In this document: positions 1 to 32,000 of the stretch, piece after piece
Layout of the letters: each line of letters starts with the position of its first letter
How positions within the stretch are numbered: position 1 is the stretch's first letter
DNA from: Bacillus subtilis subsp. subtilis str. 168
Lineage (GTDB): Bacteria > Bacillota > Bacilli > Bacillales > Bacillaceae
Length of the DNA: 32,000 bases
Assembly: GCF_000009045.1 (NCBI RefSeq)
Contig: NC_000964.3
Coordinates: 810,001 to 842,000 of the forward strand
Direction: 5' to 3'
The notes under the pieces: generated by a model
What the model was told of the DNA's origin: nothing
The model's input: only the letters and a program-made list of their open reading frames with translations
The model's database searches: none
Position numbers and translations under genes: made by a program

Positions 1-1446
1 GTCAACGACGTAACAAAACCGGTCAATGAGCTCTCAGGCGGCCAGAAAAAACGGGTGGCCATTGCCAAAAACTTAATTCAGCCCGCTGATTTGCTCATTT
101 TGGACGAGCCGACAAACCATTTGGATAATGAAACGATTGAGTGGCTTGAAGGGTATTTAAGCCAATATCCCGGCGCCGTCATGCTGGTGACGCACGATAG
201 ATATTTCTTAAACCGTGTCACCAACCGCATTTATGAGCTTGAAAGAGGCAGCCTCTACACTTACAAAGGCAACTATGAAGTGTTTTTAGAAAAACGCGCG
301 GAACGGGAAGCGCAGGCTGAGCAAAAGGAAACGAAGCGGCAAAACCTGCTGCGCCGCGAACTGGCTTGGCTCAGACGAGGAGCGAAAGCCCGCTCCACAA
401 AACAAAAAGCGAGAATTGACCGGGTAGAGACGCTTAAAGAGCAGACAGGCCCTCAGTCATCAGGTTCACTCGATTTTGCCATTGGCTCGCACCGTCTCGG
501 AAAACAGGTTATTGAAGCGGAGAACGTCATGATCGCTTATGACGGCCGCATGCTCGTCGACCGTTTTAATGAACTTGTCATACCAGGTGAACGGATCGGG
601 ATCATCGGGCCGAACGGCATCGGGAAAACAACGCTGTTAAATGCCCTTGCCGGCCGTCATACGCCGGACGGAGGCGATATTACGATCGGACAGACGGTCA
701 GAATCGGCTACTATACTCAGGATCATAGTGAAATGAACGGTGAGTTAAAAGTCATTGACTATATAAAAGAAACGGCGGAGGTCGTAAAAACGGCAGATGG
801 CGATATGATTACAGCTGAACAAATGCTCGAGCGTTTCCTCTTCCCGCGTTCGATGCAGCAGACGTATATCCGCAAGCTGTCCGGCGGGGAAAAACGCCGT
901 TTATACTTGCTTCAGGTTCTCATGCAGGAGCCGAATGTCCTGTTTCTCGATGAGCCGACGAACGATTTGGATACTGAAACATTAAGCGTTCTTGAGGATT
1001 ATATTGACCAGTTCCCAGGCGTCGTCATCACCGTATCCCATGACCGCTATTTCCTTGACCGCGTCGTCGACCGTTTGATTGTATTTGAAGGAAATGGTGT
1101 CATTTCCCGCTTTCAAGGCTCCTATAGCGACTATATGGAGGAGTCAAAAGCGAAAAAAGCGGCCCCAAAACCGGCAGCTGAGGAAAAAACGGCTGAAGCC
1201 GAGCCGAAGAAAAAACGGAAAAAGCTTTCTTACAAAGACCAGTTGGAATGGGACGGCATCGAAGATAAAATTGCCCAGCTGGAAGAAAAGCATGAACAGC
1301 TTGAAGCTGACATCGCCGCAGCAGGCAGTGATTTTGGCAAAATCCAAGAGCTGATGGCCGAGCAGGCGAAAACGGCGGAAGAGCTTGAGGCTGCGATGGA
1401 CCGCTGGACAGAATTGTCCCTCATGATCGAAGAACTGGAAAGCTAA
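1..1446 (+). CDS. yfmR: ABC-F family ATPase (ribosome-associated type), 5' end cut by window edge
   Basis: Frame 1 is open from nt 1. The ABC signature LSGGQKKRVAIA lies before the first Met at 55. A second cassette has Walker A GPNGIGKTT and signature LSGGEKRR. There are no TM segments and the tail is Lys/Glu-rich. Stop at 1444-1446 is followed by a terminator. Confidence 0.9.
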   Translation, partial: VNDVTKPVNELSGGQKKRVAIAKNLIQPADLLILDEPTNHLDNETIEWLEGYLSQYPGAVMLVTHDRYFLNRVTNRIYELERGSLYTYKGNYEVFLEKRAEREAQAEQKETKRQNLLRRELAWLRRGAKARSTKQKARIDRVETLKEQTGPQSSGSLDFAIGSHRLGKQVIEAENVMIAYDGRMLVDRFNELVIPGERIGIIGPNGIGKTTLLNALAGRHTPDGGDITIGQTVRIGYYTQDHSEMNGELKVIDYIKETAEVVKTADGDMITAEQMLERFLFPRSMQQTYIRKLSGGEKRRLYLLQVLMQEPNVLFLDEPTNDLDTETLSVLEDYIDQFPGVVITVSHDRYFLDRVVDRLIVFEGNGVISRFQGSYSDYMEESKAKKAAPKPAAEEKTAEAEPKKKRKKLSYKDQLEWDGIEDKIAQLEEKHEQLEADIAAAGSDFGKIQELMAEQAKTAEELEAAMDRWTELSLMIEELES

Positions 1447-1448
1447 AA

Positions 1449-1478
1449 AGCGTGGCCGCAGCAGGCCGCGCTTTTTTT
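1449..1478 (+). terminator. Rho-independent terminator after yfmR
   Basis: GC-rich inverted repeat gcgtggcc...ggccgcgc followed by a T7 run. Confidence 0.8.
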
Positions 1479-1568
1479 CACATAATGGACAAAAACGAAC
1501 CGGCCTGCTTATGTTAGGATAAAGTTGTGTGTCAGCGGCACATGGAAAACTAACGGAGATGATGAAGT

Positions 1569-2015
1569 ATGACATGGGCGATCGTGATGTTAATTCTCAT
1601 GAGTCTGGTGAAAATCGTATTAACCTGTCTTCCTACAGGCGTCATAGAATGGCTGCTCGGCAAATTTGAAGTGCACGCCAAGCTGAGTGACGAAAATGCG
1701 AGTCTCTCTCTAGATGGAAAACGCCTCGAGGGTGCAGAGAAGCAGAAAGTGATTGATCAATTTAACGAAGCTATCTTCCTGGAAAAATATTATATCTATC
1801 CAGGTGATGAAGAGCGTTATTTACATCCGGAAAACGGCGGCACGCCTCTGGTGATAGATACAAAAAAAGGAAAAAAAGACGTGAAGCTGTTCGTGTACCG
1901 CTACGACGACCATATCGACGTCGTGAAACAGTACAAGAAGAAAGTGATCGCGTATCGAGTGCTTTCTGAAAGCCTTCAAAAAGAGTCTCTGTCAGTGGCG
2001 GGAAGTTTAGCTTAA
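1569..2015 (+). CDS. yfmQ: Small protein of unknown function with N-terminal hydrophobic segment
   Basis: 148-aa ORF with GGAG-type SD (aacggagatgatgaagt) before the ATG. The position matches the B. subtilis map. Confidence 0.8.
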   Translation: MTWAIVMLILMSLVKIVLTCLPTGVIEWLLGKFEVHAKLSDENASLSLDGKRLEGAEKQKVIDQFNEAIFLEKYYIYPGDEERYLHPENGGTPLVIDTKKGKKDVKLFVYRYDDHIDVVKQYKKKVIAYRVLSESLQKESLSVAGSLA

Positions 2016-2028
2016 ACAGGAAAGTGAA

Positions 2029-2060
2029 AGACGGGTGCTGTATGCTGCTCGTCTTTTTTA
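2029..2060 (+). terminator. Terminator after yfmQ
   Basis: Imperfect stem agacgggtgctg / gctgctcgtct followed by a T6 run. Confidence 0.6.
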
Positions 2061-2073
2061 TTGTTTTTTAAAA

Positions 2074-2109
2074 CTTAACGTTTACGTTAAGGTTCAAAAG
2101 GTGTATAAT
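2074..2109 (+). promoter_or_regulatory. MerR-type operator palindrome plus -10 box of the yfmP-yfmO promoter
   Basis: Perfect inverted repeat CTTAACGT-tt-ACGTTAAG at 2074-2091, immediately upstream of TATAAT at 2104-2109. An operator inside the promoter is typical of MerR-family autoregulated promoters. Confidence 0.65.
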
Positions 2110-2139
2110 GGTAACAGAAACGGCGAAGGGGGATTTACC

Positions 2140-2562
2140 TTGGAATGGATGAAGATTGATCAAGTGGCCAAAAGAAGCGGGCTGACAAAGCGGACCATCC
2201 GGTTTTATGAAGAAATCGGCTTGATTCCGGCGCCGAAACGGACAGACGGCGGTGTAAGGCTTTATTCAGAGGATGATATGGAGGAGCTTGAGAAAGTCAT
2301 CAGCACAAAAGAGGTGCTCGGTTTTTCCCTTCAGGAGCTTCAGCATTTCATGGAAACCAGCCGCCAGCTAGAGTTAAACAAAGAGGGGTATTTGTTGTCA
2401 CTGGATCCTAAGGAACGGAAAGAAAAACTGGAGGAAATTCAGGAAACCCTGAATCACCAGCTGGATTTGATTGATGAGAAAATCCGCACATTCCAAAGCT
2501 TTAAAGAACGCCTGCAGGGCATGAAAGGCAAAGCGGAACGCGCCATTCAATCAATCGAATGA
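2140..2562 (+). CDS. yfmP: MerR-family transcriptional regulator
   Basis: N-terminal HTH MKIDQVAKRSGLTKRTIRFYEEIGLIP and a C-terminal coiled coil. I chose the TTG at 2140 because AAGGGGGA (2126-2133) lies 6 nt upstream. The ATG at 2149 is the alternative. The ORF-track start at 2035 lies inside the terminator and promoter. Confidence 0.85.
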   Translation: MEWMKIDQVAKRSGLTKRTIRFYEEIGLIPAPKRTDGGVRLYSEDDMEELEKVISTKEVLGFSLQELQHFMETSRQLELNKEGYLLSLDPKERKEKLEEIQETLNHQLDLIDEKIRTFQSFKERLQGMKGKAERAIQSIE

Positions 2563-2572
2563 AAAGTTTGTT

Positions 2573-2600
2573 AAACGCTATTTTTGTAGCGTTTCTTTTA
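2573..2600 (+). terminator. Intra-operon hairpin between yfmP and yfmO (possible partial terminator)
   Basis: 8-bp stem AAACGCTA / TAGCGTTT (2573-2594) followed by cttttaat. Confidence 0.45.
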
Positions 2601-2627
2601 ATGGAATAAAGATGGAGGTTAGGTCAA

Positions 2628-3818
2628 ATGGATAAGACAACACAAGTGAATCAGAAAACGGGTTTGCTCAGCCAGCCAAAAGCGGTATGGGCTGTCGCGT
2701 TTGCCTGTGTGATTTCTTTTATGGGAATCGGGCTGGTCGATCCAATTCTTCCGGCCATTGCCGCACAATTGCATGCTTCACCTAGTGAAGTATCACTCTT
2801 GTTTACAAGTTATTTGCTTGTAACCGGATTTATGATGTTTTTCTCAGGAGCCATTTCCAGCCGCATCGGCGCGAAATGGACATTAATTCTCGGACTTATT
2901 TTTATTATTGTGTTTGCGGGGCTTGGCGGCAGCTCAAGCTCAATCGCTCAGTTAGTCGGCTATCGCGGCGGCTGGGGATTAGGGAATGCTTTGTTTATTT
3001 CAACAGCGCTTGCGGTCATCGTTGGCGTGTCAGTCGGCGGCAGCGCCCAAGCGATTATTTTGTATGAGGCCGCGCTCGGTCTCGGGATTTCTGTCGGGCC
3101 GCTTGCAGGCGGAGAGCTCGGAAGCATTTCATGGCGCGCACCGTTTTTTGGAGTATCTGTCCTGATGTTTATTGCGTTAATCGCGATTTCTTTCATGCTT
3201 CCGAAGCTGCCGAAACCGGCGAAACGCGTCGGTGTGTTTGATGCGATGAAGGCACTCAAATATAAAGGCCTGCTGACAATGGCGGTATCGGCATTCCTAT
3301 ACAACTTTGGATTTTTTATTTTGCTAGCTTATTCTCCGTTCGTACTGGATTTAGATGAACACGGTCTTGGATATGTCTTCTTCGGCTGGGGCCTTCTGCT
3401 GGCGATTACGTCAGTCTTTACGGCGCCGCTCGTGCACAAAGCGCTGGGCACAGTGCGTTCGCTAGTCGTTCTCTTTATCGCCTTTGCGGCCATTCTCGTT
3501 ATTATGGGGATCTGGACAGACCATCAGACTTTGATTATTACATGTATCGTTGTCGCTGGTGCTGTCCTCGGTATGGTGAATACGATCATGACAACCGCTG
3601 TGATGGGTTCTGCGCCGGTTGAACGTTCAATCGCGTCTTCAGCCTACAGCTCAGTCCGCTTCATCGGCGGCGCGCTCGCCCCGTGGATTGCAGGAATGCT
3701 GTCAGAACACTTTACTGCAAGCACACCATATACAGTAGGCGGAATCGTCGTTTTTGTCGGCATGCTTGTCCTTCTCATGGGACGTAAACATCTTGCTGGA
3801 ATTAAGGCGGGGCATTAA
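2628..3818 (+). CDS. yfmO: MFS efflux transporter (12 TM type)
   Basis: 396-aa highly hydrophobic ORF with SD gatggagg 8 nt upstream. It sits downstream of the MerR regulator. Confidence 0.9.
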   Translation: MDKTTQVNQKTGLLSQPKAVWAVAFACVISFMGIGLVDPILPAIAAQLHASPSEVSLLFTSYLLVTGFMMFFSGAISSRIGAKWTLILGLIFIIVFAGLGGSSSSIAQLVGYRGGWGLGNALFISTALAVIVGVSVGGSAQAIILYEAALGLGISVGPLAGGELGSISWRAPFFGVSVLMFIALIAISFMLPKLPKPAKRVGVFDAMKALKYKGLLTMAVSAFLYNFGFFILLAYSPFVLDLDEHGLGYVFFGWGLLLAITSVFTAPLVHKALGTVRSLVVLFIAFAAILVIMGIWTDHQTLIITCIVVAGAVLGMVNTIMTTAVMGSAPVERSIASSAYSSVRFIGGALAPWIAGMLSEHFTASTPYTVGGIVVFVGMLVLLMGRKHLAGIKAGH

Positions 3819-3823
3819 TAACG

Positions 3824-3855
3824 AAAGACACTGCGCATATGCAGTGTCTTTTTAT
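3824..3855 (+). terminator. Terminator after yfmO
   Basis: Stem aaagacactgc / gcagtgtcttt with loop gcatat, followed by a T-run. Confidence 0.85.
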
Positions 3856-4108
3856 TCGTTATAATGCATCATAATCGAATTGGTGCAGGAAAGGACAACC
3901 TTTATGACACAATTTTACTATTTTCCGGCTGAAAACTCCCTTTAGAAACCGGTTTTTTCGGTCAGCAAGAACGGCGTTCGCGGAAAGGGCATCCGCTTCG
4001 GTCAGGCATTGATGCGGCTGGGATTTATCTTGCAGAAGCTGAGAATGTGTCCGTTCATTTACGATTGCCATTTCAGTGATGGTTCATGCTGTAGAGGGGA
4101 CGTTTGCC

Positions 4109-4347
4109 ATGGATAAGGCAAAACCTGACGAATATGATCAGAAATGTTTAGAAACGCTCTATCAATACATACACAGCGTCATGAAAAACAGCTTTTCTCG
4201 GTCGAGTGGTTTACCGCTTGGGAAGATGAGGAGGATTTTGAGCTGTCTGCCAAAAGAGAGCTGACACTTGATGAATTCACATCTCCATTGCAGCTCATTT
4301 TAAAAGACAGAGAGCTTTTGAGAATCGTTCAGAAAAAATGGCAGTAA
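4109..4347 (+). pseudogene. yfmN: Small acidic protein gene split over two reading frames (candidate frameshift at an A5 run)
   Basis: SD AGAGGGGA (4093-4100) lies 8 nt before the ATG at 4109. This frame reads MDKAKPDEYDQKCLETLYQYIHSVMKN... and stops at 4264. The overlapping -1 frame reads ...QLFSVEWFTAWEDEEDFELSAKRELTLDEFTSPLQLILKDRELLRIVQKKWQ and stops at 4347, directly in front of a strong terminator. The frames can be joined at aaaaa 4184-4188. Confidence 0.45.
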
Positions 4348-4378
4348 AAAACCCGCCCTTTAGCAGGCGGGTTTTTTT
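4346..4378. terminator. Bidirectional terminator shared by yfmN and yfmM
   Basis: Stem acccgcc / ggcgggt flanked by an A5 run and a T7 run. Confidence 0.85.
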
Positions 4379-4383
4379 ATAAA

Positions 4384-5940
4384 TTAAAGCACTTTCGTCG
4401 TCCAAGACTCGCAGTTCCACGTTTCTGTCGCAATATCCATATAAAAGTCTGGCTCGTGGGAAATGAGCAGAATGGAGCCTTTATATTCTTTCAGGGCGCG
4501 CTTGAGCTCTTCCTTGGCATCGGCATCCAAGTGGTTTGTCGGCTCATCGAGCACCAGCAGGTTTGTTTCTGAGTTGATTAGCTTGCACAATCTGACTTTC
4601 GCTTTTTCGCCTCCGCTTAATACGGAGACGCGGCTTTCGATATGCTTTGTCGTCAGCCCGCATTTTGCCAGAGCGGCACGGATTTCATACTGCGTATAAG
4701 AAGGGAATTCGCTCCATACTTCTTCGATGCACGTATTGTTGTTTGTTTCCTTGACCTCTTGCTCGAAATAGCCGGTATAGATGTGCTCACCGCGTTCAAC
4801 AGAGCCTTCGAGCGGCTGGATTTCACCAAGCAAACTTTTCAGCAATGTCGTTTTTCCGATCCCATTCGCGCCGTAAAGGGCGATTTTTTGGCCGCGCTCC
4901 ATGCGGAGGTTGAGCGGACGGGACAGCGGGGAATCGTAACCGATCACGAGATCCTTCGTTTCAAAAATCAGCTTGCCTGACGTTCTCGCCGGCTTAAAGT
5001 GGAATTCCGGCTTTGGCTTTTCTGCCGCAAGCTCGATCATATCCATCTTATCGAGTTTCTTTTGGCGGGACATCGCCATGTTTCTCGTGCTGACACGCGC
5101 TTTGTTGCGGGCGACGAAATCCTTCAGCTCCGCGACTTCCTGCTGCTGCTTTTTGTAGGCCGCTTCAAGCTGCTGTTTTTTCACCTCGTAGACTTCCATA
5201 AACTGATGGTAGTCGCCGACATAACGTGTCAGCTCTTGATTTTCAACGTGATAAATCAGGTTGATGACACTATTCAAGAACGGAATATCGTGGGAAATCA
5301 GGATGAACGCGTTCTCGTATTCCTGCAGGTAGCGTTTCAGCCATTCAATATGCTGTTCATCAAGATAGTTGGTCGGCTCATCGAGAAGCAGAATTTCCGG
5401 CTTTTCAAGGAGAAGCTTAGCGAGAAGGACCTTTGTGCGCTGTCCGCCGCTCAAATCGGTGACATCTCGCTCTAAACCGATATCGCTCAAACCGAGACCG
5501 CGGGCGATTTCTTCCACCTTGGAATCAATGACATAAAAATCATTGTTTGTCAGCGCGTCTTGAATGACGCCGACTTCTTCAAGCAGCTTCTCGAGCTCGT
5601 CGGGATCAGCCTCGCCCATTTTGTTGTAAATCTCGTTCATTTCCTCTTCCATCGCAAATAAATAATGGAATGCGTCTTTCAGGACGTCGCGAATGGATTT
5701 TCCTTTTTCCAGCACGGTATGCTGATCAAGGTATCCGACACGGACATTTTTTGACCATTCGACTTTTCCCTCATCAGGTTCAAGCTTTCCGGTAATAATA
5801 TTCATGAAGGTTGATTTTCCTTCACCGTTTGCGCCGATCAAGCCGACGTGCTCGCCTTTTAACAGGCGGAAGGAAACGTTATTAAAAATGGCCCGGTCCC
5901 CGAAACCGTGGCTTAAATCCTTTACAGATAAAATACTCAT
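4384..5940 (-). CDS. yfmM: ABC-F family ATPase
   Basis: Two ABC cassettes (GANGEGKST and GANGIGKTT; LSGGQRTK and LSGGEKAK) and no TM domain. Start is Met58 of the tracked ORF (MSILSVKDL), with SD agaggtg 7 nt upstream, giving 518 aa. Confidence 0.9.
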   Translation of the reverse strand: MSILSVKDLSHGFGDRAIFNNVSFRLLKGEHVGLIGANGEGKSTFMNIITGKLEPDEGKVEWSKNVRVGYLDQHTVLEKGKSIRDVLKDAFHYLFAMEEEMNEIYNKMGEADPDELEKLLEEVGVIQDALTNNDFYVIDSKVEEIARGLGLSDIGLERDVTDLSGGQRTKVLLAKLLLEKPEILLLDEPTNYLDEQHIEWLKRYLQEYENAFILISHDIPFLNSVINLIYHVENQELTRYVGDYHQFMEVYEVKKQQLEAAYKKQQQEVAELKDFVARNKARVSTRNMAMSRQKKLDKMDMIELAAEKPKPEFHFKPARTSGKLIFETKDLVIGYDSPLSRPLNLRMERGQKIALYGANGIGKTTLLKSLLGEIQPLEGSVERGEHIYTGYFEQEVKETNNNTCIEEVWSEFPSYTQYEIRAALAKCGLTTKHIESRVSVLSGGEKAKVRLCKLINSETNLLVLDEPTNHLDADAKEELKRALKEYKGSILLISHEPDFYMDIATETWNCESWTTKVL

Positions 5941-5998
5941 GTTTACACCTCTATCGTTATCAAACACGCACAATCGGCGTGTAATATTCACCCTTTTG

Positions 5999-6027
5999 AT
6001 TATAAAGGAGGATTCGGAATGTTGAAA
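5999..6027 (-). promoter_or_regulatory. Putative sigma-A promoter of yfmM
   Basis: On the minus strand there is a perfect TATAAT (5999-6004) and a weak -35 TTTCAA (6022-6027) with a 17-nt spacer. A T-rich tract lies upstream. Confidence 0.4.
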
Positions 6028-6102
6028 GGTATAGGAAAGAAAAAGAAAAATTGCGTTCCGGGCGAGGTTTTGAGATACTATGGAATAGATTTCAGGAATT
6101 GA
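6019..6102 (+). CDS. Candidate 27-aa upstream ORF (MLKGIGKKKKNCVPGEVLRYYGIDFRN) preceding yfmL
   Basis: Perfect SD AAGGAGGA (6005-6012) lies 6 nt before the ATG at 6019. The TGA at 6100-6102 overlaps the yfmL SD (GAGGAG 6101-6106). It is too short for the ORF track. Confidence 0.35.
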   Translation: MLKGIGKKKKNCVPGEVLRYYGIDFRN

Positions 6103-6112
6103 GGAGAACAAA

Positions 6113-7243
6113 ATGACGCAAACTTGGCCATTTTTACATAATGCACAATCATTTATACAAGAGAATTGGAATGCTTCCGGCTTTCAAAAGCCAACCCCTG
6201 TTCAGGAGCAGGCAGCCCAGCTGATCATGGACGGAAAGGATGTCATTGCAGAATCGCCGACAGGCACAGGGAAGACGCTGGCGTATGCGCTGCCGGTCTT
6301 GGAGCGGATCAAACCAGAGCAAAAGCATCCGCAGGCGGTGATTTTAGCGCCTTCCCGTGAGCTGGTCATGCAGATTTTTCAGGTGATTCAGGATTGGAAA
6401 GCGGGCTCAGAGCTGCGCGCGGCTTCCTTAATCGGCGGGGCGAATGTGAAGAAACAGGTCGAAAAGCTGAAGAAACATCCGCATATCATCGTCGGCACGC
6501 CAGGCAGGGTGTTTGAACTGATTAAAGCGAAGAAACTCAAAATGCATGAAGTGAAAACGATCGTGCTTGATGAAACGGATCAGCTCGTCCTGCCGGAGCA
6601 TCGCGAAACGATGAAGCAAATCATTAAAACAACATTAAGAGACCGCCAGCTTCTATGTTTTTCTGCCACGCTCAAAAAGGAAACAGAGGACGTGCTCCGC
6701 GAATTGGCGCAAGAGCCTGAGGTGTTGAAGGTGCAGCGAAGCAAGGCGGAGGCAGGGAAAGTGAAGCATCAATACCTGATTTGCGACCAGCGCGACAAAG
6801 TGAAGCTGCTGCAAAAGCTGTCAAGGCTTGAAGGCATGCAGGCACTCGTATTTGTGAGAGACATTGGCAACCTGAGTGTATATGCGGAAAAACTGGCATA
6901 TCACCACGTTGAACTCGGCGTTTTGCACAGTGAAGCGAAAAAAATGGAGCGAGCGAAAATCATTGCCACATTCGAAGACGGAGAGTTTCCTCTTTTATTG
7001 GCGACTGACATTGCCGCACGCGGTTTAGATATTGAAAACCTGCCATACGTGATTCATGCTGATATTCCAGATGAAGATGGCTATGTCCACAGATCAGGAC
7101 GAACAGGCCGGGCCGGAAAAGAAGGCAACGTGCTGAGCCTTGTGACAAAATTGGAGGAATCTAAGCTGAAAAAAATGGCGAAGAAGCTTGGTGTTGAGCT
7201 GAGTGAAGCTGTGTATGCAGGCGGAAAACTGAAGACGAAATAA
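6113..7243 (+). CDS. yfmL: DEAD-box ATP-dependent RNA helicase
   Basis: Q-motif GFQKPTPVQ, motif I SPTGTGKT, motif II DETD (a DEAD variant), SAT, and HRSGRTGRAG. SD gaggag. Confidence 0.92.
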   Translation: MTQTWPFLHNAQSFIQENWNASGFQKPTPVQEQAAQLIMDGKDVIAESPTGTGKTLAYALPVLERIKPEQKHPQAVILAPSRELVMQIFQVIQDWKAGSELRAASLIGGANVKKQVEKLKKHPHIIVGTPGRVFELIKAKKLKMHEVKTIVLDETDQLVLPEHRETMKQIIKTTLRDRQLLCFSATLKKETEDVLRELAQEPEVLKVQRSKAEAGKVKHQYLICDQRDKVKLLQKLSRLEGMQALVFVRDIGNLSVYAEKLAYHHVELGVLHSEAKKMERAKIIATFEDGEFPLLLATDIAARGLDIENLPYVIHADIPDEDGYVHRSGRTGRAGKEGNVLSLVTKLEESKLKKMAKKLGVELSEAVYAGGKLKTK

Positions 7244-7270
7244 AAAGAAGGGCGAAGAGCCCTTTTTTTG
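7244..7270 (+). terminator. Terminator after yfmL
   Basis: Stem aagggc / gccctt followed by a T7 run. Confidence 0.7.
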
Positions 7271-7310
7271 TTGTAAAATAATAGAAAAGATTTTGCGCGG
7301 AGGTGGGAAA

Positions 7311-7757
7311 ATGGCTTCAATAGACAGGTTTCAAGTAATGCAGGAGCCAGAGCTGAAAATCCTTGAACACTGGTTTGAGAATGAGGATACCAGACGGAGA
7401 ATGGATGGGATGCTGCTATTAGATGAGTGGTATGCACGAGTAAATAAAGATAAACACGATACTGTCATCATGGCGTATGATGGACAGCTGCCGGCAGGGA
7501 TGGTCGTTATTGAGTTCGGAGAGGAGCGGACATATATTGGATTGATCGTCAATCCTTTGTACCGGCTTAAAGGGTATGGAAAACAGATACTGCAAAAGCT
7601 GATGACCGAACCTGATTTTACTAGCGTGCGAGAATGGGTGGCATGCATTGAAGAAGACAATCGAATCAGTTTAGCTTGCTTTCAAGCAGCAGGATTCACT
7701 TTAGAAGACACGGAACCTGATGAAGATGGTTTTCTTACGCTGATTCTTCGCAACTGA
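7311..7757 (+). CDS. yfmK: GNAT-family N-acetyltransferase
   Basis: 148 aa counted from the ATG at 7311, with SD ggaggtgg 4-5 nt upstream. The acetyl-CoA binding-type motif is LYRLKGYGKQIL. Confidence 0.85.
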   Translation: MASIDRFQVMQEPELKILEHWFENEDTRRRMDGMLLLDEWYARVNKDKHDTVIMAYDGQLPAGMVVIEFGEERTYIGLIVNPLYRLKGYGKQILQKLMTEPDFTSVREWVACIEEDNRISLACFQAAGFTLEDTEPDEDGFLTLILRN

Positions 7758-7771
7758 TCTCATCGAAACAC

Positions 7772-7800
7772 AAAAGGAGGGCAAAAAGCCCTCCCGTTTT
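7772..7800. terminator. Bidirectional terminator between yfmK and yfmJ
   Basis: Stem ggagggc / gccctcc flanked by A- and T-runs. Confidence 0.8.
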
Positions 7801-7809
7801 CATCTTCAT

Positions 7810-8829
7810 TCAGCTCGGATCACTGACCTTGATCAGCTGTTTCCCTTTATTTTCTCCCTTAAATAAACCGAGAAACGCGTCAGGAATGTTTTCGAAGCCT
7901 TCTGTGATGGTTTCCTCGTAATGGAGTTTACCAGCCTTCAGCCATTCTGCCAGCTGTTTTGCTCCCTCAGAAAAACGATCGGAGTAGTCGCTTACGATAA
8001 AGCCTTGCATCAGCGACTTCGTTTTAATGAGTTTTGATTGGACACGAGGGCCCATGTCATCTGCTTCGCTTTCTGCGTTATAGGAAGAAATGGCGCCGCA
8101 CACCGGAATGCGGGCAAATTCATTGAGCAGATTCATCACCGCGTCTGAAATCGGTCCGCCGACATTGTCAAAATACACATCGACACCGTCAGGACAAGCG
8201 TTTTGAAGCGCTTTTTGGATATCATCCGCTGTTTTGTAATTGATGGCTTCGTCAAACTGAAGCTCCTGTTTTAAATAGTCGATTTTTTCATCAGAGCCCG
8301 CGATGCCGACGACTCGCGCGCCTTTGATTTTGGCAATTTGCCCGACTGTTGAACCGACGGCTCCGGCAGCTCCTGAGACAACCACGGTTTCGCCTTCCTT
8401 CGGGCGTCCGATGTCCAGCAATCCGAAGTATGCTGTTAAGCCGGTCATTCCCAAAATGCCGAGATAGGCCGAAGCGGGAGCAAGGCTTGTATCAATTTTT
8501 CGCAAGGCAGACTCGCTCACAGCGGAAAATTCCTGCCAGCTGAGATTTCCGATGACGATATCGCCTTTTTTCAGATGATTCCCGTCTGACACAACTTCAG
8601 CGATAACCCCTCCAGAAAGCGCTTTATCCAAGGCGAACGGCTCAACATATGACTTCGTATCCTGCATACGGCCGCGCATATAAGGGTCAACCGATACATA
8701 AAGCGTTTTGACAAGCACTTCCCCTTGCTTGGGTTCAGGAACCGGAATGGTTTCAAAGCGAAAGTCTTCATGAACAGGAATACCTTGTGGACGTCTTGCT
8801 AATTGAATTTGCTGCTGAGATGCTGTCAT
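7810..8829 (-). CDS. yfmJ: NADP-dependent medium-chain oxidoreductase (alkenal/one reductase family)
   Basis: Rossmann motif VSGAAGAVGS. The start is at MTASQQQ, with GGAGG 6 nt upstream, giving 339 aa. Confidence 0.88.
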   Translation of the reverse strand: MTASQQQIQLARRPQGIPVHEDFRFETIPVPEPKQGEVLVKTLYVSVDPYMRGRMQDTKSYVEPFALDKALSGGVIAEVVSDGNHLKKGDIVIGNLSWQEFSAVSESALRKIDTSLAPASAYLGILGMTGLTAYFGLLDIGRPKEGETVVVSGAAGAVGSTVGQIAKIKGARVVGIAGSDEKIDYLKQELQFDEAINYKTADDIQKALQNACPDGVDVYFDNVGGPISDAVMNLLNEFARIPVCGAISSYNAESEADDMGPRVQSKLIKTKSLMQGFIVSDYSDRFSEGAKQLAEWLKAGKLHYEETITEGFENIPDAFLGLFKGENKGKQLIKVSDPS

Positions 8830-8994
8830 TTTCATCCTCCTATCACTTGGTTGACACCACTGTAACATGGACAGGAGAGGAAATACAAAAGGTAAGCTGG
8901 CATACAAAAAAGGTTATAGATGAGCTTATGCTTTCTACAAGCTCTTTTGTTTTAAAAGTTCTCTTTAGTCATTTATCATTATTAGAAAACAGAA

Positions 8995-9241
8995 CAGAAA
9001 AAGAGCTCCTGTACACCTAGCTAAGATTGGCTAGTGTGTATGTCGATTCTTTTTCATATTCTTGCAAGCATCTGCGAGGGGGAGCTTAGTCGTTCACATT
9101 TTGCTTTCGCATCAATCTGCAATAGCAAAGTCTATGCGATTTTTTTACATCAGCAAAGATTTGTTCAATTTTTTCCTTTTATGCCGAGTTTTTCTGAAAC
9201 AGATAATTGATGGTACTCAACCATTTTCTTTTGGTCAATAA
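8995..9241 (+). repeat. Left copy of the degenerate direct repeat flanking the island
   Basis: Colinear shared blocks with the right copy: cagaaaaagagc (8995-9006), tagcta, ttagt..cattt, ctgcaatagcaaag (9117-9130) and ttggtcaataa (9231-9241). Confidence 0.55.
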
Positions 9242-9310
9242 AGTAATGTTTACTTATTAATTAAACACGCGAAAAAGCAAACGAAAACATAATTAAATTT
9301 TATATATTTA

Positions 9311-10531
9311 TTAAAAGCTTATATGTTTATTTACCTTTTTTTTGAATTGTAATTGAGAAAATCCATATATTGCGGACACTAATAAAAGAATACCTGCTGA
9401 AACATAAACTAAACGAACTCCAAGGAAATCTGAAATAGCCCCTATAGCCAGAATTGAAAACATAAAAATGAACTGTACTAAAGAAGACCTTGCAGACATT
9501 ATATTAATTCGAGTTTGCTCGGTTGTTATGTTCTGAATAAGTGTTTCTTGTGTAAGATCTCTTAATATATAAGCCGGCCCCATAAAGAGAACCAAAATTA
9601 GAGCTAAGTATGAATTACTTATAAAACCATATATTAAAGTTAAACTTCCATATGAGACAGCGCCAATTAACATAAAATTAATTAACTTATTTTGAAATCT
9701 CTCCGACAGCTTATATATTATAAATCCCCCTATCATCGAACCTAAATAATATGCTCCATTAATAAATCCCCACCATGATTCTCCTTTATGCAAGACTTCG
9801 TTAACGAAAGCTAAAGAGACAGATCCTATCCAAATCATTCCTGCCCATGACTCAATTAAATCCATAATAATAATTGTTCTAAGTTTCTTTTGGCTAAATA
9901 AATACCGCCAACCACTTACTATACTCTTATTGGGAGAATTTTTTTCACGTATGACAGAATTAGCGTGGCCATGTGGTAGACAAAATAAAAGAGAAAGAAG
10001 AGATGTAAACAACAAAAAGATAGTAAGTATAATGGTATATCCCTCACCTAAAAATGCAATTATGAGACCACCTAAAGACCAGCCTACAAATTGAAAAGTT
10101 TGGTCCACTGTAGATAATAATCCATTTGCTTTTACTCTTCTATCAGGAGAGATTATTTCCCCTATAATTGCACTTTTTAAAGGTGAGAACCATCCATTAA
10201 AAAAGGAAATACAGCTAATAATAATAAAGACTAAAATGAGAGTTTGATTAGAGTAAGTTCTTAATAAAGCATAGAACAAACATATTAATAACAGCATTTG
10301 TATCAATTGAGAAATAATTATTGTAAGAGGCAGTTTTAATCGAATTGTTATTAACGGTAATATAGCACTTCCAAAAATACGAAAAATAATACTTATTAAT
10401 GTCACCATAGAGGCGATGGTTGTCGAATTGGTCATTTTAAACAAAAACGAAATCACTACCATAGTATATAGAGAAAAACCTAAATTTGTAGTGGTCTGGC
10501 TAAATAAAATAGAATAATAACCTTTACTCAT
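9311..10531 (-). CDS. yfmI: MFS transporter (12 TM, exporter-like)
   Basis: 406-aa very hydrophobic ORF with SD gggagga 6 nt upstream. About 28% G+C. Confidence 0.88.
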   Translation of the reverse strand: MSKGYYSILFSQTTTNLGFSLYTMVVISFLFKMTNSTTIASMVTLISIIFRIFGSAILPLITIRLKLPLTIIISQLIQMLLLICLFYALLRTYSNQTLILVFIIISCISFFNGWFSPLKSAIIGEIISPDRRVKANGLLSTVDQTFQFVGWSLGGLIIAFLGEGYTIILTIFLLFTSLLSLLFCLPHGHANSVIREKNSPNKSIVSGWRYLFSQKKLRTIIIMDLIESWAGMIWIGSVSLAFVNEVLHKGESWWGFINGAYYLGSMIGGFIIYKLSERFQNKLINFMLIGAVSYGSLTLIYGFISNSYLALILVLFMGPAYILRDLTQETLIQNITTEQTRINIMSARSSLVQFIFMFSILAIGAISDFLGVRLVYVSAGILLLVSAIYGFSQLQFKKKVNKHISF

Positions 10532-10570
10532 ATGTATCCTCCCTTGGAATAATTTTTCTCGGTAAAGAGC

Positions 10571-10597
10571 TTAAACATATTTAAACACCTTAAAACA
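10571..10597 (+). repeat. Three helically phased direct repeats TTAAACA / TTAAACA / TTAAAACA in the divergent promoter region
   Basis: Copies at 10571-10577, 10581-10587 and 10590-10597, spaced about 10 bp, between the yfmI and peptide-gene starts. Confidence 0.4.
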
Positions 10598-10620
10598 ACA
10601 AAAGTAAAGAAAAAATTTCC

Positions 10621-10649
10621 TTGTAAACTATTTACTTTTATTCTATTTA
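10621..10649 (+). promoter_or_regulatory. Putative sigma-A promoter for the peptide-yfmG transcript
   Basis: TTGTAA, a 17-nt spacer, then TATTTA. This is weak evidence because the region is very AT-rich. Confidence 0.3.
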
Positions 10650-10728
10650 TTGTTATTGTTTATTTAAGTTCTCTGACTATTCTATCAATATTCAGGGAAC
10701 CACATATCTTATTAAAGGGGGGAAAACC

Positions 10729-10800
10729 ATGAGAAAATTAAGAAAAAACTGGAGAAAATCGATTGTTAGCCCGGTTCTTTATACTAATGAAAAATGGTAA
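10729..10800 (+). CDS. yfmH: 23-aa cationic peptide MRKLRKNWRKSIVSPVLYTNEKW (candidate precursor or leader peptide)
   Basis: SD AAAGGGGGG (10714-10722) lies 6 nt before the ATG, and the stop is TAA at 10798-10800. It is the only SD-preceded ORF I found between yfmI and yfmG, so I infer by position that it is the locus named yfmH. Confidence 0.6.
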   Translation: MRKLRKNWRKSIVSPVLYTNEKW

Positions 10801-10808
10801 ACACTTAG

Positions 10809-10838
10809 GGAATAGCATTTAATGCTATTCCTTATTTC
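10809..10838 (+). terminator. Perfect hairpin (attenuator or leaky terminator) between the peptide ORF and yfmG
   Basis: GGAATAGCATT-t-AATGCTATTCC (10809-10831) followed by ttatttc. It starts 9 nt after the peptide stop codon. Confidence 0.55.
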
Positions 10839-10866
10839 AACAAACAAATCGGGAGGTTATCGTAAT

Positions 10867-12330
10867 TTGACTCTATTAATGCAAGATCATAAATCAATTT
10901 ACAATAAAGATATAGAAATATTAATTGAAGTTGAAGAACTTATTACTTCTGTTCCAGAAAATAAAAAAAATGATTTTAAGAGTTTAATCGATAATAGAAT
11001 TATGACTCTACTAAATAAAATTCAACACCCTGTAGCAGCGGAAAATGTGTTTGGGATGTGTATTGCTTATCCGAATACTTACATAAGGTATAGATTAATT
11101 GATTTCGTTGAAAAATGGGTACCTTATTTCTCTGCTGTAGAAACTATAATCAATCTAACCCAGGATCCGGATGATTTAGTTTCTTTTAAAGCTATGGATG
11201 TCTGTGCAAATCATAAAATTGAAGAATCTGTAGCATATTTGTCTTCGATTATTGATGATGTCCGGGAGAGTATAAGCTACCCTAAAAAACCTGTGGGATT
11301 AGGGGCCCAAAAAGTATTAAGTACATTATTAGATATATTCGGTGTTGAAAAACATGAAGAGCTAGTAATGCTAAAAAATTATTTTGATCAAAATGGTATA
11401 CTTCCTAATAACTTTGACTTTGAAGAAAAAATTCCTCAAAGTCTAATAGAGGAATTCGAAAAAACAGAAGAAGATGGGATGATTTTAATTCCGGGTGGCT
11501 TTTTTGAATTCGGTTTAAATGAAAATGAAATTCCTGACAAAACATTTAATTGGAAAGATGCTGTTCCTAGACAAAAAGTATGGTTACCTCCATTTTTTAT
11601 CGATAAGTATCCTGTTACAAATAAAGATTATGATATCTTTACCGAGTTCATAGAGGAAAATGGGCATATATTCTGTCATCCTAATGAACCGCAGAATAAA
11701 CAACATAGAAGAAATACATATTGGGATGATAGGTATTTAGATAATCATCCCGTTACAGGTATAGATTTTTATGATGCATTTGCTTACGCAAGATATAAGG
11801 GGAAAGAATTGCCAACCGAGTTTCAATGGGAAAAAGCTGCTCGAGGCGAAAAGGGTAATGTCTGGCCTTGGGGAGATAAATTTGATCCTGCAAAGGTTCA
11901 ATATGCTGGAAGTCTTTATAATGAACCCATTACTTCTTTAAAGTCCTGGAGAGAAAATTTATTAAAAGCTCATGCTGATAAAGAATTAAATCATTTAACA
12001 AGTGATATTTTTGAACAAAATGGTGAAAGTCCCTATGGAGTATGCGGTATGATCGGCGGAACATGGGAGTGGACTAGAAGTGAGCTTAAAACAAAGAGAG
12101 CTTTCCACCCTATTTTTGAGAATGTACCATTTAATAGTGTTAACTCATTTGCCGTTCTTAAAGGAGGATCATTCTTCTCTCATCCAGGCTTAATGTTCCC
12201 TTCTTTTAGAGCAAAAGATATTCCTTTCTGTCGACACAATGAAATGGGGATTAGATGCGTAAAGAATATTCCAGTATATAAAATTAGAGAATCAATTAAT
12301 GGGCCAATTACTAATAAAGCAATTTATTAA
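10867..12330 (+). CDS. yfmG: Cytoplasmic protein with N-terminal HEAT-like repeats and a C-terminal FGE-sulfatase (SUMF1/EgtB/PvdO) fold domain
   Basis: The C-terminal half has family motifs: ILIPGGFFEFG, FFIDKYPVTNKDY, HPVTGIDFYDAFAYARYKGKELPTEFQWEKAARG, GGTWEWT, LKGGSF and MGIRCV. I chose the TTG at 10867, 10 nt after GGGAGG. The alternatives are the ATG at 10822, which lies inside the hairpin, and the ATG at 10879. No signal peptide. Confidence 0.85.
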   Translation: MTLLMQDHKSIYNKDIEILIEVEELITSVPENKKNDFKSLIDNRIMTLLNKIQHPVAAENVFGMCIAYPNTYIRYRLIDFVEKWVPYFSAVETIINLTQDPDDLVSFKAMDVCANHKIEESVAYLSSIIDDVRESISYPKKPVGLGAQKVLSTLLDIFGVEKHEELVMLKNYFDQNGILPNNFDFEEKIPQSLIEEFEKTEEDGMILIPGGFFEFGLNENEIPDKTFNWKDAVPRQKVWLPPFFIDKYPVTNKDYDIFTEFIEENGHIFCHPNEPQNKQHRRNTYWDDRYLDNHPVTGIDFYDAFAYARYKGKELPTEFQWEKAARGEKGNVWPWGDKFDPAKVQYAGSLYNEPITSLKSWRENLLKAHADKELNHLTSDIFEQNGESPYGVCGMIGGTWEWTRSELKTKRAFHPIFENVPFNSVNSFAVLKGGSFFSHPGLMFPSFRAKDIPFCRHNEMGIRCVKNIPVYKIRESINGPITNKAIY

Positions 12331-12386
12331 TCATTCTAGGTTAGAGACTTGATAAAAGTATACTAACATTGTGTAGTAATGTTCAG

Positions 12387-12427
12387 CTTGTAGAAAAAAC
12401 AATGTTTTTTCTACAAGATTTTATTTT
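12387..12427 (+). terminator. Terminator after yfmG
   Basis: 15-nt arms CTTGTAGAAAAAACA / TGTTTTTTCTACAAG followed by attttatttt. Confidence 0.75.
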
Positions 12428-12460
12428 AAATGCTTTTCAAAATTATCAGGGATTGAGAAT

Positions 12461-12744
12461 CAGAAAAAGAGCCATTAAGCTCGATCTTAGCTAGGTATTA
12501 CGATCTTCTGTATATTATTGTGAGAAATATAGAAGATTCAGTTAGTTAGCATTTCGATTTTAAGCTGAGCCTGCAATAGCAAAGCATCTGTTTTGATTAT
12601 TCTTTTTCTGATACATAAGCTAATTTTGTCGCTTTTCTTTTTTGTCTTTTCACGCATTTCGAGGATGACTTACTATAATTCTTTCAGCTTTTCTATGTGT
12701 TAAGATTCGAATAGATGAAATAACTTTAACAAGTTGGTCAATAA
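12461..12744 (+). repeat. Right copy of the degenerate direct repeat flanking the island
   Basis: The same ordered blocks as the left copy: cagaaaaagagc (12461-12472), ctgcaatagcaaag (12571-12584) and ttggtcaataa (12734-12744). Confidence 0.55.
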
Positions 12745-12850
12745 GAACAGATTTAACTTTATGTTAAAAGAGTATCTCGTATAGAACATAAGAAGAATGA
12801 CGAGTTTTTTAAGATTATCATCAATTATGTGAGAATAAAATATTATAAGG

Positions 12851-12882
12851 GAAAATGAAGGCTGTCACGTTTCTCGACAGCC
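12851..12882 (-). terminator. Terminator after yfmF (end of the yfmCDEF operon)
   Basis: Stem ggctgtc / gacagcc. On the minus strand it is followed by ttcatttt. Confidence 0.65.
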
Positions 12883-12902
12883 CTAGGGAATTCCTCTCCT
12901 TT

Positions 12903-13703
12903 TCATTTCGCCCGTAATTTCGGGCACAGTCCCGTCGGCAGGCACATTGGCTTCTGGTCGATCGGGCTTCTCATGATGCAGCATTCCAAGCCGAAGACTT
13001 CACGGAAAAATGGCTGGGTGAACACATCTTCCGGTGTTCCGGCGTTGTATATTTTTCCGTCCAGCACACTGATCAGATAGTCAGCATATTGAGCGGCTTG
13101 GTTTAAATCATGGAGCACCATGACAACGGTGCGGCCATGGTCGCGGTTCAGCTTTTTCAGCAGTTCAAGCACTTCAATCTGATGTGAGATGTCTAAATAC
13201 GTGGTCGGCTCATCAAGCAAAAGCAAATCAGTGCCTTGCGCAAGTGCCATGGAAATCCAGGCTCTTTGTCTTTGGCCGCCTGAGAGGGCATCAAGTGTCC
13301 GATCCTTCAGTTCAATCATGCCCGTTGCTTCCAGCGCCCACTCTACCATGTCATGATCCTCTTGGGTATGCTTGGATAACAGCTTTTTGTGAGGATGTCT
13401 GCCAAAATAGCATAATTCCTCTACCGTCAATCCTTCAGGAGCCTGAGGAGATTGTGGAAGAATGGCCAGTTTTTTTGCGACTTCTTTTGATGGCTGGCGG
13501 TGGATGTCTTTTCCTTCTAGTAGCACTGTACCGCTTTTTGGGGCCATCAGCCTGGCGAGCGATTTGAGGATTGTTGATTTACCGCAGCCATTAGCGCCGA
13601 TGAGCGCAGTGATTTTTCCTTCTTCTATCTTTAAGTCGACTCCGTCAATAATCACTGTACTGTCATATGAAAGAGTGAGCTGGTCTGCAGCCAGTTTTCC
13701 CAT
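12903..13703 (-). CDS. yfmF: Iron-citrate (siderophore-type) ABC transporter, ATP-binding protein
   Basis: Walker [10 protein letters not shown], signature LSGGQRQR, Walker B LLLLDEP. FecE/FhuC-like. Confidence 0.92.
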
Positions 13704-13715
13704 GGTATCCTCTCC

Positions 13716-14717
13716 CTACTGTTTCCTCGCTTCGAATTTCAATAAATATAAGAAATAAGGCGCGCCGATCACGGCTGTCAGTATTCCGGCAGGTATTTCA
13801 ACCGGAGGCATGATGCCGCGCCCTAACGTATCTGCAATTAATAATATAATAGCACCAATCAATGCCGATGCAGGCAGTAAATATTTAGCTTTTTCTCCGG
13901 TAAGCCGTCTGGCGATATGCGGAGCAAGCAAGCCGATAAAACCGATTGAGCCGACGACGGCTACACAGCTTCCCGCCAGCGCCACCGCGGTGAAAATCAG
14001 GATGAATCTCAGCCGGTTTGCGTTTTCTCCGAGACCCTGTGCAAGCTCATCCCCGAGTGACATAAGATCCAGCTTCGGTATGAGTATGCAGACGATCGGA
14101 AAAAGAATCAAAAGCCATGGCGCAAGCAGCTTGACTTCTTCCCAGTTTCTTCCCCAGAGGCTTCCTGTCAGCCAAATGAGTGCAGCATTCACGTCGCCTG
14201 GAAACTTGACCATCATATATTGCATTCCGGCGTGGCAGACCGCGCCTAAAGCAATGCCTGATAAAGCCAGTGAAGAGGGCTGAATGCTCTTTTTTCGGGC
14301 TATCATTAATAATAGTACAGCAATAATGGCGGCTCCGGCAAATGCGGAGAACGGAAGCACGTATACCGGCGACTCAGGAAAGATGAGAATCACAGCCATC
14401 GCCGCAAGTCCGGAGCCTTTTGAAATGCCGACAACGTCCGGGGAAGCGAGCGGATTTCGGATCACACCCTGTAAAATCGCTCCGGCAGCGGCAAGTCCAG
14501 CACCTGCCAAAATCGCTAATATAATGCGGGGAAGGCGATATTGCTGGATGATAAATTCAAAGGAATGATCCAGTCCCAGCAGATTCGTCACTACCGCATC
14601 AGGTGAAATGTATAATGCACCGATTCCAATGCTGATGACGGACAGAACGATTAAAATCACGGCCAATATGAGTATCGCCAGTAAGGGGCGTTTTTGTTTT
14701 CTGGTTGTTTTCTTCAT
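13716..14717 (-). CDS. yfmE: Iron-citrate ABC transporter permease (FecCD family)
   Basis: 333-aa hydrophobic ORF with FecCD-type motifs (RNPLASPDVVG, GFIGLLAPHIAR). Confidence 0.92.
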   Translation of the reverse strand: MKKTTRKQKRPLLAILILAVILIVLSVISIGIGALYISPDAVVTNLLGLDHSFEFIIQQYRLPRIILAILAGAGLAAAGAILQGVIRNPLASPDVVGISKGSGLAAMAVILIFPESPVYVLPFSAFAGAAIIAVLLLMIARKKSIQPSSLALSGIALGAVCHAGMQYMMVKFPGDVNAALIWLTGSLWGRNWEEVKLLAPWLLILFPIVCILIPKLDLMSLGDELAQGLGENANRLRFILIFTAVALAGSCVAVVGSIGFIGLLAPHIARRLTGEKAKYLLPASALIGAIILLIADTLGRGIMPPVEIPAGILTAVIGAPYFLYLLKFEARKQ

Positions 14718-15715
14718 TTCAGGTTTCGCCCTTTCCTTGCCAAATATAAGAAAAACGGCGTTCCGATAATCGCGGTGACAATGCCGACCGGTGATTCATA
14801 AGGAAATGCAATCCATCTGGCCAGAACATCTGCGTACACCAGCAAAATGGCACCGAACAGTGCCGAAAACGGAAGCACGTATTGATAATGTTCTCCGATC
14901 AGCTTGCGGACAATATGCGGGACGAGCAGCCCGACAAAGCCAATCGGCCCGGCGACGGCTACGGAAGCGCCGGAAAGAATTAAAATAATCAAACTGATCA
15001 GAATCCTGATGCCGTTCATATTTTGTCCAAGCCCTTTTGCTGTTTCGTCTCCGAGACCGAGAACAGAAACAGAACCGGAAAATACGAGGGCAAGCCCGAT
15101 GCCAATGACAGAAAAAGGAGCGATGGTTATGACGTCCTGCCAGTTGCTGCCGTCGATTGCGCCTGTCATCCAGTACAGAACATCCTCACCTGACTCATTT
15201 AAAATAATGATGGCCTGTGTCATAGAGGAGAGGAACAAGTGCACGGCCATTCCTGACAGCGCCAGCTTGACAGGCGTCATTCCGCCGGATGAGGCAATCA
15301 TATACACAATCGCGCCGCCTGCTGCCGCACCCGCAAAAGCGAATATAACAGATGAATAGGGCGATGCCGGCAGAATGACGAGAGAAGCAACAACAAAAAG
15401 CGATGCACCCGCATTCACACCGAAAATTTGGGGTGAAGCCAGAGGATTTCTGGTCATAGCCTGCATCAGCGCCCCTGCTACAGCTAGGCTGGCGCCGACA
15501 AAAACGCCGATTAATGTGCGGGGAAGGCGAAGAGTAGAGATGATGAGCTGTTCCTTTGAACCGTCCCATACAAAAAGATATTTCAATGAATCTATGATGC
15601 TGATGTCTGAGGCTCCTACTGAAAGATTCAGCCCAAGCCCAAATATAAAAATAATCAGTGCAATGATAAACATCATCAGTCTTGATGATGAGCGCCGTTT
15701 GGCTGAATGATACAA
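14714..15715 (-). CDS. yfmD: Iron-citrate ABC transporter permease (FecCD family)
   Basis: FecCD motifs (RNPLASPQIFG, GFVGLLVPHIVR). The TTG start at 15715 follows AAGGAAGTGA, giving 333 aa. It overlaps the yfmE start by 4 nt. Confidence 0.88.
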   Translation of the reverse strand: MYHSAKRRSSSRLMMFIIALIIFIFGLGLNLSVGASDISIIDSLKYLFVWDGSKEQLIISTLRLPRTLIGVFVGASLAVAGALMQAMTRNPLASPQIFGVNAGASLFVVASLVILPASPYSSVIFAFAGAAAGGAIVYMIASSGGMTPVKLALSGMAVHLFLSSMTQAIIILNESGEDVLYWMTGAIDGSNWQDVITIAPFSVIGIGLALVFSGSVSVLGLGDETAKGLGQNMNGIRILISLIILILSGASVAVAGPIGFVGLLVPHIVRKLIGEHYQYVLPFSALFGAILLVYADVLARWIAFPYESPVGIVTAIIGTPFFLYLARKGRNLK

Positions 15716-15786
15716 CAGTCTCACTTCCTTACTGCGTCTGGTTGCAAAAACGAAGAAGCAAGGATTCCCCTCGCTTCTCATTTGTC

Positions 15787-16734
15787 CTATTTATTATACA
15801 CTTTTTTAAGCACATCTTTGGCGCTTGTTTCACTAGACTTGATGCCTCTGAATCTTGTCCAAGTGTCACGGTCCGCATCATAGACTTGTCCATTTTTCAC
15901 CGCTTTGAGATTTTTCCAGAGCGGGTTCGTTTTCCACTCATCTACAATGGTTTTGCCTTCGTTGGCTGAGATGAACAAAATATCAGGATCGATTTTGCTC
16001 AATTGCTCAAGGCTGACCTCTTGATAGGCGTTATCTGACTTCACAGCGTGTGTAAAGCCTAGCATTTTAAAGATTTCTCCGTCATAGGATGATGATGTAT
16101 GAAGCTGGAAGGAATCCGCTCTTGCAACGCCGAGAACGATGTTGCGGTTTTCATCTTTCGGAAGTTCGGCTTTTAGATCGTTGATGACTTTTTTGTGCTC
16201 GGCAAGCTTTTCTTTTCCTTCATCTTCTTTATTTAATGCTTTAGCAATGGTCGTAAAGCTGTCGATCGTTTCGTCATATGTCGCTTCACGGCTTTTTAAT
16301 TCAATCGTCGGGGCGATTTTTTTCAGCTGTTTATAAATGTTTTTATGGCGCTCAGCGTCAGCGATGATTAAATCAGGCTTCAAGGAACTGATGACCTCAA
16401 GATTGGGTTCGCTGCGTGTGCCTACAGATGTGTAATCAATGGAGCTGCCGACAAGCTTTTTAATCATATCTTTTTTGTTGTCATCTGCGATGCCCACCGG
16501 CGTAATGCCGAGATTGTGAACGGCATCCAAGAATGAAAGCTCAAGCACAACCACCCGCTTAGGTGTGCCGCTTACTGTCGTTTTTCCTTCTTCGTCATGG
16601 ATCACTCTGGAATCCTTAGACTCGCTTTTGCCGCTTCCGTTGTTATTCTGGCTTGATGAACAGCCGGATACAATGAGGCAGGCGAGCAATAAAACACTCA
16701 TGATGGCAATCAACTTGTTAGAATAGGTGCGCAT
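15787..16734 (-). CDS. yfmC: Iron-citrate binding lipoprotein of the ABC transporter
   Basis: Start at MRTYSNK with SD aaggaag. Lipobox IVSGC. Class III periplasmic-binding-protein-like sequence, 315 aa. Confidence 0.9.
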   Translation of the reverse strand: MRTYSNKLIAIMSVLLLACLIVSGCSSSQNNNGSGKSESKDSRVIHDEEGKTTVSGTPKRVVVLELSFLDAVHNLGITPVGIADDNKKDMIKKLVGSSIDYTSVGTRSEPNLEVISSLKPDLIIADAERHKNIYKQLKKIAPTIELKSREATYDETIDSFTTIAKALNKEDEGKEKLAEHKKVINDLKAELPKDENRNIVLGVARADSFQLHTSSSYDGEIFKMLGFTHAVKSDNAYQEVSLEQLSKIDPDILFISANEGKTIVDEWKTNPLWKNLKAVKNGQVYDADRDTWTRFRGIKSSETSAKDVLKKVYNK

Positions 16735-16763
16735 GTCATTCTTCCTTTTTTCAGATTTAGTAA

Positions 16764-16778
16764 TGAGAATCATTATCA
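16764..16778. promoter_or_regulatory. Fur box (7-1-7) overlapping the yfmC promoter
   Basis: TGAGAAT-C-ATTATCA compared with the consensus TGATAAT-N-ATTATCA, one mismatch. It lies just downstream of the -10 box. Confidence 0.85.
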
Positions 16779-16786
16779 CATGTAAC

Positions 16787-16814
16787 ACTATAATAGCATG
16801 GCTTATCATGTCAA
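16787..16814 (-). promoter_or_regulatory. Sigma-A promoter of yfmCDEF
   Basis: Minus strand: TTGACA (16809-16814), a 16-nt spacer, then TATAGT (16787-16792). Confidence 0.7.
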
Positions 16815-16842
16815 TATTTTTTTAGTAAAGAAAGCTGCGTTT

Positions 16843-17344
<502 letters not shown>

Positions 17345-17392
17345 ATAGCTACTACCATTCCTCCTGTTTTTCTCTTCAATGTTCTGGAATCT

Positions 17393-17417
17393 GTTTCAGG
17401 TACAGACGATCGGGTAT
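17393..17417 (+). promoter_or_regulatory. SigB-type promoter of yflT
   Basis: GTTTCA, a 13-nt spacer, then GGGTAT. This matches the SigB consensus GTTTAA-N12-15-GGGTAT. Confidence 0.8.
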
Positions 17418-17454
17418 GAAAGAAATATAGAAAACATGAAGGAGGAATATCGAC

Positions 17455-17802
17455 ATGAAACCAGTTGTAAAAGAGTATACAAATGACGAACAGCTCATGA
17501 AAGATGTAGAGGAATTGCAGAAAATGGGTGTTGCGAAAGAGGATGTATACGTCTTAGCTCACGACGATGACAGAACGGAACGCCTGGCTGACAACACGAA
17601 CGCCAACACGATCGGAGCCAAAGAAACAGGTTTCAAGCACGCGGTGGGAAATATCTTCAATAAAAAAGGAGACGAGCTCCGCAATAAAATTCACGAAATC
17701 GGTTTTTCTGAAGATGAAGCCGCTCAATTTGAAAAACGCTTAGATGAAGGAAAAGTGCTTCTCTTTGTGACAGATAACGAAAAAGTGAAAGCTTGGGCAT
17801 AA
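17455..17802 (+). CDS. yflT: General stress protein (GSP17M type)
   Basis: 115-aa ORF with SD gaaggagga, downstream of a SigB promoter. Confidence 0.88.
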   Translation: MKPVVKEYTNDEQLMKDVEELQKMGVAKEDVYVLAHDDDRTERLADNTNANTIGAKETGFKHAVGNIFNKKGDELRNKIHEIGFSEDEAAQFEKRLDEGKVLLFVTDNEKVKAWA

Positions 17803-17810
17803 AGCAAGGA

Positions 17811-17848
17811 AAAAACCAAAAGGCCAATGTCGGCCTTTTGGTTTTTTT
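17811..17848 (+). terminator. Terminator after yflT
   Basis: Stem ccaaaaggcc / ggccttttgg flanked by an A5 run and a T7 run. Confidence 0.9.
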
Positions 17849-17992
17849 GCGGTCTTTGCGGTGGGATTTTGCAGAATGCCGCAATAGGATAGCGGAACAT
17901 TTTCGGTTCTGAATGTCCCTCAATTTGCTATTATATTTTTGTGATAAATTGGAATAAAATCTCACAAAATAGAAAATGGGGGTACATAGTGG

Positions 17993-19255
17993 ATGAAAAA
18001 AGTGATGTTAGCTACGGCTTTGTTTTTAGGATTGACTCCAGCTGGCGCGAACGCAGCTGATTTAGGCCACCAGACGTTGGGATCCAATGATGGCTGGGGC
18101 GCGTACTCGACCGGCACGACAGGCGGATCAAAAGCATCCTCCTCAAATGTGTATACCGTCAGCAACAGAAACCAGCTTGTCTCGGCATTAGGGAAGGAAA
18201 CGAACACAACGCCAAAAATCATTTATATCAAGGGAACGATTGACATGAACGTGGATGACAATCTGAAGCCGCTTGGCCTAAATGACTATAAAGATCCGGA
18301 GTATGATTTGGACAAATATTTGAAAGCCTATGATCCTAGCACATGGGGCAAAAAAGAGCCGTCGGGAACACAAGAAGAAGCGAGAGCACGCTCTCAGAAA
18401 AACCAAAAAGCACGGGTCATGGTGGATATCCCTGCAAACACGACGATCGTCGGTTCAGGGACTAACGCTAAAGTCGTGGGAGGAAACTTCCAAATCAAGA
18501 GTGATAACGTCATTATTCGCAACATTGAATTCCAGGATGCCTATGACTATTTTCCGCAATGGGATCCGACTGACGGAAGCTCAGGGAACTGGAACTCACA
18601 ATACGACAACATCACGATAAACGGCGGCACACACATCTGGATTGATCACTGTACATTTAATGACGGTTCGCGTCCGGACAGCACATCACCGAAATATTAT
18701 GGAAGAAAATATCAGCACCATGACGGCCAAACGGATGCTTCCAACGGTGCTAACTATATCACGATGTCCTACAACTATTATCACGATCATGATAAAAGCT
18801 CCATTTTCGGATCAAGTGACAGCAAAACCTCCGATGACGGCAAATTAAAAATTACGCTGCATCATAACCGCTATAAAAATATTGTCCAGCGCGCGCCGAG
18901 AGTCCGCTTCGGGCAAGTGCACGTATACAACAACTATTATGAAGGAAGCACAAGCTCTTCAAGTTATCCTTTTAGCTATGCATGGGGAATCGGAAAGTCA
19001 TCTAAAATCTATGCCCAAAACAATGTCATTGACGTACCGGGACTGTCAGCTGCTAAAACGATCAGCGTATTCAGCGGGGGAACGGCTTTATATGACTCCG
19101 GCACGTTGCTGAACGGCACACAGATCAACGCATCGGCTGCAAACGGGCTGAGCTCTTCTGTCGGCTGGACGCCGTCTCTGCATGGATCGATTGATGCTTC
19201 TGCTAATGTGAAATCAAATGTTATAAATCAAGCGGGTGCGGGTAAATTAAATTAA
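17993..19255 (+). CDS. pel: Secreted pectate lyase (PL1 family)
   Basis: Signal peptide MKKVMLATALFLGLTPAGANA/AD. Pectate lyase C-type beta-helix motifs (WIDHCTF, RAPRVRFG). 420 aa. Confidence 0.93.
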   Translation: MKKVMLATALFLGLTPAGANAADLGHQTLGSNDGWGAYSTGTTGGSKASSSNVYTVSNRNQLVSALGKETNTTPKIIYIKGTIDMNVDDNLKPLGLNDYKDPEYDLDKYLKAYDPSTWGKKEPSGTQEEARARSQKNQKARVMVDIPANTTIVGSGTNAKVVGGNFQIKSDNVIIRNIEFQDAYDYFPQWDPTDGSSGNWNSQYDNITINGGTHIWIDHCTFNDGSRPDSTSPKYYGRKYQHHDGQTDASNGANYITMSYNYYHDHDKSSIFGSSDSKTSDDGKLKITLHHNRYKNIVQRAPRVRFGQVHVYNNYYEGSTSSSSYPFSYAWGIGKSSKIYAQNNVIDVPGLSAAKTISVFSGGTALYDSGTLLNGTQINASAANGLSSSVGWTPSLHGSIDASANVKSNVINQAGAGKLN

Positions 19256-19262
19256 GAAAGTG

Positions 19263-19296
19263 AAAAACACAAAGGGTGCTAACCTTTGTGTTTTTT
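19263..19296 (+). terminator. Terminator after pel
   Basis: Stem cacaaagg / cctttgtg followed by a T6 run. Confidence 0.85.
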
Positions 19297-19381
19297 AATT
19301 AATTAAAATGTTTATTAACTTAGTTAAGGAGTAGAATGGAAAAGGGGATCGGAAAACAAGTATATAGGAGGAGACCTATTT

Positions 19382-20818
19382 ATGGCTTCAGAAAAAGACG
19401 CAGGAAAACAGTCAGCAGTAAAGCTTGTTCCATTGCTTATTACTGTCGCTGTGGGACTAATCATCTGGTTTATTCCCGCTCCGTCCGGACTTGAACCTAA
19501 AGCTTGGCATTTGTTTGCGATTTTTGTCGCAACAATTATCGGCTTTATCTCCAAGCCCTTGCCAATGGGTGCAATTGCAATTTTTGCATTGGCGGTTACT
19601 GCACTAACTGGAACACTATCAATTGAGGATACATTAAGCGGATTCGGGAATAAGACCATTTGGCTTATCGTTATCGCATTCTTTATTTCCCGGGGATTTA
19701 TCAAAACCGGTCTCGGTGCGAGAATTTCGTATGTATTCGTTCAGAAATTCGGAAAAAAAACCCTTGGACTTTCTTATTCACTGCTATTCAGTGATTTAAT
19801 ACTTTCACCTGCTATTCCAAGTAATACGGCGCGTGCAGGAGGCATTATATTTCCTATTATCAGATCATTATCCGAAACATTCGGATCAAGCCCGGCAAAT
19901 GGAACAGAGAGAAAAATCGGTGCATTCTTATTAAAAACCGGTTTTCAGGGGAATCTGATCACATCTGCTATGTTCCTGACAGCGATGGCGGCGAACCCGC
20001 TGATTGCCAAGCTGGCCCATGATGTCGCAGGGGTGGACTTAACATGGACAAGCTGGGCAATTGCCGCGATTGTACCGGGACTTGTAAGCTTAATCATCAC
20101 GCCGCTTGTGATTTACAAACTGTATCCGCCGGAAATCAAAGAAACACCGGATGCGGCGAAAATCGCAACAGAAAAACTGAAAGAAATGGGACCGTTCAAA
20201 AAATCGGAGCTTTCCATGGTTATCGTGTTTCTTTTGGTGCTTGTGCTGTGGATTTTTGGCGGCAGCTTCAACATCGACGCTACCACAACCGCATTGATCG
20301 GTTTGGCCGTTCTCTTATTATCACAAGTTCTGACTTGGGATGATATCAAGAAAGAACAGGGCGCTTGGGATACGCTCACTTGGTTTGCGGCGCTTGTCAT
20401 GCTCGCCAACTTCTTGAATGAATTAGGCATGGTGTCTTGGTTCAGTAATGCCATGAAATCATCCGTATCAGGGTTCTCTTGGATTGTGGCATTCATCATT
20501 TTAATTGTTGTGTATTATTACTCTCACTATTTCTTTGCAAGTGCGACAGCCCACATCAGTGCGATGTATTCAGCATTTTTGGCTGTCGTCGTGGCAGCGG
20601 GCGCACCGCCGCTTTTAGCAGCGCTGAGCCTCGCGTTCATCAGCAACCTGTTCGGGTCAACGACTCACTACGGTTCTGGAGCGGCTCCGGTCTTCTTCGG
20701 AGCAGGCTACATCCCGCAAGGCAAATGGTGGTCCATCGGATTTATCCTGTCGATTGTTCATATCATCGTATGGCTTGTGATCGGCGGATTATGGTGGAAA
20801 GTACTAGGAATATGGTAG
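19382..20818 (+). CDS. yflS: DASS-family 2-oxoglutarate/malate-type anion transporter
   Basis: 478-aa polytopic ORF with SD aggagga and conserved SNTARAGG / STTHYGSGAAP hairpin motifs. Confidence 0.9.
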   Translation: MASEKDAGKQSAVKLVPLLITVAVGLIIWFIPAPSGLEPKAWHLFAIFVATIIGFISKPLPMGAIAIFALAVTALTGTLSIEDTLSGFGNKTIWLIVIAFFISRGFIKTGLGARISYVFVQKFGKKTLGLSYSLLFSDLILSPAIPSNTARAGGIIFPIIRSLSETFGSSPANGTERKIGAFLLKTGFQGNLITSAMFLTAMAANPLIAKLAHDVAGVDLTWTSWAIAAIVPGLVSLIITPLVIYKLYPPEIKETPDAAKIATEKLKEMGPFKKSELSMVIVFLLVLVLWIFGGSFNIDATTTALIGLAVLLLSQVLTWDDIKKEQGAWDTLTWFAALVMLANFLNELGMVSWFSNAMKSSVSGFSWIVAFIILIVVYYYSHYFFASATAHISAMYSAFLAVVVAAGAPPLLAALSLAFISNLFGSTTHYGSGAAPVFFGAGYIPQGKWWSIGFILSIVHIIVWLVIGGLWWKVLGIW

Positions 20819-20822
20819 AAAG

Positions 20823-20851
20823 AAAAAGGCAGACGCGGTCTGCCTTTTTTT
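20823..20851 (+). terminator. Terminator after yflS
   Basis: Stem ggcagac / gtctgcc followed by a T7 run. Confidence 0.85.
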
Positions 20852-20944
20852 ATTTTCACTCCTTCGTAAGAAAATGGATTTTGAAAAATGAGAAAATTCC
20901 CTGTGAAAAATGGTATGATCTAGGTAGAAAGGACGGCTGGTGCT

Positions 20945-22573
20945 GTGGTGAAAAAGCGGTTCCATTTTTCCCTGCAAACAAAAATAATGGGGCTGATTGC
21001 GGCTCTGCTGGTCTTTGTCATTGGTGTGCTGACCATTACGTTAGCCGTTCAGCATACACAGGGAGAACGGAGACAGGCAGAGCAGCTGGCGGTTCAAACG
21101 GCGAGAACCATTTCCTATATGCCGCCGGTTAAAGAGCTCATTGAGAGAAAAGACGGACATGCGGCTCAGACGCAAGAGGTCATTGAACAAATGAAAGAAC
21201 AGACTGGTGCGTTTGCCATTTATGTTTTGAACGAAAAAGGAGACATTCGCAGCGCCTCTGGAAAAAGCGGATTAAAGAAACTGGAGCGCAGCAGAGAAAT
21301 TTTGTTTGGCGGTTCGCATGTTTCTGAAACAAAAGCGGATGGACGAAGAGTGATCAGAGGGAGCGCGCCGATTATAAAAGAACAGAAGGGATACAGCCAA
21401 GTGATCGGCAGCGTGTCTGTTGATTTTCTGCAAACGGAGACAGAGCAAAGCATCAAAAAGCATTTGAGAAATTTGAGTGTGATTGCTGTGCTTGTACTGC
21501 TGCTCGGATTTATTGGCGCCGCCGTGCTGGCGAAAAGCATCAGAAAGGATACGCTCGGGCTTGAACCGCATGAGATCGCGGCTCTATATCGTGAGAGGAA
21601 CGCAATGCTTTTCGCGATTCGAGAAGGGATTATTGCCACCAATCGTGAAGGCGTCGTCACCATGATGAACGTATCGGCGGCCGAGATGCTGAAGCTGCCC
21701 GAGCCTGTGATCCATCTTCCTATAGATGACGTCATGCCGGGAGCAGGGCTGATGTCTGTGCTTGAAAAAGGAGAAATGCTGCCGAACCAGGAAGTAAGCG
21801 TCAACGATCAAGTGTTTATTATCAATACGAAAGTGATGAATCAAGGCGGGCAGGCGTATGGGATTGTCGTCAGCTTCAGGGAGAAAACAGAGCTGAAGAA
21901 GCTGATCGACACATTGACAGAGGTTCGCAAATATTCAGAGGATCTCAGGGCGCAGACTCATGAATTTTCAAATAAGCTTTATGCGATTTTAGGGCTGCTT
22001 GAGCTTGGGGAGTATGATGAAGCCATTGATCTGATTAAAGAGGAATATGCGATACAAAATGAACAGCATGATCTTTTATTCCATAACATCCATTCGCAGC
22101 AGGTGCAGGCCATTTTGTTAGGGAAAATAAGCAAGGCATCGGAAAAGAAGGTCAAGCTGGTGATTGATGAGAACAGCTCACTCGCGCCTCTTCCTGCGCA
22201 TATCGGCTTGTCCCATCTTATTACGATTATTGGCAATTTAATTGATAACGCTTTCGAAGCTGTAGCGGAGCAAAGCGTGAAGGAAGTTTTGTTTTTTATC
22301 ACGGATATGGGCCATGACATTGTCATTGAAGTATCAGACACAGGGCCCGGTGTGCCGCCAGAGAAAATAGAAGCTGTGTTTGAGAGAGGCTATTCTTCAA
22401 AGGGGATGAGGAGAGGCTACGGTCTGGCCAATGTGAAAGACTCAGTGCGTGAACTGGGCGGCTGGATCGAACTGGCGAATCAAAAAACTGGCGGGGCGGT
22501 ATTCACTGTATTTATACCGAAGGAGAAACAAAGGGGGAATCCATTTGATTCACATCGCGATTGCGGAGGATGA
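20945..22573 (+). CDS. citS: Citrate-sensing histidine kinase (CitA/DcuS family)
   Basis: Two TM segments flank an extracytoplasmic domain. These are followed by a PAS domain, an H-box (EFSNKLYAILGLLE) and an ATPase domain (GNLIDNAFEA, DTGPGV, GYGL). GTG start, 542 aa. Confidence 0.9.
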   Translation: MVKKRFHFSLQTKIMGLIAALLVFVIGVLTITLAVQHTQGERRQAEQLAVQTARTISYMPPVKELIERKDGHAAQTQEVIEQMKEQTGAFAIYVLNEKGDIRSASGKSGLKKLERSREILFGGSHVSETKADGRRVIRGSAPIIKEQKGYSQVIGSVSVDFLQTETEQSIKKHLRNLSVIAVLVLLLGFIGAAVLAKSIRKDTLGLEPHEIAALYRERNAMLFAIREGIIATNREGVVTMMNVSAAEMLKLPEPVIHLPIDDVMPGAGLMSVLEKGEMLPNQEVSVNDQVFIINTKVMNQGGQAYGIVVSFREKTELKKLIDTLTEVRKYSEDLRAQTHEFSNKLYAILGLLELGEYDEAIDLIKEEYAIQNEQHDLLFHNIHSQQVQAILLGKISKASEKKVKLVIDENSSLAPLPAHIGLSHLITIIGNLIDNAFEAVAEQSVKEVLFFITDMGHDIVIEVSDTGPGVPPEKIEAVFERGYSSKGMRRGYGLANVKDSVRELGGWIELANQKTGGAVFTVFIPKEKQRGNPFDSHRDCGG

Positions 22574-23225
22574 TTTTCGAGTTGCGCAAATCCATGAGAG
22601 ATTGATTAAACAGCTTGATGGATTCAAGATTATCGGCAAGGCGGCTAACGCAAAAGAGACATTGGCGCTTTTGAAGGAACACAAGGCTGATTTGCTTCTG
22701 CTGGATATTTATATGCCGGACGAGCTTGGGACCGCGTTGATTCCTGATATACGAAGCCGATTTCCTGAAGTGGACATTATGATTATCACAGCGGCAACAG
22801 AAACCCGTCATTTGCAGGAAGCGCTAAGGGCGGGAATTGCCCACTATTTGATCAAACCCGTAACAGCTGACAAGTTCAGGCAGGTGCTGCTTCAGTATAA
22901 AGAAAAAAGGAAGCTGCTCATGTCTCAGCCGGAGGTCAGCCAATCCATGATCGACCATATTTTTGGGAACGGTGTGAAGACAGCTTTGCCGGCAGAGGAT
23001 TTGCCGACTGGCATTAATTCGATTACACTGCGAAAAATTAAGGAAGCGCTTCAGACTGCGTCAGAAGGATTGACAGCGGAGGAACTTGGGGAAAAAATGG
23101 GGGCGTCACGAACAACTGCCCGCCGTTATGCCGAGTACCTTGTGTCAAAGGAAGAAGCAAGAGCCGAGCTTGAATACGGGATTATCGGCAGGCCGGAGAG
23201 AAAATATTATTTGGCGGCGGATTAG
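22545..23225 (+). CDS. citT: Response regulator (CitB/DcuR family)
   Basis: Receiver domain (IAEDD...[10 protein letters not shown]...K). The TTG start at 22545 lies 6 nt after AAGGGGGA and overlaps the citS 3' end by 29 nt. 226 aa. Confidence 0.88.
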
Positions 23226-23227
23226 AT

Positions 23228-24187
23228 ATGAAAAAATCTATAATCCTATTGAATATTCTATTGATCTTTATGCAGGGTGATATCAGGCAGGCGGCTGCGC
23301 CGCGCCTGCCGGACGGGCCGATAGAAATTGTCGTCCCTGCCGAACCTTCTGGCGGCTGGGATGTCACAGCGCAGGCGATCCAATCAGTTTTGAGGCAGAA
23401 GCAGATCGTGAAGGATGATGTTCATATCGTCTATAAATCCGGCGGCGGGGGAGAGAAAGGCTGGAAATATGTCAACAAAAGCAGCAAACAAACCATCAGC
23501 ATGACGTCCAGCCTAATATTGAGCAATGATCTTCTCGGGCAAAGCAAATTAAAAATGTCCGATTTTACGCCGCTCGCCATTCTCTCCAAGGAATGGCAGA
23601 CGGTTGCATTGCCAAAAGGATCAGCGTTAACAAATGGCAAGGATGTGCTGAATGAGATCAACATGCATCCCGGCAAGGTGAGAATCGGCTTTGCCCCGGG
23701 GTTTGGCAATGATGATCAGCTCTCGTTCGTCAGAGCGGCAGATATGTACGGCATTGACCCGTTTGACATTCAATTCTCACAGTATGACAGCAGCGAACAG
23801 CTCATTCAGGCGCTGATCAGACATGAGATAGAAGCGGCTTCCATGACACTTTCTGAAGCGAAACCATATGAACGAAACGGCGATATCACGTTAGCCGCTG
23901 TAACGTCTGATAAAAGACTTCCCGGTTTTCCAAATGTACCGACGTGGAAGGAGCAGGGAATCCCGTTTGTTTTTTCTCATTGGAGAGGGATTTTGGGCCC
24001 GAAAAATATGTCTGAGGAAGAGATTTCTTACTGGGATCAAGCGCTAAAGAAGGTCACCTCCTCACCTGAATGGAAGCGGAAAATAAACGAACAGGACTGG
24101 GAAAGCTTTTATTTAAACAGCAGGGAAACGAAACGGTTTTTAGAAGAGCAATCTGCTTTTTATCAAAGCATCATGACAGGAAATTAA
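23228..24187 (+). CDS. yflP: TctC/Bug-family tricarboxylate-binding protein homologue (orphan)
   Basis: 319 aa with an N-terminal hydrophobic segment and no Cys lipobox. Bug-type motif [16 protein letters not shown]. The start is 2 nt after the citT stop. Confidence 0.85.
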
Positions 24188-24212
24188 AATCCCGACATCC
24201 CGGGATTTTTTT
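24186..24212 (+). terminator. Terminator after yflP
   Basis: Stem aatcccg / cgggatt followed by a T7 run. Confidence 0.8.
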
Positions 24213-24280
24213 CATGCCGAAAATTGATCAAAAAGAACAAAACGGTTTTAAAAAATTAAAAATACAAAAAAACCAAATTA

Positions 24281-24309
24281 TTTACTTGCGGTTGGTTTTC
24301 CCATACGAT
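24281..24309 (+). promoter_or_regulatory. Putative citM promoter
   Basis: TTTACT, a 17-nt spacer, then TACGAT, downstream of a very A/T-rich tract where CitT would be expected to bind. Confidence 0.35.
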
Positions 24310-24350
24310 GGCAAAAAGGCAAGACAAAAAGGGGAGTAAGGGAGAAAAAA

Positions 24351-24365
24351 ATGTAAGCGGATTCA
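24351..24365 (+). promoter_or_regulatory. Catabolite-responsive element (cre) in the citM leader
   Basis: ATGTAAGCGGATTCA matches the consensus WTGNAANCGNWNNCW at every defined position. Confidence 0.75.
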
Positions 24366-24382
24366 TTTAAGGGGGAATGGAT

Positions 24383-25684
24383 GTGTTAGCAATCTTAGGC
24401 TTTCTCATGATGCTTGTGTTTATGGCATTGATCATGACAAAACGGCTTTCTGTTTTAACAGCATTAGTTTTGACGCCGATTGTGTTTGCGCTTATCGCCG
24501 GATTTGGATTTACTGAAGTTGGGGACATGATGATTTCGGGGATTCAGCAAGTCGCGCCGACTGCGGTCATGATTATGTTTGCGATCTTATATTTTGGAAT
24601 TATGATTGATACAGGCCTGTTTGATCCAATGGTTGGCAAAATTTTAAGCATGGTCAAAGGAGACCCTTTAAAAATTGTTGTCGGGACAGCGGTTCTTACA
24701 ATGCTCGTCGCCTTGGACGGAGATGGCTCGACAACGTACATGATTACGACAAGCGCCATGCTTCCGCTCTATTTGCTGCTAGGCATCCGGCCAATTATCT
24801 TGGCAGGAATCGCGGGAGTCGGCATGGGAATCATGAACACGATTCCATGGGGAGGTGCGACGCCGAGGGCGGCGAGTGCGCTGGGGGTTGATCCAGCTGA
24901 GCTTACAGGGCCGATGATTCCTGTCATTGCAAGCGGGATGCTTTGTATGGTGGCAGTTGCGTATGTGCTTGGAAAAGCGGAACGAAAGCGCCTTGGTGTG
25001 ATTGAACTGAAACAGCCAGCCAATGCCAATGAACCGGCTGCTGCGGTTGAAGATGAGTGGAAGCGGCCGAAGCTTTGGTGGTTCAATTTATTGTTAACGC
25101 TTTCTTTAATAGGATGTTTAGTATCGGGTAAAGTCAGTTTAACCGTACTGTTTGTCATTGCGTTTTGTATTGCGCTGATTGTGAATTATCCCAATCTCGA
25201 GCATCAGAGACAGCGCATCGCGGCGCATTCCAGCAACGTGCTGGCTATCGGTTCAATGATTTTTGCTGCGGGGGTGTTCACGGGGATTTTGACAGGCACG
25301 AAAATGGTTGATGAAATGGCGATCTCGCTCGTGTCCATGATACCGGAACAAATGGGCGGATTGATCCCGGCGATTGTTGCCTTAACAAGCGGCATTTTCA
25401 CATTTTTGATGCCGAATGACGCGTATTTCTACGGGGTGCTGCCGATTTTATCAGAAACAGCTGTCGCATACGGTGTGGATAAAGTGGAAATTGCCAGAGC
25501 CTCTATTATCGGCCAGCCGATTCATATGCTGAGTCCGCTTGTGCCATCCACTCATTTGCTTGTCGGACTCGTCGGAGTTTCTATTGATGACCATCAAAAA
25601 TTCGCATTGAAATGGGCGGTTCTCGCAGTGATCGTCATGACGGCTATCGCTCTATTGATCGGTGCGATCTCTATTTCCGTATGA
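24383..25684 (+). CDS. citM: Mg2+-citrate:H+ symporter (CitMHS family)
   Basis: Polytopic ORF. The GTG at 24383 lies 6 nt after AAGGGGGA, giving 433 aa. The tracked ATG at 24377 has no spacer after the SD. Confidence 0.9.
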   Translation: MLAILGFLMMLVFMALIMTKRLSVLTALVLTPIVFALIAGFGFTEVGDMMISGIQQVAPTAVMIMFAILYFGIMIDTGLFDPMVGKILSMVKGDPLKIVVGTAVLTMLVALDGDGSTTYMITTSAMLPLYLLLGIRPIILAGIAGVGMGIMNTIPWGGATPRAASALGVDPAELTGPMIPVIASGMLCMVAVAYVLGKAERKRLGVIELKQPANANEPAAAVEDEWKRPKLWWFNLLLTLSLIGCLVSGKVSLTVLFVIAFCIALIVNYPNLEHQRQRIAAHSSNVLAIGSMIFAAGVFTGILTGTKMVDEMAISLVSMIPEQMGGLIPAIVALTSGIFTFLMPNDAYFYGVLPILSETAVAYGVDKVEIARASIIGQPIHMLSPLVPSTHLLVGLVGVSIDDHQKFALKWAVLAVIVMTAIALLIGAISISV

Positions 25685-25739
25685 TAATTCAGGCGTAATG
25701 ACACACACTAACGGCATACAACATTCCGGAGGTGTCATT

Positions 25740-26534
25740 ATGAGTGATCCTTATATGCCGCTGACTTCAGTCAGAAGCGGAGCGGGGTTCGAAGCGGCAA
25801 AAGGGGTGCACGGCCTGACTGTGCAAATTGCGAATGTCTATTTTATTCAGCTGCCTTCTGAACCTCACTCATTTGTTTTAATTGATGCCGGCATGCCCCA
25901 ATCAGCCGGCGTGATTGTCAATGAAGCCAAACAAAGATTCGGTGAAGGGTTTCAGCTGAAGGCGATTATCCTCACACACGGGCACTTTGACCATATTGGG
26001 GCAATCGAAGAGATCCTTGAGCATTGGGATGTGCCTGTTTATATCCATTCTCGGGAAATGCCTTATGTAACAGGTAAAGAGGATTATCCTCCGGCTCGTC
26101 CTGACAGCAAGAGCGGGCTGGTCGCTAAGCTGTCGCCGCTGTTTCCGCGGCACTCTATCGATATTTCCTCACATGTCCAGGCACTGCCGGAAGACGGTTC
26201 AGTTCCTTTTCTTGACGAGTGGATGTGGATCGCGACACCAGGACACACGCCGGGCCATATTTCGTTATTCCGCGATGACGGCCGCGTGCTTGTGGCAGGT
26301 GATGCTGTTATTACAGTGGAACAGGAGAAAATGGCTGACGTCTTGATACAAAAACAGGAGCTTCACGGGCCGCCGGCTTATTTCACGCCTGACACAGAGA
26401 CGGCCGCTGAGTCCATTCTAAAGCTGGCCGGTCTTGAACCGGAAGCGTTATTGACCGGGCACGGCATACCGATGACCGGCAAAAACTTTCGAAGTGACTT
26501 AACTGAATTGGCAAATCGGTTATCGTCTATTTGA
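25740..26534 (+). CDS. yflN: Metallo-beta-lactamase fold hydrolase
   Basis: HxHxDH motif (THGHFDHIG). SD ggaggtg before the ATG at 25740. 264 aa. Confidence 0.88.
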   Translation: MSDPYMPLTSVRSGAGFEAAKGVHGLTVQIANVYFIQLPSEPHSFVLIDAGMPQSAGVIVNEAKQRFGEGFQLKAIILTHGHFDHIGAIEEILEHWDVPVYIHSREMPYVTGKEDYPPARPDSKSGLVAKLSPLFPRHSIDISSHVQALPEDGSVPFLDEWMWIATPGHTPGHISLFRDDGRVLVAGDAVITVEQEKMADVLIQKQELHGPPAYFTPDTETAAESILKLAGLEPEALLTGHGIPMTGKNFRSDLTELANRLSSI

Positions 26535-26560
26535 CACCCGCACCACGCGGGTGTTTTTTA
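26534..26560 (+). terminator. Terminator after yflN
   Basis: Stem cacccgc / gcgggtg followed by a T6 run. Confidence 0.85.
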
Positions 26561-26590
26561 TTGTTTTCCAGGAAGTTGCAGAAAAATCAT

Positions 26591-26618
26591 TTGTCTTGCC
26601 GCTTAAAAACGATACAAT
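26591..26618 (+). promoter_or_regulatory. Putative sigma-A promoter of nosA
   Basis: TTGTCT, a 16-nt spacer, then TACAAT. Confidence 0.5.
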
Positions 26619-26652
26619 GAAAAGCATGAAGTGATGTGAAGGGGAGAGTTTG

Positions 26653-27744
26653 TTGGAAGAAAAAGAAATACTCTGGAACGAAGCGAAAGCGTTTATTGCC
26701 GCATGCTATCAGGAATTGGGAAAGGAGGAGGAAGTGAAAGACCGTCTCGCGGACATTAAAAGTGAAATTGACCTGACCGGAAGCTATGTACATACGAAGG
26801 AAGAGCTGGAGCACGGAGCGAAAATGGCTTGGAGAAACAGCAACCGCTGCATCGGCAGATTGTTCTGGAATTCGCTGAATGTTATCGACAGACGAGACGT
26901 CCGGACGAAGGAGGAAGTGCGTGATGCCCTCTTTCACCATATTGAAACCGCCACCAATAACGGGAAAATCAGACCGACCATTACGATTTTCCCTCCGGAA
27001 GAGAAGGGTGAAAAGCAAGTCGAGATCTGGAATCATCAGCTGATCCGGTACGCTGGATATGAGTCAGACGGAGAAAGAATCGGCGACCCGGCTTCCTGTT
27101 CCCTGACAGCAGCCTGCGAAGAGCTCGGCTGGCGCGGAGAGCGAACGGATTTTGACCTGCTGCCGCTCATTTTTCGCATGAAAGGGGACGAGCAGCCTGT
27201 CTGGTATGAGCTGCCGCGTTCACTTGTGATTGAGGTTCCAATCACACATCCGGACATCGAGGCGTTTTCTGATTTGGAGCTGAAGTGGTACGGCGTGCCT
27301 ATTATTTCTGATATGAAGCTTGAGGTCGGGGGCATTCATTATAATGCCGCGCCATTTAACGGCTGGTATATGGGCACGGAGATCGGAGCGAGAAACCTCG
27401 CAGATGAAAAGCGGTACGACAAGCTCAAAAAAGTAGCGTCCGTGATCGGCATCGCCGCTGATTACAATACGGATTTATGGAAGGATCAAGCGCTAGTTGA
27501 ATTGAATAAAGCTGTGCTGCACTCGTATAAAAAGCAGGGTGTCAGCATCGTTGACCATCATACAGCGGCAAGCCAGTTTAAACGGTTTGAAGAACAGGAG
27601 GAAGAAGCGGGCAGAAAGCTGACGGGGGACTGGACGTGGCTGATTCCGCCAATTTCACCCGCTGCCACTCATATCTTCCACCGCTCCTATGATAACTCAA
27701 TCGTTAAGCCGAACTATTTTTATCAAGATAAGCCTTATGAGTAA
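26653..27744 (+). CDS. nosA: Bacterial nitric-oxide synthase, oxygenase domain only
   Basis: Heme-thiolate motif [10 protein letters not shown] and high similarity to NOS oxygenase cores, with no reductase domain. I chose the second TTG (MEEKEILW, 363 aa). Confidence 0.92.
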
Positions 27745-28010
27745 ACAATAGAAAATCGATGATGGCCTTCAAGGCTGCGGGATTCAGTCACAGAGATGTC
27801 GGTAACCTTTGAGAAAGGGCTTCCGTTCTTTACAGCCTCAACAAACGATTGCAGGGCGTTTTCCGGACCCTCTGCCAAAATCTCGACACGCCCGTCATCA
27901 CGGTTTTTGACCCAGCCGGCCAGTTTTCGCTTATCAGCTTCCATTTGAACAAAATAGCGAAAGCCCACACCTTGAACCCGGCCGTCTACAATGATTCGGT
28001 ATTGAAGCAT
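27735..28010 (-). CDS. yflL: Acylphosphatase
   Basis: Signature [13 protein letters not shown]. Start at MLQYRI with SD aaggtgg. 91 aa. Its 3' end overlaps the nosA 3' end by 10 nt. Confidence 0.9.
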
Positions 28011-28076
28011 GTAAAAACCACCTTTTCTTTTTATGATAATCAATCATTTTACAACCTGTAAAGGGGATGTGTTTGT

Positions 28077-28742
28077 ATGAAACAAGAGCGCTATTCAGTT
28101 CTTTCTCTTAATCTGGGAAAACCGCAGACGCTTGAATATGACGGAAAGAAAATCGAAACCGGCATCATGAAGCGGCCGGCTAAATCAGCCGTCATGCTGT
28201 ATCGGGAGAATTTTGAAGGAGACGGACAGGCGGACCTCGTCAACCACGGCGGACCTGATAAGGCTGTCTGTGTCTACCCGGCGGAGCATTATCCGTTTTG
28301 GGAAGAGTTCCTCTCAAGACCGCTGTCAAATGCCGCATTTGGAGAAAATCTGACGGTCGCGGGCCTGACTGAGGAGAATGTTTGCATCGGGGATGTGTTC
28401 AGACTTGATGAAGCTGTTGTTCAGGTCAGCCAGCCGCGCCAGCCGTGTGTAAAGCTGGCGAAAAAGTTTGGTGTAAAAGAAATGGTGCTGAAGGTCCAGC
28501 AAACCGGCTATACAGGGTTTTATTTTCGCGTGCTGGAGGAGGGCAGGGTGTCTCCCGGCGCGAACCTTGAATTGCTGTCCAGAGGAGAGAAAGGCATATC
28601 CGTCCAGTTCGCGAACCGCATCAACTACCATGATGCAAAAAATCTCACCGCCATTGAACGGATTTTAAGTGAGGCTGCACTATCGGAAAGCTGGAGAGCG
28701 TCCTTTATGAAAAAAAAGGACAGGCTGCTGCCGGTTGAATAG
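28077..28742 (+). CDS. yflK: MOSC-domain protein (YiiM-like)
   Basis: 221 aa. The MOSC core has the conserved Cys (VSQPRQPCVKL). SD aaagggga. Confidence 0.88.
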   Translation: MKQERYSVLSLNLGKPQTLEYDGKKIETGIMKRPAKSAVMLYRENFEGDGQADLVNHGGPDKAVCVYPAEHYPFWEEFLSRPLSNAAFGENLTVAGLTEENVCIGDVFRLDEAVVQVSQPRQPCVKLAKKFGVKEMVLKVQQTGYTGFYFRVLEEGRVSPGANLELLSRGEKGISVQFANRINYHDAKNLTAIERILSEAALSESWRASFMKKKDRLLPVE

Positions 28743-28776
28743 AAAAAAGCCGCGCATATCAACGTGCGCGGCTTTG
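28743..28776. terminator. Bidirectional terminator between yflK and yflJ
   Basis: Stem agccgcgca / tgcgcggct flanked by an A6 run and ttt. Confidence 0.75.
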
Positions 28777-28782
28777 CCATAT

Positions 28783-28920
28783 TTAAGATTGTTTTTTCTT
28801 TGATTCAAGCAGGTTGGCAAGAAAATAGGTTTTATAGCTTTGAAGCTTTCTTCCTTCATGGTGCGTGATCCCCTGCTTTTTTAGTTCTGCCACATACCAG
28901 CCTTTACTGCCGTAATGCAT
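28783..28920 (-). CDS. yflJ: 45-aa protein MHYGSKGWYVAELKKQGITHHEGRKLQSYKTYFLANLLESKKKQS
   Basis: Not in the ORF track. SD aaaggag lies 9 nt before the ATG (complement of 28918-28920), and the stop is the complement of 28783-28785. Confidence 0.7.
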   Translation of the reverse strand: MHYGSKGWYVAELKKQGITHHEGRKLQSYKTYFLANLLESKKKQS

Positions 28921-29076
28921 GTCAGAAAACTCCTTTCCCTATCTGATTTCGAAACGATTGGCATTGTAACATCTATAAAAAGATGCTGAAAAGAGATGCG
29001 GGGAAAACTGAGCCTTTCGCACTAGATGTACGAATGTTCTTCTGAATGTATATGCGGAGCAAAAGCCGAATATGAT

Positions 29077-29232
29077 TTAATGGCCGGTTAGTTTGATCAT
29101 GACAACGCCAAATGTCATAATGGCGAAAACAATGCCGATATATGTGAGCATCCCGTTTTTTTTCTTAACGCCGTAAACGGTCATAATGATGCCTTCAATG
29201 AAAAAAATGATGCCGAAAATAATAAACCACAT
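29077..29232 (-). CDS. yflI: Small two-TM membrane protein
   Basis: Hydrophobic 51-aa product from MWFIIFG..., with AAAGGAG upstream. The alternative start at 29259 (60 aa) has no SD. Confidence 0.65.
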
Positions 29233-29304
29233 GCAGATAAAGGCTCCTTTCACAGACATAATAGTAGTGTAGCATATCTGAAAGAGCCGGGCTGTGACAA
29301 TATC

Positions 29305-29333
29305 AAGAAAGCCGGGCGCATATCGCCCGGCTC
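29305..29333 (-). terminator. Terminator after yflH
   Basis: Stem agccgggcg / cgcccggct. Confidence 0.75.
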
Positions 29334-29338
29334 ATGTT

Positions 29339-29653
29339 TTATTGTTTATCAACCAATTTGACCAGAAGCTGTGCCAAATGTTCTTTCTCATCTTCGTCTG
29401 CAACGCTCCAAAGCTCTTGCAGCAGCATTTCTTCACCGTTTTGCGGCTCTTCATGCTTTGCGAGGTAGTCTCCCAGGATCGCAGCGCTTTTTACAAGCTT
29501 GCCGTCATCCAATCCCAGCTTTTTGCCTCGGTTGACTTGTTTTTTCAGGTAGCCTTTAAATTCCTCAAAGTCTTTTAAAATGTCTTCTTTTATTGTGCCA
29601 TGCATCGCGTTCATTTCGTTTTCAATTTGGATTTTTTCTTGATCTCTGTTCAT
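29339..29653 (-). CDS. yflH: Small acidic protein of unknown function
   Basis: Start at MNRDQEK, with GAGGAGG 7 nt upstream. 104 aa. Confidence 0.8.
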   Translation of the reverse strand: MNRDQEKIQIENEMNAMHGTIKEDILKDFEEFKGYLKKQVNRGKKLGLDDGKLVKSAAILGDYLAKHEEPQNGEEMLLQELWSVADEDEKEHLAQLLVKLVDKQ

Positions 29654-29734
29654 TGCAAGACCTCCTCGTACAGAATAATGATGCTTTACCTGCAATTGGA
29701 GGAGGTTAAACCTGCCGGAAGCCCGGAATGTGTT

Positions 29735-30484
29735 TTACAGTTTCGTCAGGATAATCGGTTCATCTTTTGTGATGACGATCGTGTGTTCAACTTGGGCAAC
29801 CATGCTTTTATCCGGCGTCTTGAACGTCCAGCCGTCTCCAGCTTCAACAATCGTTTCTGCTTTCGTTGAAATAAACGGTTCAAGCGCGATGACTGTGCCA
29901 TTTTTGAACAGCGCATTATCAAACGGATCATAATAGTTCATGATGTGGTTCGGCGCTTCATGCAGGCTTCGGCCGATTCCGTGGCCGGTCAGGGTTTTGA
30001 TGACGGTAAAGCCTTGAGAGCGTGCTTCATGATAAACGGCTCTTCCGATCTGGTTTTGGCGCTTGCCCGCTTTTGCCTGCTGAAGCCCCTTTTGAAAAGC
30101 GTTTTCCGCGCATTGGCAAAGCTTATGAAGGCGTTCTTCTCCTTCACCGAGCACAAATGAGATGCCTGTGTCGGAATAGAAGCCGCCAAATTCAGCGGAG
30201 ATGTCGATGTTGACAAGGTCCCCTGCTTTTAAAATTTTGGATGTGCTTGGTATGCCGTGAGCCACTTCATCATTTACGCTGATACATGTCACACCTGGAA
30301 AATCGTATTCCTTCTCAGGAGCTGAAACGGCGCCGTGCTCATCAAGCACAGCTTTTCCGATAAGGTCAAGGTCTTTTGTGCTCATGCCGGGCTCTGCCTT
30401 CCGCTTCATTTCTTCACGCGCAAGCGCGACGATTCTTCCGATTTTTTTCAGGCCTTCTAATTCTTGATCGTTTGTTACAATCAT
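29735..30484 (-). CDS. mapB: Methionine aminopeptidase type I (second paralogue)
   Basis: 249 aa. M24A metal ligands lie in their usual contexts (VAHGIP, DISAEFGG, GHGIG, EPF, EHT). Confidence 0.92.
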   Translation of the reverse strand: MIVTNDQELEGLKKIGRIVALAREEMKRKAEPGMSTKDLDLIGKAVLDEHGAVSAPEKEYDFPGVTCISVNDEVAHGIPSTSKILKAGDLVNIDISAEFGGFYSDTGISFVLGEGEERLHKLCQCAENAFQKGLQQAKAGKRQNQIGRAVYHEARSQGFTVIKTLTGHGIGRSLHEAPNHIMNYYDPFDNALFKNGTVIALEPFISTKAETIVEAGDGWTFKTPDKSMVAQVEHTIVITKDEPIILTKL

Positions 30485-30589
30485 CTGTCATTCCCGCTTT
30501 CTTTTTAAATAATCTAGATTAAGCTTACCACAACTGTCTTAAAAATAGGAAACACACGGACCTGGGAAAAAAGAAATACCCCCGGGAAA

Positions 30590-30605
30590 ATTGGTATAGA
30601 TCACT
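30590..30605. promoter_or_regulatory. GntR/HutC-type (NagR, dre-like) operator upstream of nagP
   Basis: ATTGGTATAGATCACT compared with the dre consensus ACTGGTCTAGACCACT, 13 of 16 matches. It overlaps the -35 region of a TGgTATATT extended -10 box (30618-30626). Confidence 0.6.
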
Positions 30606-30655
30606 AGATATCTTATATGGTATATTTGAAAAAAAAGGGTATGAGGGGGATGGGT

Positions 30656-32000
30656 ATGCTTTCATTTTTACAAAAACTCGGGAAGTCATTTATGCTCCCG
30701 ATTGCGGTTCTGCCTGCGGTTGGAATTATCCTTGCGCTTGGCAGAGAGGATGTATTTAATATCCCGTTTGTCTATCAGGCGGGGACGGCGGTTTTTGATC
30801 ATCTGCCGCTTATTTTTGCGATCGGTATTGCCATCGGCATTTCAAAAGACAGCAATGGGGCAGCGGGTTTATCAGGGGCGATATCGTATCTGATGCTTGA
30901 CGCGGCAACAAAGACAATTGATAAAACAAATAACATGGCGGTGTTTGGGGGAATTATTGCCGGTTTAATTGCCGGTTACACCTATAACCGCTTCAAGGAT
31001 ACCAAGCTGCCTGAATATCTCGGGTTCTTCAGTGGCAGACGGCTTGTGCCGATTTTAACAGCCATTATTACGATCATTTTAGCGGGCATATTCGGAGTGG
31101 TCTGGCCGCCGATTCAATCGTGTATCAACTCGTTTGGAGAGTGGATGCTCGGGCTCGGCGGCATCGGGGCAGGCATATTCGGCCTATTCAACAGGCTGTT
31201 AATTCCGCTTGGCCTTCACCATGTGCTGAACAATATTTTCTGGTTCCAATTCGGAGAATATAACGGAGTGACAGGGGATTTGGCGCGCTTTTTCGCGAAA
31301 GATCCGACTGCGGGCACATATATGACCGGATTTTTCCCAATCATGATGTTCGGTCTTCCGGCGGCGTGTCTGGCTATGGTTGTGACTGCGAAGCCGTCTA
31401 AACGGAAAGCGACGGCTGGAATGATGATTGGATTTGCTTTAACGGCGTTTATCACAGGGATTACGGAGCCGATTGAGTTTGCATTTATGTTTTTATCTCC
31501 GCTTTTATACGCTGTTCACGCGGTCTTAACCGGGTTATCTTTATTTATCGTCAACTGGCTCGGCATCCGCTCAGGCTTCTCTTTTTCAGCCGGAGCTATC
31601 GATTATGTGCTCAGCTATGGAATCGCGGAAAAACCGCTGCTTCTGCTTTTGGTAGGTATATGCTATGCGGCAGTATACTTTATCGTGTTTTATGTACTGA
31701 TTAAGGCTTTGAATTTAAAAACGCCTGGACGGGAAGACGATGATGTGGATGAAGTGCTGGATGAAAATACTGTTCAGGATGTAAATGAAAACATCATGCT
31801 GAAAGGGCTCGGCGGAAAAGAAAACCTTCAAACCATTGATCATTGCGCCACAAGGCTGCGACTGACTGTGAAGGATACCGCTTTGGTGGATGAAGCACTG
31901 CTAAAGAAAGCAGGCGCAAAAGGGGTTGTCAAATCGGGCGGGCAATCGGTTCAAGTCATTATTGGCCCGAATGTGGAATTTGCAGCTGAGGAATTGAGGG
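30656..32000 (+). CDS. nagP: PTS N-acetylglucosamine-specific EIICB component, 3' end beyond the window
   Basis: The frame is open from 30656 to the window edge, so it is absent from the ORF track. It reads MLSFLQKLGKSFMLPIAVLPAVG..., has the EIIC motif GITEPIEFAF and the EIIB motif IDHCATRLRL. SD AGGGGG lies 7 nt upstream. Confidence 0.9.
   Translation, partial: MLSFLQKLGKSFMLPIAVLPAVGIILALGREDVFNIPFVYQAGTAVFDHLPLIFAIGIAIGISKDSNGAAGLSGAISYLMLDAATKTIDKTNNMAVFGGIIAGLIAGYTYNRFKDTKLPEYLGFFSGRRLVPILTAIITIILAGIFGVVWPPIQSCINSFGEWMLGLGGIGAGIFGLFNRLLIPLGLHHVLNNIFWFQFGEYNGVTGDLARFFAKDPTAGTYMTGFFPIMMFGLPAACLAMVVTAKPSKRKATAGMMIGFALTAFITGITEPIEFAFMFLSPLLYAVHAVLTGLSLFIVNWLGIRSGFSFSAGAIDYVLSYGIAEKPLLLLLVGICYAAVYFIVFYVLIKALNLKTPGREDDDVDEVLDENTVQDVNENIMLKGLGGKENLQTIDHCATRLRLTVKDTALVDEALLKKAGAKGVVKSGGQSVQVIIGPNVEFAAEELR

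Follow-up and report, generated by a model that had tools for sequence, protein, structure and literature searches.

We report here that the yfmI-yfmH-yfmG block of Bacillus subtilis subsp. subtilis str. 168 carries signs of horizontal transfer and may well constitute a RiPP-like module that combines a precursor, a maturase and an exporter and whose hairpin doubles as an attenuator, a reading that we hold with about even confidence. Indeed, enzymes of the YfmG family occur with a Lys-Trp peptide in four phyla, and this peptide is thus probably the substrate of the enzyme in an undescribed peptide-modification pathway. That YfmH binds YfmG, that chemistry takes place on the Lys-Trp end and that YfmI performs export are three steps that we infer. 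The co-conservation of peptide, enzyme and transporter, the fold of YfmG with its missing catalytic residues, the YfmG motif and the signs of horizontal transfer are new to this study.

The window, which is the whole stretch of 32,000 nucleotides that was analysed (NC_000964.3, positions 810,001 to 842,000), contains an AT-rich island with the following landmarks:
~8910 to 12880, no strand: AT-rich island, G+C ~0.31 against 0.45-0.46 in the flanks
8931 to 9180, no strand: left copy of a diverged direct repeat (~250 bp, local alignment) that brackets the island
12407 to 12636, no strand: right copy of the same repeat (local alignment)
12387 to 12417, plus strand: yfmG terminator, a 15-bp perfect inverted repeat followed by a T-run
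12858 to 12884, minus strand: yfmF terminator (terminator search), right edge of the island

The first-pass annotation had described a compositionally foreign island of only three ORFs, and both points are borne out. In 400-nt windows, G+C is 0.42-0.50 up to ~8900, 0.26-0.35 at 9000-12800 and 0.46-0.51 from 12800 onwards, and the island comprises yfmI (an MFS transporter), yfmH (23 codons), a 13-bp hairpin and yfmG (a helical-repeat domain joined to an FGE fold), the remaining listed ORFs being short and overlapping one of these three genes. The direct repeat, underlain by the colinear seeds D2, D16, D9 and D14, reaches a local alignment score of 28, compared with 13.5 ± 1.7 in 300 dinucleotide shuffles, none of which attains 28. 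No similarity to phage DNA was found.

The leader that precedes yfmG is organised as follows:
10631 to 10659, plus strand: yfmHG sigma-A promoter, with -35 TTTACT (10631-10636) and extended -10 TGtTATTGT (10651-10659)
10717 to 10722, plus strand: Shine-Dalgarno sequence GGGGGG of yfmH, within AAAGGGGGG
10729 to 10800, plus strand: yfmH, preceded by AAAGGGGGG and encoding the 23-aa peptide MRKLRKNWRKSIVSPVLYTNEKW, with a published role as leader peptide
10806 to 10841, plus strand: terminator/attenuator hairpin (10806-10834; inverted repeat and RNA fold), followed by TTATTTC
10852 to 10857, plus strand: Shine-Dalgarno sequence GGGAGG of yfmG, 9 nt before its TTG start

Transcription starts near 10666, which places the yfmG TTG 201 nt downstream, and this 201-nt leader has a minimum free energy of -45.2 kcal/mol (z = -3.3 relative to shuffles); the hairpin arms (10806-10819 and 10821-10834) are 93% complementary and fold as a 13-bp stem. 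The locus had been presented in the first-pass annotation as a trio with no assigned function. This is not the case, since the 23-codon ORF and hairpin have been described, and tested by experiment, as an attenuator that controls yfmG transcription through a leader peptide (Ritchey et al. 2020, RNA 26:1431; PMC7491331). That study, which also reported the extended -10, established that yfmH is translated, that its translation governs read-through of a NusA-dependent terminator into yfmG, and that amino acids cut this read-through ~8-fold by an effect mapping to the leader and not to the promoter; when the yfmH start codon is mutated to a stop codon, expression of a yfmG fusion falls and the amino-acid response is lost. 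YfmH was taken there to count 13 kinds of codons, and the leader was analysed without conservation, yfmI or relatives. In addition, yfmHG is repressed by AbrB and is expressed heterogeneously alongside sboA-alb, epeXEPAB, dhb and yvmC-cypX (PMC8849057).

Beyond B. subtilis, YfmG-type genes of Bacillota, Actinomycetota, Alphaproteobacteria and Halobacteria are preceded by a short ORF that ends in Lys-Trp or, in rare cases, Lys-Asp-Trp. Defined as KW plus 0-2 residues with a stop codon at -450 to +110 relative to the YfmG-like start, this ORF is present in 45 of 56 YfmG-type loci, many of the positive ones being closely related Streptomyces, against a background density of 0.016 per equal window. 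Most exceptions resolve on closer reading (L012, L041, the Stappia and Rhodobacteraceae loci and three Halobacteriales loci), and the metagenome loci L089 and L090 carry the same peptide type; close reading of L046, L017 and L088 gave no convincing KW ORF. The peptides fall into at least five classes having only K(D)W in common, among them:
Bacillales class: [ND]W[RK]..P..KW
actinobacterial class: MKxxRKWNALR..VRPAG..FKWxx
acidic actinobacterial class: MSDxxFxxxRD...KW
alphaproteobacterial class, preceding an MBL-fold gene: ..MQDGxAGND..QIAEKW
haloarchaeal class: shares K(D)W

The actinobacterial ORF has eight invariant residues with synonymous codon variation, which indicates that it is selected as a peptide. 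At most homologous loci a hairpin follows the short ORF, starting 5-15 nt (Bacillales) or 7-14 nt (actinobacteria) after the stop codon. None was found between the KW ORF and the enzyme gene in L045, L053 and L013, so that the ORF is not only part of an attenuator, and in Kroppenstedtia its place is between the MFS gene and yfmG, so that it travels with the enzyme. In bacteria, the charge of the peptide varies inversely with the net charge of the YfmG N-terminal domain (Spearman -0.61, p = 0.002, with no correction for phylogeny); this correlation is gone once haloarchaea are added (rho = -0.21, p = 0.30).

The presumed partner of this peptide is encoded as follows:
10822 to 12330, plus strand: long frame of yfmG, with the SD-preceded TTG start at 10867 (487 aa)
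10867 to 11466, plus strand: N-terminal HEAT-like helical-repeat domain (aa 1-200, AF2 model), proposed to bind the peptide
11470 to 12264, plus strand: FGE-fold domain (aa 202-466, PF03781); the gene ends at 12330
11665 to 11712, plus strand: family-specific candidate metal/active-site motif H267-x2-C270-H271-x2-E274-x3-K278-x-H280-x-R282

The FGE-sulfatase fold expected in the C-terminal half was confirmed by Pfam (PF03781, aa 202-466, E = 9e-69). The HEAT repeats expected in the N-terminal half were upheld only in part: the match to HEAT_2 (E = 0.21) falls short of the Pfam cut-off, while "HEAT-like" is a reasonable term because the AF2 model (pLDDT 90.5) stacks about ten helices between aa 8 and 176 and includes a DPDDLVSFKA motif. 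This domain also matches designed alpha-repeat proteins (7e-5 to 8e-4). Foldseek matches of YfmG include EgtB, OvsA, CalU17 and FGE, and CalU17 is the closest solved relative by sequence profile (1.4e-39). The motif H-x2-C-H-x2-E-x5-H-x-R is invariant in 30 homologues and in both paralogues of four-gene cassettes; in the profile alignment, it is absent from FGE and from CalU17, which lacks H-x2-C-H-x2-E. In the same type of alignment, YfmG has Ser and Met where FGE has Cys336 and Cys341 (GGSFFSHPGLMF). The lack of these copper cysteines argues against the FGE-like sulfate scavenging put forward for YfmG in PMC7491331. Names given in databases include "gamma-glutamyl hercynylcysteine S-oxide synthase" and "FGE family protein".

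The third gene encodes the proposed exporter:
9311 to 10531, minus strand: yfmI, 12-TM MFS transporter (406 aa; MFS_1/MFS_3)

As anticipated, YfmI belongs to the MFS family (Pfam MFS_1 and MFS_3). Among NCBIfam models, that of a RiPP exporter, the ryptide export MFS transporter NF041056, matches it best (E = 1e-49); at 170 bits, below the cut-off of 575, YfmI falls outside that family. A YfmI-like gene adjoins every intact Bacillales YfmG homologue, in three different gene orders; no MFS gene was found in the neighbourhood survey at several class II and III loci. In larger cassettes, tailoring-type genes join the set (PhyH dioxygenase, second paralogue, SAM methyltransferases, MBL-fold, CobW), CobW-type metallochaperone genes adjoining the enzyme gene in classes II and III. 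The same survey revealed no radical-SAM gene, and no conserved peptidase, sulfatase, EgtD or EgtC gene, nor any conserved NTPase, nuclease, caspase, TIR or effector neighbour. A lack of co-conservation of the short ORF or the MFS gene with YfmG homologues had been set beforehand as a refutation of the precursor/maturase/exporter layout; both are co-conserved, which makes this reading the best supported, while modification and export are still deduced.

We propose that the 23-aa product of yfmH serves as precursor or scaffold, with the C-terminal Lys-Trp as its functional end, and that YfmG would be the maturase, its HEAT-like domain gripping the peptide body. The FGE-fold domain, which has lost the copper cysteines of FGE and never had the DinB iron site of EgtB, could use its H-x2-C-H-x2-E-x5-H-x-R site for oxidative modification of the Lys-Trp end, and the product would exit via YfmI. 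The hairpin would keep enzyme transcripts below precursor transcripts and, as the published experiments show, lets yfmH translation set read-through into yfmG, so that expression rises when amino acids are scarce. This attenuation acts on top of AbrB repression at the yfmHG promoter. Against a RiPP-like module, the sole experiments on yfmH show a regulatory role, the hairpin comes right after the ORF in most lineages as an attenuator would predict, 19-23 aa is short for leader plus core, and no peptidase is a conserved neighbour; the class II and III loci lacking an MFS gene and the three loci lacking a convincing KW ORF also count against it.

It is possible, though clearly less probable, that yfmH is purely regulatory, acting by codon-supply attenuation or as a TnaC-like sensor/arrest peptide with a ribosome paused at the Lys-Trp-stop end covering the 5′ arm of the terminator. 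YfmG would then act on a free small molecule, transported by YfmI; at other loci it would be joined in this by its paralogue, PhyH and methyltransferases. The arrangement of enzyme and transporter behind a ~24-aa leader with a conserved Trp recalls tnaC-tnaAB, a ribosome at the stop codon could reach the hairpin, methyltransferase and dioxygenase neighbours also suit small-molecule metabolism, and the amino-acid response and start-to-stop mutant support this reading. However, the peptide body differs wholly between clades, from basic to acidic, whereas the ribosomal exit tunnel is conserved. Moreover, the ORF is kept where the hairpin is absent, also in archaea and in cases of translational coupling; it stands before an MBL-fold gene in Alphaproteobacteria and L090 and is found mid-cluster in L041. 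Finally, the published model, made without comparative analysis (PMC7491331), predicts no conservation of N-W, P and K-W.

We consider it rather unlikely that YfmH-type peptides are small partners of YfmG (activator, inhibitor, chaperone or metal-delivery tail) whose Lys-Trp docks without being consumed. Co-occurrence and clade-specific co-variation fit such a partner as they fit a RiPP-like precursor, and the missing peptidase and the CobW-type genes are in its favour; nothing in the data requires it, and an exporter linked in three gene orders is easier to reconcile with a product that leaves the cell than with a stable complex in the cytoplasm. Conflict systems do include FGE-fold domains combined with repeat domains, and the island is foreign DNA, but an anti-phage system using HEAT and FGE-fold domains as ligand sensor, the alternative offered by the first-pass annotation, is highly improbable: PADLOC on YfmG, YfmI, the PhyH protein and the second paralogue returned no defence-system family and only two marginal repeat-type matches (E = 0.005-0.008), phage similarity is lacking, and conservation in the neighbourhood extends to a transporter and tailoring enzymes rather than to NTPases or effectors. 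Equally remote, despite the PF03781 match and the database names, is a true formylglycine-generating enzyme maturing a sulfatase or an EgtB/OvoA-type sulfoxide synthase, given the Ser/Met replacements, the lack of a DinB domain in YfmG (Pfam), an EgtB NCBIfam score of 106.7 against a cut-off of 360, and the neighbourhood survey.

The RiPP-like module that we favour resembles several known systems. In PqqA/PQQ and MftA/mycofactocin, a 20-30-aa peptide comes first in the operon, enzyme genes follow, and a small product is made from only few conserved residues (C-terminal ones in MftA). Likewise, yfmH encodes a short peptide ahead of an enzyme gene, but maturation of PqqA and MftA relies on radical-SAM enzymes that have a peptide-recognition (RRE) partner, whereas the yfm enzyme combines HEAT-like and FGE-fold domains. 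The streptococcal radical-SAM RiPPs streptide (with its Lys-Trp crosslink), ryptide and tryglysin share short precursors, Lys/Trp chemistry near the C-terminus and an MFS exporter; the yfm locus differs by having neither a radical-SAM enzyme nor an shp/rgg regulator. In tnaC-tnaAB, a ribosome at the end of a ~24-aa ORF with a conserved Trp decides transcription into enzyme and transporter genes; there, termination is Rho-dependent and free Trp is sensed, while the body of YfmH-type peptides varies from clade to clade and a terminator is missing at some loci. FGE (SUMF1/FGE) is a peptide-modifying oxidase that binds an extended Pro-containing peptide and has the fold of the YfmG C-terminal domain; YfmG lacks its Cys pair and adds a helical domain and a different invariant His/Cys/Glu motif, and YfmH-type peptides lack CxPxR. 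EgtB, OvoA, SenA and OvsA, the top Foldseek matches, are also two-domain proteins with a C-terminal FGE fold, but they carry an N-terminal DinB domain with a three-His iron site in place of HEAT-like repeats, and YfmG scores far under their NCBIfam cut-offs. CalU17 (PDB 6vqp, 7ml6) is an FGE-fold protein of a natural-product cluster (calicheamicin) with no N-terminal repeat domain. Lastly, the published yfmH-yfmG attenuator (PMC7491331) is the same locus, with the same promoter, translated 23-codon ORF, NusA-dependent terminator and amino-acid response.

The window covers the yfm region of Bacillus subtilis. Measured over 400 nt at a time, its G+C content lies at 0.42-0.50 as far as about 8900, falls to 0.26-0.35 at 9000-12800 and returns to 0.46-0.51 from 12800 onwards. 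The first-pass annotation had described here an AT-rich block carrying an MFS gene, a 23-aa ORF and an enzyme with HEAT-like and FGE-fold parts. This description is borne out by the G+C profile, the ORFs, the Pfam matches and the AF2 model. The island is laid out as follows:

9311-10531, minus strand: yfmI, with MFS_1/MFS_3 matches
10729-10800, plus strand: yfmH, a 23-codon ORF (MRKLRKNWRKSIVSPVLYTNEKW) preceded by the Shine-Dalgarno stretch AAAGGGGGG
10806-10834: 13-bp hairpin after yfmH, then TTATTTC
10867 (TTG) to 12330, plus strand: yfmG, 487 aa, with GGGAGG ahead of the TTG
12387-12417: strong terminator of yfmG

The public gene call P0001 (502 aa, long frame 10822-12330) starts YfmG at an ATG located inside the terminator hairpin, whereas the start given in the literature, which has a Shine-Dalgarno sequence (GGGAGG) ahead of it, is the TTG at 10867.

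The module has a lower G+C content than its flanks in B. subtilis (0.31 versus 0.45-0.46) and in Kroppenstedtia (0.42 versus 0.54-0.56), and in most other hosts it is slightly more AT-rich than its surroundings, though not at L006. Transposase, integrase or FtsK/SpoIIIE genes adjoin the module in several genomes, and it is also plasmid-borne in some hosts. In B. subtilis, yfmI-yfmH-yfmG lies between two diverged direct repeats, each about 250 bp long (8931-9180 and 12407-12636; local alignment score 28 versus 13.5 +/- 1.7 for shuffles), which may have been left by a Campbell-type integration with duplication of the former yfmF-yfmJ spacer. These repeats have in common the 14-mer CTGCAATAGCAAAG and the 12-mer CAGAAAAAGAGC. 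Composition, mobile-element neighbours, plasmid copies and repeats are all signs that the module is of foreign origin. A search of the whole island found no similarity to phage DNA, and Rfam gave no match to it at E <= 1. We also compared B. subtilis with the corresponding loci of B. inaquosorum and B. spizizenii (L001, L002), in which YfmG is 99% identical. Identity is 98-99% across the coding part of the island (9311-12330), 88-93% at its AT-rich non-coding edges and 91-95% in the flanking core genes. Synonymous differences per codon amount to 2.7% for yfmG and 3.7% for yfmI versus 16% for yfmF and 19% for yfmJ, a pattern that may reflect recent interspecies gene exchange or constraint on silent sites.

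Residues 202-466 of YfmG match PF03781 (FGE-sulfatase; E = 9e-69), while HEAT_2 is matched at E = 0.21 only. The AF2 model (pLDDT 90.5) places about ten stacked helices at residues 8-176, followed by the FGE fold. Foldseek returned EgtB, OvsA, CalU17 and FGE, with FGE structures at E ~1e-14, and the closest solved relative by sequence is CalU17 (1.4e-39). Nonetheless, YfmG is not a genuine FGE/SUMF1: the fold is present, but in the profile alignment both catalytic copper-binding cysteines of the human enzyme, C336 and C341, are replaced by the Ser and Met of GGSFFSHPGLMF. The conserved neighbours include no sulfatase gene that could provide a CxPxR client, and the associated peptides themselves contain no CxPxR. 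An identity as an EgtB/OvoA-type sulfoxide synthase fails as well. YfmG has no DinB_2 match, PF12867 being present in true EgtB matches and not in YfmG, and its N-terminal domain is a helical repeat instead of a three-His iron site. It also scores below the curated NCBIfam cut-offs for EgtB (TIGR03440, 106.7 versus 360) and SenA (77 versus 420). Both the true-FGE and the EgtB readings are thus effectively excluded. What the YfmG family has instead is an invariant motif, H267-x2-C270-H271-x2-E274-x3-K278-x-H280-x-R282, common to the second paralogue of larger cassettes and not present in CalU17 or FGE.

Full-length relatives of YfmG show a patchy spread, and among the best 150 matches they form a few dozen clusters at 50% identity. 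Some are found in Priestia (77% identity) and Anoxybacillus (66%), and others in Anoxybacteroides, Siminovitchia, Thermoactinomycetaceae, Kroppenstedtia, Paenibacillus, Macrococcus, Mammaliicoccus and Staphylococcus kloosii (about 50%). Relatives at about 33% identity occur in many Streptomyces and other actinomycetes, in Stappia and in Halobacteriales. A YfmI-like MFS gene adjoins the enzyme gene in all intact Bacillales loci, in one of three arrangements:

divergent: B. subtilis group, Priestia, Anoxybacteroides
immediately downstream: Anoxybacillus, Staphylococcaceae, Thermoactinomycetaceae
upstream on the same strand: Kroppenstedtia

Elsewhere, the enzyme gene belongs to larger conserved cassettes:

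YfmG-like gene, PhyH dioxygenase, second FGE-fold paralogue and MFS gene, joined by 4-bp overlaps (Streptomyces, Siminovitchia, a Bacillota MAG and a Bacillus megaplasmid)
YfmG-like gene with SAM methyltransferase genes 3' of it
MBL-fold gene, YfmG-like gene and CobW (Stappia and one metagenome contig)

The MFS gene, a candidate for the dedicated exporter expected of a RiPP locus, is thus adjacent at every intact locus of the Bacillales and within the four-gene cassettes; YfmI resembles the ryptide export MFS family (NF041056) without belonging to it (169.7 bits versus a cut-off of 575). Several cassettes have a particular genomic setting. Streptomyces sp. NBC_01537 carries the cassette and its short ORF twice (L030, L031), at 32-50 kb and at 9.85-9.87 Mb of a linear chromosome of 9.9 Mb, which places both copies within the terminal inverted repeats. 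Two plasmids have a cassette next to further biosynthetic genes: the megaplasmid of Bacillus sp. ZJS3 (L086, 8476-15362) has it beside three ATP-grasp ligases, an aminotransferase and a HAD hydrolase, and a plasmid of S. coelicoflavus (L087, 1445-7476) beside deoxysugar and glycosyltransferase genes and FAD monooxygenases.

The first-pass annotation had made its reading depend in part on whether the short ORF and the MFS gene accompany YfmG homologues, and this check strengthened it. A frame ending in Lys-Trp (KW, plus 0-2 residues), with its stop at -450 to +110 of the enzyme start, is present in 45 of 56 loci against a background of 0.016 per equal window; many of the 45 are closely related Streptomyces, and still some 20 genera and no fewer than five classes of peptide are covered. 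A short precursor-type gene is thus conserved beside the modifying-type enzyme, as at RiPP loci, in four phyla. All that these peptides share universally is a Lys-Trp, in rare cases Lys-Asp-Trp, placed at the C-terminus or close to it. The Bacillales ORF lies directly 5' of the enzyme gene and is followed by a hairpin 5-15 nt past its stop, and Kroppenstedtia has it between the MFS gene and yfmG, which indicates that the ORF goes with the enzyme. The actinobacterial four-gene cassettes start with a strong Shine-Dalgarno sequence, a 29-codon ORF, a GC hairpin of 12-16 bp beginning 7-14 nt past the stop, and then the enzyme gene; eight invariant residues of this ORF are written with several synonymous codons, which marks conservation at the peptide level. 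Other actinobacterial loci have an acidic ORF, which at two of them (L045, L053) stops 5-8 nt ahead of the enzyme start and has no hairpin. In Alphaproteobacteria and at locus L090, the ORF ends in ..MQDG(D/E)AGND..QIAEKW and is placed before the MBL-fold gene. We found no convincing KW ORF at three loci (L046, L017, L088). The peptides are:

Bacillales, for example: MKMKKNWRNRLAIVMPVLQEEKW, MKRNWRKHITKPLTFSREKW, MKRNWKKGFSTPMPFFSEIKWG, MKTLDRDWKESIFEPVMFADEQKWK, MKSLKRNWKETIIEPSLSISGKWD, MKKMTKNWKKSIVNPVLYTNAKW, MKRNWRKGITKPVAFSGAKWG
Actinobacterial four-gene cassettes, for example: MKVVRKWNALRAARAGAVRPAGRHFKWSA
Other actinobacterial loci, acidic, for example: MSDGTFMDTRDADEETSKW, MSDEQFLDSRDEGEIATKW, MSDKDFIASRDEKKATTKWEA
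Halobacteriales: MNWSSEWTEEQADSQTLSFLEADADKW, MSWATEWVNEQSETQNESYVDAFTKDW, MDYAKAWVDAEA(D/E)KSTKAVTGPVDGKWD(S/A)I(V/T)
Locus L089, followed by a hairpin: MDILRERLVAVTSRLPKVKDWPG

YfmH and eight further peptides (seven of them in Pfam) matched no Pfam or NCBIfam family at E <= 10 (E <= 1 for YfmH). An HMM of the Bacillales peptides missed the actinobacterial, archaeal and proteobacterial ORFs, which were found only by cross-genus comparison of upstream frames and by the search for KW-ending frames. At the bacterial loci, basic peptides (+4 to +8) are paired with acidic N-domains (-10 to -16) and acidic peptides with near-neutral ones (rho = -0.61, p = 0.002, not corrected for phylogeny), which is indirect evidence that the enzyme may recognise and modify the peptide; over all loci, including the globally acidic haloarchaeal proteins, the correlation is not significant (rho = -0.21, p = 0.30).

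Some loci depart from these layouts. In Anoxybacillus (L003/L004, 694-801 and 7567-7674), the distance from the KW ORF with its hairpin to the enzyme gene downstream is about 330 nt longer, and transposase genes adjoin; A. ayderensis (L007) has lost the ORF and has other sequence upstream in its place; in Siminovitchia (L012, 6893-6955), a minus-strand ORF of 142 aa comes between the peptide ORF and the enzyme gene. The stem CCTGTGGAGGG...CCCTCCACAGG after the 29-codon ORF is conserved in most actinobacterial genera examined (L016, L018, L020, L034, L036, L055) and differs at L023. This hairpin has no T-run and pairs a Shine-Dalgarno-like GGAGG with CCTCC; a terminator, a processing site or translational control are candidate roles. 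Rfam returned only chance-level sub-threshold matches for one actinobacterial leader (for example sbcD RNA, 20.8 bits versus a gathering score of 40).

The leader of yfmG has been studied experimentally. Translation of yfmH was demonstrated with a yfmH'-'lacZ fusion (Ritchey et al. 2020, PMC7491331), and we verified the ORF and its Shine-Dalgarno sequence in the window. Transcription starts 201 nt 5' of the yfmG TTG, from a sigma-A promoter with an extended -10, and the hairpin is a NusA-dependent terminator supported by Term-seq (PMC7491331). Amino acids reduce expression about eightfold through the leader and not the promoter, and changing the yfmH start codon to a stop reduces expression and leaves a yfmG fusion unresponsive to amino acids; in the proposed model, slow translation of yfmH favours an antiterminator (PMC7491331). 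In our folding, the 201-nt leader reaches -45.2 kcal/mol (z = -3.3) and contains the 13-bp hairpin, an intrinsic terminator located after yfmH and ahead of yfmG. In the same minimum-energy fold, yfmH codons 14-16 (GCCCGGUU, 10770-10776) pair with AAUCGGG (10846-10852), a stretch that lies directly 5' of the yfmG Shine-Dalgarno sequence and reaches into it; translating yfmH might thus additionally make the yfmG ribosome-binding site accessible. Two other mechanisms were dropped: a macrolide-type "+x+" arrest motif, which the peptides of Macrococcus and Mammaliicoccus do not conserve, and classical tandem-codon Trp attenuation, as the Trp codons are single. The first-pass annotation knew of no assigned function for the trio; for the yfmH-hairpin attenuator this no longer stands, while the published study left the function of YfmG open and contained neither a conservation analysis nor yfmI (PMC7491331). 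The yfmHG genes are also controlled by AbrB and expressed heterogeneously together with sboA-alb, epeXEPAB, dhb and yvmC-cypX (PMC8849057), and in a whiA mutant they rise threefold as part of the AbrB-controlled genes, along with sunA, epe and dhb (PMC10714963).

We give about even chances to yfmI-yfmH-yfmG being a RiPP-like precursor/maturase/exporter module, and consider it the best reading because of the conservation of peptide with enzyme, the candidate exporter linked to them, the neighbouring genes of tailoring type and the company kept in the AbrB regulon. In such a module, the hairpin after the precursor would limit enzyme transcripts and would tie read-through to translation, the latter being the published result. 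The layout proposed in the first-pass annotation is partly supported: the short ORF and the MFS gene are co-conserved with the enzyme, and the MFS gene is missing from several class II and III loci. No leader peptidase gene is found among the conserved neighbours; many RiPP loci depend on housekeeping proteases.

The main rival, which we hold to be possible though rather unlikely, is that yfmH is purely regulatory and YfmG acts on a free small molecule. The peptide could then possibly be a TnaC-like arrest peptide, the ribosome at the stop codon covering an arm of the terminator. A role as attenuator only is hard to square with a peptide body that shifts with the enzyme clade while its Lys-Trp end stays constant, with an ORF that is kept without a hairpin and in archaea, and with its position before a different first cluster gene in some lineages. 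Clade-specific bodies, hairpin-less ORFs and a changed first gene are as expected of a substrate or partner of the enzyme. That the peptide is a non-substrate partner of YfmG seems improbable to us. A conflict or anti-phage system with an FGE-fold sensor, the alternative of the first-pass annotation, is effectively excluded, since PADLOC gave no defence-system family and only marginal repeat-type matches, and the conserved neighbours are a transporter and tailoring genes, with no NTPase or effector gene among them.

Extending the RiPP-like reading, we tentatively propose, at somewhat less than even odds, an undescribed class of peptide-derived natural products in bacteria and archaea. In this scheme, ribosomal peptides of 19-60 aa would have their C-terminal Lys-Trp oxidatively modified or crosslinked by a metalloenzyme that combines the FGE fold with a new His/Cys/Glu site; the product, a small molecule or a modified peptide, would be exported, the copy in strain 168 would be silent, and the precursor gene would double as an attenuator. 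The attenuator component is already published, and the peptide-enzyme partnership appears to be undescribed. Indeed, we found no paper tying FGE-fold enzymes to such peptides, RiPPs or precursor peptides. Literature searches on yfmI (swamped by an unrelated abbreviation), on FGE-like/PhyH/MFS and on PF03781 gave nothing relevant, and CoiH and the bufferin fusions, which came up among the matches, are unrelated.

If true, this would give a testable function to a gene pair of the best-studied Gram-positive model, and would add a third FGE-fold chemistry to formylglycine formation and sulfoxide synthesis. Genome mining would gain a new maturase family, with a short ORF ending in Lys-Trp as its precursor signature. 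The yfmH "RNA switch" would have to be reinterpreted, its peptide sequence, beyond its codon content, being selected in four phyla, and the "multi-amino-acid sensor" leader would be a precursor gene doubling as attenuator. PQQ and mycofactocin follow a like logic, each being a peptide-derived product; unlike them, the proposed YfmH/YfmG route would proceed without a radical-SAM enzyme.

Follow-up and report, generated by a model that had tools for sequence, protein, structure and literature searches.

The yfmH leader ORF of the Bacillus subtilis yfmHG operon and a conserved Lys-Trp peptide end that suggests sequence-specific sensing upstream of YfmG-type genes

The region between yfmI and yfmG of Bacillus subtilis subsp. 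subtilis str. 168 raises the question of what a reading frame of only 23 codons, equipped with strong start signals of its own, does in front of a gene for an FGE-like protein. Coordinates given here refer to the window, i.e. the whole stretch of DNA that was analysed (32,000 nt; positions 810,001 to 842,000 of NC_000964.3). The ORF occupies 10729..10800 on the forward strand, with its ATG at 10729–10731 and a TAA at 10798–10800, and lies behind a Shine-Dalgarno (SD) sequence, AAAGGGGGG (10714..10722, forward strand), from which the 6 nt spacer AAAACC separates it. Its translation is MRKLRKNWRKSIVSPVLYTNEKW, a peptide with K or R at 6 of its ten N-terminal positions, a net charge of +6, two Trp residues (one of them at position 8) and no Cys; it contains 13 different amino acids, and a run of codons for any single amino acid is absent. 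The SD, the 6 nt spacer, the ATG, the TAA and the bipartite composition of the product had all been listed in a preliminary description of this DNA, and all are indeed present.

By itself, an SD ahead of a short ORF carries no significance, as sites of this strength number about 60 in the window, counting both strands, and many of them have no gene after them. The duplex of the SD with the 3' end of 16S rRNA (−11.6 to −12.2 kcal/mol) equals those of real genes in the window. What places the ORF beyond chance is the identity of its product with an annotated protein (the exact peptide match is YfmH of B. subtilis 168, AGA22408.1 and others), its published translation, and the confinement of motif matches to loci with a YfmG-type gene. 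The 23-codon ORF is real and already known: as yfmH it forms the translated leader of yfmHG, an annotated gene that was characterised experimentally before, and thus not a discovery.

The gene behind it, yfmG (10867..12330, forward strand), starts at a TTG and encodes 487 aa, in which a HEAT-like helical N-domain precedes an FGE-like (SUMF1/EgtB/PvdO) C-domain. Its SD, GGGAGG (10851..10856, forward strand), was located from the sequence and its pairing with 16S rRNA, and both this SD and the TTG start are named in the legend of Figure 8 of Ritchey et al. 2020 (RNA 26:1431; PMC7491331). YfmG matches Pfam FGE-sulfatase with 1e-68 and HEAT_2 weakly, while the NCBIfam matches, to EgtB and SenA, are both sub-threshold; the AF2 model (pLDDT 82.7) has CalU17, FGE and EgtB/OvsA as its nearest PDB matches. 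Both catalytic cysteines of FGE are missing, S438 and M443 being aligned to human C336 and C341, and a conserved site of YfmG consists of H267, C270, H271 and H280. The preliminary description had argued that YfmH is no FGE substrate, as it contains neither Cys nor a C/S-x-P-x-R motif; the translated sequence confirms both absences, and the lack of the catalytic Cys pair in YfmG points the same way. A terminator scan placed the end of yfmG at 12387..12417 (forward strand; 14-bp stem, then ATTTTATTTT). Divergently oriented to the operon is yfmI (9311..10531, reverse strand), an MFS transporter gene (Pfam MFS_1, MFS_3) which is part of a conserved module, as an MFS gene adjoins the YfmG-type gene in most loci examined. 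The three genes yfmI, yfmH and yfmG lie on a low-GC island (9363..12361; GC 28–35% vs about 47% elsewhere) that is 97–100% identical to B. inaquosorum and B. spizizenii, the flanks being 85–94% identical.

Published primer extension puts the transcription start 201 nt upstream of the yfmG TTG and therefore at 10666 on the forward strand (10867 − 201), in agreement with the 5' end (genome 820666) of the catalogued small RNA ncr471. This RNA was described by Irnov 2010 as a 173 nt species between yfmI and yfmG (820666–820838); in the window it corresponds to 10666..10838 (forward strand) and is the terminated leader RNA. The promoter is of the sigma-A type with an extended −10 (Ritchey et al. 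2020, PMC7491331), and working back from the published start site we place it, putatively, at 10631..10659 (forward strand), with TTTACT as −35 (10631–10636), a spacer of 17 nt and TGtTATTGT as extended −10 (10651–10659). The intrinsic, NusA-dependent terminator (10806..10839, forward strand) is defined by RNA folds, by the 3' end of ncr471 at 10838, which falls within it, and by published Term-seq; Ritchey et al. 2020 (PMC7491331) cite both Term-seq and NusA dependence. It begins 5 nt past the yfmH stop and has a 13-bp stem (10806–10818 / 10822–10834) with the loop UUA, or alternatively a core stem (10808–10818 / 10822–10831) followed by UUAUUUCA, and the 70 nt past the stop fold with a z of −5.18. 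A consensus scan for promoters and terminators reported nothing between 10400 and 11000; such a scanner is blind to a NusA-dependent terminator with an interrupted U-tract and to an extended −10 promoter. A permissive Rfam search yielded chance-level matches only (best E 0.42); one of them, a leu/phe leader, lay on the wrong strand and scored 18 bits vs a gathering score of 70, and a 1-kb insert in locus L012 gave no Rfam match.

Upstream of the terminator, which sits right behind the stop codon, the B. subtilis leader folds contain pairings that exclude each other, and a 5' stem-loop (10668..10700, forward strand) is found in all leader folds computed. The predicted antiterminator (10764..10817, forward strand) pairs 10764–10772 with the 5' arm of the terminator (10808–10817); it forms only when the 3' arm of the terminator is omitted, with a gain of about 2 kcal/mol, and its duplex has −8.8 kcal/mol (z −2.05). 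In most orthologues this pairing has a z of about 0 and is not significant, so that a conserved pairing with the 5' arm of the terminator is unsupported beyond B. subtilis and two further loci (L005 and L008). An anti-antiterminator (AAT) hairpin is predicted within the ORF at 10743..10780 (forward strand) by RNAfold of 3'-truncated leaders, pairing codons N7-W8-R9 with S14-P15-V16; it is no more stable than shuffled sequences, and the pairing is not kept in orthologues. The AAT reported by Ritchey et al. 2020 (PMC7491331) likewise overlaps the yfmH ORF.

The experiments in that study (Ritchey et al. 2020, PMC7491331) have shown that yfmH is translated, that the response to amino acids depends on the leader, and that mutating the start codon has an effect. 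The yfmH'-'lacZ fusion made after codon 23 gave expression, which a change of ATG to TAG abolished. Translation of yfmH and the amino-acid supply together set the read-through of the NusA-dependent terminator upstream of yfmG, a leader fusion being about 8-fold lower with amino acids; the drop is still 5-fold when transcription is driven by the trp promoter, and only 1.5-fold when the leader is deleted. A start-to-stop mutation of yfmH greatly reduced the transcriptional fusion; it lowered yfmG'-'lacZ 3-fold and removed the amino-acid response of this fusion, while the transcriptional fusion with untranslated yfmH kept its response. Additive effects were seen for Lys plus Arg, for Ile/Leu/Val and for all 13 encoded amino acids.

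Taken with the layout of the leader, where an ORF with its own ribosome-binding site (SD, ATG and 23 codons between 10666 and yfmG, translated according to the published lacZ data) is followed by an intrinsic terminator before yfmG, yfmH is very probably an attenuation leader of yfmHG, in which the passage of ribosomes decides the outcome at the terminator. The preliminary description had proposed, as one of three roles, a regulatory leader for yfmG, and the published experiments bear it out. Transcription starts at 10666; ribosomes enter at the strong SD and finish the 23 codons 5 nt short of the terminator, and their movement through yfmH would then decide on the formation of the terminator hairpin. 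With the hairpin formed, the 173 nt RNA would be released with yfmG off, and if RNA polymerase reads through, yfmG would be transcribed; read-through is high under amino-acid scarcity and about 8-fold lower with supply. The exact RNA switch (AAT/AT/T) and the codons that are sensed are what we infer.

The general arrangement is well known from the E. coli trpL, hisL, pheL, leuL and ilvL attenuators, which, like yfmH, consist of a short translated leader ORF followed by an intrinsic terminator, and where amino-acid supply likewise acts through ribosome progress on termination or read-through, with alternative hairpins proposed. Unlike these, yfmH lacks a codon run for a single amino acid, yfmG is not an amino-acid biosynthetic gene, and it is the W...K-W-stop peptide that is conserved, across phyla, while the antiterminator is weak and unconserved; furthermore, Bacillus seldom uses the trpL-type mechanism and normally relies on T-boxes and TRAP instead. 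A leader ORF with a terminator or hairpin before an operon is also found in bmrB-bmrCD and in the erm, cat and mef/msr leaders, and in many YfmG-type loci the operon includes a DHA3-type MFS pump, as in efflux and resistance attenuation of Firmicutes. The inducers of the bmrB/erm type are, however, ribosome-targeting drugs, whereas the inducer data for yfmH concern amino-acid supply, and the B. subtilis pump gene yfmI is divergent rather than behind the leader. In a whiA mutant, yfmG and bmrBCD have been reported to go up together.

The attenuation model has difficulties in its details, among them the weak and poorly conserved antiterminator, the structure within the ORF that does not surpass shuffles, and the amino-acid response that the published transcriptional fusion still showed with yfmH untranslated. 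In B. subtilis, RNA polymerase and ribosomes work largely without coupling, a complication for every model where the ribosome tracks the polymerase. Codons 12, 13, 16 and 17 (Ile/Leu/Val) lie over the 5' arm of the predicted antiterminator, so that a stall there should disfavour read-through; contrary to this, the published data have read-through lowered by adding Ile/Leu/Val. Nor does a generic sensing of 13 amino acids account for the conservation of K-W-stop.

That conservation emerged when YfmH-like ORFs were compared across genomes. There are 24 distinct ones at 35 loci in Bacillota and Actinomycetota, from Bacillus to Streptomyces, and at all 35 loci the ORF has an SD and lies on the same strand as, and immediately 5' of, the YfmG-type gene. 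A search with the YfmH-family motif through 98 sequences (600 kb, six frames) gave 27 matches, each directly 5' of a YfmG-type gene, and none in about 65 loci of distant FGE-domain proteins. The ORF is conserved where yfmG is kept, a point on which the preliminary description had let it stand or fall; three A. ayderensis loci (L007, L097 and L017) have an intact YfmG-type gene and no ORF. A metagenome scan with the YfmG N-domain found 4 loci only, with every type already represented.

The peptides are 19–29 aa long, and 22 of the 24 end in K-W plus 0–2 residues (the other two in K-x-W). W8, K22 and W23 are invariant in 16 aligned peptides of the Bacillota type, where the first and last Trp lie 15–17 residues apart although the N-terminus varies in length; in some Streptomyces versions Phe takes the place of the first Trp and the spacing is altered. 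K-W-stop is kept in genomes from 23% to 62% GC (the Streptomyces leaders have 54–62%), with the stop codon itself differing among loci (UAA, UAG or UGA), and besides the two invariant Trp codons, K/R/N-rich stretches are conserved in the family. Past the stop, a hairpin begins within 0–19 nt in 23 of 23 loci tested, in most within 0–9 nt, and the 70 nt that follow have a median fold z of −5.1 (significant in 22 of these 23 loci); of the 18 loci measured first, 6 have a gap of 13–19 nt, which exceeds a ribosome footprint. Outside the ORF, the leaders of different genera have no sequence in common. Literature searches for a described YfmH family returned nothing relevant, and the unit of ORF and terminator with a K-W-ending peptide across YfmG-type loci appears, from these alignments, to be a new comparative result. 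It shows the unit to be an ancient companion of YfmG-type genes, kept at the level of the peptide.

Codon patterns indicate that selection acts at the amino-acid level. Four codons from different boxes (AGA, AAA, CGC and CGT) specify the basic residue that follows W8, and 8 different codons the I/L/F at position 12; pN/pS is 0.575 in frame vs 0.88 and 0.80 in the shifted frames, and the identities at the three codon positions are 0.54, 0.63 and 0.46. Between two copies of the Priestia type, the terminator stem shows a compensatory G:C to A:U change, and the ORF 3 synonymous changes and 0 replacements. As is characteristic of arrest peptides, it is the residues of the nascent chain rather than the RNA that are selected, at a few positions. 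Since the codons for NW (AAY UGG) can pair with those for PV (CCN GUN), conservation of the peptide could have been a by-product of an RNA hairpin; this was rejected because folds internal to the ORF do not surpass shuffles, the Trp codon has changing pairing partners, and several members have no Pro.

These observations suggest that the sensing step may be sequence-specific, via the invariant C-terminal Lys-Trp beside the stop, rather than generic. A refinement that is compatible with attenuation, and which we put forward tentatively as a possibility, is that the YfmH leader is a specific sensor in one of two ways: the invariant Trp codon beside the stop could act as a hunger codon, like those of trpL or rtpLP, or YfmH itself could slow elongation or termination, like the TnaC arrest. 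In both, a ribosome held at the last codons or the stop would cover the base of the terminator, and an antiterminator helix would be unnecessary, which fits both the lack of conserved antiterminator pairings and the hairpin 0–9 nt past the stop in most loci. The three invariant residues, the Lys before the last Trp in 22 of 24 peptides (those of Streptomyces included), the selection on amino acids and the constant Trp–Trp spacing in Bacillota despite a variable N-terminus also argue for it. Against it stand the loci with a gap of 13–19 nt (6 of 18), past the ribosome footprint, the replacement of the first Trp by Phe and the shifted spacing in some Streptomyces, and the variation of the stop codon, which implies no release-factor specificity. 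The published responses, moreover, include those to Lys plus Arg and to Ile/Leu/Val, and expression of the yfmH'-'lacZ fusion after codon 23 argues against a strong arrest of elongation ahead of the stop.

Both versions have precedents. TnaC, SecM, MifM and the Erm leaders are short ORFs with few, scattered invariant residues, where a transcription or translation signal further downstream depends on the place at which the ribosome stalls. YfmH would resemble them in having few invariant residues, including an aromatic one more than 10 residues from the C-terminal end, stalling on YfmH being hypothetical. TnaC differs from yfmH in that its target is Rho rather than an intrinsic terminator and that it requires free Trp and RF2, and the two have no sequence similarity; a presumed likeness of YfmH to the MifM arrest motif is not counted as evidence. 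In B. subtilis itself, rtpLP, the leader peptide of the rtpA-ycbK (anti-TRAP) operon, reportedly senses the charging of tRNA-Trp through its Trp codons, as described by Chen and Yanofsky. A ribosome at the stop of the rtpLP leader sterically covers a nearby downstream signal. Like yfmH, rtpLP is a B. subtilis leader peptide with Trp codons, and Trp sensing by yfmH is a hypothesis; rtpLP differs by having three adjacent Trp codons, by blocking the rtpA SD, and hence translation initiation rather than a terminator, and by lacking sequence similarity to yfmH.

It is unlikely, and less likely than a Trp-specific or arrest-type sensor, that YfmH serves, in addition or instead, as a precursor or scaffold whose conserved C-terminal Lys-Trp is modified by the YfmG-type enzyme and whose product is exported by the MFS protein. 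In that case the hairpin would do no more than balance the amounts of precursor and enzyme transcript, as hairpins do behind pqqA and the structural genes of lantibiotics, and ordinary polarity could account for part of the published effect of the start-codon mutation. As with RiPP precursors, a small conserved ORF lies beside an enzyme and an exporter: the peptide is kept in two phyla with the enzyme always adjacent, an MFS gene is adjacent in most loci, and the best NCBIfam match of YfmI is a ryptide (RiPP) export MFS family (1e-49), although at 170 bits it falls far under the cutoff of 575. The larger clusters look biosynthetic, combining the YfmG-type gene with a PhyH dioxygenase, a second SUMF1/EgtB/PvdO protein, ATP-grasp ligases, an aminotransferase, methyltransferases and hydrolases; the helical-repeat N-domain of YfmG might, judging from the model, bind a peptide; and yfmHG sits in the published AbrB regulon list beside sbo-alb, epe and other secondary-metabolite operons. 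PqqA, MftA and the pearlin/ammosamide scaffolds resemble YfmH in being small, with invariant residues near the C-terminus, upstream of an enzyme and followed by a hairpin, and their clusters, like the larger YfmG-type ones, combine an exporter with tailoring enzymes.

Those systems, however, use radical-SAM or PEARL enzymes, RRE/PqqD-type domains and peptidases, none of which was found with yfmH, and for yfmH, unlike them, a regulatory role in cis has been directly demonstrated (Ritchey et al. 2020). Searches of YfmG against Pfam and NCBIfam detected no known RiPP maturation domain (RRE/PqqD, radical SAM, YcaO, LanB/C/M, PEARL or leader peptidase), with Pfam giving FGE-sulfatase only, apart from the weak HEAT_2 match, and the ORFs of the B. 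subtilis island include neither a peptidase nor an RRE gene. The nearest characterised relatives of YfmG (EgtB, OvsA, FGE and CalU17) act on small molecules or on motifs of folded proteins, the A. ayderensis loci named above keep an intact YfmG-type gene without the ORF, and literature searches returned neither an FGE-like enzyme in a RiPP pathway nor a YfmH-derived product. The corresponding proposal for the whole family, which we regard as distinctly unlikely, is that YfmH-type ORFs would be more than regulatory leaders, or something else altogether, namely the encoded substrates of YfmG-type FGE-like enzymes, with the K-W being modified and a small Trp-derived molecule perhaps set free for export by the MFS protein. 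If true, this would be a new class of ribosomal natural product, made from Bacillus to Streptomyces by an enzyme of the SUMF1/EgtB/PvdO family, and the hairpin would double as stoichiometry device and attenuator.

It is highly improbable that the 173 nt RNA acts in trans as an sRNA with the yfmH ORF being incidental: ncr471 does accumulate, is catalogued as an sRNA and has a modest published enrichment with Hfq (3.6-fold), but conservation tracks the reading frame and the amino acids rather than the nucleotides, leaders outside the ORF are dissimilar across genera, Irnov et al. list no conservation, no Rfam family matches, and translation of yfmH has been demonstrated. Weakest of all, and extremely unlikely, is the membrane-active cationic role that the preliminary description had also offered, i.e. 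a free-standing, antimicrobial-like peptide, as the +6 charge and two Trp of YfmH are only superficially like those of Arg/Trp-rich antimicrobial peptides, the net charge of the family varies from −2 to +8 with no conserved positive charge (versions from Staphylococcaceae and some Streptomyces are neutral or acidic, and in Macrococcus and Mammaliicoccus the N-terminal ten carry no net charge), and there is no signal peptide, hydrophobic segment or immunity gene.

We thus favour attenuation by a translated leader as the role of yfmH, and the published model of it is that of a generic sensor of 13 amino acids. The comparative data sharpen the question of a specific readout, to which the occurrence of the K-W ORF with its hairpin in two phyla, the unconserved antiterminator and the biosynthetic-looking neighbourhoods all point, and for which the charging of Trp-tRNA, a ligand-dependent arrest, or the peptide as a substrate are the candidates. 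Such a readout could give a first handle on the function of a widespread module of an FGE-like enzyme and an MFS transporter.

The 23-codon ORF yfmH is a real feature of the B. subtilis chromosome, but one with an existing annotation and a published characterisation as a leader peptide, and hence not new. The elements named in the preliminary description are present in the sequence: a Shine-Dalgarno (SD) sequence, AAAGGGGGG, at 10714–10722, a 6 nt spacer (AAAACC), an ATG at 10729, and 23 codons closed by a TAA at 10798–10800 which encode MRKLRKNWRKSIVSPVLYTNEKW. The duplex between this SD and the 16S 3' end (about −12 kcal/mol) is on a par with those of real genes in the window. An SD and a short ORF are nevertheless insufficient as proof of a gene, as the window has about 60 equally strong sites, counting both strands, many of them preceding nothing. 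For proof one has to look beyond the window, which is the yfm region of the chromosome. An identical 23-residue protein is deposited in public collections for B. subtilis 168, JH642 and BSP1 under the name hypothetical protein YfmH, and the sRNA ncr471, the terminated leader transcript, has been mapped between yfmI and yfmG (genome 820666–820838; Irnov et al. 2010), from which the offset of 810,000 between window and genome coordinates was taken.

The start site of yfmHG, determined by primer extension (Ritchey et al. 2020, RNA 26:1431, PMC7491331), precedes the TTG of yfmG by 201 nt, which corresponds to 10666 and to the 5' end of ncr471. All elements of the leader are on the forward strand. 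By our own placement, the probable promoter (TTTACT, 17 nt, TGtTATTGT) is at 10631–10659; a 5' stem-loop (10668–10700) is predicted from leader folds, and precedes the SD and ORF (10729–10800). These are followed by a NusA-dependent intrinsic terminator (Ritchey et al. 2020), which folds at 10806–10839 as a 13 bp stem (10806–10818 with 10822–10834) with a U-rich tail, and the terminated RNA ends at 10838 (ncr471; Irnov et al. 2010). The SD of yfmG (GGGAGG, 10851–10856) and its TTG start (10867) are as in Ritchey et al. 2020. The mechanically called yfmG ORF and the 502-residue database representative P0002 begin at an ATG at 10822, inside the terminator's 3' arm. A protein of 487 residues is supported by the SD, the TTG and the N-termini of homologues, so that some annotations extend yfmG 15 codons too far.

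Regulation by this leader, one of three roles offered in the preliminary description, had been demonstrated by leader fusions and a start-codon mutation, and the reporter fusion at codon 23 suggested there had also been published (Ritchey et al. 2020, PMC7491331, for all data in this paragraph except the operon table). A yfmH'-'lacZ fusion joined directly after codon 23 is expressed, and an ATG to TAG change abolishes its expression; the same change lowers yfmG'-'lacZ 3-fold and eliminates the amino-acid response of that fusion. A transcriptional fusion bearing the leader drops about 8-fold with amino acids, the drop being 5-fold with a foreign promoter plus leader and only 1.5-fold without the leader. 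Expression decreases progressively with Lys+Arg, with Ile/Leu/Val and with all 13 encoded amino acids, and read-through is 3-fold lower upon addition of Ile/Leu/Val. The published model invokes anti-antiterminator, antiterminator and terminator hairpins, with slow translation of yfmH favouring the antiterminator. In a tabulation from a 2022 paper the operon is given as yfmH-yfmG, and its regulators as AbrB, YfmH and sigma-A.

YfmH belongs to a family that is not restricted to Bacillus. In 35 loci, a short ORF preceded by an SD of its own lies on the same strand immediately upstream of a YfmG-type gene, giving 24 distinct peptides, among them those of Priestia (MKKMTKNWKKSIVNPVLYTNAKW), B. wiedmannii and a Bacillus plasmid (MKKNWRKRLSVALPVFSNEKW), Kroppenstedtia (MKRNWRKGITKPVAFSGAKWG), Mammaliicoccus (MKTLERDWKESIFEPVLNVSNDKWD) and Streptomyces (MKTLRQWNALRSQRKGGVRPAGKYFKWAA, MTYGSQWEKAASARSLKKRLPDADKW, MSDRDFIETRDAKQECSKW and MTAEDFLGSREAGEAATKW). 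A broken frame or an unconserved product in relatives, named in the preliminary description as evidence against a gene, was looked for, and conservation of the peptide in these 35 loci was found instead. When 98 sequences (600 kb) were scanned in six frames with a regular expression describing the Bacillota-type motif, all 27 matches preceded a YfmG-type gene, and none fell in the about 65 loci of distant FGE-domain proteins. W8, K22 and W23 are invariant in all 16 aligned Bacillota-type sequences; Lys immediately precedes the last Trp in 22 of the 24 peptides, with 0–2 residues between that Trp and the stop, and the K-W ending is retained in DNA of 23% to 62% GC. The comparisons indicate that selection is on the amino acids: four codons (AGA, AAA, CGC and CGT) serve for the basic residue that follows W8 and eight for the I/L/F position, and Arg-6 is kept in Macrococcus and Mammaliicoccus despite AGA vs CGT. 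Identities at the three codon positions are 0.54, 0.63 and 0.46, third positions varying most, pN/pS is 0.575 in frame vs 0.88 and 0.80 out of frame, and the ORFs of two Priestia-type copies are separated by three synonymous changes, with no amino acid replaced.

Several loci depart from the standard arrangement. About 330 nt of extra DNA separates ORF and hairpin from the YfmG-type gene in Anoxybacillus (L003, L004), and about 1 kb in Siminovitchia thermophila (L012, 1890–2989), the latter insert having no convincing ORF and no Rfam match. In Anoxybacillus ayderensis (L007, 412–811), an unrelated sequence with a terminal GC-rich palindrome replaces ORF and terminator while the intact YfmG-type gene and 200 nt downstream of the replaced part are kept, a natural "leaderless" variant. 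In Salinicoccus sesuvii (L016, 2802–2894), a different 30-codon ORF (MHKVKQARLNVVYVEGMATKWGGDDDPIQP) and a terminator precede a YfmG-like gene of 33% identity; an internal T-K-W-G in this ORF resembles the C-terminal ending of the family.

A strong hairpin begins 0–19 nt past the stop codon in all 23 loci tested, and folding of the 70 nt downstream of the stop has a median z of −5.1 and is significant in 22 of these loci. The hairpins of different genera are unrelated in sequence, and in the Priestia-type pair a G:C to A:U double change preserves the stem. In B. subtilis, the entire 201 nt leader folds at −45.2 kcal/mol (z −3.3). Folds of 3'-truncated leaders predict a hairpin at 10743–10780, pairing codons N7-W8-R9 with S14-P15-V16, and, once the terminator 3' arm is omitted, a pairing of 10764–10772 with the terminator 5' arm (10808–10817) worth only about 2 kcal/mol; both are our own predictions and fit the verbal description in Ritchey et al. 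2020. Antiterminator pairing is no better than in shuffled controls in most orthologues, reaching z of about −2 only in B. subtilis and two comparison loci (L005, L008). ORF-internal structure is no more stable than shuffles, and the pairing partner of the Trp codon varies among orthologues. Complementarity of codons (AAY UGG with CCN GUN) as the reason for conservation of NW...PV was discarded, as Pro is absent in several members and the pairing is not retained.

Of the possible explanations, we strongly favour a cis-acting, translated leader in the published outline as operating in B. subtilis, where ribosome traffic over yfmH would decide whether the terminator immediately downstream forms. 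A generic multi-amino-acid version does not predict an invariant K-W-stop in two phyla or a non-conserved antiterminator, and it fits the published data poorly at the Ile/Leu/Val codons. Codons 12, 13, 16 and 17 (10762–10779) overlie the predicted antiterminator 5' arm, so that a ribosome stalled there would be expected to work against the antiterminator, not for it; the Ile/Leu/Val effect may be indirect, for example via CodY or the stringent response. A tentative refinement, which we hold possible though not probable, is that a ribosome pausing at the final codons or the stop would shield about 10 nt further on, where the hairpin has its base, and so block termination without an antiterminator; a Trp hunger codon or peptide-dependent slow termination could cause the pause. 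This geometry is simpler and suits most loci, but the gap from stop to hairpin is 13–19 nt in 6 of the 18 loci first measured, stop codons differ among the ORFs, the published lacZ fusion behind codon 23 is active, and expression responded to Lys/Arg and to Ile/Leu/Val.

That YfmH is the precursor of a peptide modified by the YfmG-type enzyme would be compatible with regulation, but we consider it unlikely. The order of short peptide with invariant C-terminal residues, hairpin and enzyme is that of pqqA-type genes, and in most loci examined the YfmG-type gene has an MFS gene as its neighbour, which is transcribed divergently in B. subtilis and Priestia and shares an operon with it in Mammaliicoccus, Paenibacillus and Streptomyces. 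In NCBIfam, YfmI (9311–10531, reverse strand) scores best against "ryptide export MFS transporter", a RiPP exporter family (E 1e-49), though at 170 bits far under the cutoff of 575, and second best against a DHA3 antiporter subfamily. Larger conserved neighbourhoods in Bacillus (L082, L098) and on Streptomyces plasmids (L100–L103) include a PhyH-family dioxygenase, a second SUMF1/EgtB/PvdO protein, MFS, two ATP-grasp proteins (ligases), an aminotransferase and hydrolases (HAD, or MBL and alpha/beta), and look like an uncharacterised biosynthetic cluster; methyltransferases also occur in the larger clusters. Against a precursor, no RiPP recognition or maturation domain was found, intact YfmG-type genes occur without the ORF in three loci (L007, L097, L017), the regulatory role of yfmH is demonstrated, and among characterised proteins YfmG is closest to CalU17, FGE, EgtB and OvsA. 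A membrane-active cationic peptide, also offered in the preliminary description, is removed as a family property, as net charge ranges from −2 to +8, the N-terminal ten residues carry no net charge in Macrococcus and Mammaliicoccus, and some Streptomyces versions are acidic.

YfmG (10867–12330) carries an FGE-sulfatase domain (Pfam, 1e-68) C-terminal to a helical N-domain (residues 8–198 in the AF2 model, pLDDT 82.7), where EgtB has a DinB domain. It is not a true FGE; S438 and M443 replace the copper-binding catalytic cysteines. A family-conserved motif, GHIFCHPNEPxxKxHxRNTYWD (residues 267–287), could provide a metal site (H267, C270, H271, H280). Full-length homologues (49–77% identity) are patchily distributed in Priestia, Anoxybacillus, Siminovitchia, the B. 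cereus group, Paenibacillus, Thermoactinomycetaceae and Staphylococcaceae, with others of about 32% on Streptomyces plasmids.

The region yfmI-yfmH-yfmG (9363–12361) is a low-GC island (28–35% vs about 47% elsewhere) with 97–100% identity to B. inaquosorum and B. spizizenii, compared with only 85–94% for flanking core genes (7867–9362 and 12362–15326), which suggests recent horizontal spread or recombination among subtilis-group species. Between the terminators of yfmG (12387–12417, +) and yfmF (convergent, 12884–12858), about 480 bp (12418–12900) without convincing ORFs form the least conserved part of the region (85–89% identity to sister species). Elsewhere, a 27-codon ORF (MLKGIGKKKKNCVPGEVLRYYGIDFRN; 6019–6102, +) with a strong SD (AAAGGAGG) 7 nt upstream ends 10 nt ahead of a gene for 376 residues starting at 6113 and may be a second leader-type ORF.

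What the present analysis adds to the published work is a Lys-Trp-ending family that crosses phyla and is tied to a downstream hairpin and YfmG-type genes, together with an antiterminator that is not conserved; with these, identification of the sensed amino acids can be reduced to a few direct experiments.
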